DNA of 64,000 nt from an uncultured Gammaproteobacteria bacterium (GTDB taxonomy: Bacteria; Pseudomonadota; Gammaproteobacteria; CAWCPV01). Under the pieces are notes generated by a model that made no database searches, was not told the origin of the DNA, and saw nothing but the letters and a program-made list of their open reading frames with translations. The stretch is taken from the NCBI GenBank assembly GCA_963797555.1, contig CAWCPV010000007.1, forward strand, positions 416,001 through 480,000, in the 5' to 3' direction. This document shows positions 1 to 64,000 of the stretch, piece after piece. How positions within the stretch are numbered: position 1 is the stretch's first letter; every line of letters starts with the position of its first letter. Position numbers and translations under genes: made by a program.

Positions 1-799
1 TAGACGCCGCTTGGAGTACCTCCTGGGTGTCGAGCCCCATGCGGTGGAAGATGATCGCGAGCTCGTTCATGAGCGCTATGTTGAGATCGCGCTGCGTGTT
101 CTCGATGACCTTGGCGGCCTCCGCTACGCGGATGCTGGGCGCCCGATAGACTCCCCGGCCGACCACCTGCTCGTAAAGCCAGGCCACTGCCTCCAATGTC
201 TCTTGGTCCTGGCCGGCCACCACTTTGACGATGGTCTGCAGGGTGTGCTCGCGGTCCCCCGGATTGATGCGCTCCGGGGAATAGCCCACCCGGAAACCGT
301 CGCCGCACTTCAAGCCGGAGGCCCTCTCCAGAACAGGCACACACACGTCTTCGGTGGCGCCGGGGTAGACCGTGGACTCGTAAACCACGATTCCCCCCCG
401 CTTCAGGTGCCTGCCGACGACCTCGCTCGCAGAACACACCTGTCGCAGGTCGGGCTGCTTGGCGAGGTCGATGGGCGTGGGGACGGCGACGATGACGAAG
501 TCCGCCTCGCGCAGCGAGGCCGGGTTATCGGTCCATATGGCGCGTGTGGCGGCCGCAAAATCCCCTGGCTCCATCTGGCCCGTCGGGTCGCGGCCTTCCC
601 GGTAGGCGCCCACCTTGGCCCCGTCCACGTCGTAGGCGATGGTGCGGAGCCGCCGACCGAAGGCCAACGCCAACGGCAGGCCGACGTATCCCAAGCCGAT
701 GACGGCGACGCTGGGCAGTCTGAGGGGTCGGTAACCGCCCGGGGGTGTTTGCGGCGAGTCGGGCCCGCTGGCGGGATTCGCAGTGTGCTGTTCGGCCAT
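1..799 (-). CDS. Nucleotide-sugar (UDP-GlcNAc/GalNAc-type) 6-dehydrogenase, runs off the window edge
   Basis: Minus-strand frame from ATG at 799 reads [14 protein letters not shown] (Rossmann), [18 protein letters not shown] and [22 protein letters not shown]. It is absent from the ORF track because there is no stop inside the window. Confidence 0.9.
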
Positions 800-877
800 C
801 GGTCTGGCGTATACGGCTCGACGGTTCGGCTAGGGAACAAGCGAGCAGCCGACATCATAGCAGACGACCCGCAGCTC

Positions 878-1296
878 TGAAGACAAGCACCGGTTGGGCA
901 AGTCGCCTGCGTCCCAATCGTCCGTGTGTTAATTGCGGGCCTTCCATTCGACCCCATATTTCTGGGCGATACGCTTGTCTCCCGGACCCGTACACCCTCG
1001 ATCCCGCGCAACGGCTCGACAGAGCGGCGCTCCGGCGGCTTCTCCCCGAAACGCAGCTCGTACATCTTGCACACAACCCGAGACGCAGGGCAGGGTCCGA
1101 TGCCAACCTGGCCTGATGGAGAAGCCGGTCTGAGCGGGCGCCGCCGGGTTGCCCCGACGAGTCGAGCCGCACGCCGCGCTTGTCCACGACGACAAAAGCG
1201 CCATGCAGGACGTCGATTTGCCCCTTCTCCACGAACAGGACCGAGAGGTGCTCCTCGATGGGAATAGGTTTGAGCGGGGGGAAGCAGTGTCGTCAC
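878..1296 (-). pseudogene. cas1: Type I-E cas1 5' relic (internal deletion, frameshifts, in-frame stop, truncated)
   Basis: Fragments VEKGQIDVLHGAFVVVDKRGVR, SGQPGGARSDRLLHQARLA, KMYELRFGEKPPERRSVEPLRGIEGVRVR, AQKYGVEWKARN*HTDDWDAGDLPNRCLSS are collinear with E. coli-type I-E Cas1. Confidence 0.85.
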
Positions 1297-1721
1297 GGCG
1301 ACGGCCAGTCAGACAAGGCCATGAGATGCGGGCCGTTGCCTACCTTGCGTATATAGCCGGCGTCCGCCGTTATCATCAGACCGCCACGGGTCAAGGCCAG
1401 GGCGTGATAGCTGGCGGCGTAGAAGCTCACTGCGTGTGTCTCGGCGATGTTGAGTGTGGCTGTCTGCCACTGGGGCGAGGGTGTTGCAACCCACGGGTCC
1501 AGCAGCACCTGAAGCTGGCCTAGAGCTGTATCGGCATGCTCAGGCACTCGCCGAACGAGGATATTGCCGACCTCGAAATACCACAGAGCGGGAACCGTGA
1601 TCTGAAGACTACCATCCAGAGCCCCGTCCACGATGGCCGCCGCCTGCGCCTGATGTCCCTCATCCTCGTCACGCAGAACCCATTTGAGGATCACCGAAGC
1701 GTCGGGGACGACGACATTCAT
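1293..1721 (-). CDS. VapC-like PIN-domain toxin
   Basis: VVPDASVILKW ... FEVGN ... SFYAASYHALA ... MITAD. Coupled to the upstream antitoxin; its stop overlaps the cas1 relic start (ATGA). Confidence 0.85.
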   Translation of the reverse strand: MNVVVPDASVILKWVLRDEDEGHQAQAAAIVDGALDGSLQITVPALWYFEVGNILVRRVPEHADTALGQLQVLLDPWVATPSPQWQTATLNIAETHAVSFYAASYHALALTRGGLMITADAGYIRKVGNGPHLMALSDWPSP

Positions 1722-1945
1722 TGGTGACTGTCCCGATCCTCACGTACCCAGTCCTCGGTGCTGCCGGGGACCGGTTGGAGCGACTTACGCACGGCCTCGA
1801 TGGCTGCCCATGCCTCCCGCTGCCGGCGTTTGCGCAATGCGTCGGAAACGACCTCGTTCACCAGTTTGCTGCGTTCTCCGGGGGGCACCGTCTGGAGTTC
1901 CTCCCAGACCCGGTCATCCAGCATGATATTGACGCGATGGGCCAT
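1718..1945 (-). CDS. Ribbon-helix-helix-type antitoxin (VapB-like)
   Basis: MAHRVNIMLDDRVWEEL...RSKLVNEVV...EDWVREDRDSH; about 75 aa, 4-nt overlap with the PIN gene. Confidence 0.75.
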   Translation of the reverse strand: MAHRVNIMLDDRVWEELQTVPPGERSKLVNEVVSDALRKRRQREAWAAIEAVRKSLQPVPGSTEDWVREDRDSHQ

Positions 1946-2052
1946 GATATGCTCCGTGCTCAACAATCTACACATCCATTATACACACTCACAGCCTGCA
2001 CACCAGCAGCAGCGCGCAGCCCAAGGCTTTGGCGGGGCCGATGCCATTGAAC

Positions 2053-2375
2053 ATTTCAATCCGCGCCCGGCCGATTGGCCGGGCGATTCCTTCGGTGCGG
2101 CCCAGCAAATAGTAGTCTTTGCGGTTTCAATCCGCGCCCGGCCGATTGGCCGGGCGATTCCCGCGGGTGCGGTCGAGCACGTCGAGGTCACCATGTTTCA
2201 ATCCGCGCCCGGCCGATTGGCCGGGCGATTCCTCCGCAAGGGCAGCGTCGATTTCCTGTGACAATGTTTCAATCCGCGCCCGGCCGATTGGCCGGGCGAT
2301 TCGCGAACGTCCGCAGTCGGCTGACAGCATGCTCAGATGTTTCAATCCGCGCCCGGCCGATTGGCCGGGCGATTC
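2053..2375 (-). CRISPR. Type I-C CRISPR array, 5 repeats of 37 bp and 4 spacers (34, 34, 34, 36 bp)
   Basis: Repeat (minus) GAATCGCCCGGCCAATCGGCCGGGCGCGGATTGAAAC at 2053-2089, 2124-2160, 2195-2231, 2266-2302, 2339-2375. It has an internal hairpin and the ATTGAAAC 3' end. The leader-distal copy ends ATTGAAAT. Confidence 0.97.
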
Positions 2376-2553
2376 GCTGCGCTGGCAACGTCCGGTCCCG
2401 ACTGCGGAAAAATGCAGGAGTGCGCGAACCGCGCGGTCGGGGCTGGGGCCGGAAGGGTTGCCAGGGCGAAGGTAATGCTCAGGTTGTTAAAGATCATCGA
2501 GTTAGCAGAAGCGCGAACCTGCCGTCGGAACGCCGTCGCTCCAGGTTCGCGCA
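2376..2553 (-). promoter_or_regulatory. CRISPR leader
   Basis: Non-coding stretch between cas2 and the first repeat, with GCGCGAACC / GGTTCGCGC motifs at 2422, 2511 and 2544 as often seen in I-C leaders. Confidence 0.75.
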
Positions 2554-2844
2554 TCATACGAGGAGGGGGCCTTCGAAATCAACGGAGCGGAATACGCCGT
2601 ACTGCTTGACGCGGACCTCGGCGGGCTCGGTGATGCGGTAGAAGCGGAGGTTGTCTTCGGTTTCTTCAATCTCGGCCAGCAGCGCCCGCTCCAGTTGCTC
2701 GAACTGCATGTCGTTGACCTGGCACTCGAATACCGATTTCTGCACGCGCTGGCCCATGCTCTCGCATACCTTGGCGACACGGCGCAGCCGCCGTCGGCCC
2801 GCGGGAGTTTCGGTGGAGACATCATAGGCGACTATGATCAGCAT
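2554..2844 (-). CDS. cas2: CRISPR-associated Cas2
   Basis: [41 protein letters not shown]. Confidence 0.97.
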
Positions 2845-2856
2845 GGCGGGCCCGGG

Positions 2857-3891
2857 TCACTTGGCGAGGAATGGCAGGTAGCCGTCCATCTCGCCGCGCA
2901 GCGTGCGGGCCATGAAACGGGCCTGGACAAAGGGCAGCAGGGCGAGCGGCAACCGGGATTCCAGCAGGGGATGGGTGATTTCCTCCTGCTTGCGTTCCTG
3001 CCAGGCGGTGACGACCGTCCGGCGGCCCTTCTCGTTGAGCAGGACGGCGCCGCCCTCGCGTGCATCGAAGTCGTCCGCCGTGACCTGGCCTCGGTTGATC
3101 AGGGTGAGGGCCAGCCGGTCGGCGAGGATGGAACGAAACTCCTCTTGGAGGTCCAACCCAAGGGCTGCACGACCGGGGCGCACGGCGTGGAGGAAGCCCA
3201 GTTGGGGGTCGAGGCCCACGGATTCGACGCCGGAGCGGCAGTCGTTCATGAGCATGGCGTAGAGGAAGGAGATGAGAGCATTGAACCGATCCCGGGGCGG
3301 CCTGCGGGTGCGGCCGTTCAGGGCGAAGTCGGTTCTCGCCTGAGGTTTGACGATTAGGTTCAAGGCGGCGAAATAGCCCCGTGCCGCCTCGCCTTCCACC
3401 CCGCGCAGCGCGTCCAGGTCGGACGCGACGGCGGCCGAGCGAAGCGATGCCGCCAGGTCGTCGGCGGAGCGAGTCAGGGCTTGCGCCTCGCCGGTGTCCG
3501 CGGCCTCCCGCGCACCGCGCAGTACGACCGACCGGCTGTTCTTCAGCTTGGCGGCCACGATGCAGCGGGCGAATTCCAGCGTGAAGGCTGGGTCGCCCGC
3601 TGCGCGGTGCTGGGCCTGGCGCAGCAGAATGTTTCCGGAGACCGGACCCTCCAGCCGTGCCTTGAAACGGCCCGAGTCGTCCAGCAGGACGAGACTTTTC
3701 CCCTCGTCCGCCAATCGGTGCATGAGCGCCGGCGAGACCAGCACATTGCCAAAGCAGACGATGCCGCCAAGGTGGTGCAGGGGGACTTGGAGGCGTTTCT
3801 CCCGCTCCACGTCGATGCGCACCGTGTTGTTCTCCAGGTGCGCGTAGGCGTTGGGAGTCATCACGTAAAGGGTGTTCTGGATAGTGTGCAT
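2857..3891 (-). CDS. cas1: Type I-C Cas1 integrase
   Basis: NTLYVMTP, LRGVEGEAARGYF, RRPPRDRFNALISFLY, GLDPQLGFLH, DLQEEFR; intact 344 aa. Confidence 0.97.
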   Translation of the reverse strand: MHTIQNTLYVMTPNAYAHLENNTVRIDVEREKRLQVPLHHLGGIVCFGNVLVSPALMHRLADEGKSLVLLDDSGRFKARLEGPVSGNILLRQAQHRAAGDPAFTLEFARCIVAAKLKNSRSVVLRGAREAADTGEAQALTRSADDLAASLRSAAVASDLDALRGVEGEAARGYFAALNLIVKPQARTDFALNGRTRRPPRDRFNALISFLYAMLMNDCRSGVESVGLDPQLGFLHAVRPGRAALGLDLQEEFRSILADRLALTLINRGQVTADDFDAREGGAVLLNEKGRRTVVTAWQERKQEEITHPLLESRLPLALLPFVQARFMARTLRGEMDGYLPFLAK

Positions 3892-3931
3892 GAGGCTATA
3901 CTGCGTACCTAACTGTGTCTAGGAGCGTGTC

Positions 3932-4237
3932 ATGGATTTCGTTACGGTGCGTGAGCTGCGGGCCGAGTCGGCCAAGGTATGGGCCAAGATCGAGGCTGGC
4001 GAGGAGGTGGTCATCACCCGCCATGGCAAGCCATTCGCCTTGTTGGTGAACACCAATCCCGAAGATCTGGAAAATACGTTGCGTGCCATACGCGGCGAGC
4101 GTTTCGCGGCCAACGTGCGCAAGCTGCAGGCGGTTGCGGTGCAGCAGGGCCTGGACAAGATGACCATGGAGGACATCGACGCCGAGATCGCGGCAGCACG
4201 CAGGGAACGGCGCGGGCGGGATGCGGGCGGTCGTTGA
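3932..4237 (+). CDS. Phd/YefM-family antitoxin
   Basis: MDFVTVRELRAESAKVW...EEVVITRHGKPFALLV...MTMEDIDAEIAAAR. Confidence 0.85.
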   Translation: MDFVTVRELRAESAKVWAKIEAGEEVVITRHGKPFALLVNTNPEDLENTLRAIRGERFAANVRKLQAVAVQQGLDKMTMEDIDAEIAAARRERRGRDAGGR

Positions 4238-4622
4238 TACGAACGTCCTGGTTTCGGCGCTCGTCAACCCGGGCGGCACGCCGGGACGGCTGGTCGATGA
4301 AATCCGCACCCTCGCGCTGACGCCGGTGGTGAACGCGGCCATCCTGGCCGAATACTCGGAGGTACTGCGACGCCCGCGTTTCAACTTCCCGGATGGCCAG
4401 GTGCATGCGCTGCTGGATGATCTGGCCGCGCTGGCCTTCCATATTCGCCCCGAGGCCGTGGTTCCCGCCGATCTGCCGGACCCCGACGACGCCCCCTTCA
4501 TCGCCACTGCCTTGGCGGCGGGCTGCCCCATCGTCACCGGCAACGTGCGCCACTTTCCCGCCGATTGTGGCCTGAGAATCCTGAGCCCGGCGCAGTGCCT
4601 GGAACGCCTGCTCATGGGCTGA
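4221..4622 (+). CDS. PIN-domain toxin (VapC-like)
   Basis: MRAVVDTNVLVSAL ... LAEYSEVLRRPRF ... DPDDAPFIATALA ... IVTGNVRHF. Overlaps the antitoxin gene and is inverted relative to the cas genes. Confidence 0.9.
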   Translation: MRAVVDTNVLVSALVNPGGTPGRLVDEIRTLALTPVVNAAILAEYSEVLRRPRFNFPDGQVHALLDDLAALAFHIRPEAVVPADLPDPDDAPFIATALAAGCPIVTGNVRHFPADCGLRILSPAQCLERLLMG

Positions 4623-4710
4623 CGCCTTCGTCATCGTCGGCATACAACGCCTCGGCCAGGCGCTTCAGATGCGCCGTTCCGGCCAGCGCCTCGACTGGCA
4701 AGATGATCTC
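4612..4710 (-). pseudogene. Probable 3'-end relic of a third cas4
   Basis: Minus strand ATCTTGCCAGTCGAGGCGCTGGCC resembles cas4 ATCTGCCAGCCCGAGGCGCTGGCG (ICQPEALA) and continues EALAGTAHLKRLAEALYADDDEG. Confidence 0.5.
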
Positions 4711-4802
4711 GAACAGTTGCACAGGTTGACCGCGCGAACATCGTGTCGGTCTGAGCCGAGAGGGATCCTGCATTCCGAGGTGATTGCCAAACGTCCCATC
4801 CC

Positions 4803-5428
4803 CTATTCCTCCACGCTGAACAGCCCCGCTCGCACCGCTGCCTGTCTGGCTTTGTCCGCCAGCGCCTCGGGCTGGCAGATGTCCTTGAGAGAACACTCCC
4901 GGCAGCGGGCATCGTTCACCGGCGGGGGCAGCCGGCCGGAGGCCAACACCGCGCGAATGGCCGCCACGGCTTCCTCCACTTTGACGCGCAATGCAGGGGT
5001 GACCTCCACCTCCCGTCTGCGGCGGCTGGAGGCGTGATAGATCGCGCCTCGCGGCACCGGTTTTCCGGTCATCTCTTCGATGCACATGGCCTGGGCGGCG
5101 AGTTGCAGGTCGTCATGGGTCCTCTGCCGCTTGCGCCCGTGCTTGTATTCCACCGGATAGATGCGGCCGTCAGGGTGGAACTCCACGATGTCGGCCTTAC
5201 CCGTCAAGCCGAGCCGGTCGGACCAGAGGGGGAGGGCCCGCTCGATTCTCACTCCAGCCCCATCACTTCATATCGGGGTTCGTCCACCAGCCGATGCACT
5301 GCTTGTCCTCGCATGGTGTGCACGTTGTCCTCGAAGTCTTGCTCGACGTGGATCAAGGCGCACTGCCGCGGGCAGTAAGCCCAGTGCTGGATGGCGGAGA
5401 GGGAGATGGGGTCGGCAGTCTCATTCAC
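4803..5428 (-). CDS. cas4: Cas4 (copy B), one frameshift near 5250
   Basis: GTG start; ISLSAIQHWAYCPRQCALIH, GKADIVEF...YPVEYKHG, DDLQLAAQAMCIEEM, CRECSLKDIC. The break lies in a G run. Confidence 0.9.
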
Positions 5429-5792
5429 CTTTGTGTCCCGCCTGCAGTGGCCGCAGCCGGGTGCCTTCACGGCCGACAACCGCGAAGTAGCCCTCCGGCG
5501 TTTCGGGCAGGGCGCGCAAGGCCGCCTCCAGAACATCTTCCGCGATGATCGGATGCATGCGGAAATAGAGGATGGCCACCGGCGCCGGTGCGCCGTGGAA
5601 AAACACCAGATCGCCGAAGTCGGCGTCGAAGGTGAGCAGTCGACGGCTCGTTTGGCGGGCGAGTTCGAGGACAGCGCGGTCGTTGATGCCCGGTGAGGTT
5701 CGAGCGACGGACAGGACATCGTAGCCCGCTGCCGAAAGCGCGTCTATTACCGATCCGGGGAAATTCTCGTCAGCCAGGACCGCAAGCGTCAC
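5421..5792 (-). CDS. DUF5615 PIN-like toxin
   Basis: LADENFP...GYDV...GINDRAVLELA...LLTFDADFGDLVF; its stop overlaps the cas4B start. Confidence 0.85.
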   Translation of the reverse strand: MTLAVLADENFPGSVIDALSAAGYDVLSVARTSPGINDRAVLELARQTSRRLLTFDADFGDLVFFHGAPAPVAILYFRMHPIIAEDVLEAALRALPETPEGYFAVVGREGTRLRPLQAGHKGE

Positions 5793-6043
5793 CGGGCGAC
5801 GTCTCCGGACTCGGCGACCGCCTTCATGATGAAAGTCTCATCCTTCAGGCAATCGCGAACGAACGCGAAAACTGCCTGTAGATCCTCTTGAGTCAGGTGC
5901 GGATAGCTTTCCAATATCTGCGCTTCGTTCCACCCCGAGGCCATCAGGTCAAGAATGAACTCTACCCCGATACGGGTGCCCCGTATGCGAGGCTTGCCGA
6001 ACAAGGTTTCGGGGTCGGTCACGATGCGGCCATGCCAGTCCAT
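5789..6043 (-). CDS. DUF433 antitoxin
   Basis: RIVTDPETLFGKPRIRGTRIGVEFILDLMASGW...ILESYPHLTQEDL. Confidence 0.9.
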   Translation of the reverse strand: MDWHGRIVTDPETLFGKPRIRGTRIGVEFILDLMASGWNEAQILESYPHLTQEDLQAVFAFVRDCLKDETFIMKAVAESGDVAR

Positions 6044-6192
6044 ATGAACACCTCCTTCTCAGTGTCGTGGGCGGCGCAGCTACGAGGTCACCGCTTGCTC
6101 CCGCCAGTTCGTCGTCGAAAACCACAGTGTAGCTCCGAGAGCGGAAGACAGTCTTATGGCCGACGGTGCCCAGACTGGGTTTCGGGGCAGCC

Positions 6193-6399
6193 TCATGCCA
6201 TCCGTACCTCCTCCCGGCCGATGTGCAGGCAGATCAGGTCAGGGGTCTCGCCTGCCTCAAAATGGCAGCGCACCGCGTCCCGCACCTGGGCATACAAAGC
6301 CTCCAGGTCGTCCGCCTCGGTGAAGATGTCCGCACCGACGGCGCGAGCAACAAAGCCACCGTCGGGGGCCTCTTCGGCGATGAAGTGGATTTCGACCAT
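6193..6399 (-). CDS. Short HicB-like antitoxin; its partner is reduced to an MRLPRN stub
   Basis: EIHFIAEEAPDGGFVARAVGADIFTEADDLEALYAQVRDAVRCHF. The stop overlaps an ATG at 6196 reading MRLPRN, a HicA-like start that then degenerates. Confidence 0.65.
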   Translation of the reverse strand: MVEIHFIAEEAPDGGFVARAVGADIFTEADDLEALYAQVRDAVRCHFEAGETPDLICLHIGREEVRMA

Positions 6400-6443
6400 T
6401 GAATTCTTCCAAATAGGTGAGATTACCCGTGAAAGGGTACGGC

Positions 6444-6656
6444 TTAGCGCTCATGTAGCTCGTCTCGGCTGCACTTCAGCAGCGCCGCATCTGCCCGGAA
6501 CTGGTCGAAAAAGGCCTGGAGTTGTCGGCGCCGGGTCTCCCGGTCTTCCGAAAGCTGAGTGGGGATCAGCACCACCTCGACGGGCTGATTCAGCAACGCC
6601 TCGGGCACCTCCACGGTAACCTCGCGGCTGGTTGGGGTGACAGTCTGCGACCACAT
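6444..6656 (-). CDS. Small putative antitoxin; its partner is reduced to an MSAKP stub
   Basis: 70 aa with VEVPEALLNQPVEVVLIP, ending SRDELHER*. It overlaps an ATG at 6454 (MSAKP), the usual VapB/VapC junction, but no DTN PIN motif follows. Confidence 0.6.
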   Translation of the reverse strand: MWSQTVTPTSREVTVEVPEALLNQPVEVVLIPTQLSEDRETRRRQLQAFFDQFRADAALLKCSRDELHER

Positions 6657-6674
6657 GACGGGCTCTTTACGCGC

Positions 6675-6860
6675 ACAGGATGTTAGTTCGACACCGGCAT
6701 ACTGGTCCAGTTTTCCAGCGGGCGGGGCGACACCTTGGAATCCGCGAAATCGCGCGCCGGGCGGGTCTTGTCCTGCCACTCGAGGCGGATAAGCTCGAAG
6801 AGTTGTACAGGTTGCGGAGAGGTGTCCCGCTTTCCGAGGTCATTGCCATACGTCCCGCCG
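6675..6860 (-). pseudogene. Possible 3'-end relic of a different cas7c allele
   Basis: Reads LFELIRLEWQDKTRPARDFADSKV then, after a frameshift, APPAGKLDQYAGVELT. This resembles Cas7c C-termini; the resident Cas7 ends [26 protein letters not shown]. Confidence 0.5.
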
Positions 6861-6862
6861 CG

Positions 6863-7501
6863 CTATTCCCCCACGTTGAACAGCCCCGCTCGCACCGCCT
6901 CTTGCCTGGCTCTGTCTGCCAGCACCTCGGGCTGGCAGATTTCCTTCAGGGAACATTCCCGGCACCGGGCATCGTTTACCGGCGGGGGTAGCCGGCCGGA
7001 CGCCAGCATCTGCCGGATGGCTCCCACCATATACTCGACCTGCCTGCGTAGTTCCGGCGTGACGGCCACTTCCCGCCGTCGGCGGCTGGTGGCGTGAAAA
7101 ATCGCCCCGTGCGGGACGGGGCGGCCCGACATCTCTTCCAAGCACAACGCTTGGGCGGCAAGCTGGAGGTCGTCGTTGAGCCATTTCCGCCGCGGGCCGT
7201 GCTTGTACTCGACGGGATACACCGTGCCGTCGGGCCAGAACTCCACCACGTCGCACTTGCCCACGAGACCGATCCGGTCCGACCAGATGTTCAGTGCATA
7301 CTCGACGCGCGCCCCTTCACGGGAGGTTTCATGGGCGACCCGGTCCACCCGATCGTGCTCGGCGTTGCCGCGCAGTGTGTGGATATTCTCCTCGAATTCG
7401 CCCTCCAGGTAGATCAGACCGCAGCGCCTGGGACAATAGGCGTACTGGTTGAGTGCGGAGACGTTGATGAGGTCCGTTTCCTGTTGCACGGCCAAACGCA
7501 C
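6863..7501 (-). CDS. cas4: Cas4 (copy A), intact
   Basis: SALNQYAYCPRRC, GKCDVVEF...YPVEYKHG, DDLQLAAQALCLEEM, CRECSLKEIC. The true start may be the GTG near 7489. Confidence 0.95.
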   Translation of the reverse strand: MRLAVQQETDLINVSALNQYAYCPRRCGLIYLEGEFEENIHTLRGNAEHDRVDRVAHETSREGARVEYALNIWSDRIGLVGKCDVVEFWPDGTVYPVEYKHGPRRKWLNDDLQLAAQALCLEEMSGRPVPHGAIFHATSRRRREVAVTPELRRQVEYMVGAIRQMLASGRLPPPVNDARCRECSLKEICQPEVLADRARQEAVRAGLFNVGE

Positions 7502-8477
7502 TCAGCCAAGACGGACCAGCTCCACGCCCGGCGGCAGGCGATCCTTGTGCACGTTGACGACATAATCCGAGAAGGCACGAGACGAGCTACCGAGGCCCTC
7601 GCGGTGGTCGATCTCGATGATGGCACCGGGCACGGTCCGCTTGGGCGTCGAGTAATCCAGCAGGCGATGGGCTGGGGCGCAGCCGAGCATGGCCTCACGC
7701 ACGCGCTGGTTCGGATCGCTGTCGGTGCCGACGTGCTTGAAGGCGTAAAGCCCTCGGCAGGACATCATGCCCTTGGACGCGGAGCGGTCGTGGTCCCACA
7801 TATTGGCGAGTGCTTCCCAGAAGTGCTTGAGATCTGTCGTCGGAAAAACCCGTGCCCTTGGCGAGGTGGGCGGAGATGAAGCCTTTGCACGCGTAAAGGC
7901 CATAGGGGATAAGCGCCTTGCGGCCCATGGTACGGAGCTTGTCTTCCTCCTGCTCGTTTTCCCATTTTTCGTAGTCGGCAACCGTTTTCGCGTCTTTCAC
8001 TTTCTCCGCCACCGCCATCCGCGTGATAGATGCGTCTATAGGTAGGATGGGATCGACGGAACGGGAGAACGCTACCTGGACCGGGCCGCGCACTTGGCCG
8101 GCGTTGGGTCCGGTGGACATGACGGCGCCAAAAGTGCGTACGTCGAAGAAGTGCTGGCACATCCAGTCGCGCGCGTTCCCGACCTGCGTGCGGTTGGCTC
8201 CGCCACCGGGCGCCCCTGCTGTGGCCACATGGGCAGCGGTGATGGGTTTATTTAGGTTTGTTGCATGCTCCACGAAGACAGCGTTGGGCGCCGTATTATG
8301 AAAGGCCGTCTGGATGTAGTTCCGCACCCGCCGCTTGATAGCGACATCGGACACTAGGCCATGCATGTCCTCTGGGTCGATGCGTGGGCTGTTACCCGCG
8401 TCGGGATCGCCGTTCGGGTTGCCGTTCTCGCAGTCAAAGAGATAGAGGAACTCGTATCGGTTCTGAATGGCAGTCAT
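7502..8477 (-). CDS. cas7: Type I-C Cas7 (Csd2), frameshift near 7840
   Basis: [58 protein letters not shown], then in the next frame [17 protein letters not shown]. Confidence 0.95.
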
Positions 8478-8878
8478 TTGGTTTCTCCCTGTTCGGAATC
8501 TGTTTCTGGCGTCTGGTCGGACTTGCTGCCGGCGCGCAGGGTAGCGAGCTGCTGGTAGTAACCCAGGGCGAACAAGCCCTGGCCTTCGAGGTCGAGGATC
8601 CGCGGCGCGCCGTCGCCCAGGCGGCTCATGACCTCCGCGATGCGTCCCTCGTACCACCAGGCCAGTCCCGCTTCGAGTTTGCCGAGGTGGTTGCGGGCGT
8701 TGGCTATAAGTCGGCCGAGGATGAGGCCGGGCGTCTGGCTGGCAGCGGCATAGTAGCGCTGCACCACGCCTGCCCCCACGTCGCCCAGCGCCGCGCGCTG
8801 GAGGTTGGCAAGCACGGCCAGCAGGCGCCCGCAGTGGTAGGCGGAGGCCGGGTGGTCGGGGTTGAGATAAGCGGTCAT
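8474..8878 (-). CDS. cas11: Cas11c small subunit from an internal start in cas8c
   Basis: GGAGGT ribosome-binding site about 9 nt before ATG 8878, giving [23 protein letters not shown]. This matches the known internal translation start of I-C cas8. Confidence 0.7.
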
Positions 8879-10256
8879 AGTCTTTGTCACCTCCGGGGTT
8901 AAGTCGGACGAAGTACGTCTTGATGAGGCCCATGCGGGCGTGGTTGAACGGCTGATCTTCGATAAGATCGGCGCGGCAGCGCGCCAGTGCCTGAGCCATG
9001 AGCGGTTGCGGAATTGGCAGGCGCTGCACGGCCACTTTCCACAGCGTGGCAGTGGTGGGAGCGGGCAAGTACTTTAGTTCGCGTACCAGCGCCCCACACA
9101 CAGCCATGAACTTCGGGTCGCGCGCCTGTCCTTTTCCGTCGCGGGCAATGACGGCGAGGTCTGCAAACCAAGCTTCGACGTTCGCTGCCAAATCCTCGAA
9201 GCGTCCCTCCATCCAGTCGCGTACCATCACCCGGCCAGCGGCCCCGGACAGGGTCAGGGCGTAGTACCGGTTATCGCCCAGGTCGGCGCGTTGGCCGCTG
9301 CGGATGGACTCCAACAGGCGCCGGACTGCTCCAAGCGCGGCGGCCTCGGTCTGCTCCGGAGTGTCGAAGCCGTACAGGAATCTCAACGGGTCATCCTCGG
9401 CCGGCACCTGCTCCTTGAACCAATGGGTCACCAGCGCATTGGCGAGTTTGCGCGAGTGGTTGCGGATCAGGTCGTTGAGGCCGTCGATATATTTCTGCGC
9501 AGCCTCGCTGCTCATGGCGGCGTTGGCCGATTGTTCCAAACCGAAGGAGTTGAACGCGGCCTTGTCGAAGCCGACCATCACGTCGCCCATCGCCAGCCCG
9601 CCCACCCCGGCAAGTCCGTTGATCTTCGGCTGGGTCGCCAAGGGGTGGACGGCCTCGCCGGTGAGAAAGCAGACCATCGCGTCGTTATCGGTCTTGGGAT
9701 CGGCGACGAGTTGGGGCTTGGGTTCGACAGCCTGTTCTTCCGCCAAGGTCAGCACGCCGCCATTCCCGCCACCATGCCTGGACCATCTCATCCAGACGAG
9801 GATCATGCGTCGACCCGCCAGCCGACCCAGTCGGAGGGTTGGCCTTCTGGGTGGCCAAGGCAGCGCGGAGTTCGGCCAGCCGGTCGGGGTCTTCCACAAG
9901 CGAGCCAAGGGCGCCAGCAGCGGGACCGTGGCGGCGGCCTCGCCCAGCAGGTGCACGAAGAAACGATGTCGCTCTTGGGCGGTTGCGACTTTCTTCGGCT
10001 CTCACCCGATTTGAACAGGAGCGCTGCCGTCTGCGCGGTCTCCACCAGGAAATGGCCTTGCCGCCGGCATTCATGCCGTGCATGTCCGGGCAGCGCGGCT
10101 GATCTTCCCCGCGTTTACCATCGCCCAACGGCAGCACGTTGAGAAAGCGCCCATCGGCGGTCAGTTCGACGCTCCAGCGCACCTCGCGGGTCTTGAACCC
10201 GGGCTCTGAGCCGGGCAGACGCCGTTCGGCATAGATCATGAGGGCTTGCAGCATGG

Positions 10257-10260
<4 letters not shown>
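8474..10260 (-). CDS. cas8c: Type I-C Cas8c (Csd1), several frameshifts
   Basis: [10 protein letters not shown]..., [62 protein letters not shown]; lies between cas5 and cas7. Confidence 0.9.
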
Positions 10261-14490
<4,230 letters not shown>

Positions 14491-14658
14491 AAGCGTTCCT
14501 CCGCGCGTGGGCCGTTAGCGCGTCGGAGTTACGGGTGCCTAGAGCGAGACGCCGATTCGATCCCCTCACCTCAGGCGCCACCTCACGCGCCCTCCCTTCT
14601 GAAGGACCGAGCGAGCGGTTGTTTCGCAACGTCCACACAACGCCTTGAGCGCGCGTTC

Positions 14659-14715
14659 GTCCATCGACCAAGCTTGGCCGCGCCGCAAGGCATCCGCCGC
14701 GGCGACAAGTTGGAC
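14659..14715 (-). other. Degenerate integron attC-like site
   Basis: Minus strand GTCCAAC-TTGTC-GCCGCGGC-GGATGCCTTGCGGCGCG-GCCAAGC-TTGGTC-GATGGAC: 57 bp with a perfect RYYYAAC box and canonical box spacing, 43 nt after the SDR stop. Confidence 0.55.
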
Positions 14716-14758
14716 ATTCGATGACTGCACGATTCCACGTCTCGTGCACCACTATGAA

Positions 14759-15544
14759 CTAATCCCTTCGACTCATCATCGCCTCGGTCCGTGCCGGAAA
14801 CAGCGCATTGAGTAGGAAAAGCAGCCGAAAGATCGCCGGCTTGATTACGATGCGCTTGTTCTTCTCAATGCCATCCGCAATTGCGACAGCGACTTCGTCA
14901 GAGGTAAGGGCATGGATTTGCGCAGCCCGTCTCGGCAACTTCTCGCGACTGCCAGGGTTGTGCTCCCAGTACGGGGTATCCACAGTACCGAATACCGCCA
15001 ACGTCACGCCGATTCCCGAACCGTACAGGTCGGCACGTAACGCCTTTGTGAAGCCTTCAACCGCCCAACGTGCGGCCGTATATGCAACCGCGCCGGGCCA
15101 GGCGAGCCGAGACGCGACCGAGGTCACATTGACGATATGGCCCTTCCCGCGCGCGAGCATTCCACCCAGGAACTCGCGAGTGAGATTAAAGGCCGCCAGA
15201 TAAGGGACAGCCATCATCTGGGCTGCTTCCTCCGCGGTGGTTTCGAGGATTGGCAGCCAGCGGCCAGCGCCGGCGTTATTGACCAGAATGTCTGGGACGC
15301 CGAAAGCTGAAACGATCGCGGGGGCCGCCGTTGAAATGGCGTGCGGATCAGCAAGGTCCACGGCGTACACGTCCGCCTTGCCGCCGCGGGAGCGGATGTC
15401 CGAGGCGACTGCGTCCAGGCGTGCCTTATTCCGAGCAAGAAGAACCACTCTGCTCCCCCTTGCAGAGAGGGCGTGCGCGGTAGCTTCGCCGATCCCGCTC
15501 GACGCGCCCGTCAAGATAGACAACGCATTCCTGATTCTCGGCAC
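14759..15544 (-). CDS. Short-chain dehydrogenase/reductase
   Basis: TGASSGIG, LVNNAG, IVNVTSVA, YTAAR (variant of YxxxK). Confidence 0.92.
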   Translation of the reverse strand: MPRIRNALSILTGASSGIGEATAHALSARGSRVVLLARNKARLDAVASDIRSRGGKADVYAVDLADPHAISTAAPAIVSAFGVPDILVNNAGAGRWLPILETTAEEAAQMMAVPYLAAFNLTREFLGGMLARGKGHIVNVTSVASRLAWPGAVAYTAARWAVEGFTKALRADLYGSGIGVTLAVFGTVDTPYWEHNPGSREKLPRRAAQIHALTSDEVAVAIADGIEKNKRIVIKPAIFRLLFLLNALFPARTEAMMSRRD

Positions 15545-15734
15545 GGCCTTCTACCCCCTCTACCACCTTCTACCTCGCTGACGTAATGCCTACTAAACGG
15601 GGACAGCAACCGTCGCGGGCGTTGGAAAACGCCGTTCATACCGTTACGGCAATGCCGGGCGCGGCACGGCGCGTCAGGGTTTGCGCTCGTGAGGCGCATA
15701 GCCGCAGTGACGGTCCCGGCGTTCTTTCTTTGGG

Positions 15735-16151
15735 TCATGGGCTGGAAACGGATGGATCCAGCACCTGCAGATCGTGGAAATAGCTGCGATAAAAGCCCCG
15801 GTCCCGTGTCAGCAGCCGATCGCATCTGGCCAATGCGTGAGCGGCGATCAGGAAATCCGCGGCGACCCGCCCGCGCTTGCCGCTCCGTTCCCTGTAGAGT
15901 CGCCATGCAGCCCCGGCTTTGATAGCAACGTCGCGTTCCACAGGCTGGAAGTCGATTCCGAGCGCGGTCATCGCGTGGAGGAAGACGCCCTCGTCCGGGA
16001 AAGCCGCCGCGGTCTCCGCCCACACAACCTCACACGCCACCACGGCACCCGCGGCCAGACACGAGCGGAGCGCGCGTGCCGAGATCTGTCCGAAGTTGGC
16101 GTCGGCCCCGAAGACATCGAGCAGAACATTCGTGTCGACCGCCGTGATCAT
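15735..16151 (-). CDS. VapC PIN-domain toxin
   Basis: MITAVDTNVLLDV ... VWAE ... ADFLIAAHA ... LLTRDRGFYRSYF. Confidence 0.92.
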   Translation of the reverse strand: MITAVDTNVLLDVFGADANFGQISARALRSCLAAGAVVACEVVWAETAAAFPDEGVFLHAMTALGIDFQPVERDVAIKAGAAWRLYRERSGKRGRVAADFLIAAHALARCDRLLTRDRGFYRSYFHDLQVLDPSVSSP

Positions 16152-16369
16152 TCCCTACCGCGAAGCTCCTGCATCACCGCGTCCGTCCCACGCTTCAGGC
16201 GCAGACAGCCGTAAACCTGCTCTACGGGGTCGGTCGAAGAGACCTTTACCGCAATCAACCGGCCGTCCGATGTATCAAAGTCGAGGACCGTCCCAGGTCT
16301 GATCCCAAGGCGTTCACGCAGGAGCTTGGGAATTGTGACCTGGCCCCGCTCGGCAACCTTCGCTCTCAT
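16148..16369 (-). CDS. AbrB/MazE-family antitoxin
   Basis: MRAKVAERGQVTIPKLLRERLGIRPGTVLDF; ATGA overlap with the toxin. Confidence 0.92.
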   Translation of the reverse strand: MRAKVAERGQVTIPKLLRERLGIRPGTVLDFDTSDGRLIAVKVSSTDPVEQVYGCLRLKRGTDAVMQELRGRE

Positions 16370-16677
16370 CTCACACGTCCTGCATGAAAAATCTCGTACG
16401 CAATCATACTTCGCAGTTCAGGACGCAGCAATTTGATGCACATACCATACATACCAGTAGGGCGGTCACGACCCGCGGCCCGATGTCGGACCGGCACACG
16501 CCTGGGAAATCGCAGCGGCGCACCGGACGAGCCGCGGCCGGTGGTGGTGCAGAGAGCGCAGCCAACGCCCAGCACAAGAAGGAGGGAGCATGATTTCCGC
16601 CTTGGGCGGCTCACGGTGTTATGGTGCCTTTGAAGCGCTCATCGGCCTGCTCCCGTCTTCCGCATGGCCTCTTCGGC

Positions 16678-16795
16678 CTTGTCGAGCTTATCCATCCTCC
16701 TCCGCGGCCTCGTCGTCGGCCTCGGGCGGGTCCCACCCCGCGGCCGCCGCGGCGGGCGTCGCGCGCGTGGCCTCTTCGGCCAGCGCCTTCAGCCG
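16678..16795. repeat. Copy 2 of the aas-3'/WYL-5' junction, including an MDKLDK stub
   Basis: The aas tail GWDPPEADDEAAEEDG* overlaps an ATG reading MDKLDKAEEAMRKTGAGR*; the first six residues match the real WYL start. Confidence 0.9.
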
Positions 16796-19700
16796 CACGT
16801 AGTCGACCTTGCCGCTGCCGAGCAGCGGCAGCTCCTCGACCTTCAGGATGGTCTTGGGAATGCTGAACTCCGCGATGCCCTGCTGCCTGGCGAAGGCGAC
16901 CAGCGCCTCGCGCCTGGCGTCGGCCTGGTCGGTGACCAGCACCAGTTGCTCGCCTTTCTTGGGATCGGGAAGGCTCACCACCGCGTGGGCGTGCTCCGGC
17001 CAGAGGTGCGACACGTAACCCTCCACCGCGGTGAGGGACACCATCTCGCCGCCGATCTTAGCGAAGCGCTTGGCGCGGCCCTTGATGACGATGTAGTCGT
17101 GATCCTCGATGGCGACGATGTCGCCCGTGTCGTACCAGCCGTCCTGCGGAGGCTGCAGCACCCCCGGCTTGTCGACCTGCAGGTAGCCCGCCATGACGTT
17201 CGGGCCGCGAGACCAGCAGCCTGCCGCCCTCTTCGATGCCCGGGATCGGCTCCAGGCGGCTGGTTATGCCCGGGACCAGCCTTCCTACCGAACCGGTGCG
17301 GTTCTGCATGGGGGTGTTGAGCGCGAGCACGGGACCGGTCTCGGTCGCGCCGTACCCTTCCAGGATGCGGATGCCGAACTTCTCGCTCCACAGGCGGCGC
17401 GTCTCGCCCTTCAGCCGCTCCGCGCCCGCGAACACGTAGCGCATGCTGTAGAAGTCGTAGGGATGGGCGAAGCGTGCATAGCCCGACAGGAAGGTGTCCG
17501 TGCCGAACATGATGGTGGCGTTGGTCTCGTAGGCCAGCTCGGGCACGATCCGGTAGTGCAGGGGAGAGGGGTAGAGGAAGGCGCGCACTCCGGAGAGGAT
17601 GGGAAGGATGGTGCCGCAGGTCAGCCCGAAGGAGTGGAACATCGGCAGCGCGTTGAACACCGTGTCGGTGGGGCCGAAGTCGATGCGTGACACTACCTGG
17701 TAACGGTTGGCCTGGAGGTTGGCGTGGGTCAGCACCACGCCCTTCGGAGCGCCCTCGGTGCCGGAGGTGAACAGGATGGCGGCCGCGGTGTCCGGGTCTC
17801 GCTGCCGGCTCGTGATCAGGTAATAGAGCTGGGGAATCCAGCGTCCCACCAGCCCCAGGACTTTGTCCAACCTTCCGATGCGTTCCCGCACGTCCTCCAG
17901 GTAGGCGAGGCGGACGCCGGCCCCCTCGATCGCCTTCGCCATGTCTGCCAGCCTCGCCATCTCCAGGAAGCGGCGCGATGTGTAGACGGTCCGGATGGCC
18001 GCCGACTGGCAACCGAGCACGGCGTTGCGGGTGCCGGTCGAGAAGTTCAGCATGGCGGGCACCCTACCGAAGGCATGCAGCCCGAAGAACGCGACGGCGG
18101 TGCCCGTGGCATTGGGGAGCAGCAGTCCGACGTGCTCACCGGGCCGGGACCCCGCGGCGAGGCGCCTTCCGAGAACGAAGCTCGCGGTGATGAGGCGGCT
18201 ATAGCCCAAGGGCTTGCGCTCAACGTCCTCCAGCACCGGATGGCGCGCTCCATGGGTCTTGCGCGCGTCGAGGAGCGATTGGAAGAGGGTGTGGCGGTAA
18301 TCGCTGCTCTCGAACAGCATCTCCGCCATCAGGGCGTACAGACGGTCCGCCGCGTACTGGCGCCTCTTGCGGCCTTTGATCTCGGCCGGTACGTCGAAAG
18401 TCCTCGGCTCCAGGAACTGGACGCGGATCTTGGGAAACCACCGGATGCGGACCTTCCCGCGCAGGCGCGAGAAGGGCGTGTACTGGGCGCCGTCGAGGCG
18501 CACCGGCAGCAGCATCGCCCCAGCCTTGTCGGCGACCAGACCGGGCCCCTCGTAGACCTTCATGAGCGAGCCCGTGACCGTGATCCGGCCCTCCGGGAAG
18601 ATGACCAGCTTCTCACCGCGCCGCACCGCCTCGATCAGCGCGCGGGTGGCCATGGGGTTAGTGGGGTCGACCGGGTGCGTCTTCGCCAGCCAGAGGAAGT
18701 AACGGATGAAGCTCTGCTTGGCGATACGGGTGTCGACGGCGAAGGTCAGCGGGTCGGGCACGTAGGCCGCGATGAGCACGGCGTCCAGGAACGAGAGGTG
18801 ATTGGCGACGATGAGCACCCGGTCACCGGCCTTGAAGTAATTCTTGATGCCCTGCACGTCCACCCGGTACAGCGTCTCGAGGAGCCAGGCGATCATCGCC
18901 TTCACCAGAGCGCCGGGTAGCAGTTGGGAGATGTATACGGCCACCCCGGCATTGAGGAGGGCCGTGACCAGGAACACCTGCGGAACCGAGAACCCCAGCT
19001 CCAGCATCCCCACCGTGGCCAGGGCCGACAGGACCATGAACGCCGCGTTGATGACGTTATTGCTGGCGATGTTGCGGGCCCGGTGGCTCGGCTCGCTGCG
19101 CTCCTGCAGCAGGGCGTAGAGCGGTACGATGTAGACGCCGCCGGACACCGCGATGAGCAGCAAATCCAGCAAGATCCGCCAGCTCGCGGCATGGGACAGG
19201 AACGCCCACGCACCGAGGAGCTGGCCTGGGGTGCCCAGGGGATGCCCGGTGGCGAAGAACAGGTCGATGGAGAACAGCGTGATGCCGACGGCGCCGAGTG
19301 GGACGTAGGTGGCGTGGATGGCCCCCTTGAGGAGCCGGTTGCAGAGCAGCAATCCGAGCGCGATGCCCACCGAGAACACGGTGAGGAAGAGGGTGACCAC
19401 TTGCTGGTCGCCCCCGACAACGTCCTTCGTCAGGCTCGGAAACTGAGCGAGGAAGGTCCCGCCGACGAGCCAGAACCAGGAAATGCCCAGGATGCACAGG
19501 AAGATGACCCGGGACGCGGCGGCGTGGCGGACGATGCGCCAGGTCTCCGACACGATGTTGTAGCTGACCTTGAGGTCGGGCGAGCCGGACTGGGTGGGCA
19601 GGATGTATCGGCTGGCCGCCCATCCGCCCACCGCGACCGCGAGCACCAGCAAGGAGACGATGGCGGCGCCGTGGTGCGCCAGGATGACCAGACCCCCGAC

Positions 19701-20189
19701 GATGGTGCCCAGCAGGATGGCGAGGAACGTTCCCGCCTCGATGAATGCGTTGCCCCCAATCAGCTCCTCCTCGCCGAGCTGGTCGGGAAGGATGCCGTAC
19801 TTGAGCGGACCGAAGAAGGTGGCCTGCGTGCCCAGCAGAAACAACACGGTCACCAAGAACGGCACGCTGCTGAAGTAGAAGCCGATGGCGGCGGCGAGCA
19901 TGATGAGGATCTCGGCCAGCTTGATCCATCGGATCAGCATGGCCTTGTCGTAGCGGTCGGCGAGCTGCCCCGCGGTCGCGGAGAACAGGAAGAAAGGGAG
20001 GATGAAGATGCCCGCCGCCAGCGTCACCATGACCTGCCCGTTCAGGTTGGTCCGGGCGGCCAGGACGTAGGTGATCAGGATCACCAGGGCGTTCTTGTAC
20101 ACGTTGTCGTTGAACGCTCCCAGGAACTGGGTCACGAACAGCGGCAGGAAACGGCGGGTCCCTAGCAGGGCAAACTGGCTCTCGCGCAC
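16688..20189 (-). CDS. aas: MFS-acyltransferase-acyl-ACP synthetase fusion (Aas-like), frameshift near 17200
   Basis: LplT-like MFS (FLGAFNDNVYKNAL), PlsC motifs NHLSFLD and FPEG, AMP-binding FTSGTEGAPKG, EGYGATE, WYDTGD, KRFAKIGGEMVSL. Confidence 0.93.
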
Positions 20190-20815
20190 GGTCGGGTCTC
20201 CCTACAGCAACTGGGGTTTCGGTCGAGTTGTCGTTTTCTGGGGTGCGGCGGGCGGCCGGGCTTCGCGGCTGTCGCCTTCTGAACCCAAGCATCGTATCGC
20301 ATCCGGGGCGGGCATGTGCATCATCGAGGGGTCCGGTGTTTGTCCTGCCGGGGCGCCGGCCCTCGATACGATGGGTCCCATGGCGTCGCGCCCAGCCGAT
20401 GAATACGGGGCGCTTCAGACCGGGTCCTCGTTCACCGGATTGGGGCGGCCATTGCGCTTCCCCTGGGCCTTTGGATTACGATCGTGCAGTCGGGCGGTGG
20501 ACCCGGCGAGATTCGAGAACTTGTGAATCGCTCTGCTGCGCGTCCTGACAGGCGCATTGCCGGGCCTGCGAGACTTCGGCTTTCGCCCCCATCCGGACCT
20601 TTCCCCATCAAGAGGGTGCCGACGAGAGCGCGGATCTCGCTCGCCCTCCACCGGGAAGGCGATGACGATTATGCAGTGGCAATCAATCTACGCGACCAAA
20701 GGGAAGGAGTAACAGCCTCGCGGCCTTGGGCGGTGCGCGGTTGAGCGTCGCCTTCGAGGCGTTCACCCAATGAGCCCCAGCTACGGGGGGGCGATTCGAC
20801 GTTGGAGGATGAGCA

Positions 20816-21569
20816 ATGACCGATAACACCCCATCTTCGGACCAGAGCAAGGACGAGGGCGACGCTTCCGGTTCCGCAACCTCCGCCGCCCCGGCGAATT
20901 CCAATGGCTCTCGGCAGTCCCTCGGCCCAGTCTTCTATATCCTGATGACGATCGTCGGGGCCATCATCGTCGCGGTCTTTCTAGGGCTCTGGATGAGTAA
21001 GCTTCCGGTGATCGACCAACTGAGAAACCCCGACTATGCACGGGGCCTGATCACCTTCTTGGTCTCCGTGGGCGCCGTCACGTTCGGCCTGATCCTCCTG
21101 ATAACCGCGCTGTTCGCCTCGGACCCGAAGATGGAGGACCAGAAGTTCCGGCGGGCACGGGAGACCTTCACGGTGTTCACCGGCATCCTCGGCACCATCG
21201 TCGGCTTCTACTTCGGCTCCGCAGAGAAAGGGGTCTCGAAGTTCGAATCTCGCAGTGACCCAGGAGTCGGCAGGAGACCACGTGCGCCTGACCGCACACG
21301 CGAACGGAGGGACGCCGCCGTACAGGTATGTGGTGCGCCCGCTCCACCCCGAACCCGCGGTATCCGAAGACGGGTGGTTCACTCTGCTGATCCCGCTGAC
21401 CGCGGAAAACAAGGGTCAGGATCTCTCCATCGAGGTAAGCGACGGCAAAGACCAGCAGGCCGTGAAGAAGCTGAGGCTCTTGGAGCCACGGGGCCAGGGG
21501 CCGAAAGCCCAGGCACCGGAACTGCCGGCGGGCGCAGGGCAGCCGCCGCCCGAGCGAGGATCCAAGTAG
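20816..21569 (+). CDS. Hypothetical membrane protein (3 TM plus C-terminal beta-rich domain), frameshift near 21245
   Basis: Hydrophobic helices ending GILGTIVGFYFGS; the next frame continues LTAHANGGTPPYRY...IEVSDGK. Confidence 0.6.
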
Positions 21570-22088
21570 CGAGCCCCGGCGCCGCCAGAGGCGCCGCTCG
21601 TCCCCAGGCAGCCGAGGCTGCGCTGAGAACTACGGCGGACGGAGCGCGCGCCTGGGAGCAGCCCCGACGCGCCGGTCCAGCGGACGCCGCGCTTGCTCCG
21701 CACCACACCGTGCCGGCAATCGGCTGGACTTGTGGCTGTCATCCTCTTGGCAGATGATATGCCCCGGTGAGAGGCTATGGGGTGTGCGCGGCTGCGCTCA
21801 GTGGGGCAGGGCGCATGCCTCGTCCGGACTCGATAACGACAAAACGGGCAGCGACCAGACGACGAAGAAGGCCAAGCTTTGCCGAGGTGCTCGCCGAGCT
21901 TTGAGTCATGCCACGGTCCCGAGATCATTGAGGCTGTAGCAGCATACTCCCTCGGTGACGGCGGCGAGGCTGGGGGTGAAGCGGCGGGCCTGCGAGATTC
22001 GGTCCCGTCGGTGCAGTCCTGGCGGCGGCTAGGCCCACCAGGGCTGCGCACTGGTGTTCGATTAAGCGGGTGATGACAAAGGAGCGAG

Positions 22089-22901
22089 ATGATGAGCCAT
22101 TCCGACGAGTCGATTGAGAAACTCACCGAGACCGTCAACACTCTGGTCGTCGCTCTCGCGAAGAGCTAGAACCGATACCGATCGATGGAACGGGTCTACC
22201 GATGGATGGCGGCCGGTCTCGTCGGCCTGTCCTCGGTCGTGTTCTATCTCGCATTCAACGTCGCCACCGGCGCGCGCGCGGATACGCCGAACTCGGAATT
22301 GCAGCAGATAGCCTCTGCACTCAAGGACATGAGCGAGAACGGATTGATCGTGAACTGGCCCAAGACCATGCAGGCGTTGGGCCCAATCGCGCAAACCCTG
22401 TTTCAAACGGCCTTGGCGCCGGAGCACGCCCCCAACTGGGGATGGGGAACACGCTCGGGACCGCAACCGCCGGCAGCACCGCTACCGGTACCGCCGCAGA
22501 GGGCAGCGGCACCGCAGCCGCGGGCGGCCCAGCAGCCCCAAGTGACGGGCTCGACGGCGCAGGCCGGGCAGACCCCGCAGCCCCAGGCGCCGACGGGCCC
22601 CATAACGTTGGGCGAGGTCGTGCAGGATCTGGCGATCCTGATAACGAACACCAAGCAGGACTCGGACTGGTTGAGGCAGCACACACAACCGCCCACCGAA
22701 GTATCCGCCGAGCTGGCACAGATGAATGTGGCGCTCTCGGCAATTCCCGCCATGGCGGCCGACATGCATCAGATGGATATCGCCATGACCGCGGTGCCGC
22801 CCATGGTTGGCGAGATGCACCAAATGAACCTCTCGATGGGACTGATGTCCAGGTCCATCGGATCGACCATGGGACGCATGGGCCGCATGTTCCCGTTCTA
22901 G
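22089..22901 (+). CDS. Hypothetical membrane-anchored protein with Pro/Gln linker and Met-rich heptad tail; in-frame TAG at 22167
   Basis: GGAG RBS before ATG 22089, in frame with ORF 22185-22901; tail MAADMHQMDIAM...MGRMGRMFPF. Confidence 0.65.
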
Positions 22902-22969
22902 CTAGCCGATCACGCTCGGGACACGGGGTCCTTTCTGGACCTCGCCCGCCCGCCGAGGTGCAAACACCC

Positions 22970-23178
22970 CAGACCTTGTGAAGAAATCGTCGCGAGCGGG
23001 CCGAGAGCAGGCGCCCGGAGAGCAGGGAGGAGACTTATCGAATGGATAGGCGAGGAGCGACCGAATGGCAGGATAGCCATTCGGCACGTCCGCAGGACGC
23101 CCCAAAAGGGTGGCGTACAGGGAGGCACGCCATGACCGAATGGCAGGACAGCCATTCGGCACGTCCTCACAAGCTCTG
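22970..23178. mobile_element. MITE-like element with IS1182-type ends
   Basis: Imperfect terminal inverted repeats CAGACCTTGTGAAG / CCTCACAAGCTCTG, plus two 33-bp internal palindromic repeats (23059-23091, 23134-23166). Confidence 0.6.
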
Positions 23179-23179
23179 A

Positions 23180-24804
23180 GAGCCTGTGAAAAAATCCCCG
23201 AAGCCGCTGCAATGGTGTAAAGTTTCGCCGTTCATTTGTCCACCCAGGGGGGGCCGGAGCGAAGTGGACAACTCACTCTTTGACGAAGAGCAGGCACCGA
23301 TCCCGACCACTGAGGAGTGCAAGGGGCAAGCGGTGCGGAGTGCACCGCCGCGCTACCAGCGGCCCAACCGTGCCCAAGTCGAGCTGCGGGCCTGTGATCT
23401 GGAGGCGCTGATTCCCGAGGACCATCCGGTGCGCACGGTCTGGGCGTTCGTGGAAGGGATCGATCTTTCGCCCCTGTACCAGAGTATCCGGGCCGTGGAG
23501 GGACAAGCGGGACGCCCGGCGATTGACCCTGCCATCCTGATGGCGCTGTGGCTGTATGCGACCCTGGAGGGGGTGGGCAGTGCCCGGACGCTGGAGCGCT
23601 TGTGCCAACAGCATGATGCTTACCGCTGGCTGTGCGGTGGAGTGTCGGTCAACTACCACACGCTGGCGGATTTTCGGGTGGCGCAGGGTGCGTTTCTCGA
23701 CCATCAGCTCACTGTGAGTGTGGCCACGCTCATGTCCGAGGGGCTGGTCGCCATGAAGCGGGTGGCTCAGGACGGAGTGCGCATCCGCGCCTCGGCCGGA
23801 GCCGCCTCCTTCCGTCGTCAACCCACCTTGGAGAGCTGTCTTCAAGAGGCCCACGCGCAGGTCGAAGCGCTGCGCCAGGAGCTGCAAGACGACCCGGCAG
23901 CGACCTCCAAGCGCGAGAGAGCCGCCCGCCTGCGGGCAGCCCAAGAACGCGAGCAGCGGGTGCAGAAGGCGCTGGAGCAGGTTCCTCAGGTCGAAGCCAA
24001 GAAGAAGGCAGCGGAGAAGGCCAAGGCACGGGTCTCCACCGCCGACCCCGAGGCTCGGGTGATGAAGATGGCCGACGGCGGGTTCCGCCCGGCCTTCAAC
24101 GGCCAGTTTTGCACCGACACGGAAACCCAAATCGTCGTGGGGGTCGACCTCAACAATGAAGGCAGCGACCAAGGCGGAGATGGTGCCGATGCTCGGGCAG
24201 CTTGTCGAGCGTTATCAAGTGCTGCCTGAAGAGACCCTGGTCGATGGAGGCTTTGCCAACAAGCAGGCCATTGAAGCGGCCACCAACGCCGGCTCCACGG
24301 TCTACGCCCCGGTACAAAAGCCCAAAGACCCCGAGCGCGACCCCCACACCGCGCTGCCCGATGATAGTCCAGCGGTGGCCGCGTGGCGAAGCCGCATGGG
24401 CACCGAACAGGCCAAGGACATCTACAAGCAGCGGGCCTCCACCGCCGAGTGTGTCAACGCCATCGCGAGAAACCGGGGACTGCGCCAATTCACCGTGCGT
24501 GGACTGCAGAAGGTCAAAAGCGTGTTGCTGTGGTATGCCCTTGCCCACAACCTGATGCGGGCAGCCTTCTTGCGCCTGCAGCAGGCTGGCCAGCCACAAT
24601 ACAGCACGGCATAGCCCTTGAGATGAAGGGTTTGGCGCCTCGCGCGGGCGCCTGCGAAGGACCCCACCTCGCTTGGGCGCGAGCAAGTCCGGGTTCGACC
24701 CGATGCAGCACCAAAGCTATATCATGCTCGGCTAATATTCTTTCGTCACCTCCCAGCGATCTTGGGTCACCTGAACCGCGGAGATTCGATAAATTCACAA
24801 GCTC
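23180..24804 (+). mobile_element. IS1182-family insertion sequence (transposase about 23264-24614, frameshift near 24175)
   Basis: LEALIPEDHPVR, GRPAIDPAILMALWLYA, YRWLCGG...NYHTLADFR, VAQDG, DPEARVMK, YKQRASTAE. Inverted repeats GAGCCTGTGAA / TTCACAAGCTC, each flanked by TGA. Confidence 0.9.
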
Positions 24805-25272
24805 TGAGTACCCCCTGGATCGGGCGCACGAGCCCCGCGCTGGCCAACACCGGCCATGCCGCGTCGGAGAGTGCCTATCATGGGGGGAGGCCGCGGAGGG
24901 CGAGCGAGATGCTCGATTCGCTCGGCAAGCTGATCGACATCGACCACTAAGGTGTTGGAATCCAAGGGCATGGAACTGGAAATACGATCAAACTGGGCGA
25001 AATCGTTTCGGCCGGAAGATTACGGTAGAACATGGATTGGTCGTAACCCGGGACCAGAAGGACTAGCCCGACTGGCCAGCCATCGGCTTCGCGCACAGCT
25101 CTTTTCGGCCGGCCTCGTTGCCGGCGGCTCCGGCTCCGGATGACCGCGAAACGCAGCGCATGCCGCGGCCCTCCGGGAATCCGCCATCGATTCGGGTAGC
25201 GCCCGTCCGATGGCCACTGGAAACGATGCGCCGGAAGGGCGCCACGATACGACATCGGGAGGACCCGCAAAC

Positions 25273-26568
25273 ATGACGACGCCGTCACGACGCGCGTGGG
25301 ACTACGCTTCGAGCCTACTGAATCTGACCACCTTCGAGTCACTGGCCGATCGATTGAACCCCGACTTCAGCGAACGGCCGCCCCATGTGCCGGGCGGGGC
25401 TGTCATCTCTCCCGAGGCGCTCGCGCGGCGATGGCGGATGCTCGGTGCGCCCGCCGATTGCCGCGCACAGCTCCTGGACGAGCAGACTGTAGGCCAGATG
25501 GACGCCTATCGACACAGCATCGAGAACTTCATCGGCACCGTGAAGCTCCCGGTCGGTCTCGCGGGGCCGCTCCGTGTCAACGGGCTGTTCGCAAAGGGTG
25601 ATTATTACCTGCCCCTGGCGACAACCGAGGCCGCCCTGGTGGCTTCATACAGCCGCGGTGCGCGGCTGATCACGGAGGCGGGCGGTGCCAGCGCGCTGCT
25701 CTTGAACGAGGGAGTGAGCCGCGCTCCGGCATTCGCCTTCGCCACTTTCCAAGAGGCCGGCCGATTTCTCGCTTGGCTGCTGACTCACCAGGAAGACTTG
25801 CGCGCGGCGGCGGAGGCTACGACACGGCACGGCAAGCTGGTAGACATCCAGATCAGCGTGGAAGGGAATCACGTGTTTCTGATTCTTGTCTTCACGACCG
25901 GCGATGCGGCGGGGCAGAACATGGCCACGATCGCGACAGAGGCCGCCCTAACGTGGATCCTCGCTCAGTCCCCGGTGCGCCCCAGAAAGGCGTTCGTCGA
26001 AGCCAATTTTTCCGGCGACAAGAAGGCGAGCGCACAGTCCTTTCAGAGCGTGCGCGGCAAGAAGGTCAGCGCCGAGGTCCGGATACCCGCACCGCTCGTG
26101 CAAGCGAGGCTGCACACGACCGTCGCGGACATGGTGGAGTGCTCCCAGATGGCTACGATGGGAGGGATCCTGTCCGGCACCGTCGGCACCCAGGGACACT
26201 ATGCCAACGGGCTCGCGGCCATGTTCATCGCCTGCGGCCAGGACGCTGCGTGCGTGGCAGAGGCCGCCGTGGGCGTGACACGCGTGGAAACGACGGCAGA
26301 CGGCGACCTGTACGCCGCCGTTACACTGCCGAACCTGATCGTGGGCAGCGTCGGCGGCGGCACCGGGTTGCCCAGCCAGCGCGCCTGCCTGGAGATCATG
26401 GGCCTTGCGGGACCCGGTCACGCGCGGGCGCTGGCCGAGCTGGCCGCCGCGCTGTGCCTGGCGGGCGAGCTATCCATCATCGGGGCAGTCTCGGCCGGCG
26501 AGTTCACCCCGGCGCACGCGAAGCTCGCTCGGGGCACGAGAGCCTCGGCCTCTCCTGAGACTTTGTGA
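25273..26568 (+). CDS. Class I-type HMG-CoA reductase
   Basis: ENFIG, PLATTEAALVAS, TGDAAGQNM, GDKK, GQDAACVAE, VGSVGGGT, LAGELS, and a C-terminal catalytic His (AHAKL). Confidence 0.92.
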   Translation: MTTPSRRAWDYASSLLNLTTFESLADRLNPDFSERPPHVPGGAVISPEALARRWRMLGAPADCRAQLLDEQTVGQMDAYRHSIENFIGTVKLPVGLAGPLRVNGLFAKGDYYLPLATTEAALVASYSRGARLITEAGGASALLLNEGVSRAPAFAFATFQEAGRFLAWLLTHQEDLRAAAEATTRHGKLVDIQISVEGNHVFLILVFTTGDAAGQNMATIATEAALTWILAQSPVRPRKAFVEANFSGDKKASAQSFQSVRGKKVSAEVRIPAPLVQARLHTTVADMVECSQMATMGGILSGTVGTQGHYANGLAAMFIACGQDAACVAEAAVGVTRVETTADGDLYAAVTLPNLIVGSVGGGTGLPSQRACLEIMGLAGPGHARALAELAAALCLAGELSIIGAVSAGEFTPAHAKLARGTRASASPETL

Positions 26569-26633
26569 ACAAATCTGCTGCGCGTCTCGATAGCCGCGTC
26601 GTGCGCCGCTTGCGCACAACGAGCCTCGCACCC

Positions 26634-27389
26634 TCAGACCGCCGTCCCTATCCTCAGGACGCCTCCCACGAAGGCGGCTGCGAACAGAAAACTGTCGAAA
26701 CGGTCGAGGACGCCTCCCTGGCCGGGCAGCACGGTACCGAAGTCCTTCAGGCCCGCCCGTCGTTTCACCCAGGACGCCGAGAGGTCGCCGGCCAGGCCGG
26801 TGACGGCGATCGCCGCCGCCAGGCCCCCGGCCGCGGGTACGCTGAGTTCCAAGAGGTCGCGGAGCATCCAGGAAACGATTACTGCTCCGAGGACTCCGCC
26901 CACCGCTCCTTCGATCGTCTTCGCCGGACTCACCCGCGGCGCGAGCCGGTGGCGTCCCACGAGCTGGCCGACCACTTGGGCGAAGCCGTCGGCCGCCGCG
27001 ACGACGAGATACAGGTATACGACACCGCTCGCCGGCCAGGTGGCCGCCGTCGCCACGGTCCCGGCGGACAACACCAGGTAGGCGGCCCAGAGCGCCGCGG
27101 GCACCGGAAAGGCGGTTCGCCCGCCCCGAGAGATGGCGCGGTGCATTTCCAGCGCCCCCGCGAGCGTAATCAAAACGAACAGGCCGACGACATAGGCCGT
27201 CCCGGCTACGGCGCCCAGCACGACCGTATGCACGATGACAAAATAAGTCGCGAGCTTCAGCCAGCGGTCCCTGCGAACCTCGGGAGAGACTCGGCCACTC
27301 GCCAGCGCGAGCAGCAGCGTGCCGACGAGAAACACGCCGAGGGTGATCGGCAAAACGCGGCCAATCAGGCCGCCGGCGCCTGCAAACAC
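26634..27389 (-). CDS. Phosphatidate cytidylyltransferase-family membrane protein
   Basis: DGFAQVVG, VSPAKTIEGAVGG, GDLSASWVKRRAGLKDFGTVLPGQGGVLDRFDS. Confidence 0.9.
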   Translation of the reverse strand: MFAGAGGLIGRVLPITLGVFLVGTLLLALASGRVSPEVRRDRWLKLATYFVIVHTVVLGAVAGTAYVVGLFVLITLAGALEMHRAISRGGRTAFPVPAALWAAYLVLSAGTVATAATWPASGVVYLYLVVAAADGFAQVVGQLVGRHRLAPRVSPAKTIEGAVGGVLGAVIVSWMLRDLLELSVPAAGGLAAAIAVTGLAGDLSASWVKRRAGLKDFGTVLPGQGGVLDRFDSFLFAAAFVGGVLRIGTAV

Positions 27390-28246
27390 TGAACTGCGGA
27401 CGGAACGCAGCGCACCCGGACCTCCAACGCACCGTCCATGAGCTCTCCGTCGAGCATCAGAACGGAAGGCTGCGCCAGCCGCACATGGGTCTGGCGACCC
27501 TGGGACGCTCGGCTCGGGTCAAAGAAGCGGACGGGCGAGAGCGTGGAGAAGTTGTGAAGGGTCTGTGGAGCCCAGCGGGCGCTCAGCTCGACGATATCGA
27601 TCAGCCCGTCGCGGAGTCTCGCGTCGGGTACCGCGCGCGCGTTGGCGAGATGGGCCGTGTTGTTGACGATCAGCCCGGTGAGTGGTATGGACACGTGGGG
27701 CTCGCCGTCCCTCGACAGCTCCATTGAGAACGCGCGAGGGAGGGTGAGAAGGGCCGCGGCGACATAAGCGAGACTTCCCAGGTGCGCGAGGCGCTCGGCG
27801 CGGCGCACCAGAGAGGCCACGTACCCTAGGGCCACCGTGCTGGCGCCCAGGTAGGTCCCGCGCGTGCCGCCCAGAAAGTCCACCTCGATTTCCATCGCGT
27901 CGATGGGCGAAGCATTATCGGCCTTTAAGGCCGAGAGCCCGGTCTCCGCATCGCGAATGTTGAGGTCTCTGCCAAGGCAGTTCCCGCGGCCCGCAGGGAT
28001 AACGGCCAGGCGTTGGCGCGACCGATCCATGCCGTTCAGCACCTCGAAGATCGTGCCGTCCCCTCCGACCACCGCCAGACCGTCGTAAGCGACTGCCCCG
28101 GCAGCCAGCAATCTGGCATGTCCCGGCCGCTCCGTGTACTCCACCGCGGTGACCAGCTCCTTTAGCCGGGGCCACCAAATCGGCGGGAGGGCGGACTGCC
28201 GGCGGCCGCCCGATCGGGGGTTTACGATCGCGAGCCATTTGGTCAC
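27365..28246 (-). CDS. Diacylglycerol/sphingosine kinase-family lipid kinase
   Basis: IVNPRSG, VGGDGTIFEVLNG, IPAGRGN, LDGE. The GTG start overlaps the upstream stop (GTGA). Confidence 0.9.
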   Translation of the reverse strand: MTKWLAIVNPRSGGRRQSALPPIWWPRLKELVTAVEYTERPGHARLLAAGAVAYDGLAVVGGDGTIFEVLNGMDRSRQRLAVIPAGRGNCLGRDLNIRDAETGLSALKADNASPIDAMEIEVDFLGGTRGTYLGASTVALGYVASLVRRAERLAHLGSLAYVAAALLTLPRAFSMELSRDGEPHVSIPLTGLIVNNTAHLANARAVPDARLRDGLIDIVELSARWAPQTLHNFSTLSPVRFFDPSRASQGRQTHVRLAQPSVLMLDGELMDGALEVRVRCVPSAVQCLQAPAA

Positions 28247-28833
28247 GATGCCGCCCGGCGGCGCCTGAGAACCCAGTAAACGCCCCGAACGTCGGCTTCC
28301 CACTCGGGCAGGAGCCACAGCAACACGAATTCCTCCAGAGAGCCGAGGACGATCAGCGCAATGGTCGAGTAAAACAGCCAGGGCTGGAAACCCCAGAGAA
28401 AGAGGACGACCACGAAGGCCCCTTGCGCGTATGCACCGGCCCGAACCAGATAGGTGTGGAAGCTCGAAAGGCGGCCGTATCTGCGGAGGGCCCAGCCGAT
28501 CTCCAGCGCCCACAGGCCCAGCGCGAAGATCATGGCGAGGCTGTGTTCCCGCAGCAGGTCGCCGAAGAACGCCCACAATCCGTAGAGGGTCGCCACAATC
28601 AGCAGGCTGTCGGCGGTGGAGTCCAGCGAAGCGCCGAGCTTGGACGCGAGCCCGAATGCGCGGGCGATGAGCCCGTCCATAATGTCGCTGAGCAACGCCG
28701 CGAGAAGCAGCCACTTGAAAGGGTCTCGCTGGCCCCAATAGGTGAGCCCGAGCAGAACGGGCGTCGCGCAGAGGCGCGCCGCCGATATCATGTTAGGGAT
28801 GTGCCTGACGGCTGAACGCATGCTGTCGGACAA
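28243..28833 (-). CDS. CDP-alcohol phosphatidyltransferase-family protein
   Basis: IPNMISAAR, SDIMDGLIARAFGLASKLGASLDSTAD (DGxxAR...GxxxDxxxD). Confidence 0.92.
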   Translation of the reverse strand: MSDSMRSAVRHIPNMISAARLCATPVLLGLTYWGQRDPFKWLLLAALLSDIMDGLIARAFGLASKLGASLDSTADSLLIVATLYGLWAFFGDLLREHSLAMIFALGLWALEIGWALRRYGRLSSFHTYLVRAGAYAQGAFVVVLFLWGFQPWLFYSTIALIVLGSLEEFVLLWLLPEWEADVRGVYWVLRRRRAAS

Positions 28834-28974
28834 CTCCTGCGGGGTCCAGGGGAGACGGTCGCGGGTCCGTCTGGGAGGCTCCGGAACCGAACGGATTCGC
28901 GGGCCGCAGCGCCGTATCTGTCAACCTTCCACGGCGGCGACCTGACCGGGACGGCCTGAATGCCGTTCTCCCGA

Positions 28975-31104
28975 TCAGCCGCCTGGGGGCACCGGGAGGC
29001 CGAGCGTCTCCTCCCAGAAGAAGCGGAACGCGGGAATGGAGCAGCGGAGCTCTGCGGCCTGGTCCGCACGCAGAACCAGATACTGAAACTCCGCTTTCGT
29101 GAGCAGCATGGCACCGGCGGTGCAAAGCACCGGCTGGGAATCGGGCGGAATCTTGTTTGTATGCTTGTTCCGAGCGATCTCCAGCTCTTGCGCGAGCGGG
29201 AAGATGAGTCCCCAGTTGTCACACAGACTCTCAATCGGTTCCGGCGCCGTTCGCGCGGGCAACTGACTCAAGACCACACGCTCGCTCAAGACCCGGATAA
29301 CGGGCTGCTGAAGCGGTTTGAGATATGGGAACGTCTGCAGCAGCTCACGGTTGCGCCACATGGACCGCAGCTTATGCTCGTAGTTCTGATGGCGGATGTA
29401 GCTGTGGAACGCTGTTTCCGAAAACGCCGTCACCGTGACCGGGCTGAGTGCCACGACCGAAGCGTTGCGCTGCCCCTTTCCGATGATGATTGACATTTCG
29501 CCGATCAACTCGCCGGCTTCCATCGCGGCCAAATAGTTCTTCTTTTTCCCGTCGTAATAGATGACCTGCGCGTATCCGGTCAGGATCATGTACACCTGGC
29601 CTTCCGAGCGGCTGCCCTGGCGAATGATTATATCTCCCGCATTGAAGATCAGCACCTCTTGGTTCGCCAAAAGATTGGAAATCCAATTCGGAGGCATATC
29701 GGGGAAATACTCCATCAGAAACTCGATGGTGCGTGTCAAATTGTAATCGGTGTCGCCCCGGACAATAGGAAAACGCTTGCCGGAAGATGCCACCGTGAAC
29801 TGGGCTTGGAACCGATCGGAGAGATTATCCAGATGCAGGAAAATGATCCGCTCTGCTTCGGACGACAATGCATCAGCGGGATCGCCGTGCAGCAGACCTT
29901 CACCCCCGTCGGCGATCAGCATGTTCAACCGTTTCCGGTAGATCTCGGCCACTGAGCCGTGCCGTTCCGCGTCGATCACTCCGGTTTTCCGCATCCGTTT
30001 GATGTCTTCCAGGGACTGATTGTCGCCCGTGTACGCCAGGGTATAGGTCAGGCCGAAGTGCTCCGCCGCAAATTGAGCACCGATGGTCGGAATGGAATGT
30101 ATGGACCAATGAGGCGTTATCTTCAGGCCAAAAAAGTCTGTTTCCTTGCCTGCTGTAAGTGGAATGAGTGTGAAGTATTCATTCAGGCGATCCACGGAGC
30201 GGTCGAGCGTCAGGGAAAGTTTTTCCAGCATCATGCGGTAAATGACCGGCACCGTGAGCACTTGAATCTTGCGGTTGTACTGCAGCAAGGGTATGACATT
30301 GCAGTGGTCGTCGTGGATGTGCGTCAGGAAAATACTGTGAACCTGGTTACGGGCAATGCCCCGTGCGCGTAAATGGTAGTTTAGAAACGGGATGGCGTCG
30401 ATGAGGATATAGTTTCCGTTGTAGCACAGCGCCAATCCGGAGGATGCTTGAGTCGTGCTGAAACCGGTCGCACCGCCGAGCACTTCCACGCCGAGCTTGA
30501 CCAGCGCGGACACGGTCAGGTCGGTATTTACCGGGTAAGGAGGCTCCTGCTCTCGGCGGACGTTAAGATCAAGCTTGCTCGTTCCATGATCGAAGGACAG
30601 GCGGAAGACGTTCGGTTGGACGTGCGCGATCCGAATCCATCCGAGGTCGATCTCCTCCTCCGCAAGTTCTTTGACCTCGACCAGGGCGTCGATGGTCAAC
30701 GGCTTGCCCTCCTTGTCCTTCATGCGGAACCAGCGTGTTTCCTGTGCGAGCGCTTCCGCCTCTGGCAGGGGCAACCCCCAGGCATGCATCGTGGCTGCGT
30801 CCGGGCCGAACAGCGTCAGGTCGAGGAGGTCCTTCGCTGCGCTGACACGCCGGCTGTTGCCTATCAGCGTGAGCGGCTCCATCGTGCGTCGGTCGCTTTG
30901 GAACAGGTGGTTGTACAGAGGAAATTCCACCGCCACCTGAGACTCCCCTAGGGCGGTAGGGATGTCCGGGAGAAGGACGTGGCATGGAGAGCGCAGGCCT
31001 TTCTGCCGGATGACCTTGACGATCTCCGGCGGGACGCCGGCGAGCAAAGCATGCTCGCCATCGGTGACGTAATAGCTGCCGGGCATGAGAGGGTAGATTT
31101 CCAT
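28975..31104 (-). CDS. Metallo-beta-lactamase-fold hydrolase fused to a cyclic-nucleotide-binding domain
   Basis: FLTHIHDDH, HSIPT, YTGD, then IIRQG...YMILTG...GELIGEMS...RNASVVA. Probable start is ATG 31104. Confidence 0.85.
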   Translation of the reverse strand: MEIYPLMPGSYYVTDGEHALLAGVPPEIVKVIRQKGLRSPCHVLLPDIPTALGESQVAVEFPLYNHLFQSDRRTMEPLTLIGNSRRVSAAKDLLDLTLFGPDAATMHAWGLPLPEAEALAQETRWFRMKDKEGKPLTIDALVEVKELAEEEIDLGWIRIAHVQPNVFRLSFDHGTSKLDLNVRREQEPPYPVNTDLTVSALVKLGVEVLGGATGFSTTQASSGLALCYNGNYILIDAIPFLNYHLRARGIARNQVHSIFLTHIHDDHCNVIPLLQYNRKIQVLTVPVIYRMMLEKLSLTLDRSVDRLNEYFTLIPLTAGKETDFFGLKITPHWSIHSIPTIGAQFAAEHFGLTYTLAYTGDNQSLEDIKRMRKTGVIDAERHGSVAEIYRKRLNMLIADGGEGLLHGDPADALSSEAERIIFLHLDNLSDRFQAQFTVASSGKRFPIVRGDTDYNLTRTIEFLMEYFPDMPPNWISNLLANQEVLIFNAGDIIIRQGSRSEGQVYMILTGYAQVIYYDGKKKNYLAAMEAGELIGEMSIIIGKGQRNASVVALSPVTVTAFSETAFHSYIRHQNYEHKLRSMWRNRELLQTFPYLKPLQQPVIRVLSERVVLSQLPARTAPEPIESLCDNWGLIFPLAQELEIARNKHTNKIPPDSQPVLCTAGAMLLTKAEFQYLVLRADQAAELRCSIPAFRFFWEETLGLPVPPGG

Positions 31105-31537
31105 GGCGTGCGACTCGTTTGGGGTAGGAATCCGAAACCCTGCAACGCAGTACCGATAGCACCTTCTAGCTCGGACGGTCAAGTGCGGCGTTCGGTGCGT
31201 CGAAGCGGGATCTGGCGCCAATGACCCGTGGAGGGCTTCCTCTGAGCCAAGGGTACGTCCACGCGGCCGGGAGAAGGCGGCGGGGCGCCCACGATGGGCG
31301 TGGCGTCGTCAAGGTGCGCCCCGTAAGGGGGCGCTTGGTGGGACCGGAGCAGGAGGGTGTCGCAAGTGCACAGTGGGCACCGCGTCGGATAGGTGCTACG
31401 GCTCGGTGCGGAGGCGGGGAGGGGGCTTGGCTGCGCGCTGCCGGCGTCCGCCGCCCGGTCAGGGTGCCGCTGGGGTGCGGTTCAGCGAACCGAGAAACGG
31501 TAACCGAACAGCTCCGCAGGCCGCGACGCCCGCCTTC

Positions 31538-32413
31538 TCACCCGTAGCGCCCCGTGATGTAGTCCTCCGTCTCCTTGACTTGGGGGTTGGTGAAGATGGT
31601 GTTGGTGTCGCCGAACTCGATGAGCCTGCCCAGGTAGAGAAACGCCGTGTAGTCGGAGACCCGTGCGGCCTGCTGCATGTTGTGGGTGACGATGACGATG
31701 GTGTAGTCGGTCTTCAGCTCGTAGATGAGCTCCTCGATCTTGAGGGTGGAGATGGGGTCCAGGGCCGAGGCAGGCTCATCGAGAAGCACCACCTCCGGTT
31801 TGACGGCGATCGCCCGCGCGATGCACAAGCGCTGTTGCTGGCCCCCGGACAGCTCGGTGCCGATCCGCCCCAGCTTATCTCTGACCTCGTCCCACAACGC
31901 CGCCTTGCGCAGCGCCCACTCCACGCGCTCGTCCATCTCCCGCCGTCCCAGGCGTTGATAGAGCCGCACACCGAACGCGATGTTCTCGTAGACGGTCATC
32001 GGAAACGGGGTGGGCTTCTGAAACACCATCCCCACCTTGGCGCGCAGGTGATTCAGGTCCTGGGCACGGTCGAGCGCGTTGCTCCCGTCCAGGATGACTT
32101 CGCCGGTGGCCCGGTGACCCGGATAGAGATCGTAGATGCGGTTGAAGCACCGCAGCAGCGTCGACTTGCCGCACCCCGAGGGGCCGATGAAGGCGGTCAC
32201 CCGGTTCTCGGGGATCTCCAGGCTGATGGACTCCAGGGCGCGAGACTTCCCGTAGTAAAAGTTCAGGTCGCGCACTACGATCTTGGCTGCCGGCTGCGCC
32301 CTGAGCACGCTCTCGGCTTCGGCCGCCCAGCGGTCGTCTGGCTGCGGGGTGGGGACTTTGACCGAAGTCGGCTGTGGCATCGGTGTCATGGCGGCGGAGT
32401 GGTTTTCGCTCAT
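31538..32413 (-). CDS. pstB: Phosphate ABC transporter ATPase
   Basis: [49 protein letters not shown]. Confidence 0.97.
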
Positions 32414-32417
32414 GGGC

Positions 32418-33260
32418 TCAGCGCACCGGGATGCGGGAACGCAGCAGGAAGCGCGCTAGGATATTGAATATCAAGACGCTGAATGTGATGAGCAGTGCCC
32501 CAGCCCAGGCTAGATGATGCCAGTCGTCGTACGGGCTCATGGCGAACTGGAAGATGACCATCGGCAGGTTCGCGATCGGTTGGTTGAGGTCGGTGCTCCA
32601 GAACTGGTTGTTGAGCGCCGTGAACAGCAGTGGCGCGGTCTCCCCGCTGACGCGCGCGAGGGCCAGCAGAATCCCGGTCATAATCCCGCCTCGAGCGGCG
32701 CGATAGACGATGTGCGTCACTATTTTCCACTGCGGTGCCCCCAACGCAGCAGCCGCCTCGCGTATGGTGTCGGGCACCAAGCGCAGCATGTCCTCCGTGG
32801 TGCGCACCACCACCGGCAGGACGATGAGTCCCAGGGCGAGCGCGCCGGCCCACCCGGAGAAGTGGCCTGTGCGCAGCACCACCAGCTCGTACACGAACAC
32901 CCCGATGATGATCGACGGAGCGCTCAACAGGATGTCGTTGACGAAACGGATCACCGGAGCGAGGCGCGAGGCCTGGCCGAACTCAGAAAGGTAGGTGGCG
33001 GCAAGCACGCCCAGGGGGGCACCAATCGACACGCCGACCGCCGTCATCAGGAGGCTTCCCACGATGGCGTTGGCGAGACCCCCTTCGCTCCCGGGCGGAG
33101 GCGTGTTCTCGGAGAACACGCTCCAAGTTGTCCATTGGAGGCCGTGGCTCACCAGAGTCCACAGCAGCCAACCGAGCCAGAACAGCCCGAAGGCTGTGGC
33201 CACGACGGACAGGCTCAGGCTGGCAGCGTTGACGATGCGTCTGCGCGTGTAGATTTGCAT
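32418..33260 (-). CDS. pstA: Phosphate ABC transporter permease
   Basis: [30 protein letters not shown]. Confidence 0.96.
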
Positions 33261-33428
33261 CCTTGGCGGCGTCGGATCAGCAATCCATGGGCAAGCTAGG
33301 ACGATGGCGAAAGCCTTCCCCAGGGCCGTCGCGAGTCATACCGGACTCGGGCGCTTGCGCGTTGCGCTGTGGGGTACCCGCCGACCCGCTGATCGTCTGA
33401 CAGGAGTGCGGCACTTGCACCCCACCAC

Positions 33429-34376
33429 TCAGGCGCGCTTGCCCTCGAGGGCCGTGAGACGCATGAGGAGCAGCTTGGCCAGTACCAGCACCACGAACGT
33501 GATCGCAAACAGGATGAGTCCCAACGCGATCAGCGAGGAGGTATAGATGTTCCCAACCGCCTCGGTGAACTCGTTGGCCAGCGTGGACGAGATCGTGTTG
33601 CCGGGCATGAACAGCGAGGCGCTGAGCTGATGGGCGTTTCCGATCACGAACGTGATCGCCATGGTCTCGCCCAGTGCCCGGCCCAGTCCCAGCATGATGC
33701 CGCCCACGACGCCGGCCTTGGCGTAAGGGAGCACGATATTCCACACGACCTCCCAGGTGGTGGCGCCCACCCCGTAAGCCGATTCCTTGAGGACCGGCGG
33801 GACGATCTCGAAGACGTTGCGCACGACGGCCGAGATGAACGGGATCACCATGATCGCCAGGATGAGCCCTGCCGTGAAGATCCCGATGCCCATCGGTGGC
33901 CCCTGGAACAGTATCCCGACCACCGGCCAGTCTCCGACGTGGTCTGTGACCCATGGCTGCACGTAATCGGCAAATAAGGGGGCGAAGACGAACAGCCCCC
34001 ACATGCCGTAGATGATGCTGGGGACGGCTGCCAGCAGCTCGACTGCGGTGCCGATCGGGCGCTTGAGCCACAGCGGGGCCAGCTCGGTGATGAACAGCGC
34101 GATGCCGAAGCTGACCGGAACGGCGATGATCATCGCAATCGCCGAGGTCACCAGGGTGCCGACGATGGCGACCAGGCCTCCGAACTGCTCGGTGACCGGG
34201 TTCCAGGCGCTGCTGGCGAGAAAGCCCAGGCCGAACTTACTCAGCGCGGGCCAGGCTCCCGCCAGCAGAGACACGAGGATCGCGGCGACCAGCACCAGCA
34301 CCAGCGTGGCGAACAGGCGGGTCGTGCCCCGAAAGAGCTTATCCGCTAGCTGGCTCCGCTCCCGTGCGGTGACCAC
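33429..34376 (-). CDS. pstC: Phosphate ABC transporter permease
   Basis: [28 protein letters not shown]. Confidence 0.96.
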
Positions 34377-34517
34377 GACCGGTACCTGCTCCCAGCCTTG
34401 GATGGTCGCGTCCAGGGCTCTATCTCCAGCCTGGGACCGTCGGCACCCGGGTCACCGGAGAGCCTCGCATCGGTTTCAAAGATCCCTCCAAGAGGGCCGT
34501 TCCGCTCCACAAATGGA

Positions 34518-34548
34518 GCAGCGGGGCCGTCCAAGACGGCCCCGCTGC
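34518..34548. terminator. Perfect 14-bp stem-loop between pstS and pstC (mRNA stabiliser or partial terminator)
   Basis: GCAGCGGGGCCGTC-CAA-GACGGCCCCGCTGC. Confidence 0.6.
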
Positions 34549-34573
34549 GCGCTCGGCCGGGACAGCCGCAGGT

Positions 34574-35656
34574 TCAGCGGGCAGATGCCTGGTCGTGGGC
34601 GTCTCCGCTCCAGACGCTCTTGCCGTCGGGTCCCGCGATGTCCTTCCGCCAAGTCTTTTCGACCAGGCTCACCACGCTCTTGGGCAGGGGCACGTAGTCG
34701 AGGGCCTCGGCCATCTGGTCCCCGTTGCGATAGGCCCAGTCGAAGAAGCCGAGCACCGCCTTCCCCTTCGCGGGATTCTGCTGCACCTTATAGACGAGAA
34801 TAAAGGTTGCGCCGGTGATGGGCCAACTCTTCGCGCCAGGCTGGTCGGTCAGGACCATATAGAACCCGGGGGCACCTGCCCAGTCCGCGCTGGCGGCGGC
34901 CGCCTGAAAGCTCTCGCTGTCAGGGTCCACGAAGCTGCCCGCGTGGTTACGCAGCTTGGCATGGCTCATCTTGTTCTGCAATGCGTAGGCGTACTCCACG
35001 TACCCAATGGCGCCCTTGATGCGCGATACGTAGGACGCGACCCCCTCGTTGCCTTTGCCGCCGACTCCGACGGGCCAGGCCACGGCCTTGTCGTTCCCCA
35101 CCTTGTCCGCCCACTCCTTGCTCACCTTCGTGAGGTAGTTGGTGAAGATCCAGGTCGTCCCAGAGCCATCCGACCGGTGCACGACGGTGATGGCAGCGCT
35201 GGGCAGCTTCACATGAGGATTGAGCTTGGTGATGGCGGGGTCATTCCACTTCTTGATTTTCCCCAGATAGATGTCCGCCAGTGCCTCGGGGCTCAGCTTG
35301 ATCTCACCGGGACGCACGCCTTTGACGTTTACCACGGGCACCACACCCCCCATCACGGTGGGGAATTGCAGCAGCCCCGCCTCGTCGAGCTCCTCGGGCT
35401 TGAGGGGCGCATCCGAGGCCCCGAAGTCGACGGTCTTGGCCTTGATCTGCTTGATGCCACCGCCCGAGCCGATGGACTGGTAGTTTAGCTTCGCACCGGT
35501 CTTCTGGGCGTATGCCTCGGCCCACTTGGCGTAAACCGGGTAAGGGAAGGTCGCTCCGGCGCCCGAAATGTCCTTGACCTCCGCCGCCTGGAGATTGAAG
35601 GCGATGCCCATCACGAAGAGGCCACCGCACGAAATCCTGACGAGTTGTTTCAGCAT
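34574..35656 (-). CDS. pstS: Phosphate-binding periplasmic protein
   Basis: Signal peptide, GAGATFPYP, YQSIGSGGG, DFGASD, RSDGSGTT, GKGNEGV. Confidence 0.97.
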   Translation of the reverse strand: MLKQLVRISCGGLFVMGIAFNLQAAEVKDISGAGATFPYPVYAKWAEAYAQKTGAKLNYQSIGSGGGIKQIKAKTVDFGASDAPLKPEELDEAGLLQFPTVMGGVVPVVNVKGVRPGEIKLSPEALADIYLGKIKKWNDPAITKLNPHVKLPSAAITVVHRSDGSGTTWIFTNYLTKVSKEWADKVGNDKAVAWPVGVGGKGNEGVASYVSRIKGAIGYVEYAYALQNKMSHAKLRNHAGSFVDPDSESFQAAAASADWAGAPGFYMVLTDQPGAKSWPITGATFILVYKVQQNPAKGKAVLGFFDWAYRNGDQMAEALDYVPLPKSVVSLVEKTWRKDIAGPDGKSVWSGDAHDQASAR

Positions 35657-35763
35657 GTCGACTCCTATCGTGGCACAGAGTATCGAACGCGACGCTGTGG
35701 ATGGTGGAACCAGAGCCAGTTTGCGGGCCATAAGGTATGCGGGCCATAAGGTACAGGATGAGC

Positions 35764-35781
35764 ATTACATTTTGGTGACAG
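35764..35781 (-). promoter_or_regulatory. Pho box
   Basis: Minus strand CTGTCAC-CAAA-ATGTAAT: two half-sites with 11-bp period, about 110 nt upstream of pstS. Confidence 0.7.
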
Positions 35782-36264
35782 TGAGCCCGTGACCGGTCTG
35801 GCCGGCAAGACTGGCGGTGGAGCACACCGCTACGAAGGTGCGCGCAGACACGCCCACCGGCGGAGATCGTCTCTCGCGATCGTCCGCTGCCGACGCGGCC
35901 GCGATCGGCTATGATTGGGCGCGCCAGGCTTCCGTCTCGCGTGCGTGAGCACGAAACCTAAGCGTGCAAGGCGAAGGCGAGCCGGGCGCCGAACCGGCGG
36001 AGACGCAGTCTGGATGGCGCGCTCCGTCGACGCCGAACGCCAGGGATCGCGTCGCCGCTGGCGCCGCAGGCTGACCCGAACCTCTCGCTCAGGCGAGGCT
36101 GTGCCCCGGGTTCGCCCGGGCGACCCCCAGCGATGGGCTCGTACGCCCAGCGACCCTACTGACCGAGCAGGAGGCGTGCGCCTATTCCCACCTCCAGGGT
36201 GCAGAGCTGGACCGTTCGGCGACGGGCGGTCGGCATTCCACCGCTCATCCCCTTACCGGGTACC

Positions 36265-38127
36265 GTGTGGCGCCGGTTCGCGATGCTGATCGCGCTGGTC
36301 TGCCTGCTGTGCTGTGCACCGCTCGCGCTCGGCGGCGAGGTCGTCATTCCGCTCAGCGTGCGGCTGTCACTGCTGAATCAACTGCTCGAGAAGCGCCTGT
36401 ATGCCGGATCGGATCAACCGCGGGTGCTCTACCAGGAAGGGTCGTGCCGTTTCTTCAGCACCTCCCAGCCACACCTCGAGATCCAAGGCCGGAAGCTGCG
36501 CTTCATCAGCCACGGCAGCGCTCGGCTGGGAATCTCGTTGTGGGGGCATTGTCTCGGGGGGCTGGACTGGACGGGCACGGTCGCGCTGGACCTGCTGCCC
36601 TCCCTCGACGAGGCATGGCAGTTGCGCTTTCGCGTTTCGGAGGTGCGGGTGTTCGATGCCCAAGGGCACCCCCAAGGGCTGTTCGGCTTCGTGCTGCGGA
36701 TGACCACGCGTTTTCTGCAGCCGCTGGTGGAGTCGTTCACGCTCGATCTCGCGCCGCCTCGGCAGGAGCTTGCGGCGCTGGTGCGCGCTACGGCGCCGCT
36801 CGCGGTCAGCGCTCAAGTGGAGACGATCCTGGCTTCGCTGAAGCCGCAACCACCCTATGCATCGGCCGAGGGTATTGCGGTGCCGTTGGCGTTTACGGTG
36901 CCCGATCTCATCGCCAATCCGCCTGCGCCGGTAAAGTCTCCCGAGGCGCCACTCACGCCCCAGGAGCTCGAGCACGTGCAGCAGGCGCTGCAACCCTGGG
37001 ATGCATTTCTGGTGTTCGTGATCAAGAGTGCCGGTCTGGATATCTCGGACGGTGGGATTCGGGGGGAGCTGTTCCAGCTCCTCATCGCCAGCCGGTACCG
37101 GTTGCTCCCGATCCTCGGCGGGGAGCTGCCGGCGGGCGCTCGGGACCCGGTGCGCGTGCTCTTCAAGGACGCCTGGGAACGCCTGCGCGCCATCATCCAG
37201 GAGGCGGAGAGGCGCGGCCTGGTGCAGGATCACCTGCTGCAGTACCTGACCTTCATCAACGCCGGTGACGCCCTGCTCGCGCTGCAGAGCGCCGCGCCCG
37301 GTCTGGGAATCGAGATGTCGACCGACGGGCTGCGCCGTCTGGCGCGCGCGCTTCGCCCAGCCATGACCGGCGATCCGTTGCAGTACAGTTGGGAGGTCGA
37401 CCCGGAGCTACGCGAGCTGTTCGGCTTCGGTCCCGACCAGCAATTGCCGCTCAACGAGCCCCCGGCAAGCGACCGGCTTGGCACGTTGCTCGTCCGCTCT
37501 GCGCGCGCGGATGCGGCCTTGAATTCCGACGCCGCCAGTCTCGGCAAACGCCTGGACGGCTGGATACCGACCGACAGCCAGTTGGACGAGTACCGCCGCA
37601 CGGTCCACGAGCTGCTGGATCTGGTGGTATCGGGGGAGCTGCAACGCACACAGCTCGGTTCCCGGTTCGTGCCGGCGTACCGCAACTTGGTACCCAGCAC
37701 CGCGCTGATAGAGAGCTGCTGGCGGCACTTCGTACGCCAGGGCGGGCGGATCTCCTATCTGCGCTCGGATATGGGCGGCATCGGGCTCATGCAGATCAAT
37801 CGGCACGTCTGGCGCGGCTTCTACAACGTCGAGCGGCTGAAATGGAACGTAGCGTACAACGCGCTCGCGGGCGGTCAGATATTGATGCGCTATCTACAGG
37901 ACTATGGCGCGAAGGTCGTCGACCGCACGGGCGATCTGGACGCCGCACCACGTGCGACCTACTCTGTTTACAACGCCGGTCCCGGCGCGGCGCGCCGCTT
38001 CATGTCGGACCGGGCCTCGGCGCGCGAGCGGCGCGTGGACAATCGCCTCTGGACGCTGTACCAGGGAATCGCCGCCGGCGGCACCGTCAATCTCGCGAGC
38101 TGCACGGTCGACCCACCTGCGCCCTAG
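36265..38127 (+). CDS. Exported protein with C-terminal lytic transglycosylase (SLT) domain
   Basis: Signal peptide; IESCW, GIGLMQIN, YNAG motifs. Start uncertain. Confidence 0.85.
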   Translation: MWRRFAMLIALVCLLCCAPLALGGEVVIPLSVRLSLLNQLLEKRLYAGSDQPRVLYQEGSCRFFSTSQPHLEIQGRKLRFISHGSARLGISLWGHCLGGLDWTGTVALDLLPSLDEAWQLRFRVSEVRVFDAQGHPQGLFGFVLRMTTRFLQPLVESFTLDLAPPRQELAALVRATAPLAVSAQVETILASLKPQPPYASAEGIAVPLAFTVPDLIANPPAPVKSPEAPLTPQELEHVQQALQPWDAFLVFVIKSAGLDISDGGIRGELFQLLIASRYRLLPILGGELPAGARDPVRVLFKDAWERLRAIIQEAERRGLVQDHLLQYLTFINAGDALLALQSAAPGLGIEMSTDGLRRLARALRPAMTGDPLQYSWEVDPELRELFGFGPDQQLPLNEPPASDRLGTLLVRSARADAALNSDAASLGKRLDGWIPTDSQLDEYRRTVHELLDLVVSGELQRTQLGSRFVPAYRNLVPSTALIESCWRHFVRQGGRISYLRSDMGGIGLMQINRHVWRGFYNVERLKWNVAYNALAGGQILMRYLQDYGAKVVDRTGDLDAAPRATYSVYNAGPGAARRFMSDRASARERRVDNRLWTLYQGIAAGGTVNLASCTVDPPAP

Positions 38128-38299
38128 AAGGGGCTGGGCTGAAACGGTGCCTTCGCTCCGTGACGTGTGCTGCAGGCGCAGCACCCGGATGTGCCGCAGC
38201 GGCAGGGCGTAGGGCAAGCTCGATGTCCGCCGGTCCTCTGCGGAGGCGGCAAGCGTCCGCGCCCCGTCCCATCTTGCCCATAAGGCTGCGATTCCCGCG

Positions 38300-39949
38300 A
38301 TGAGACATCTGTTCTGGTCTTTCCATCACCTGAAACGGACTGCCACGGTGCTGGAGGACGTCGTCTTCGTGCTGGGCCGGAACCTGCAGCGCAAGGCTTT
38401 GCGCAACGGCGGGCTGATCCTGATCGCGTATCTCTCGGCGCTGATTCATGTCGGTTTGAGCGGCGCGAACGGCGATTTTGCGCACCACCTCACCTGGGTT
38501 TCCGCGGTGGCCGCACTGGCCTCCTACCCGCTGGGGACGCTGTTGGTGCGCATCTCGGATTTTCGGGTGCACGGGCAGATGAACTTCGCCTACGTGAACC
38601 ACCTGAACCTGATGGGCGATTACAAGCGCGACCGTTGCAGGCACCACCTGGAACGGCTCTGGGACGAGGTGTTTTGCTATGAGGCGGCGTTCCGCTATAC
38701 GCCCCGTCAGGCGGAGCTGGCACAGCAGGAGCTGGCGCGGCGCACCGAGGCATTGCGCGGCGTGTTGGCGGGACTTCCCACGGGGTTGCGGCAGCTTCTG
38801 CGCCTCGACGACGCTCACGGGTTGGAGCCCATGGTGGAGCGCATCCTCTCCACCTATCCGCAGGACCCGGCACTGGAGGCGACGCGTGCATTGTTCGTGC
38901 TGACCGGCCTGTATGCGCTCAATGTACCGCTGCCTCAGGTGCTGCAGGAAAAGGAGGTAGGCTTCGACATCAGCCTGCTGGAGAATTGGTACCGGCGCAG
39001 CGTCTTCACCTTCGAGGACAGCGTGGTGAGGGACAGCTACGCCAACCGCCACCTCCGCGAGCTGCCAACGCTGCCGGACCACCCGTGGCTGAGCCGCGTC
39101 CTGGCCCTGGCAACGTCCAATCCCTCCCCGTCCTTCTGGCATACCTATACGATGCGAAAGTACGGGGCCATGTTGGGCCGGCAAATCCGCTTGTTCAACC
39201 AAAGGTATCTGGATCTGCAGCGGGAGGCGCCGTACTTCAACGCCCAGCACTTCCTGTGGCCGCACGTGGAGCTGGAGGCCCATGTGCGCGAGCGCTTCGG
39301 CAGCCGCGGGGAGCTGGTCCTGAGCGACCTCAGGGCGACACGGCGACGGCTGGTGCGCACCATCTTCTCGGACCGGATCGAGAGCGCCCGCCGGCAGATT
39401 TACTTGATGTTCCGCAAGGACGTGAAACGGGTGCTGCGGCTGCGCGTGAGCTACGATCCGGAATTCGTGGCGGGCGGATTGGCGCAGAGTCTGGCGGGGG
39501 AGGTGGCCGCGTGGGAGCGGCAGTTCGGCGTGAGGGTGATGGGTGAGCGGCGGGTGGATCGCCTCCAGGCCCAGGCGCAGGCCCGGCTGCGGGAGGCGGA
39601 CGCGTTGCTGGAGGGTTGTTGCGCCGACCGCGCGCTGACGCGGGAACAGGTGCGGGCGGTGCGCATGGCGTACCACGTGGACTATGGCGGGTTGCGCAGC
39701 CGAGTGGCAGCCGCTGGCGCGGCGATCCGACACCCTTTTGCCGTGCCGGGGTTTCCCGCCACGTTCGCATCCGCCGACAACGCCGGCGACTCGATTCGGG
39801 ACCGCGTGGAGGGTATCGCCCAGGCCTGGGAGCGGGCTTCCACCTACCTGGTTCAGGTGCGCACCATCTACCTTCTGGCCAAGTTGGAGCTGGACACCTA
39901 CACCGAGCTGGTGGAATCGCTCGCGGAGTATGCGCCGTCCGCCTCTTAG
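38300..39949 (+). CDS. Hypothetical protein with two N-terminal TM segments
   Basis: Intact 549-aa ORF with GC-rich third codon positions; no motif recognised. Confidence 0.75.
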   Translation: MRHLFWSFHHLKRTATVLEDVVFVLGRNLQRKALRNGGLILIAYLSALIHVGLSGANGDFAHHLTWVSAVAALASYPLGTLLVRISDFRVHGQMNFAYVNHLNLMGDYKRDRCRHHLERLWDEVFCYEAAFRYTPRQAELAQQELARRTEALRGVLAGLPTGLRQLLRLDDAHGLEPMVERILSTYPQDPALEATRALFVLTGLYALNVPLPQVLQEKEVGFDISLLENWYRRSVFTFEDSVVRDSYANRHLRELPTLPDHPWLSRVLALATSNPSPSFWHTYTMRKYGAMLGRQIRLFNQRYLDLQREAPYFNAQHFLWPHVELEAHVRERFGSRGELVLSDLRATRRRLVRTIFSDRIESARRQIYLMFRKDVKRVLRLRVSYDPEFVAGGLAQSLAGEVAAWERQFGVRVMGERRVDRLQAQAQARLREADALLEGCCADRALTREQVRAVRMAYHVDYGGLRSRVAAAGAAIRHPFAVPGFPATFASADNAGDSIRDRVEGIAQAWERASTYLVQVRTIYLLAKLELDTYTELVESLAEYAPSAS

Positions 39950-40124
39950 TCCAGGAATCCCCCGCACGCCTCCGCTGTTTATTAGACAGCTTCTTACCCG
40001 ACTTTGACGGGAGCTATGCACACGAGCGCCACAACACAAGGCGCGACAAGGGCTTGCCGCGGGGCGGGTGCTGGTACAATCTCTCCGGCCTGGGGCCGGC
40101 GTCTGGCGCGCCTTCGTCCGCCGC

Positions 40125-40144
40125 CCCCCCTCGATCGAGGGGGG
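40125..40144. repeat. Perfect 20-bp palindrome between convergent genes
   Basis: CCCCCCTCGATCGAGGGGGG. Confidence 0.6.
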
Positions 40145-40206
40145 CGAATGCATCCTCACCTCGCCTCAAGGCGTTCCCGCGGCAGCGGCCCGTTGGCCCG
40201 CAGCGC

Positions 40207-41319
40207 TCAGCAAAGGGGGCTGCAATCGTCCGGCGTGTTCTTCTTTACCGTCGAGCCGGTGAGGGTTACCGTACCGCCGGTGTTGAAGATCCCGCCGCCG
40301 TCGGCGGACGCCGTGTTCTTCGAGACGATCGAATCGGTGGCGGTCAATGTGGCGCCGACGTTCAAGATCCCACCGCCGAACAGGACAGCCGAGTTCTTCC
40401 ACACGATCGAGTCGTTGAGCGTCAGGGTGGTGGTGCGGATGATGCCGTCGACGGGGTCGGCATACTGGAGGTTGAGAATGCCGCCGCCGCCGCTGAAAGG
40501 CCCCGTGTTTTGCGACATGCTATTTTGCGACACGCTCGAGTTATTGAGGGTCAGCGTGCCGCCGAAGGAATTGGTGATACCGCCGGCGAACATGGACGCC
40601 GTGTTCTTCGACACGATCGAGTCGTCGAGGGTCAGCGTGCCGCCGGCGTTGACGATCCCACCACCCTCGAGGGACGCCGTGTTCTTCGACACGATCGAGT
40701 TGTCGAGGGTCACCGCGGGGAGAGGCGTGATAGGGTGGTTGTAGAAGTTGCAGTAGCTGCAAATGCCAGCGCCCAAGTATGCCGTGTTGTTCGACACGAT
40801 CGAGTTCTTGAGGCTCAGCGTGCCGTCGTTGTAAATGCCGCCGCCGAAGCAGAGGAGGGTACTTGTACCGCAATTGCCACTCTCGCTGGACGCCGTGTTG
40901 TTCGACACGTTCGAGTTCCTGAGGCTCAACGTGCCGTCGTTGTAGATGCCGCCCCCTAAGTCGCTGAAACCATGCTGCACCGTCAGGTTGGCCAGCGTGA
41001 CGGTAACGCCGGAGTCCACGCTGACGACGGTGCCGGCGCCTCCGCCGTCGAGGGTCGCCGAGGGGCTGCCTATGATGGTGAGGTCGCGATCGATGGTGAA
41101 GCGGCCGGTGCAGCTGCCTCTAACGCGGATCGTGTCGCCGGTAGCGGCAGCGTCGATCGCGTCCTGCAAGCTCTGCGCCTTATCGCAACGGACGGTCGTG
41201 GTGGCCGCCTGGGCGGGGGCTGCCGCGAGTGCTGGCAGGAGGATGCTGGCTCCCCACAGGGCCGCCAGCGAGCAGGCCGTCCGGCGGCCGGCTCCAAGGG
41301 CTGGAATGAGACGAGACAT
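40207..41319 (-). CDS. Secreted right-handed beta-helix repeat protein
   Basis: Signal peptide, SLQDAIDAA, about 7 repeats of GGGIxNxGxTLTLxxSxVSxNTA. Confidence 0.85.
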   Translation of the reverse strand: MSRLIPALGAGRRTACSLAALWGASILLPALAAAPAQAATTTVRCDKAQSLQDAIDAAATGDTIRVRGSCTGRFTIDRDLTIIGSPSATLDGGGAGTVVSVDSGVTVTLANLTVQHGFSDLGGGIYNDGTLSLRNSNVSNNTASSESGNCGTSTLLCFGGGIYNDGTLSLKNSIVSNNTAYLGAGICSYCNFYNHPITPLPAVTLDNSIVSKNTASLEGGGIVNAGGTLTLDDSIVSKNTASMFAGGITNSFGGTLTLNNSSVSQNSMSQNTGPFSGGGGILNLQYADPVDGIIRTTTLTLNDSIVWKNSAVLFGGGILNVGATLTATDSIVSKNTASADGGGIFNTGGTVTLTGSTVKKNTPDDCSPLC

Positions 41320-41411
41320 GGTGCCTCCGAGGAAAGGATAGGAAATTCAACGAGGTGGACCAAAAAGTATAGGGGCCGCGGGGGGAGCCGTCAAGGCGCC
41401 CCGGGGGAGGC

Positions 41412-42872
41412 TGTAGCGCCAAAGTCGTAATGTCCCCTTTGACCAAAGTCGTAATGTCCCCTTTTGGTACTCGAAGGGGGACGTATGGAAGAAGGGGTGA
41501 TCACGATGAGCCGGCGAGAGTTGGAGCGACTTGAGGTGATGCAGCGGGTGGCGGGCAGGCGGATCAAACAGGGCGATGCGGCCCGCATGCTGGGGCTATC
41601 GGTTCGGCAGGTGAAGCGCCTAGTGTGTGCGTACCGGCAGGACGGGGCAGCGGGCTTGGTGAGCAAGCGCCGGGGTCGCCGGTCCCATCAGCGCATCCCG
41701 GAGGCGGAGAAGGCGCGTTTTCTTGCCATCGTCCAGTCTCAGTACCCCGACTTCGGCCCAACGCTTGGGGCTGAGTATCTGGCCCAGGCGCACGGATTTC
41801 CCTACTCGGTGGAGACCCTGCGCGGGTGGATGTCTGAGGCCGGGCTGTGGCAACGAGGCCAAGCCAAGGCGAGCCGTCCCCATCCCCCGCGTGAGCGACG
41901 CCCTCGGCTGGGCGAGCTGATCCAGATCGAGGGCAGCCCGCACGACTGGTTCGAGGGCCGGGGGCCGCGCGTGAGCCTCATCGGCTTCATCGACGATGCC
42001 ACCAGCCGGGTGATGGCCGCCCGTTTCGTGCCAGTGGAGTCGAGCCGGGCTTACCTCAGTGTGCTCGCGGCGTATGTGCGCCGTCATGGGTGCCCGGTGG
42101 CCTTCTATAGCGCGCCGCCACTCCATCTTCACCAAACACGACCCGCAAGACCCCGAGCCCACCCAGTTCGAGCGCGCGCTGGGGAGCCTCGACATCGCCT
42201 CCATCCAGGCCCTCTCCCCGCAGGCCAAGGGGCGGGTGGAGCGGCTGTTCCAGACCCTTCAGGACCGCCTGGTCAAAGCACTGCGGATGGCACACATCCA
42301 GGACATCGACGCCGCCAACGTCTTGCTCGACACTTACCTCGAGCGGCACAACGCGCGCTTCGCCGTCGCGCCCGCACCCCCGCAGGATACCCACCGGCCC
42401 TGGAGCGGCTCGGTCGCCGAGCTCTCCCACCTCTGCTCGCTGCAGCACGCGCGCACCCTCTCCAAGAACCTGGTGGTCAGCTTCAGGGGTCAGCGTTACA
42501 TCCTCCAGACCCCGGCCCACGCCCCGCGCTATGGCCTGCGGGGACGGCGCATCACCGTATGCGAGCACCCCGACGGCACCATCGAACTGCTCAACGGCAC
42601 CGAGGTCCTGCCGTACAGAGTCTTCGATGAGCGCCGCGACGGGCCCGCCGACCGCAGCGTCGATGACAAGACGCTCAACCAACGGGTCGACCAAGCCATC
42701 GCCCGCCTCGCCCCGAAAACGCCCCGAAAGCCCCCGGCAGATCACCCTTGGCGGCGACCCTTGCACTCCCATCCCAGACCAACCGCCACCAGCAAGAACT
42801 GCCCCTAACTCTCGCCTCAAGGGGACATCTCTACTTTGCAGAAAAAGGGGACATTTCTACTTTGGGTTGACA
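41412..42872 (+). mobile_element. ISNCY (IS1202-like) insertion sequence; transposase about 41485-42808 with a frameshift near 42115
   Basis: TGT...ACA ends, each with two copies of CAAAGTxGxAATGTCCCC. Protein motifs YPDFGPTL, GELIQIEGSPHDWFE, FIDDAT, SPQAKGRVERLFQTLQDRL. Confidence 0.9.
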
Positions 42873-42972
42873 CGGGTTCGGGGGAGGTTCGGGGCAAGGG
42901 GACCGGTCCGCAGGGGGATTTGACTTGCCGATGGAATGACTACGTGTCGGCTCAAGGGTACGCAAGCACATC

Positions 42973-45900
42973 ATGAATGACGCTCCTCAAACCAACTTTG
43001 CAACGGACTCGCTGGAGAACCTCAGACGTCGTCTCCTCGACCTCACTGCCCGCAACCGCTTGTTGAACTTCGCCCACGGCCGCCAGGGCAACGTCCGACT
43101 CGTCGACGAGCCGCCCGACGAGCTCCACCGGATGCTGCTGTCCGAGGAGGAGCTCAGGTTCCAGGCCATCCCGGACCCAACCCGAGAACAACTGATCGAG
43201 GCCGGCTACATCGAGATGGACCCGGAGACAGGGTTGGACAGCCGTGTGAGGAAAGACCCCACGGCCGCAGAGTGGGCACGCTGGCTCGGCTATGACACGA
43301 GCTACGAGCTGCCGGTTCCGAGTGGCGACGGGGGTGCGCAGCCAAAACATCAGGACAGGGCCATCCAGACCCTGATGTTCCCCTCGGAGATGGAGGTGCG
43401 TCTGCGCGGCTTGCGCAACAAGGCGGAGACGGCCATCGAGGAAACGGGGGCGAACGTCTGTCACGTCGCCTTCGGCTTCCTGGAGTGGTTCGAGAGTCCG
43501 GACAGCGACCAGCCACGCCACGCGCCGCTCCTGCTGGTGCCGGTCCGGATCGCGAAGGGCCGGCTCAACCCGGCGAACGGCACTTACAACTACACCATCG
43601 CTTACACGGGCGAGGACATCCTCCCGAACCTCTCGCTCAAGGAGAAGCTGCGCATCGACTTCGGGCTCGCATTGCCCCATCTCGACGAGTCTACGAGCCC
43701 GGAAGACTACTTTCTCCAAGTCGCGCATCTGATCGAGGAGCCGCAGCCCAGTTGGAAGGTTCGGCGCTACGCGACCGTTGCGCTTTTCAACTTCAGCAAG
43801 CTGCTGATGTACCTCGATCTCGACCCCGCAAAGTGGCCGAGCGAAAAGCTTATTACCGATCACCCGGTCGCCAGCCGGTTCCTCACCGCCGAGAGCCAGG
43901 AAGCGGGTCCCAGTGGGTTCGACGACGAGTACGTGATCGACGACCTGCCGGACGTGCATGAGCGCTATCCTCTCGCGGAGGATGCCGACAGCTCCCAGCA
44001 CAGCGCCCTGGTTGACGCGATCGAAGGCAAGAATCTCGTCATCGAGGGACCGCCGGGCACTGGCAAGTCCCAGACCATCACCAACCTGATCGCGGCCGCT
44101 CTGGCGCAGGGCAAGCGGGTGCTGTTCGTCGCCGAGAAGCTGGCGGCGCTGGAGGTGGTCAAACGGCGCCTGGACCATGCCGGTCTCGGTGACTTCTGCC
44201 TGGAGCTGCACAGTCACAAGACGCAGAAACGCAAGGTACTGGATGACATCGCCACGCGCCTGAGCAACCAGGACAAATATCAGTGCCCCGCGCAGATCGA
44301 CGCGGATATTGCACGCTACGAGGCCCTGAAAAACGAGCTTCGCGGCTATGCAGAGCGGATCAACAGCAAGTGGAAAAACACCGCGCTGACCATCCACGAG
44401 ATCCTTATGGCAGCCAGCCGCTACCGGGAAGAGCTGGGAATCGATCCGGCCACCGTTCACGCCGAAGGGTACGGCGGGGAGATGTTCACCGGCGAGGTCC
44501 AGCGGGAGAGTCTGGACACCGTCCGCATCTTTGCGGACGTCTATCGCCAGATCGCCGTCCAGCTCGATCGGGGGGACGACCTCCAGAGCCACCCCTGGCA
44601 CGGCGTCGGCAACAGGGACCTGCAGCTCTTCGATAAAGAGCGGGTGTGCGCCGCCCTGTCCCGATGGCAAGACGCTTTGCGTCGCCTGGGTGAGATAATC
44701 GCGGCAGCCGGTTCTCTGTTCGGCGCAGAAAACGTGAGTGCGCTTCATGATCTCGACGGCATCGAGATCCTGCAGAAGGATCTCGGAGAAATCCCTGCCC
44801 TGCATGGTGACGAAGTCCTGGCGGCGCTGCCCCACCTGCGCGAGGAAAATCTCGCCGCGTTGACCCGCCATCTGCAACTCTTCCGCGAGATCCGAGAGTG
44901 CCGGCAGGTGCTGTCGGAGCGGCTGCGGCCAGAGTTCTTGGGAGACCCCGAACCGCACGGACAGTTGCGCTCCGCCTACACAGAACTGGAACAACTCGGC
45001 GTGGCGAGTGGTACCGACCTCGCGACGCTCGCCAGGCACTTCGAGCGGATCGGGCGCCTGAAAGAGCGCATTCAGGAGCTCGGCAAGCCCATGGCGGAGA
45101 TCGCCGTCCACCTCGGCCGTCCGTTTACCGACCTCATAAAGGTGAATGAGGCCGGCCTCGGGGAGTTCCGCGCACTGGTCGACTTGGTCAGCCAGCTCAG
45201 ACCCGCCCTGCTCAAGCTCCGCGACGCGTGCTTCGATGATGACGGTCTGGACGATCTGCTCGCGGAGCTGAAGAAGAGGGTCGAAGCACTGAACGCAGCC
45301 CGAGAGGAGCTTGGCCAACGCTTTGCGCTGGATCGCCTCCCTCCTCCGGAGAGTCTCGCCGAGATGCGAACGCAGCTCGCGAAGACCGGGCTATTCCGTT
45401 GGTTCGACGGGAAATGGCGCGCCTCCCGCCGCGCTCTGCTCCAGCTCTCGGCCACACCGGCGGCACGTTTCAAAGAGCTGGCAGGCCGCCTGGAACAGCT
45501 CTCCGAATACGCGAGGGACAAGCGGGCGTTGGAAGAGGACGCTCGCTTCAGCAAGACCCTCGGAACCCACTTTGCAGGCACCGAGACGCCCGTGGCGCAT
45601 CTGGCCGAACTTCGCAATTGGTGCAGGACGGTGCGGCGGCGCTACGGCGTTGGGTTCGGTCCTACGGTGGCGCTCGGTGACGCCCTGCTCGGGATGAGCA
45701 CCAACGTGGCCAGGGGAATCCAGTCCCTCAGCCAGCAGGGCATCGTCCACCGGGTCGACGACGTCCTTCGGGAGCTTGGCGAGCTGAAATCGGCGCTTGC
45801 AGGATACCCGCCGATCCAGCGACACGACGCGCCCCTGCTGGCGGCGGACGGGCCTTTGTCCAAGCTGCAAGACTTGCTTCGGCGAAACCTCGCCGTTTGC

Positions 45901-48435
45901 CAACAGCAGTTGATCGACACGAACGCGTCGCTTGCCGCCGTAAAGGCCGTCGTCAGCCGCCTGGAGGAGTTGGGATTCCTGCTGCAGACATGGCACGAGA
46001 GTGCGGTCGACCCCCAATGGTTCAACGGCCGGATCGACCTGCTTGTCGACCCCGACCAACTGGCGGACGAGACCTTGGCCGCGGCGGAGCATACGGAAGC
46101 CCTCGCGCGGGTCATCGATGAAAGGCTCAGCACCGGGATTCTGCGGGAGGCCATCTACCGAAATCCGCACAGCGCGATGTTCACGGAGCTGAGGCAGCTC
46201 GGGGAGAAGCTGGCAGCCGCGTGGCAGGCGCATGTGGAACAGCGCGCCCGGTTCGCCGAGCTCACCGAGTTGGACCTGGACGCCTGGCAGCGACGGTCGA
46301 ACGGGACGCTCGATGGACTCGAATCCCGCAATCAGGCGGCTCTGGACAGCCCGGATTGGCTGTCGAATTGGCTCGACTACGTGCGGGTTCGCCACCATGC
46401 GGAATCCATCGGCTTCGGTCGCCTGGCGGTGGCAGTGGAGCGTGGCACCGTCCGGCCGGACGACATCGACGCTGGCTACAAATTGGCGGTGCACGATCTC
46501 CTCGCCAGGGAGATTCTGAAGGAGATCCCCGGTCTTGCCCGCTTCTCCGGAAATGCACAGATCGCATTGCGGAAGCGATTCCGCGAGTACGACGAGAAGC
46601 TCAAGCACCTGCAGCGTCAGCGCATCGCCTGGCGGATCGCCCAGAACACGGTTCCCTCCGGCTCGGTCGGCGGGAAAGTCAGCGAGTACACGGAGCTCGC
46701 CCTGATCCGCCGCGAGTGCGCGAAAAAGAAACGGCACATCCCACTCCGGGAACTGGTGAGGCGTGCGGGAAACGCTCTGGCAGCCTTGAAACCGTGCTTC
46801 ATGATGGGACCGATGTCCGTCGCACAGTACCTCGCGCGTGGCCAGATCGAATTCGACCTCGTCGTCATGGACGAGGCTTCGCAGATGAAGCCGGAGGATG
46901 CGCTAGGGGCTATCGCCAGAGGCCGGCAGCTCGTGGTTGTCGGTGATCCGAACCAGCTCCCGCCCACAACCTTTTTCGACAAGGCGCGCGATGACGATGA
47001 GGAGGACTCCGCCGCAATCGCCGCGTCCGAGAGCATACTCGACAGCGCGATGCCGATGTTCGATAAGCGACGTTTGCGCTGGCACTACCGTTCGAAGCAT
47101 GAAAGCCTGATCGCCTTCTCCAATCACGCCTTTTACCACGATCTCGTTGTCTTTCCCGCTCCTTACAGCCTATCGGAAGAGTTCGGCGTGAAGTTCACGC
47201 GAGTGCCGCGCGGGCGCTTCGTCAACCGGCGAAACGTCGAGGAGGCCCGCGTGATCGCCATGGCGGTGCAGCGCCATCTCCTGAATCGTCCGGACGAGTC
47301 CCTAGGCGTAGCTGCCATGAGCGCGGAGCAGCGTGACCAGATCGACCGCGCCGTCGAAGAGCTGTCGAAGGACGATCCGCTATTCCGGGAGGCGCTGGAG
47401 CAAAACCTGCTGCTCGAAGAGCCGCTGTTCATCAAGAACCTCGAAAACGTGCAGGGCGACGAACGGGACGTCATCTTCATCTCCTGCACCTACGGTCCGG
47501 AGGAGATCGGCGGCAAGCCCGCCCAGCGCTTCGGGCCGATCAACAGCGACGTGGGTTGGCGGCGGCTCAATGTGCTGTTCACGCGGTCCAAGAAGCGGAT
47601 GCACGTTTTCAGCTCCATGGGTTCCGACGACATCGTGCTCTCGGAGCACTCGAAGCGGGGTGTGGAAACGCTCAAGAACTTCCTGTCGTTTGCCGAGACC
47701 GGCCATCTGCACCAGGCAATCTCCACCGGTAGAGCGCCCGACAGCGACTTCGAGGTGGCCGTGGCCTCCGCGCTCGGTCGGGCAGGGTTCGAGTGCGTGC
47801 CCCAGGTCGGTGTCGCCGGCTTCTTCATCGACGTTGCCGTGCGCGATCCCGGGAAGTCCGGTCGGTATCTGATGGGCATCGAATGCGATGGCGCGAGCTA
47901 CCATTCGGCCAAGTCAGTTCGCGATCGCGACCGGCTGCGGCAGACCGTGCTGAAGCGATTGGGCTGGCGCATTCGCCGCATCTGGTCCACGGACTGGTAC
48001 AGAAATCCGCAGGCCGAAATCGAGCCGATCATGCGCGAGCTGAACGCCCTGAAGACCGAGATCCCCGAGGAACAGCCTCAGGCGACCGAAACAGTCGAGG
48101 TGCGGGAAATCGTCGAAAAGGAAAAGCAGCTAGAGCTGTTCATGGATGCTGTTGTCCCGAAGGGTCTCGACGTGCGCGAGAAGCTCGTCCGCTTCGATCG
48201 CGAGGTAATCCGCAGCGAGGTTCCCGAGACACCAGAGAACCGTCGCTTGCTGCGGTCCGCCATGCTGGAGGCCCTGCTCGAGTTCATGCCGATCACGAAG
48301 AGCGAGTTCGTCGAGATGATCCCGCTTTACCTCCGCCAGGCGACAAGTAGTGAAGAGGGCAAGTACCTCGACCCAGTGCTCAGCATAATCGAACAGTCCG
48401 AAGTGGATGCTCAGAGCGTGGCCAAAACTTCTTGA
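42973..48435 (+). CDS. DUF4011-SF1 helicase-Vsr-like nuclease (Hhe-like anti-phage protein)
   Basis: RRRLLDLTARNRLLNF, ADSSQ...GPPGTGKSQTI, DEASQ, GDPNQLPPT, LRWHYRS, ENVQGDERD, RRLNVLFTR, and a nuclease tail DSDFE...IECDGASYH...RIWSTDW; intact 1820 aa. Confidence 0.9.
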   Translation: MNDAPQTNFATDSLENLRRRLLDLTARNRLLNFAHGRQGNVRLVDEPPDELHRMLLSEEELRFQAIPDPTREQLIEAGYIEMDPETGLDSRVRKDPTAAEWARWLGYDTSYELPVPSGDGGAQPKHQDRAIQTLMFPSEMEVRLRGLRNKAETAIEETGANVCHVAFGFLEWFESPDSDQPRHAPLLLVPVRIAKGRLNPANGTYNYTIAYTGEDILPNLSLKEKLRIDFGLALPHLDESTSPEDYFLQVAHLIEEPQPSWKVRRYATVALFNFSKLLMYLDLDPAKWPSEKLITDHPVASRFLTAESQEAGPSGFDDEYVIDDLPDVHERYPLAEDADSSQHSALVDAIEGKNLVIEGPPGTGKSQTITNLIAAALAQGKRVLFVAEKLAALEVVKRRLDHAGLGDFCLELHSHKTQKRKVLDDIATRLSNQDKYQCPAQIDADIARYEALKNELRGYAERINSKWKNTALTIHEILMAASRYREELGIDPATVHAEGYGGEMFTGEVQRESLDTVRIFADVYRQIAVQLDRGDDLQSHPWHGVGNRDLQLFDKERVCAALSRWQDALRRLGEIIAAAGSLFGAENVSALHDLDGIEILQKDLGEIPALHGDEVLAALPHLREENLAALTRHLQLFREIRECRQVLSERLRPEFLGDPEPHGQLRSAYTELEQLGVASGTDLATLARHFERIGRLKERIQELGKPMAEIAVHLGRPFTDLIKVNEAGLGEFRALVDLVSQLRPALLKLRDACFDDDGLDDLLAELKKRVEALNAAREELGQRFALDRLPPPESLAEMRTQLAKTGLFRWFDGKWRASRRALLQLSATPAARFKELAGRLEQLSEYARDKRALEEDARFSKTLGTHFAGTETPVAHLAELRNWCRTVRRRYGVGFGPTVALGDALLGMSTNVARGIQSLSQQGIVHRVDDVLRELGELKSALAGYPPIQRHDAPLLAADGPLSKLQDLLRRNLAVCQQQLIDTNASLAAVKAVVSRLEELGFLLQTWHESAVDPQWFNGRIDLLVDPDQLADETLAAAEHTEALARVIDERLSTGILREAIYRNPHSAMFTELRQLGEKLAAAWQAHVEQRARFAELTELDLDAWQRRSNGTLDGLESRNQAALDSPDWLSNWLDYVRVRHHAESIGFGRLAVAVERGTVRPDDIDAGYKLAVHDLLAREILKEIPGLARFSGNAQIALRKRFREYDEKLKHLQRQRIAWRIAQNTVPSGSVGGKVSEYTELALIRRECAKKKRHIPLRELVRRAGNALAALKPCFMMGPMSVAQYLARGQIEFDLVVMDEASQMKPEDALGAIARGRQLVVVGDPNQLPPTTFFDKARDDDEEDSAAIAASESILDSAMPMFDKRRLRWHYRSKHESLIAFSNHAFYHDLVVFPAPYSLSEEFGVKFTRVPRGRFVNRRNVEEARVIAMAVQRHLLNRPDESLGVAAMSAEQRDQIDRAVEELSKDDPLFREALEQNLLLEEPLFIKNLENVQGDERDVIFISCTYGPEEIGGKPAQRFGPINSDVGWRRLNVLFTRSKKRMHVFSSMGSDDIVLSEHSKRGVETLKNFLSFAETGHLHQAISTGRAPDSDFEVAVASALGRAGFECVPQVGVAGFFIDVAVRDPGKSGRYLMGIECDGASYHSAKSVRDRDRLRQTVLKRLGWRIRRIWSTDWYRNPQAEIEPIMRELNALKTEIPEEQPQATETVEVREIVEKEKQLELFMDAVVPKGLDVREKLVRFDREVIRSEVPETPENRRLLRSAMLEALLEFMPITKSEFVEMIPLYLRQATSSEEGKYLDPVLSIIEQSEVDAQSVAKTS

Positions 48436-48585
48436 CCACACAACGCATGAACTACCGGCCGTAACTCGTGACGGCCCGGCCGTCACTCGTAACACGGCTA
48501 CCGGATGCCAGACGGGGATAGGGTTTCGGTCCGGGACGGTGGCCCCTAGCTGGATCCGTACAGGTCAGGCGCGTCTTGCTCTCCC

Positions 48586-48680
48586 CGTTATGCACGGCAC
48601 ATGGACTACCTTCACTTCAACCCGGTCAAACATGGTCATGGGGCGGCCGTCGCGCACTGGTCGTATTCGACGTTTCATCC
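48586..48680 (+). pseudogene. REP-associated tyrosine transposase (RAYT) fragment
   Basis: [16 protein letters not shown], then after a frameshift HWSYSTFH. Confidence 0.75.
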
Positions 48681-48949
48681 TAAAAAACGCAGTTGCCCTT
48701 CGCAATTGAGCTGAAAGTCTTACGTGGCGCGGCTTCCAGCGCGAAACGCTATCTGCGGAGCAGTTGGAACAGTTCTTGATAAATCCGATACATACAGTCC
48801 AACTGCCGTTTTTAGGTTCATCGGTTGGTGAGACAGGGTGTTTTATCCACGCTCCTGGGGCGGCGAAGGCGCGGCCGACGTTGCCGCCGGCGAGCGGGGT
48901 TGAGGCCATGCGGCGGAACGCCCGCAAGGGGCTTCCGCCCCACGCGGGC

Positions 48950-48999
48950 TTGACCGCTCTGGGCAGCTTCTGCTATCAATTACTGGATGGGAATTACAG
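48950..48999 (+). promoter_or_regulatory. Putative sigma70 promoter followed by a LexA-box-like sequence
   Basis: TTGACC-18nt-TATCAA with a TG extension, then CTGGATGGGAATTACAG (CTG-N11-CAG, one base longer than the consensus, across a G run). Confidence 0.4.
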
Positions 49000-49109
49000 G
49001 ACGGCAAAGACTCGGGAGCCGTCCACGCGGCAGACATCCGGCCCGCGAGCCCGATGCGCAGCGGCCGAAACCGACGGCGGCCATCATACAATAGCTATTA
49101 GGAGGCAAT

Positions 49110-49349
49110 ATGAATCTTGTTGTGCTGGTCACTGATGCCCCAAAATCGAATACGGAAATAGACCGTCTTGACAAACTTGCCGCAATGCTTTCTCCGCTTC
49201 CAAATGGCGTTTTCCAAGCCGCTCGATATGTATGGCTAGTAGACGCGGAAGTTGCAATAGGGTTTGTCGTATCAGCAGCAAGAAGTGCAGCGCAGGCTGA
49301 CCTAGAGATTCGGGCTTATTCCGGTATTCTCAAACAGAACGCTCAGTAG
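49110..49349 (+). CDS. Small hypothetical protein, cassette-like
   Basis: AGGAGG RBS, lower GC than the flanks, attC-like site downstream. Confidence 0.55.
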   Translation: MNLVVLVTDAPKSNTEIDRLDKLAAMLSPLPNGVFQAARYVWLVDAEVAIGFVVSAARSAAQADLEIRAYSGILKQNAQ

Positions 49350-49446
49350 CAACCCATTCTTGGTTGTTCAGGATATTCTTTTGAAAACCATACCTCATAC
49401 CGTTATCTTCCATCCGGAGGTCCGGAGGGATACACCTGACCCCAAC

Positions 49447-49542
49447 GACCCAAGTTGCTTGCAGCCGAGGCCCGCTCGCACCGGCCTCTGTATCAACCTC
49501 AGCGCTCTGTGGGTGGGCGCGGCTTTGAGCTGGGCGTTCGCC
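49447..49542 (+). other. Degenerate attC site
   Basis: ...CAAGTT-GCTTGCAGC-CGAGGCCCGC...GTGGGCGCG-GCTTTGAGC-TGGGC-GTTCGCC. The R' box is complementary to the CGGCGA(A) that ends the next gene. Confidence 0.65.
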
Positions 49543-49553
49543 GAAAAAATGGC

Positions 49554-50354
49554 ATGAGCGATAGGATGCAGTCACTAGCCAAGCAATGCGAGACCCTTCT
49601 TGAGTCGGTGCTCGGACTCGCGCTCCACTTGCTTGAGACCCTCCGGTTCGACAGACGGAACCCGCAGCAACTTTACGCCGTATGCCTGTTCTCAAGACTA
49701 CTTGAACTCGCGTTTGGATGCAAAGCGATGTTGGAAAAGCAAGCTCTCATGGGTGTTCCCGTGCTGCTGCGCAGCATGTTTGAGGCCGACATCGACTTGA
49801 CGAATCTCATGAGGTACCAAGATTACTCGAAGCGGATGTACGCGTCGTTTCTGGAACAGAAACTTCGCCTCACGAAAGAGGCCGCGTCATCACGCCCCAA
49901 CCCATTCTTTGCGGATATTCGGAAACACCGTACGCCGAAGGAGGATTTGGCGCAGACGCAGCGCGAAGTGGACAAACTCAGGAGCGAGAAGACCGGCCCA
50001 ATTCAGATTCGATGTCGCGCGGAACTCGCTGGTAAGTTAGATGAGTATCTCTCCGTGTATAACACGCTCTGCCTTGACACCCACAACAACATCCGCTCGC
50101 TTGAGGACTGGCATCTCGATGAGACCAGCGCGGGTGAATACCGAGTTGTCGCGTTCAAGATGACTAAGGCGGACCTGCTCCATTACCTTAGCGCCATCCC
50201 GGCAATGCTGCTTGCGCAGAGCAAGGCACTGGCCGACTTCTTTGGGACGGAGGGTATCGAATTCGGTCGCTACTTCGACAAGCTGAAGGCGATGCAGGCT
50301 GACCTCAAGGTGCATGCGGAAGAGGCGGCGAATCGGACAGCCGGGGGTGTCTAG
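49554..50354 (+). CDS. DUF5677-like protein carried as an integron cassette
   Basis: LLRSMFEA ... EYLSVYNTLCLDTHNN pattern; bounded by GTTCGCCG (49536) and CGGCGA (50326-50331). Confidence 0.65.
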   Translation: MSDRMQSLAKQCETLLESVLGLALHLLETLRFDRRNPQQLYAVCLFSRLLELAFGCKAMLEKQALMGVPVLLRSMFEADIDLTNLMRYQDYSKRMYASFLEQKLRLTKEAASSRPNPFFADIRKHRTPKEDLAQTQREVDKLRSEKTGPIQIRCRAELAGKLDEYLSVYNTLCLDTHNNIRSLEDWHLDETSAGEYRVVAFKMTKADLLHYLSAIPAMLLAQSKALADFFGTEGIEFGRYFDKLKAMQADLKVHAEEAANRTAGGV

Positions 50355-50390
50355 CCCCCAGCCACCACCACGGCATGCGGGTCCGCACCG
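50332..50390 (-). ncRNA. Group II (class IIC) intron 3' remnant, domains V-VI
   Basis: Minus strand CGGTGCGGACCCGCATGCCGTGGTGGTGGCTGGGGGCTAGACACCCCCGGCTGTCCGAT: part of DV, the DVI hairpin and an AY terminus, antisense to the cassette gene. Confidence 0.75.
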
Positions 50391-50736
50391 CACCAGGGCG
50401 AGGCGAAGGCACGCGGCCTTTCAACACGCCGAATGGCTAGGATGCCTCCAGTCCATGGCGCCACCCTCTGCGCCTGACAGTAGTGGGGACTGGGAAGGGC
50501 CAACGTCGCTTGGGTTGGGGCGTCCTTAGACGGCCGGCGAGAGGCCCCTTGACCGCTCGGGGCGCTTCTGCTACACGTCGCTCCAGAGGACACCACGACA
50601 GGACTTGGGGAGCGGACCATGCGCCGGCAATGCAGCCTGCGAGCCCGACTCAGAGTGACCCGAACGCCGGAGCCCGAAGCTCCATCGCCGTAGGAAGGTG
50701 TACAACCGTGGCTTCACGTTGGCATTGGAGACCGCT

Positions 50737-50941
50737 ATGTTGGTATTGCGGAAAACCTGTAAGCGGAATGGCTACACAATGTCCCCATTGTGGCCATGGG
50801 CTCGCACCCAAGAAGCGCAAGATGAAACCTTGGCAGGTGATATTCACGGTCGTCTGCGTCGCTATTGTTCTAATCTACCCTCAAGCATTGATAGCGGCAC
50901 CATTTGCTCTCCTGATATGGGCAATAATTGAGTATGGGTGA
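50737..50941 (+). CDS. Small zinc-ribbon plus TM protein, apparent frameshift just after the start
   Basis: CWYCGKPVSGMATQCPHCG followed by hydrophobic helices; GGAG RBS and ATG 50737 lie in a different frame. Confidence 0.55.
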
Positions 50942-50980
50942 AGGTGAAAAGGCAGAAATATGTTCTTAAGCAGGAAAAGG

Positions 50981-52497
50981 GGCTCTTTCGGTAATTGTGT
51001 GGATCGTGGTGGTCGAGTAGCATCCGTTCTGAGCAATCGTCTATCACAACATCTTGTGGTTGGGCTTGTGGGGTTGTGGGCGAGAGGCCCGCGAGTGTGG
51101 GCAACCGGGAGGTTGTCCACACGGTCCTTGGGACGCGGGCCGCTCCGCAGGACTCGTCCACAAATCCACAGGCCATCAAGGGGGGAGCGCCATGGAGCCA
51201 ACGCATCTATTCACGACGGCACTGGGTCTCACGGCGCCTTGGGAAGTCACCGGCGTACGCTTTGACCCCGAGGCTGGGCGCATCGACCTCGAGGTGGCCT
51301 TTGCCAAGGGGAGCCGCTTCGCCTGCCCGGCGTGCGGAGTGCCAGGCCAGCCGGTGCATGATACCCGCAAGCGCAGCTGGCAGCACCTGAGCTTCTTCCA
51401 GTATCGAGCATACCTGCACGCGCATCTGCCGCGAGTGCGCTGTGAGAGCTGCGGCAAGACGACTCAGGTAGAGCCGCCGTGGGCGCGCGCACAGAGTGGC
51501 TTCACGGCGCTGATGGAGGCACTGGTGGTGACGCTGTGCCAGGCGATGCCGGTGGCGACCGTCGCCCGGCACCTGGGCGTGGGCGATGAGCGCCTGTGGG
51601 GGGTGCTCGAGCACTACGTGGAGGCGGCCCGCGCCCAGGAGGACCACTCCCCGGTGCGCGCCGTGGGCCTGGACGAGACCGCCGCCCGGCGTGGGCAGCA
51701 CTACATCAGCCTGTTCCATGACCTCACGGGCAAACGCCTGCTGTTCGCCTGCGAGGGCCGCGACCAGAGCACCGTGGCGGCCTTTGCCGCCGACCTCCAG
51801 GCGCACGGGGGCGACCCGCAGGCCATCGAGCAGGTGTGCATCGACCTGTCCGCCGCTTATCTCGCCGGGGTGACCAAGCATCTGCCTAAAGCCACGGTGA
51901 GCTTCGATGCCTTCCATGTCATCCAGCTCGCCAACCAGGCCGTCGATACAGTGCGCCGCGAGGAGGTCAAGACCGAGCCCGCCCTCAGGGGCACCCGCTG
52001 GACCTGGCTCAAAGACGCCCACGACTGGACCTGGGAGCAGCTCACCGACTTCCACTGGCTCTCTCCCGCGCCCGGCTCAAGACCGCCCGTGCCTGGCGCC
52101 TCAAGGAGGCGCTGCGCGATATCTACGCCACGGCCAGCACCCTCGAGCAGGCCGAGAGCGCCCTCGGGCGCTGGTATAGCTGGGCACGGCGTAGCCGCCT
52201 GCAGCCCATGAAACGCCTCGCCACTACCCTGAAAGAGCACTGGGACGGCGTGCTCGCCGCATTCCACTCCGGCCTCACCAACGGCCGCGCCGAGGGCATC
52301 AACTCCCTCATCCAGGCTGCCAAAGCCCGCGCCCGAGGCTACCGCACCACGCGCTCGCTCATCACCATCGCCTACCTCATCGCGGGCAACCTGGCCCACT
52401 TGCCGGCCTTGCCGTTCAACACACGATCTTGTGTCAGACCTCAGGCAGAGGCTGCCGCAGCGTAAGCATATCTACCCACACGATTCCGGTAAGAACC
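50981..52497 (+). mobile_element. ISL3-family insertion sequence (transposase 51192-52465, frameshift near 52065) with 8-bp target duplication
   Basis: CPACG...RSWQHL...PRVRC, VGLDE, VCIDLS, FDAFHVIQLAN, TNGRAEGINS. Inverted repeats GGCTCTTTCGGTAATTGTGTGG / rc GGTTCTTACCGGAATCGTGTGG; GGAAAAGG on both flanks. Confidence 0.95.
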
Positions 52498-52675
52498 GGA
52501 AAAGGGGACAGATTTATTTACGGGAAAAGCGGACGGATTCATTTTGCTGCCCCGTGTCGCGGGCGTCCTGGCGTGCCGTGCTCAATGCGCCAGCCGAGGA
52601 TCGCCTCGACTTCGTGAATGAGCCGGCCGTTGCCGGTCAACTGCCCGCGCTGCAGCGCTTCGCGTATCAGCCTCC

Positions 52676-52761
52676 GATAATAATAGGGGACGATTATAAT
52701 AATAAGAATAACAGGGGACGATAAGAATAATAACGAGAATAATAGGGGACGGACCCCTATT
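52676..52761. repeat. AT-rich iterated AAYAGGGGACG units ending in a hairpin
   Basis: Three AA(T/C)AGGGGACG copies; AATAGGGG-ACGGA-CCCCTATT at 52741-52761. Confidence 0.7.
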
Positions 52762-52769
52762 GTATTCAG

Positions 52770-53172
52770 CTAACGCAGGTCAGGCGCGCTGTCAATCTTT
52801 TGCCTGCGCCTGCTTGTTGAAATCTGACGTTCGTTGGATGTTGGCCGGAACTCATATCTATCGAGCTTCTCCTGTGCATGTCGCGCGAAGGTGGCACCTG
52901 GGTGTTCCCCTAAGCACAAATGCTCCAGAGCCCATGGTAACGAGTCCTTGGAAAGGCATACCACCAAGATTCATCCGCAAGTGCGCTTTGCCCTCATCGT
53001 CGTCACCGCGATGCTCGTCTTCATGCTTCCAGAATCGTTTAAACGACGACAACATCAACTTGCCTTTATTCAGGAATTGGTCAACGTATTGGCTTTCCAG
53101 ATACCGCACCGCTGTGGGCAGTTTTACCTGCCAATTCGCGATCTGAATAGGGATAGCAATTGCATTTTGCAT
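52770..53172 (-). pseudogene. Truncated low-GC hypothetical gene
   Basis: GGGAG RBS, MQNAIAIP...RYLESQYVDQFLNKGKLMLSSFKRF...RGDDDEG, then loses coherence. Confidence 0.5.
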
Positions 53173-53231
53173 AGTTTGAGACTCCCTGTGATCCGCTTCA
53201 TCCGTCGTGCGACAGCATGATGGATAACATG

Positions 53232-53830
53232 TGTTGAACTGCACCGCTGGATTCAGGCGACCGGCCTATGGGGATTGTATGCGGGCGGTCCGGTGGTCGG
53301 GCGGCTTGGGGTGTGGCTGGTCGGGTGGCTGTGTGGTACCTGGACCGCTCCCCGTGTCTTGGTCTGGCGGGATGTCCCCGCAGAACACTATGGCAAAGGT
53401 CCCTTGGACGGGTCAAGGGCTGGAGAAGACAAAAGGGGACTGTGGCCGGCTTGCGGGGGGAAGGGGTCGATGGGGCTTCGGCGGGTGATCGTCGTCATGA
53501 GAGCGGCGGGGGTCCGATGGCTTTCGGAGTACAAGGTGCAGCCCTGAGCGGCACCACGAGAATAATCCGCTGCAGGTGCCCTTCTGCGAAGCGGGGGCAG
53601 CGCTGGATATCGACCCCTGTCAGGCGCAGCATGGCCGCCTGCACCGGCTCCGGTTCTCGTGGCTTGGCTCTGGCCGGCCGAGCAGGGCCCGGCAAACGCC
53701 CCAGACGCTCGGCGCGGCACCGCTTGGCCAAGAGCCGAGTTGACGGATACGCATGAAGCCGGGTGGGAGCAAATGCAGCAGAAAGCGGCGGGCCTCCCAT
53801 GTGCCTCTCGGTGGTCTGGTCCGCCACCTT
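53232..53830 (-). pseudogene. IS91-family transposase 3' remnant and adjoining end
   Basis: RRFLLHLLPPGFMRIR, LLAKRCRAERL, LTGVDIQRCP, terminal GPP. Confidence 0.75.
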
Positions 53831-53997
53831 TTCGGCCGCCCTCTGGAGCGCCTTGACCTCTGGCGAAATCTGACGAGCGCGAGACTGGCTATCAAGCCGG
53901 GCGCACGGTTTGCCGGCCCGGCCGGATGCACCCGCCCGTGGACACGGGCCGACGCACCTAATCGTGGGCCGCTGCAGCTAGTGAGCGTAGCCCGAAA

Positions 53998-54132
53998 GTA
54001 GCCTCGATGAAGCGGAGCGAAATCGAGGGGGCCGGAGTACAGTCAAATCGAGGGGAGTGGCATTGGGGTTGGGGAGCGGGGTGGTCTCGTGGCCCTCGAT
54101 CCCCGGATTCCACTTCGTTTCATCCGGGCTAC
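53998..54132. repeat. Inverted pair of GTAG-type REP sequences (REPIN-like)
   Basis: GTAGCCTCGATGAAGCGGAGCGAAATCGAGGGG (53998-54030) and rc GTAGCCCGGATGAAACGAAGTGGAATCCGGGG (54101-54132). Confidence 0.8.
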
Positions 54133-54459
54133 GAGGTCTGGCGACGGCGGATTGAGGGCGCAAAGAGATAGGGCGCATCGGGAGTCGCCTCCAGGCTGCC
54201 TGGCCCGTTGCACTGTCTCGATGCAGCCACCGGTTGACCCGGCCGCGGCCGGCTGCCCCGAATCGATGGTCGCCTTCCCGTGCAACAGAAGGATCGCGAG
54301 GGTCGCGGCCGTGGGCAATCGGGGCTCCAAGGTAAAGCACTCACCTCGCAAATTCTAGCCTGCGGCAACGGGTTCGGGTCCGCTCGGGACCGAACGGTGG
54401 ATTGATGGTCGCGGGCAAACGAAGGAGCCTCGCACCACGGGCTACGAAGCCTTTACGCG

Positions 54460-54875
54460 GCGACCCCATCTCGTCGAGACGCCCGAGGCCGATCTCGCCC
54501 AGGGGATGCGCCAGCTCAACGGCGTCTACACGCACGCCTTCAACCGAGCCCACTCGCGGGTCCGACCCCGGGTCCGACCCCCGTTCCGTGGGCACCGCCA
54601 AGCCATCCTCGTCGAGCGAGACCGCTACCTCTGGAACGGGCGCGCTACTTCTTCCTCAATCCGCTTCGGGCGGGGAGGGTCCAACTGGCGTGGAGGATTC
54701 TGAAGCCGGCCGAGCACGCGGTTCGAGGCGCGCTACCAACGTGACGAGGCCTTGGGGCGTGCGACCTCGCCGGCCGGCCACCCTGGGCAGCCATCGCCTG
54801 CCACCTGGGGTACACGGGCGATACGGGCGTTTGAGGCTGAAAGAGGTCAGTGAGGTTGCAAGGCTAGACCTAAGC
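54460..54875 (+). pseudogene. Second RAYT/Y1 transposase remnant
   Basis: GMRQLNGVYTHAFNRAH...FRG..AILVERDRYL...LNPLRAG, interrupted by tandem GGGTCCGACCCC. Confidence 0.75.
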
Positions 54876-54973
54876 CGAGACTTCGGAGTTCAGAATTTGA
54901 AAATCCCGGCTTCATCGATGCCATTCGGCCAGTGAGGACGAACTCGGATCGATCTTATTGTGGGCCGCCGCCG

Positions 54974-55786
54974 CTAGACCCGATTCCGCATCCGCACTTT
55001 GGGCCACAAAAAACCGGTCGTGCGCATGTAGTGGGCATACGCGGGCACGAGTAGGAGCAACTTGTGTTCTTCCACTTTTGCCCTGACGATTTGCATGATT
55101 GTGGTGATGACAAAGATTCCAAGACCAATGGGGTGGACGGTTAGAATCGCGGTGCCGAGACCTTGGACAATCTCCGCCATGTAGAGTGGGTGGCGGATAT
55201 AGCGGTAAAGGCCCGTGGTGACTAGCTGTCTCACCTCCACCATGAGGCCGAACGACCGCTTGAGGCTCCACAGCGAAACCGTGCTGAGGATTGAGCCTAT
55301 GATGGCGATCATCAATGCGACGGTTTCTATGAGCAGCGGGAAGAGGGGGGGCAAACCAAATAATGAAGCGATCTTTCCCATCTGAAATGGCGGAATGATA
55401 ACGTTGAAGCCAGGTATGAGCAGGATGGAAAACCCCGCCATAGGGAAGAAAATGGTAACCAGCGGATAATATCTCTCCCAGAACCCGCGGGCTTTGCTAA
55501 CGGGGTCGGTTCGGATCAGGTAACCGGCAAATATCAAGGCATCGAATAGAATAGCGACTAGATTGTAACTGATGCGGGCTATTCCGTTGACGATCGTCTG
55601 GGTGATTCGCGGATCAAAATTAAAATGGCGCAGTTGAAATAGATACAGCAGATAAGAGTAGCCGTGTTTGATGAAGAGAAAATCGACCAGAAAGTAAACT
55701 TTCCAACTTAAAAGACCCCCGAAAAACAGAAATGGGATTGGCTCGTGCTTTAATCTCTGCAAGATGAAGATGCTTCCCCGGTTCAT
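54974..55786 (-). CDS. Isoprenylcysteine carboxyl methyltransferase/PEMT-family membrane protein
   Basis: LKRSFGLMVEVRQLVTTGLYRYIRHPLY...RAKVEE...YAHY; low GC. Confidence 0.85.
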   Translation of the reverse strand: MNRGSIFILQRLKHEPIPFLFFGGLLSWKVYFLVDFLFIKHGYSYLLYLFQLRHFNFDPRITQTIVNGIARISYNLVAILFDALIFAGYLIRTDPVSKARGFWERYYPLVTIFFPMAGFSILLIPGFNVIIPPFQMGKIASLFGLPPLFPLLIETVALMIAIIGSILSTVSLWSLKRSFGLMVEVRQLVTTGLYRYIRHPLYMAEIVQGLGTAILTVHPIGLGIFVITTIMQIVRAKVEEHKLLLLVPAYAHYMRTTGFLWPKVRMRNRV

Positions 55787-56668
55787 TCCTGGAAACCTCC
55801 CCGAAACTCTCCCAGAGCACCCGCTGACCTGTTGGACCCGCGCCCAACCTGTACGCTCGAGGACGCCCCGATTACCATGGCGCGAACGGCTTGCGCGACC
55901 AGTTCGGGTCGGTCTAGCTGCAAGTAATGACCCGCACCCGAAACACGTTCGACGCGCGAGGCGCCCGTGAGCCGCAGCCAGTCCTTTTCCAGCGCACGAG
56001 CCATCCTCTCGATCGCGCCCTGTTCGGTGCGATCAAAGAAATCAAACCTTGTACGTACGAGAATTCGCACCGGACAATGCAACGGCCTGACCAGATTCAG
56101 TCGATCGAGGCAGGTCGCTTGATCATGGAACTCGCGTGGCATGACGCGGCTGAAGGTCCAGCGCATCCTCGCAAGAATAGCCGCAGTGGTCTTGGCTTGC
56201 TTCTGCATCTGCTCCCAGAGCCTTGGGTGAGTCGGATCAAGTAGCACGAGCCCAGCCACCTCTTGGGGATACAGCTTCGCATAGACAAACTGATAAAGCC
56301 CGCCAAGCGAGTGCCCGACCAAGACGTAGGGGGGATGAAGCCCTACCGCCCGCAACAACGCCCTTTGCTCGGAAGCGATGGTGCAGGGATCACGCGGTCC
56401 CGAAGATGCCGCGCTGCCGCCGTAGCCGGGCCGGTCGAATGCGATGACGGTGGTGGTCCGGGCGATCCGGGCATACACCGGTCCCCAGAACGTCCTTGCC
56501 GTCGCCGAGTCCAGATTGCAGAACAACCGCCGGCGACCCGCTGCCCGCGAGCGAATACGCCAAACAACCCGCTGCTGTGGGAGCAGTACCGGAGGTCGTC
56601 AATGACGGCCACGCAGCGAGGCAAACAGCAACTACGGCTAATAAGTGCTTGAAAGGCATGGGTCCCAT
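55783..56668 (-). CDS. Alpha/beta hydrolase with signal peptide, frameshift near 56490
   Basis: VVLQSGLG, FDRPGYG, LVGHSLGG, LLDPTHP, GAGHYLQLDRPE. Confidence 0.85.
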
Positions 56669-57349
56669 GCGGCCGGTCGAGTGCTGGTCAGGTATGGATA
56701 ACGTTTCCGCTTGCCGCCCGTTCCACCACCCACGCGATGAGGTCATCGCGCAAGGGCGACGGGATGCGCTTTGCGGACTTGCCGGCGTTTGCCCGGTCCG
56801 CCAAGCCCTGCTCGACCGGCACCTATCAACCTCGGGGCGCGGCGCAGCAGCGGACGCAAACCAGCGGGCCACCGTACTGCTCGACGAGCTTCTTGGTGCG
56901 GTTCCTTCCTGCGTCTGGCCGAAGCCGGGTCCGCACGGCGTCGCCTTCATCGTCTAGCCCTTGGTCCTTGCGGTCAGCAGTGTCGGTAATTGTAGTGCAC
57001 CCAGGGCCGGTTGCCGCCCCCCCACGGACCGATCGGGGGTCGGCGCTTCACGGAGGTTCCTGTCGAAGTTCTCCCCCCCTGAAATTGCGGATCGATGCGC
57101 CGGTAATCGTGGAGCCGCATCCGTGACGGTCGGACGCCTTGTGCGCGCGAGCCTGTGCACCGCAGAGTCCCGCGCGTAGGTTGGACGCGTCGGCGAGCGC
57201 GTGCTTCAATGATCAAATGGATCTTTCCATGCGCACGCTGCCGAATGTTGGCGCTGCGCCGCGCCGCCCGGAGCCACGGATGCTTGAGCATACCTACCTG
57301 GTGATCGTCCCGGCCTCTTTCCTCCTGGGGTCTTGAGAGTCCATGTCGA

Positions 57350-58727
57350 ATGGGTCCGAGGCCCGGCAAGTTCGCCACCATCTTCGACGACATCACGGAG
57401 CGCAAGCGCGTCGAGGACGAGATACAGTCGCTGGCATACCTGGACACGCTGACGCGGCTTACCCAACCGCACCCTGCTGCAGGACCGGCTGACGGAAGCC
57501 CTGGTCCGCGCAGAGCGCGAGGCGCGACTGGTCGGTGTACTGTTTTTCGAGCTGGATCGCTTCAAGCCGATCAATGACACCCTCGGGCACACCGTGGGGG
57601 ACCTCCTGCTGAAATCGGTCGCCGGCCGGCTCAGCGAGTGCGTCCGCAAGAGCGACACGGTGGCGCGCCTCGGCGGAGACGAATTCGTGGTGGTCCTGCC
57701 GAGCGTGCAGCGCGAGCTGGACACCACCCTGGTCGCTCGCGAGATCCTGGAGCGGCTCACGCAGCCCTTCGAGATCGAGGGCCGCGAAATCTATACCAGC
57801 GGCAGCATCGGGATTGCAGTCTACCCGCTCGACGGGCCGGACGCGGGCACCCTGCTCAGGAACGCCGACATGGCCATGTACGTGGCCAAGGAATCGGGGC
57901 CGCAACACCTACCAGTTCTACTCCGACGAGATGAACCGGCGTGCCCTGGAACGTCTGGATCTGGAGACCAGCCTGCGACGCGCCCTGAAGCGCCAGGAGT
58001 TCTCCGTCCAGTATCAGCCTCAGGTGGACCTCGCCCGGGGCAGGATCACGGGGGTCGAAACCCTGCTGCGCTGGCGTCACCCGGAGCAGGGGCTTATACC
58101 GCCCGGCCGGTTCATCCCGGTCGCGGAGGAGACGGGCCTGATCCTCGCGGTGGGCGAGTGGGTGCTGCGCGCCGCCTGCCTGCAGGGCAGGGCCTGGCAG
58201 GATGCAGGGCTGCCCCCTCTGCGCATGGCGGTGAATCTTTCCTGCCGGCAGTTCAAGCAGCCCGGCTTCGTGGACTTGGTGCAGCGGATACTGGACGAGA
58301 CCGGCATGCCGCCGGAGCTCGTGGAACTCGAACTCACCGAGAGCATGATCATGGAGGACGCCGACGAGACTGTGAAGCGATTGAGGGCGCTCAAGAACAT
58401 GGGCGTGCACTTGGCGATCGACGACTTCGGCACCGGTTACTCCTCCTTGAGCTACCTCAAAAACTTCCCCATCGACCGCATCAAGATCGCCCAGACCTTC
58501 GTGCGCGACCTCTCCACCGACCCCGGCGATGCGGCCATCGTGGAGACCGTGCTGGCGATGGCGCGCAGCCTCAACCTGCAGGGACGGAGGAGCAGTTCGC
58601 GTTCCTGATGTCGCGCCAGTGCAACGAGATGCAGGGCTACTACTTCGCCGTCCCGCTTTGGCCGCAGGACATGGAGCGCCTGTTGCGGGAGGGGTCGGTG
58701 CCGCTGCGCGAGAGGGCGAATTCCTGA
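57350..58727 (+). pseudogene. PAS-GGDEF-EAL remnant (5'-truncated, frameshifts, AEGVE motif missing)
   Basis: DITERK, RLGGDEF, ETLLRW, ELELTES, IDDFGTGYSSLSYL. The sequence jumps from LNLQ to TEEQ. Confidence 0.85.
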
Positions 58728-59077
58728 CCCCGAGCAAAGCCTGGCCATCCGCAGAGGGGCGAGCGGCCGCGGTTGCCGCCCCACCCACAGCCTGGCGAGG
58801 GGATGGCGAGAGGGGAAATCGATGGGATTCAGACGCCTCGGTCCCCGCCTCTTCGCGCTGGCCGCCGCTAACATGGTCCCGGATCGCTTCTGCGACGTTT
58901 TTGGCTATCGTGGTTACCGGGCTCCGCGTGTCACGCGTTGGCCCACAGGGTTCATCGCTTGAGTCGATGTCACGCAGCGCGTAACCACCACGCCCTGCAA
59001 CACTCGGAGCCCTCCGTGTGTGCCCCCCATGCCTCGACGCTCTGAGGCGAAGCCTCGTTAGGTTTATTGACAAGCTC

Positions 59078-60064
59078 TCAGCGATCGATGGTCCTCATCA
59101 ACGCCTCGGTATACCGCGGACCGGAGGCCGCGCCGACCGGTACGGCTTCCTCCAGCCGCGCCAGATCCTCGGCGCTCAGAGCGAGGCTGGCTGCTCCGGC
59201 GTTCTCTTCCAGGTACTCGACGTGCTTGGTGCCCGGAATCGGCACGATGTCCTTGCCCTGATGCAGCAGCCACGCGAGGGCTACCTGGCCGGGTGTAGCG
59301 TGCTTCTCCCCGGCGATCTCTTTCACGCGTTCGACCAATCGGAGGTTCCTGTCGAAGTTCTCCCGCTGGAATCGCGGATCGATGCGCCGGTAATCGTCTT
59401 CTGCCAGGTCATCGAAACGCTTGACCTGACCGCTGAGAAACCCGCGCCCGAGCGGGCTGTAGGGCACGAAACCGATGCCCAGCGCACGCACCGTCGGCAG
59501 CACCTGCGCTTCCGGGCCGCGCTCCCACAGCGAGTACTCGCTCTGGAGGGCGCTGAGGGGATGCACCGCGTGGGCGCGGCGGATGGTGCGGGGCGAGACC
59601 TCCGAGAGGCCCAGGTAACGCACTTTGCCCTGGGCGACCAGCTCCGCCATTGCCCCGACCGTGTCCTCGATGGGCACGGCGGGATCGAGCCGGTGCTGAT
59701 AGAGCAGGTCGATATGATCGATGCCCAGACGCTTGAGGGAGCCCTCACATGCCCGGCGGACGTTGTCCGGGCGGCTGTCGAGACCGCGCCGTTCTCCGCT
59801 CTCCGCGATATCGAAGCCGAACTTGGTGGCTATGACGTATCGCTCGCGCCGGCCCGCGATGGCGCGGCCGATCAGCTCCTCGTTCGTCCACGGTCCGTAG
59901 ATCTCTGCGGTGTCGAGGAAGTTGATCCCGAGATCCAGGGCGCGGTGGATGACACGCATGGACTCGGCATCATTCGGGGTGCCGTACGCCCAGCTCATCC
60001 CCATGCACCCCAGCCCTAAAGCCGAGACTTCCAACCCCTGAGTTCCTAGCCGGCGTTTATCCAC
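59078..60064 (-). CDS. Aldo/keto reductase
   Basis: [36 protein letters not shown]. Confidence 0.96.
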
Positions 60065-60557
60065 GTTACCTCCGTCGATTCAGCCCACACAGTGTCGCCC
60101 CAACGGCCCGGTGCGCTCGCGCTCGCGCCGGCCCCGCTCCTGTCGCCAGCACCGAAGGCCGATAAGCGGCAGGCCCGGCTGCAACGCTCGAGCCTTACGG
60201 CCAGTCCAAGGCCGTCCACAGAATCCCTGGCAAGGGACAGGACCTCGTAAGCTCGGGCTGGCTCTCACACCGGGCTCGGACGGGTAGATAGTCATTATGC
60301 ATGATGGGGCGCCGCCGTGGGCGGGCAGCCGGCGCCGGTTCCCTCGCGGCGGCCAACGCGCTGAACAGATCCCAGAAACCCTCGTCTTCGTTCAGCACTC
60401 GCAGCTGCGGCCGCCGACACGTACGCCCGGACGGCTCAGCTCGGCTGACGGCCTCGTGTCCGAGATCTCGCCAGCCAGCGGTCCCGCCCGCTGCGGCGGC
60501 GCACCCGGCGGCTCGGGATTCTGGATATGATCGGCCCGTCACGACTCGGCGACCGAC

Positions 60558-60730
60558 ATGAACATCGCTCAACTGGGAGTTTCGCAGGCGCTGGCGAGCT
60601 TGAGATCGAAGGCGGACGGGCTGGGCCGCGCAGAGGCCGAGCGGCGGCTACGCGAACATGGCCCGAATCGCGTCGAAGAGGTCAGGTGCAGGAGCTTGGT
60701 GAGCGCTCTGTTCAAGGAATTCACGCATTT
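60558..60730 (+). pseudogene. N-terminal stub of a cation-transporting P-type ATPase
   Basis: GLGRAEAERRLREHGPNRV...LFKEFTH, then similarity stops abruptly. Confidence 0.65.
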
Positions 60731-60833
60731 ACGGCTATACCATAGGCTGCGCCGCGCGAGCGCCAAGAAGCTGTCGCGCGGCCGCCGGAGTTCTGCCAGC
60801 ATAGCCGGGGAATCGACCGGCAGGTGAGGGTGC

Positions 60834-62181
60834 ATGGAAAACGTCCCGTCGACTCTCACACCGAGTCCTTCGCGCAAAGGCCAACGGACTCCCGCGCACC
60901 GCGTGCCGCCCATGCTGCGTGCTCTGCGCCACCGCAACTTTCGACTGTTCTTCGGCGGACAGCTCGCGTCCCTAGTCGGCACATGGATGCAGACCGTGGC
61001 GCAATCCTGGCTGGTCTATCGCCTGACCGACTCGGCGCTATTGCTGGGCGTGGTCGGGTTCGCGAGCCAGATCCCGGTGTTCGTCCTCGCACCCTTCGGC
61101 GGTGCCGTGGCCGACCGGTACAGTCGCCACCGGGTGGTGGTTCTCGCCCAGACTTCGATGATGGCGTTGGCGCTCATCCTGGCGGGCCTCACGCTGACGG
61201 GGCTGGTGGAGGTGTGGCAGGTCATCGTACTCGCGCTGCTGTTCGGCGCTGCCAATGCCTTCGACATTCCTGCCCGCCAGGCATTCATCGTGGAGATTGT
61301 CGGGAAGAAGGACCTGTTGAACGCCATCGCCCTCAACTCCTCGATGTTCAATGGCGCGCGTGTCGTCGGCCCTGCCGTGGCCGGGGTTCTCGTGGCCCGA
61401 TTCGGTGAAGGCTGGTGCTTCTTCGCAAATGGCGTGAGCTACCTGGCAGTGATCGGCGGGCTGCTGTTGATGAGCCTCGATCGGCGGCACCGGCAGGACG
61501 TTCGACGGCACCGCGCTGGAGCGCGTGATCGAAGGCTTCCGCTATGCGCGGCACACCGCGCCGGTACGAGCCATTCTGCTCCTCGTGGCGCTGGTGAGCA
61601 TCGTCGGAATGCCTTACACGGTTCTCATGCCGGTCTTTGCCGATCGTATCCTGCACTCCGGCGCACGAGGACTCGGCATACTCATGGGGGCGACTGGATT
61701 GGGAGCGCTGCTCGGGGCGCTGACGCTCGCTGCGCGCTCCGGCGTGCAAGGATTGGGACGCCTCATCGCCATGGCGTGCGCAGGCTTCGGGATAAGCCTG
61801 ATGCTGTTCTCGCTGTCGCGCTCCTTCTGGCCTGCGGCGGCCTTCCTGGTGCCTGCCGGGTTCTCCATGATCCTGCAGATGGCAAGCTCCAACACCCTCC
61901 TTCAGGCCATGGTGCCCGACCACTTGCGGGGGCGCGTGATGGCCCTTTACTCGATGAGCTTCATGGGGATGGCGCCGTTCGGCGCGCTCCTGTCGGGGGC
62001 AGTTGCACACGGCTTCGGCGCTCCGCTCACGGTTGGTCTGGGAGCGGGGGTGTGTGTGATCGGCGCGGGCCTGTTCGCCCTGAGACTCCCCAGCCTGCGT
62101 GGCGAAGCGCGCCAGCTCATCATCGCCCAGGGGATGCTCGGAGGAGAGCCCCCGGAGGAGATGACGGCGCGTGGTCTGTAG
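60834..62181 (+). CDS. MFS transporter, frameshift near 61500
   Basis: ALRHRNFRLFFGGQLASLVGTWMQ, FDIPARQ, NAIALNS; second frame EGFRY...PDHLRGRVM. Confidence 0.92.
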
Positions 62182-62473
62182 CGAATCCTTTGGGCGCAAG
62201 CGGTCCGGCGGGAGACTGCACGTCGCGCATTCTCGCGGCCTGCGGCGAGCCTTACCTGTGCACACTGTGCGATCCGGGGTCCACTTTGGTCATGGCGAGT
62301 GGGGCTTGCGTGTTGTGGTATTGTGCCCCTTAAACGTACCTGCGGAGGCCATCGCCGGGTTACGCCGGCGCGCAAGTCGCGCGGCGGGCGCTCGTGCTTC
62401 TCTACACTCGGCGTTGACACAGACCCGCAGTGCTCTATAGGTGAGACCGTTGGGAGAAGGAGGAGCACGGCAT

Positions 62474-62812
62474 ATGCACGACCAGCCTGCCGCTGAGAAT
62501 CTCGACCGCGTGGATTTCGACGAGGACGGACTGATGAAAGATCCCCGACAGTGGACCGAGGCGGTTGCTCGGGCCATCGCCGAGCAGGACGAACTCGGCG
62601 ATTTGACCGAGGCGCACTGGCACGTCATCCGGTCGCTGCGAGATCACTACGCCAAGTTCGGAGTGGCGCCGGCCATGAGTCACGTCTGCTGGACTCTGAG
62701 GATGGGCAAGTCCTGCGTCCACGACTTGTTCGGCACCTGCATGGAGGCGTGGCGCGTCGCCGGGCTTCCCGATCCCGGCGAAGAGGCCAAGACTTACATG
62801 AGGGACATGTGA
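62474..62812 (+). CDS. TusE/DsrC-family protein lacking the C-terminal cysteines
   Basis: DEDGLM.DP..WTEAVA...LTEAHWHVI..LRDHY...AWRVAGLPDPGEEAKTYM. Confidence 0.85.
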   Translation: MHDQPAAENLDRVDFDEDGLMKDPRQWTEAVARAIAEQDELGDLTEAHWHVIRSLRDHYAKFGVAPAMSHVCWTLRMGKSCVHDLFGTCMEAWRVAGLPDPGEEAKTYMRDM

Positions 62813-62927
62813 GCCGCCGATTTGGGTGGCCGCCGGAGGAGCACCCCGGGGAATGGCCGGCGTGTCGATGCGCGCGCGCCGGTGCGGCCGAGGTCCGGCA
62901 AGAAATGTCACGAGGCATCGACGGCCC

Positions 62928-63137
62928 ATGAACTCCGGAAAACTCGGTACGCTTGCCATTCTACTTGCCTTGATCCTGCCCGGGTGCACGTCCGATGCAG
63001 CGAAAAGAAGTGCCTACGAGGCACTGCATCAGAAGTGGTGCATGGATCGTACTGGAGTGCCGAACTGCGATCCGGACCACAAGAGCTACGACGCCTATGA
63101 GAAGGAGAGGGAGGAGGTTCTCAAGGGGCAACAGTAG
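62928..63137 (+). CDS. Small lipoprotein
   Basis: Lipobox LPGC after a hydrophobic signal. Confidence 0.7.
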   Translation: MNSGKLGTLAILLALILPGCTSDAAKRSAYEALHQKWCMDRTGVPNCDPDHKSYDAYEKEREEVLKGQQ

Positions 63138-63332
63138 ACGCCCGTCATCTGCGTTATGACGCGAACTCGCGACCCGGCTTGCCGGCGAGGCCGCACGCTC
63201 CACCCCCTCCAGAGCGCCTGGAACAGACCTGCCGAAGCCGCGAGCTGGTCCAACCGGCCTGGGCGAGTTTGTCTTCGCTCTGCGGCTGCACGGGGAGCAC
63301 GTCGAGTTTGCGCCGGCGCGCCGGGCTGCGCC

Positions 63333-63827
63333 TCAGAGCTCGTAGAGGGCTTCGTCCACCCTCGGTGGAAGGAAGCGCTGACGGAGCAGCTTCAAGTTGG
63401 GCTTGCCCTTGCTGATCAAGGGCTCTTCCCCCTCCAACACGTCTCCCATCTCGGCCTCTATCTGCTCGGGGTCATCGCCTGCCTCCATCCGCCGGATGGC
63501 CTCTTCCATGCCGTGGCCCATTTGCATGCCGCTTGCGTCGAAAAGCCTACGCATCAGGCGTCCCGCGGCCCGTGGGTCGTCCTCATCCAGGCTGTCGAGT
63601 TCCCCGGCCATTGACTCGAAGGCCCGCTCCATCTGTGCGTCGTCCATATCCGGCGCTTCTTCCGACTCTTCCTTGCGCCCTTTCGAGATGGCAAAGACGG
63701 ACATCCTGCGCTCCAGCTCTGGACGGCTGCACTTGGGGCAAGCGGGGCGCTTCTCCGTGTTCACGACTCGGGACAGGAAGTTGAAGATCGTGTGGCAGTC
63801 CGCACAGTAAAACTCGTAGATGGGCAT
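63333..63827 (-). CDS. FmdB-family zinc-ribbon protein
   Basis: MPIYEFYCADC...CPKC...RRMSVF, DEDDPR. Confidence 0.88.
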   Translation of the reverse strand: MPIYEFYCADCHTIFNFLSRVVNTEKRPACPKCSRPELERRMSVFAISKGRKEESEEAPDMDDAQMERAFESMAGELDSLDEDDPRAAGRLMRRLFDASGMQMGHGMEEAIRRMEAGDDPEQIEAEMGDVLEGEEPLISKGKPNLKLLRQRFLPPRVDEALYEL

Positions 63828-64000
63828 ATGCGTGCTGTTCCTTTAACTCTGTGAAAAAACGGCGATCTAAGCTTATGGGCTTCCCCGAGAATGGGCAACC
63901 CTCAGACGTGGAACCGGCCGGTTGGATGGGGGCTCGCCGCACTGGCCCGTGGCCATCGCCGCAGCATGGCGTCCCAGAGCTTCGTTTCCGGCCGTTTGGG

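What the first reader, a model, noticed from the sequence alone, without database searches (positions are those of the whole stretch)
3892..7501. TA-cassette accretion site inside the I-C cas operon, built in layers bounded by duplicated cas fragments
Seen in sequence: in canonical I-C loci cas7, cas4 and cas1 are adjacent, but here the minus strand reads cas4A, cas7-like tail, antitoxin plus toxin stub, HicB-like plus stub, DUF433-DUF5615, cas4B, a copy of the post-cas4 sequence, a third cas4-like tail, then an inverted Phd-PIN pair and cas1. The DNA after cas4A and cas4B is homologous (GGGACGTWTGGCAATSACCTCGGAA...AACCTGTRCAACTSTTCGAG). The DUF5615 stop overlaps the cas4B start. No transposase or integrase lies in the interval. 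Inference: the cas7/cas4/cas1 junction acts as a recombination anchor that repeatedly captures different TA modules from related cas loci. That would make it a swappable addiction or abortive-infection slot co-expressed with the adaptation genes. RNA-based CreTA safeguarding of cas loci is known; I do not know of this stacked protein-TA arrangement with cas scars being described.
Basis: partly seen in the sequence, partly recalled or inferred. Interest (0 to 1): 0.75.

Follow-up and report, generated by a model that had tools for sequence, protein, structure and literature searches.

The report
Toxin-antitoxin cassettes stacked inside CRISPR operon
A type I-C CRISPR-Cas gene cluster has several small toxin-antitoxin gene pairs wedged between its cas7, cas4 and cas1 genes, separated by leftover pieces of cas genes; most related clusters carry varied toxin-antitoxin pairs at the same two points, which suggests that these cassettes spread by recombination between CRISPR loci.

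Summary
On the minus strand the window reads cas7, intact cas4A, a cas7-tail remnant, orphan antitoxin, orphan HicB-like antitoxin, DUF433-DUF5615, frame-broken cas4B, a second copy of the post-cas4 block, a third cas4 tail, inverted PIN-Phd, cas1, cas2, array. The two cas4 copies are 54-72% identical until their last 137 nt. Identity there is 86-90% and stays at 79-85% for about 75 nt past the stop.

Relatives support the recombination idea. In 80 loci with the closest Cas1, 60 of 77 carry toxin-antitoxin (TA) genes between cas7 and cas4, and 22 of 80 between cas4 and cas1. A second I-C clade gives 52 of 68 and 25 of 76 occupied. cas8c|cas7 is never occupied (0 of 104). At least ten TA-type families occur, and several relatives carry cas-fragment scars. 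The scars here best match cas genes of loci holding the same neighbouring cargo.

What is new is limited. TA pairs interspersed in archaeal cas cassettes are in print, but I found no description of this fixed two-seam I-C pattern.

This locus looks decayed: cas3, cas8c, cas7 and cas4B carry frame breaks and two toxins are lost. Reads could not confirm the layout. An addiction or abortive-infection role is untested.

The parts
2053..2375 (-). CRISPR array: 5 repeats of 37 nt and 4 spacers, period 71-73
   Evidence: the repeat finder D2; sequence printed
2554..2844 (-). cas2
   Evidence: PF09827, E 2.6e-24
2857..3891 (-). cas1c, intact
   Evidence: TIGR03640, 486 bits against cut-off 385; PF01867
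3932..4237 (+). Phd/YefM-type antitoxin, inverted relative to cas. Its start lies 40 nt from the cas1 start.
   Evidence: PF02604, 36.8 bits against cut-off 29.8; 74-78% identical to L026, L056 and L058
4221..4622 (+). PIN_3 toxin, inverted; overlaps the Phd gene by 17 nt
   Evidence: PF13470, E 9e-18
4612..4710 (-). Remnant of a third cas4: the last 32 codons plus the stop
   Evidence: Local alignment to 68 Cas4 tails. Best are L062, L056 and L026 (57, 56, 54); 0 of 300 shuffles reach the top score.
4702..4802 (-). Copy B of the shared post-cas4 block, including a 27-nt insertion and the first codons of a cas7 tail (QLFEII)
   Evidence: Alignment A1
4803..5428 (-). cas4B, B-type, split over two frames with a frame change near 5266-5268
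   Evidence: PF01930 on both pieces; the genome search finds two pieces; sequence
5421..5792 (-). DUF5615 (PIN-like presumed toxin), intact; its stop overlaps the cas4B GTG by 8 nt
   Evidence: PF18480, E 3e-19
5789..6043 (-). DUF433 (presumed antitoxin), intact
   Evidence: PF04255, E 1.5e-23
6080..6196 (-). HicA remnant: a 38-codon ORF of which only the first 6 codons match HicA of relatives
   Evidence: tblastn of 14 HicA sequences; best E 0.05-0.14
6193..6399 (-). HicB-like antitoxin of 68 aa, orphan here
   Evidence: No Pfam or NCBIfam hit. Followed by a PF07927 HicA in relatives. AF2 model pLDDT 86.8. Best Foldseek hits are HicB-type chains at weak E-values of 0.08-0.9.
6400..6454 (-). 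Remnant of a PIN toxin; only the first 6 codons (MSAKPY) match
   Evidence: Compared with the 134-aa PIN that follows the same antitoxin in L100, L101 and L103
6444..6656 (-). 70-aa antitoxin of an unnamed family ('anti70'), orphan here
   Evidence: 12 homologues among 5.8 billion proteins, none named. 8 of 9 loci lie inside I-C operons. The predicted complex with its PIN partner passes.
6680..6805 (-). Remnant of the 3' end of a B-type cas7 (about 40 codons, one frame change)
   Evidence: tblastx; alignment scores 57 and 64 with 0 of 300 shuffles reaching them; best matches L044, L041, L031
6788..6862 (-). Copy A of the shared post-cas4 block
   Evidence: Alignment A1. No blastn match of 100 nt or more (E <= 1e-5) in the 80 relatives.
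6863..7501 (-). cas4A, intact (212 aa). The 5' ~500 nt are A-type. The last 137 nt are 86-90% identical to cas4B.
   Evidence: TIGR00372, 133 bits; identity profile; sliding-window neighbours
7502..8699 (-). cas7 (A-type) with one frame change near 7840-7846
   Evidence: tblastn with the L020 and L023 proteins; the genome search finds two pieces
8486..10368 (-). cas8c with two frame changes
   Evidence: tblastn with the L020 protein
10263..11033 (-). cas5, single frame
   Evidence: tblastn with the L020 protein
11327..13303 (-). cas3 with at least four frame changes
   Evidence: tblastn with the L023 and L020 proteins

Best explanation
This is a real mosaic inside a type I-C cas operon. The two seams that flank cas4 (cas7|cas4 and cas4|cas1) are tolerated docking points for small type II toxin-antitoxin cassettes.

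The window holds three head-to-tail units, each made of a cas7 tail, cargo and cas4:
- Unit 1: full cas7, no cargo, cas4A.
- Unit 2: cas7-tail remnant, then anti70 (a 70-aa antitoxin of an unnamed family), HicB-like, DUF433-DUF5615, cas4B.
- Unit 3: a stub of the same junction fused to the last 32 codons of a third cas4.
After these come an inverted PIN-Phd cassette and cas1.

Inferred history:
1. A junction 'cas4 stop, then cas7 tail' arose by illegitimate or unequal recombination between two I-C loci (or sister copies) with different cargo, and was then amplified.
2. An A-type interference module (cas3 to the 5' two-thirds of cas4A) replaced the resident one by homologous exchange, with a crossover near 7000.
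3. Deletions removed two toxins and most of the third unit.

Across the lineage, cassettes spread between I-C loci mainly by recombination in the flanking cas genes, so each cargo travels with its flank.

Most likely function: the cassettes are selfish addiction modules that persist because losing them is costly. At most they make deletion of the adaptation region costly. They are not needed for CRISPR function.

Shown: the anatomy, the duplication, the scars, and the variable cargo in relatives. Inferred: the order of events, the recombination route, and the function.
For: Anatomy. Sharp identity step at 7000/4940 and loss of similarity at 6788/4702.

Scars and their likely donors:
- cas7-tail and cas4-tail remnants are significant against shuffles.
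- Their best matches are loci holding the same neighbouring cargo: L062, L056 and L026 for PIN/Phd; L044, L041 and L031 for DUF433/5615.
- L056 has the window's inner layout: cas7, HicBA, DUF433/5615, cas4, inverted PIN/Phd, cas1.

Cargo in relatives:
- Sample 1 (80 loci, Cas1 76-85% identical): cas7|cas4 holds TA genes in 60 of 77 and cas4|cas1 in 22 of 80; both are empty in 9 of 77.
- Sample 2 (79 loci): 52 of 68 and 25 of 76 occupied.
- Control junctions: cas8c|cas7 0 of 104; cas5|cas8c 0 real of 91; cas3|cas5 9 of 76; cas1|cas2 always under 100 nt.
- Scars in relatives: a 61-codon cas1 N-fragment between two cassettes in L058; a cas4 fragment followed by a cas7 tail in L067 and L081/L083; cas1 and cas4 fragments in L250.

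Signs of exchange:
- Effector type (A or B) is uncoupled from cas1 and from the ParE cassette. cas1 is 77.5-77.7% identical within and between types, whereas only 68 nt of the cas7 tail align between types.
- On the Cas1 tree there are at least 17 cargo changes at cas7|cas4 (59 tips) and at least 11 at cas4|cas1 (78 tips).
- Cas4 tails are more alike between loci with the same downstream cargo (41-50%) than between loci with different cargo (29%), at equal body identity of 64-67%.

Other support:
- anti70 occurs inside I-C operons in 8 of 9 loci. Its PIN partner gives a predicted-complex score of 0.81 against a best control of 0.08. That mark was reached by 58 of 80 solved complexes and 2 of 110 mismatched pairs. 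Runs agree in at least 97% of contacts and the partner's pLDDT is at least 84.
- The longest exact run shared by the two cas4 copies is 22 nt, which is short for an assembler to join through.
Against: - No read or contig spans the interval. Only short contigs of relatives from four marsh-metagenome runs could be laid, so the layout rests on one assembly.
- The genome has other split genes: 3 of 4 other cas1 loci and a second dnaE-like gene. Frame breaks may therefore be assembly indels and not decay.
- The first ~50 nt of the shared block match nothing, so the 'tandem unit' reading of the junction is incomplete.
- No relative is closer than about 89% in any 150-nt window, and the genome has no kin below class level among the 40 searched. 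The order of events cannot be dated.
- Cargo is phylogenetically structured: observed changes are fewer than in every shuffle. Much of the pattern is therefore inheritance, not fresh capture.
- Pair counts are not independent.
- The HicB-like lineage also occurs away from cas genes in 27 of 80 loci.
- Function was not tested at all.
Confidence: 0.7

Rival explanations
1. Functional coupling. The cassettes are working accessories of this I-C lineage: abortive-infection back-ups, or regulators whose antitoxin-operator control sits next to cas4 or cas1. They would link spacer acquisition or failed interference to toxin activation, as described for Cas13a with HicAB.
For: - Positions are fixed and recur in two I-C clades.
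- One TA family (anti70-PIN) was found almost only in this slot, in 8 of 9 loci.
- Inverted cassettes place the antitoxin start within about 40 nt of the cas1 or cas4 start.
- A direct Cas13a-HicB interaction is published (PMC13448076, abstract and passages read).
Against: - At least ten unrelated TA-type families occupy the same slots. That fits a tolerated site better than a specific partnership.
- Toxins are often deleted while antitoxins stay: the window, L096-L099, L102, L018, L081.
- 9 of 77 and 10 of 68 loci have both seams empty.
- There is no expression or interaction evidence. The promoter scan found nothing above chance.
Confidence: 0.2
2. Assembly artefact. The interval is a chimera of two co-occurring strains, one with an A-type and one with a B-type I-C locus, joined by the assembler. 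The frame breaks are consensus errors.
For: - The genome is a 20-contig, 84.6%-complete assembly.
- Frame breaks cluster in cas genes here and in other cas1 loci.
- Related marsh-metagenome contigs show other arrangements: joints 4328 to 5769, 4634 to 6579, and 5114 to 7197.
- No spanning read could be obtained.
Against: - The two cas4 copies share no exact run longer than 22 nt.
- The cas4-stop-to-cas7-tail junction occurs twice with 79-85% identity, which a single misjoin cannot produce.
- Comparable cas4-fragment/cas7-tail junctions occur in independent assemblies: L067 and L081/L083.
- One 250-nt contig of run X2 (depth 2.8), about 99% identical, covers the cas4B end, the scar and the PIN end, with a 68-nt deletion.
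- Long ORFs elsewhere in the window are intact: 1820 aa and 1043 aa. dnaE on contig C10 is in a single frame.
Confidence: 0.1

Closest known systems
vapBC pairs interspersed in cas gene cassettes of Sulfolobales (Garrett et al. 2015, PMC4390879, section 8; passages read)
   Same: Protein type II TA pairs lie inside cas cassettes, sometimes several per cassette (four in a type III-D cassette of Acidianus hospitalis). They were proposed to help maintain CRISPR-Cas in the population.
   Different: That case is archaeal, mostly of one TA family, in large variable regions rich in transposable elements, and the passages I read mention no fixed position. Here the loci are bacterial type I-C, the cargo sits at two fixed seams around cas4, at least ten TA-type families occur, no transposase was found in the interval, and cas-gene fragments mark the joins.
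CreTA, the CRISPR-regulated RNA toxin-antitoxin that guards cas genes (reviewed in PMC12737573 and PMC9458426; passages and abstract read)
   Same: A toxin-antitoxin module nested in a cas locus that could make loss of the locus costly.
   Different: CreTA uses an RNA toxin and a repeat-like RNA antitoxin that needs Cascade. Here both parts are proteins and do not depend on Cascade. No repeat-like element was found in 2400-13400: the best match was 22 of 37 positions, while shuffles gave a mean of 21.8 and a maximum of 24.
CCTA, the integrated Cas13a-HicAB system (Chen et al. 2026, PMC13448076; abstract and passages read)
   Same: A type II TA module (HicAB) is built into a CRISPR-Cas locus. 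[quoted passage not shown]
   Different: CCTA is type VI-A, has one specific TA, and has a demonstrated protein-protein interaction. Here the system is type I-C, many TA families are interchangeable, and no interaction was tested. The HicB-like protein here is 68 aa, far shorter than the 138-139-aa HicB chains it matches.
Modular shuffling of CRISPR-Cas effector and adaptation modules (Makarova et al. 2025, PMC12669027; discussion passage read)
   Same: The A-type and B-type interference modules are combined with one and the same cas1 lineage. The break lies at the effector/adaptation seam.
   Different: The passages I read do not mention TA cassettes sitting at that seam or cas-fragment scars.
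TA cassettes in chromosomal integron arrays
   Same: Stacked, swappable small cassettes that include TA pairs thought to stabilise the array.
   Different: No integrase and no attC-like element were found here. The joins are cas gene fragments, which points to homologous and illegitimate recombination.

Membership tests
Type I-C CRISPR-Cas | Cas1 of the I-C subfamily | tested here: met
   TIGR03640, 486 bits against cut-off 385
Type I-C CRISPR-Cas | Gene order cas3-cas5-cas8c-cas7-cas4-cas1-cas2, followed by an array | tested here: met
   tblastn with the proteins of L020 and L023 gives that order at 13303-7514. cas4, cas1 and cas2 come, and the array. Extra genes lie around cas4.
Type I-C CRISPR-Cas | Intact interference genes (a working system) | tested here: not met
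   cas3 has at least 4 frame changes, cas8c 2 and cas7 1. Whether these are real or assembly errors is open.
Type II toxin-antitoxin, Phd/YefM with a PIN toxin | Adjacent small antitoxin and toxin genes of the named families | tested here: met
   PF02604 and PF13470 both score above their cut-offs. The genes overlap by 17 nt.
Type II toxin-antitoxin, Phd/YefM with a PIN toxin | The toxin arrests growth and the antitoxin neutralises it | not testable with these tools
   Needs expression assays
DUF433-DUF5615 pair (a predicted TA; that status is recalled, no paper read) | Both domains in adjacent, overlapping genes | tested here: met
   PF04255 and PF18480. The genes overlap by 4 nt (5789-5792). 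The pair recurs in L031, L041, L044, L056 and others.
HicAB | A HicA toxin (PF07927) next to the antitoxin | tested here: not met
   In the window only 6 codons of HicA remain. In relatives the 68-aa protein is followed by a PF07927 HicA.
HicAB | A HicB fold in the antitoxin | tested here: inconclusive
   No Pfam hit, no NCBIfam hit and no PDB sequence hit. Foldseek's best hits are 1wv8 (E 0.08, probability 0.97), 6u0i_B, 3k6q_A and 6hpb_B. None reaches E 0.001.
VapBC-like pair (anti70 with a PIN toxin) | A PIN toxin gene directly downstream of the antitoxin | tested here: not met
   In the window the toxin is reduced to about 6 codons. In L100, L101, L103 and L095 a PIN follows (L100's 134-aa copy hits PF01850, E 6e-16).
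VapBC-like pair (anti70 with a PIN toxin) | The antitoxin binds the toxin | tested here: met
   Prediction only: score 0.81 against a best control of 0.08. The mark was reached by 58 of 80 solved complexes and 2 of 110 mismatched pairs. Contacts agree in at least 97% and the partner's pLDDT is at least 84. VapBC complexes have been solved, so the pass may reflect likeness.
CreTA | A CRISPR-repeat-like creA element beside a small toxic RNA gene | tested here: not met
   The best repeat-like match in 2400-13400 is 22 of 37 positions. Shuffles give a mean of 21.8 and a maximum of 24.
Integron-type cassette array | An integrase and attC recombination sites | tested here: not met
   No integrase or transposase family among the ORFs scanned. 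The inverted repeats found in 1-14000 are short and 70-84% complementary.

The most novel reading that the evidence does not exclude
A large proteobacterial lineage of type I-C systems may have evolved a dedicated cassette seam around cas4. On this reading, TA modules, some of them (anti70-PIN) living almost only there, are exchanged between loci together with their cas flanks. Their autoregulated promoters abut the cas4 or cas1 start and gate expression of the adaptation genes, so that antitoxin loss under phage stress would switch on spacer acquisition or kill the cell. That would be a protein-based, swappable counterpart of CreTA that acts on the adaptation module.
Probability: 0.15. Interest if true: 0.8.

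Novelty: new variant of a known kind. Interest (0 to 1): 0.55.

Why it matters
If it holds, it gives a concrete and widespread case of how selfish TA cassettes colonise and travel with a defence system, in at least 118 of 145 loci assessable at both seams across two I-C clades. They do so by recombination in conserved flanking genes, without any dedicated recombinase. It marks the effector/adaptation seam of I-C operons as the place where modules are swapped and cargo accumulates.

It is also directly testable in cultured carriers: Thiobacillus thioparus DSM 505, Acidithiobacillus ferrianus MG, Thiocapsa roseopersicina DSM 217 and Nitrosomonas strains. The tests are whether the cassettes stabilise the locus, regulate cas4 and cas1, or act as abortive-infection back-ups.

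It also defines a small antitoxin family that has no name and occurs almost only in this slot. For this particular window the lesson is more modest: the locus looks like a decaying mosaic.

Tried and rejected
- Reads. The look-up of sequencing runs found only small shares (at most 0.16) in marsh and soil metagenome runs. The four runs laid gave short contigs of relatives and none spans the interval. The layout is therefore neither confirmed nor refuted, and I draw no conclusion about habitat.
- CRISPR-repeat-like (CreA-type) elements in 2400-13400: nothing above shuffles.
- Promoter and terminator scan of 2300-8000: counts at or below chance.
- blastn of the post-cas4 segments against 80 relatives: no hit at E 1e-3. 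Only weak hits appeared at E up to 10, and these became meaningful only at protein level.
- The first ~18 codons after each cas4 stop could not be assigned to cas7 or to anything else.
- Genomes of the same class (40): no similar interval, only weak partial matches in 4. None of my claims rests on the unpublished genome G039.
- Plasmid collection: all I-C Cas1 hits are below 53% identity. Not pursued.
- PDB sequence searches with the HicB-like protein and with the anti70 profile: no hit at E up to 1.
- A constant order of stacked cassettes: rejected. Sample 2 has DUF433/5615 upstream of HicBA (L238, L239, L251), while sample 1 has the reverse.
- Family-specific orientation holds in sample 1 only. 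Four loci of sample 2 carry a co-oriented ParE.
- The cas5|cas8c 'gaps' over 200 nt (4 of 91) are unaligned Cas8c N-termini, not inserts.
- rpoB and rpoC, meant as checks on the frameshift rate, were not found in this 84.6%-complete genome.
- Earlier notes of this scan by place, by sequence and by a second word search: nothing.

Full report
OBSERVATION

The interval lies in a type I-C cas operon on the minus strand. Pfam and NCBIfam and the sequence itself give the following order, 5' to 3':
- cas7 (8699-7502)
- cas4A (7501-6863, intact, 212 aa)
- a non-coding scar (6862-6680)
- a 70-aa protein of no known family, here called anti70 (6656-6444)
- a 6-codon toxin start (from 6454)
- a 68-aa HicB-like protein (6399-6193)
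- a 38-codon HicA remnant (6196-6080)
- DUF433 (6043-5789)
- DUF5615 (5792-5421)
- cas4B in two frames (5428-5249 and 5252-4803)
- a second scar (4802-4612)
- PIN_3 and Phd on the opposite strand (4622-3932)
- cas1c (3891-2857), cas2 (2844-2554) and a 5-repeat array (2375-2053)

The DUF5615 stop and the cas4B GTG overlap by 8 nt.

THE DUPLICATION

cas4A and cas4B align over their whole length (A1). Identity is 54-72% in 100-nt blocks over the first ~500 nt. It jumps to 90% and 86% in the last 137 nt (7000-6864 against 4940-4804). It stays at 79-85% for about 75 nt past the stop codon, apart from an in-frame 27-nt indel. Beyond 6788/4702 it drops to 41%.

The post-stop block has no blastn match of 100 nt or more (E up to 1e-5) in 80 related loci. 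Protein-level conservation therefore cannot explain it. The longest exact run shared by the two copies is 22 nt.

THE SCARS

After cas4A the scar continues with the 3' end of a different (B-type) cas7, read in two frames. The peptides QLFELIRLEWQDKTRPARDFADSKV and APPAGKLDQYAGVEL score 57 and 64 against 60 Cas7 tails, and 0 of 300 shuffles reach either score. The best matches are L044, L041 and L031, the loci whose cas7 is followed by DUF433/DUF5615.

After cas4B the scar keeps only the first codons of that tail. It is then fused to the last 32 codons of a third cas4. That tail scores 57, 56 and 54 against L062, L056 and L026, out of 68 Cas4 tails, and 0 of 300 shuffles reach 57. Those three are the three loci in that set whose cas4 is directly followed by inverted PIN/Phd.

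The first ~18 codons after each cas4 stop match nothing (297 of 300 shuffles reach the score).

THE CARGO

Phd-PIN_3 and DUF433-DUF5615 are intact pairs. The other two cassettes are orphan antitoxins.

The HicB-like protein has no Pfam, NCBIfam or PDB sequence hit. In relatives it is followed by a PF07927 HicA. Its AF2 model (pLDDT 86.8) finds HicB-type chains first, but at weak E-values: 1wv8 at E 0.08, then 6u0i_B, 3k6q_A and 6hpb_B.

anti70 has 12 homologues among 5.8 billion proteins, none of them named. Nine loci were recovered:
- Eight of the nine lie inside I-C operons, next to cas7, cas4 or cas1.
- In L100, L101, L095 and L103 the gene is followed by a PIN toxin; L100's 134-aa copy hits PF01850.
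- In L096, L097, L098, L099 and L102, as in the window, the toxin is truncated or gone.

The predicted complex of the L100 pair supports binding. The score is 0.81 against a best control of 0.08. That mark was reached by 58 of 80 solved complexes and 2 of 110 mismatched pairs. The runs agree in at least 97% of contacts and the partner's pLDDT is at least 84. VapBC complexes have been solved, so the pass may reflect likeness.

RELATIVES, SAMPLE 1

The sample is the 80 best of 259 genome-contig loci encoding a Cas1 relative, at 76-85% identity. Most are Thiobacillus, Hydrogenophilales and Chromatiaceae. I mapped them with a panel of the window's and the relatives' proteins.

I corrected four rows of the scripted tally by hand:
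- L007: its cas4 match is partial, so the script misfiled its ParE cargo.
- L065: cas7 and cas4 abut.
- L046 and L068: their 'unassigned' 693-nt insert is an inverted canonical hicAB.

Corrected result for cas7|cas4 (77 assessable):

| Cargo | Loci |
|---|---|
| Inverted ParE + Unstab_antitox | 37 |
| HicB-like + HicA | 8 |
| HicBA + ParE | 6 |
| DUF433/DUF5615 | 4 |
| Other combinations | 3 |
| Canonical hicAB | 2 |
| None | 17 |

That is 60 of 77 with TA genes.

Corrected result for cas4|cas1 (80 assessable):

| Cargo | Loci |
|---|---|
| Inverted PemK + RHH | 12 |
| HicBA | 4 |
| Inverted PIN + Phd | 3 |
| L023 (DUF433 fragments + HicB) | 1 |
| L028 (DUF433) | 1 |
| L058 (PemK/RHH + PIN/Phd) | 1 |
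| None | 58 |

Both seams are empty in 9 of 77. L081 and L083 are near-identical contigs of one MAG and count as one.

RELATIVES, SAMPLE 2

The sample is 79 loci taken by similarity (54-81%) to the Cas1 of L097, from Nitrosomonas, Gallionella, Nitrotoga and others. The seed locus was chosen because it carries anti70, so the clade is not a blind pick.
- cas7|cas4: 52 of 68 occupied by at least 200 nt. Of these, 43 carry panel families and 9 were unassigned.
- cas4|cas1: 25 of 76 occupied, 23 with panel families.
- Both seams empty: 10 of 68.

The unassigned inserts that I scanned hold further TA-type genes:
- nucleotidyltransferase + HepT (L197)
- nucleotidyltransferase + HEPN (L222; the same genes by eye in L224, L237, L262, L270 and L251)
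- DUF4258 (L202)
- a co-oriented ParE (L204)
- DUF6883 (L216)

CONTROL JUNCTIONS, BOTH SAMPLES

| Junction | Gaps over 200 nt |
|---|---|
| cas8c\|cas7 | 0 of 104 |
| cas5\|cas8c | 4 of 91, all unaligned Cas8c N-termini |
| cas3\|cas5 | 9 of 76 |
| cas1\|cas2 | none; always under 100 nt |

Three of the cas3|cas5 gaps are about 770 nt. The one I read, L085, holds a Phd-like and a PIN-like gene by eye.

The HicB-like lineage is enriched in these slots but not confined to them. Of the 80 best loci, 53 have cas7, cas4 or cas1 within 3 kb and 27 have none. Carriers include cultured isolates: Thiobacillus thioparus DSM 505, Acidithiobacillus ferrianus MG, A. ferrivorans DSM 22755, Thiocapsa roseopersicina DSM 217, Thiocystis violacea and Nitrosomonas strains.

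EVIDENCE FOR RECOMBINATION

Two effector types occur. A-type loci have a cas7 tail about 70% identical to the window's and B-type loci about 40%. Yet cas1 is equally similar within and between types, at 77.5-77.7% DNA identity. The ParE cassette behaves the same way (75-77%). By contrast, only 68 nt of the cas7 tail align between types.

The window joins an A-type cas7 and cas4A 5' part to B-type remnants and cas4B. Nearest neighbours change along the interval:

| Segment | Nearest relatives |
|---|---|
| cas7 | L058, L006 |
| cas4A 5' part | L067, L058 |
| HicB-like | L057, L008 |
| DUF433/5615 | L044, L056 |
| cas4B | L037 and others |
| PIN/Phd | L056, L058, L026 |

L056 has the window's inner layout: cas7, HicBA, DUF433/5615, cas4, inverted PIN/Phd, cas1.

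Scars like the window's occur elsewhere:
- L058 has a 61-codon cas1 N-fragment between PemK/RHH and PIN/Phd.
- L067 and L081/L083 have a cas4 fragment followed by a cas7 tail between two cassettes.
- L250 has cas1 and cas4 fragments.
- L199 and L247 have cas4 fragments.

On a Cas1 tree, cargo needs at least 17 changes at cas7|cas4 (59 tips; shuffles give 23-31) and at least 11 at cas4|cas1 (78 tips; shuffles give 16-20). These counts use the earlier labels. The pattern is partly inherited and partly turned over.

The last 22 residues of Cas4 are more alike between loci that share the downstream cargo. Identity is 47% over 171 PemK pairs, 41% over 10 PIN/Phd pairs and 50% over 15 Hic pairs. It is 29% over 2729 pairs with different cargo. 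Body identity is nearly equal, 65-67% against 64%. These pairs are not independent.

STATE OF THIS LOCUS

Compared with the proteins of L020 and L023, cas3 changes frame at least 4 times, cas8c twice and cas7 once. cas5, cas4A, cas1 and cas2 are intact.

Elsewhere in the window long ORFs are intact: 1820 aa, and a 1043-aa gene with three Pfam domains in one frame. dnaE on contig C10 is in a single frame.

However, three of four other cas1 loci in the genome and a second dnaE-like gene are split. I cannot tell pseudogenes from local assembly indels.

Reads did not help. Only small shares in marsh-metagenome runs were found, and the laid contigs are short pieces of relatives. One 250-nt contig of run X2 (depth 2.8) is about 99% identical. 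It covers the cas4B end, the scar and the PIN end, with a 68-nt deletion.

The genome has no relative closer than class among the 40 searched.

COMPARISON WITH PRINT

Seven searches and passages of ten papers were read.

Garrett et al. [quoted passage not shown] They say these pairs were suggested to help maintain CRISPR-Cas.

Chen et al. 2026 (PMC13448076) describe an integrated Cas13a-HicAB system. [quoted passage not shown]

CreTA is RNA-based (PMC12737573, PMC9458426).

Makarova et al. [quoted passage not shown]

In what I searched and read, no paper describes TA cassettes at the cas7|cas4 and cas4|cas1 seams of type I-C, or cas-fragment scars. Supplementary tables were not available and may list such genes.

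That fits the same seam, but I did not test it.

HOW IT MOST LIKELY WORKS

The seams around cas4 tolerate inserts. TA cassettes that land there are hard to lose, and they are carried from locus to locus when related I-C loci recombine in the conserved flanking genes.

Unequal or illegitimate joins between two loci with different cargo stack the cassettes and leave cas fragments. Later deletions remove toxins and keep antitoxins.

The anatomy and the comparative pattern are shown. The route and the order of events are inferred. An addiction, regulatory or abortive-infection role is untested.

Noticed in passing
window 7514-13303: The interference genes of this I-C operon change frame repeatedly: cas3 at least 4 times, cas8c twice, cas7 once. 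cas5, cas4A, cas1 and cas2 are intact. This is either a decaying interference module or local assembly indels.
   Followed up: partly
G000 contigs C2:235845-236695, C4:237760-238474, C9:245239-245835, C20:49450-50304, C14:279113-281666: The genome has four further cas1 loci, three of them split over frames, and a second dnaE-like gene split in two. Several CRISPR-Cas systems may be decaying, or the assembly may carry indels.
   Followed up: no
window 13414-14421 (-): A WYL-domain protein (PF13280) lies directly upstream of cas3. It is a likely regulator of the operon.
   Followed up: no
window 1293-1975 (-): Just beyond the CRISPR array lie an 85-aa ORF with no family hit and a PIN-domain gene (PF01850). 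They are probably a further VapBC-type pair flanking the locus.
   Followed up: no
L077, L085, L225 (cas3|cas5 gap of about 770 nt; L085:2692-3443): A third, rarer insertion point lies between cas3 and cas5. In L085 it holds a Phd-like and a PIN-like gene, judged by eye and not scanned. Six other loci have about 230-335 nt there with no clear ORF.
   Followed up: partly
L222, L224, L237, L262, L270, L251, L197: In Nitrosomonas- and Gallionella-type I-C loci the same seams carry nucleotidyltransferase + HEPN or HepT pairs (PF01909/PF18765 with PF05168 or PF01934).
   Followed up: partly
window 4693-4760, run X2 record 12: A marsh-metagenome contig about 99% identical to the cas4B end and the PIN end lacks 68 nt of the scar. 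That would be a further-trimmed variant in a close strain. It is one contig at depth 2.8.
   Followed up: no
window 6444-6779 (-); protein P0003: The second frame of the cas7-tail remnant runs without a stop into anti70, giving a 111-aa ORF. One database homologue (P0003, 96 aa) has a similar N-terminal extension that reads like a cas7 tail.
   Followed up: no
window 17058-20189 (-): A 1043-aa gene fuses MFS transporter, acyltransferase and AMP-binding domains. It is ordinary, and I used it only as an intact-ORF control.
   Followed up: no
G000 against 40 genomes of the same class: Each of the 40 nearest genomes held belongs to a different family from the window's genome. The I-C locus (Cas1 up to 85% identical to Hydrogenophilus and Thiobacillus MAGs) was therefore probably acquired horizontally.
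   Followed up: no
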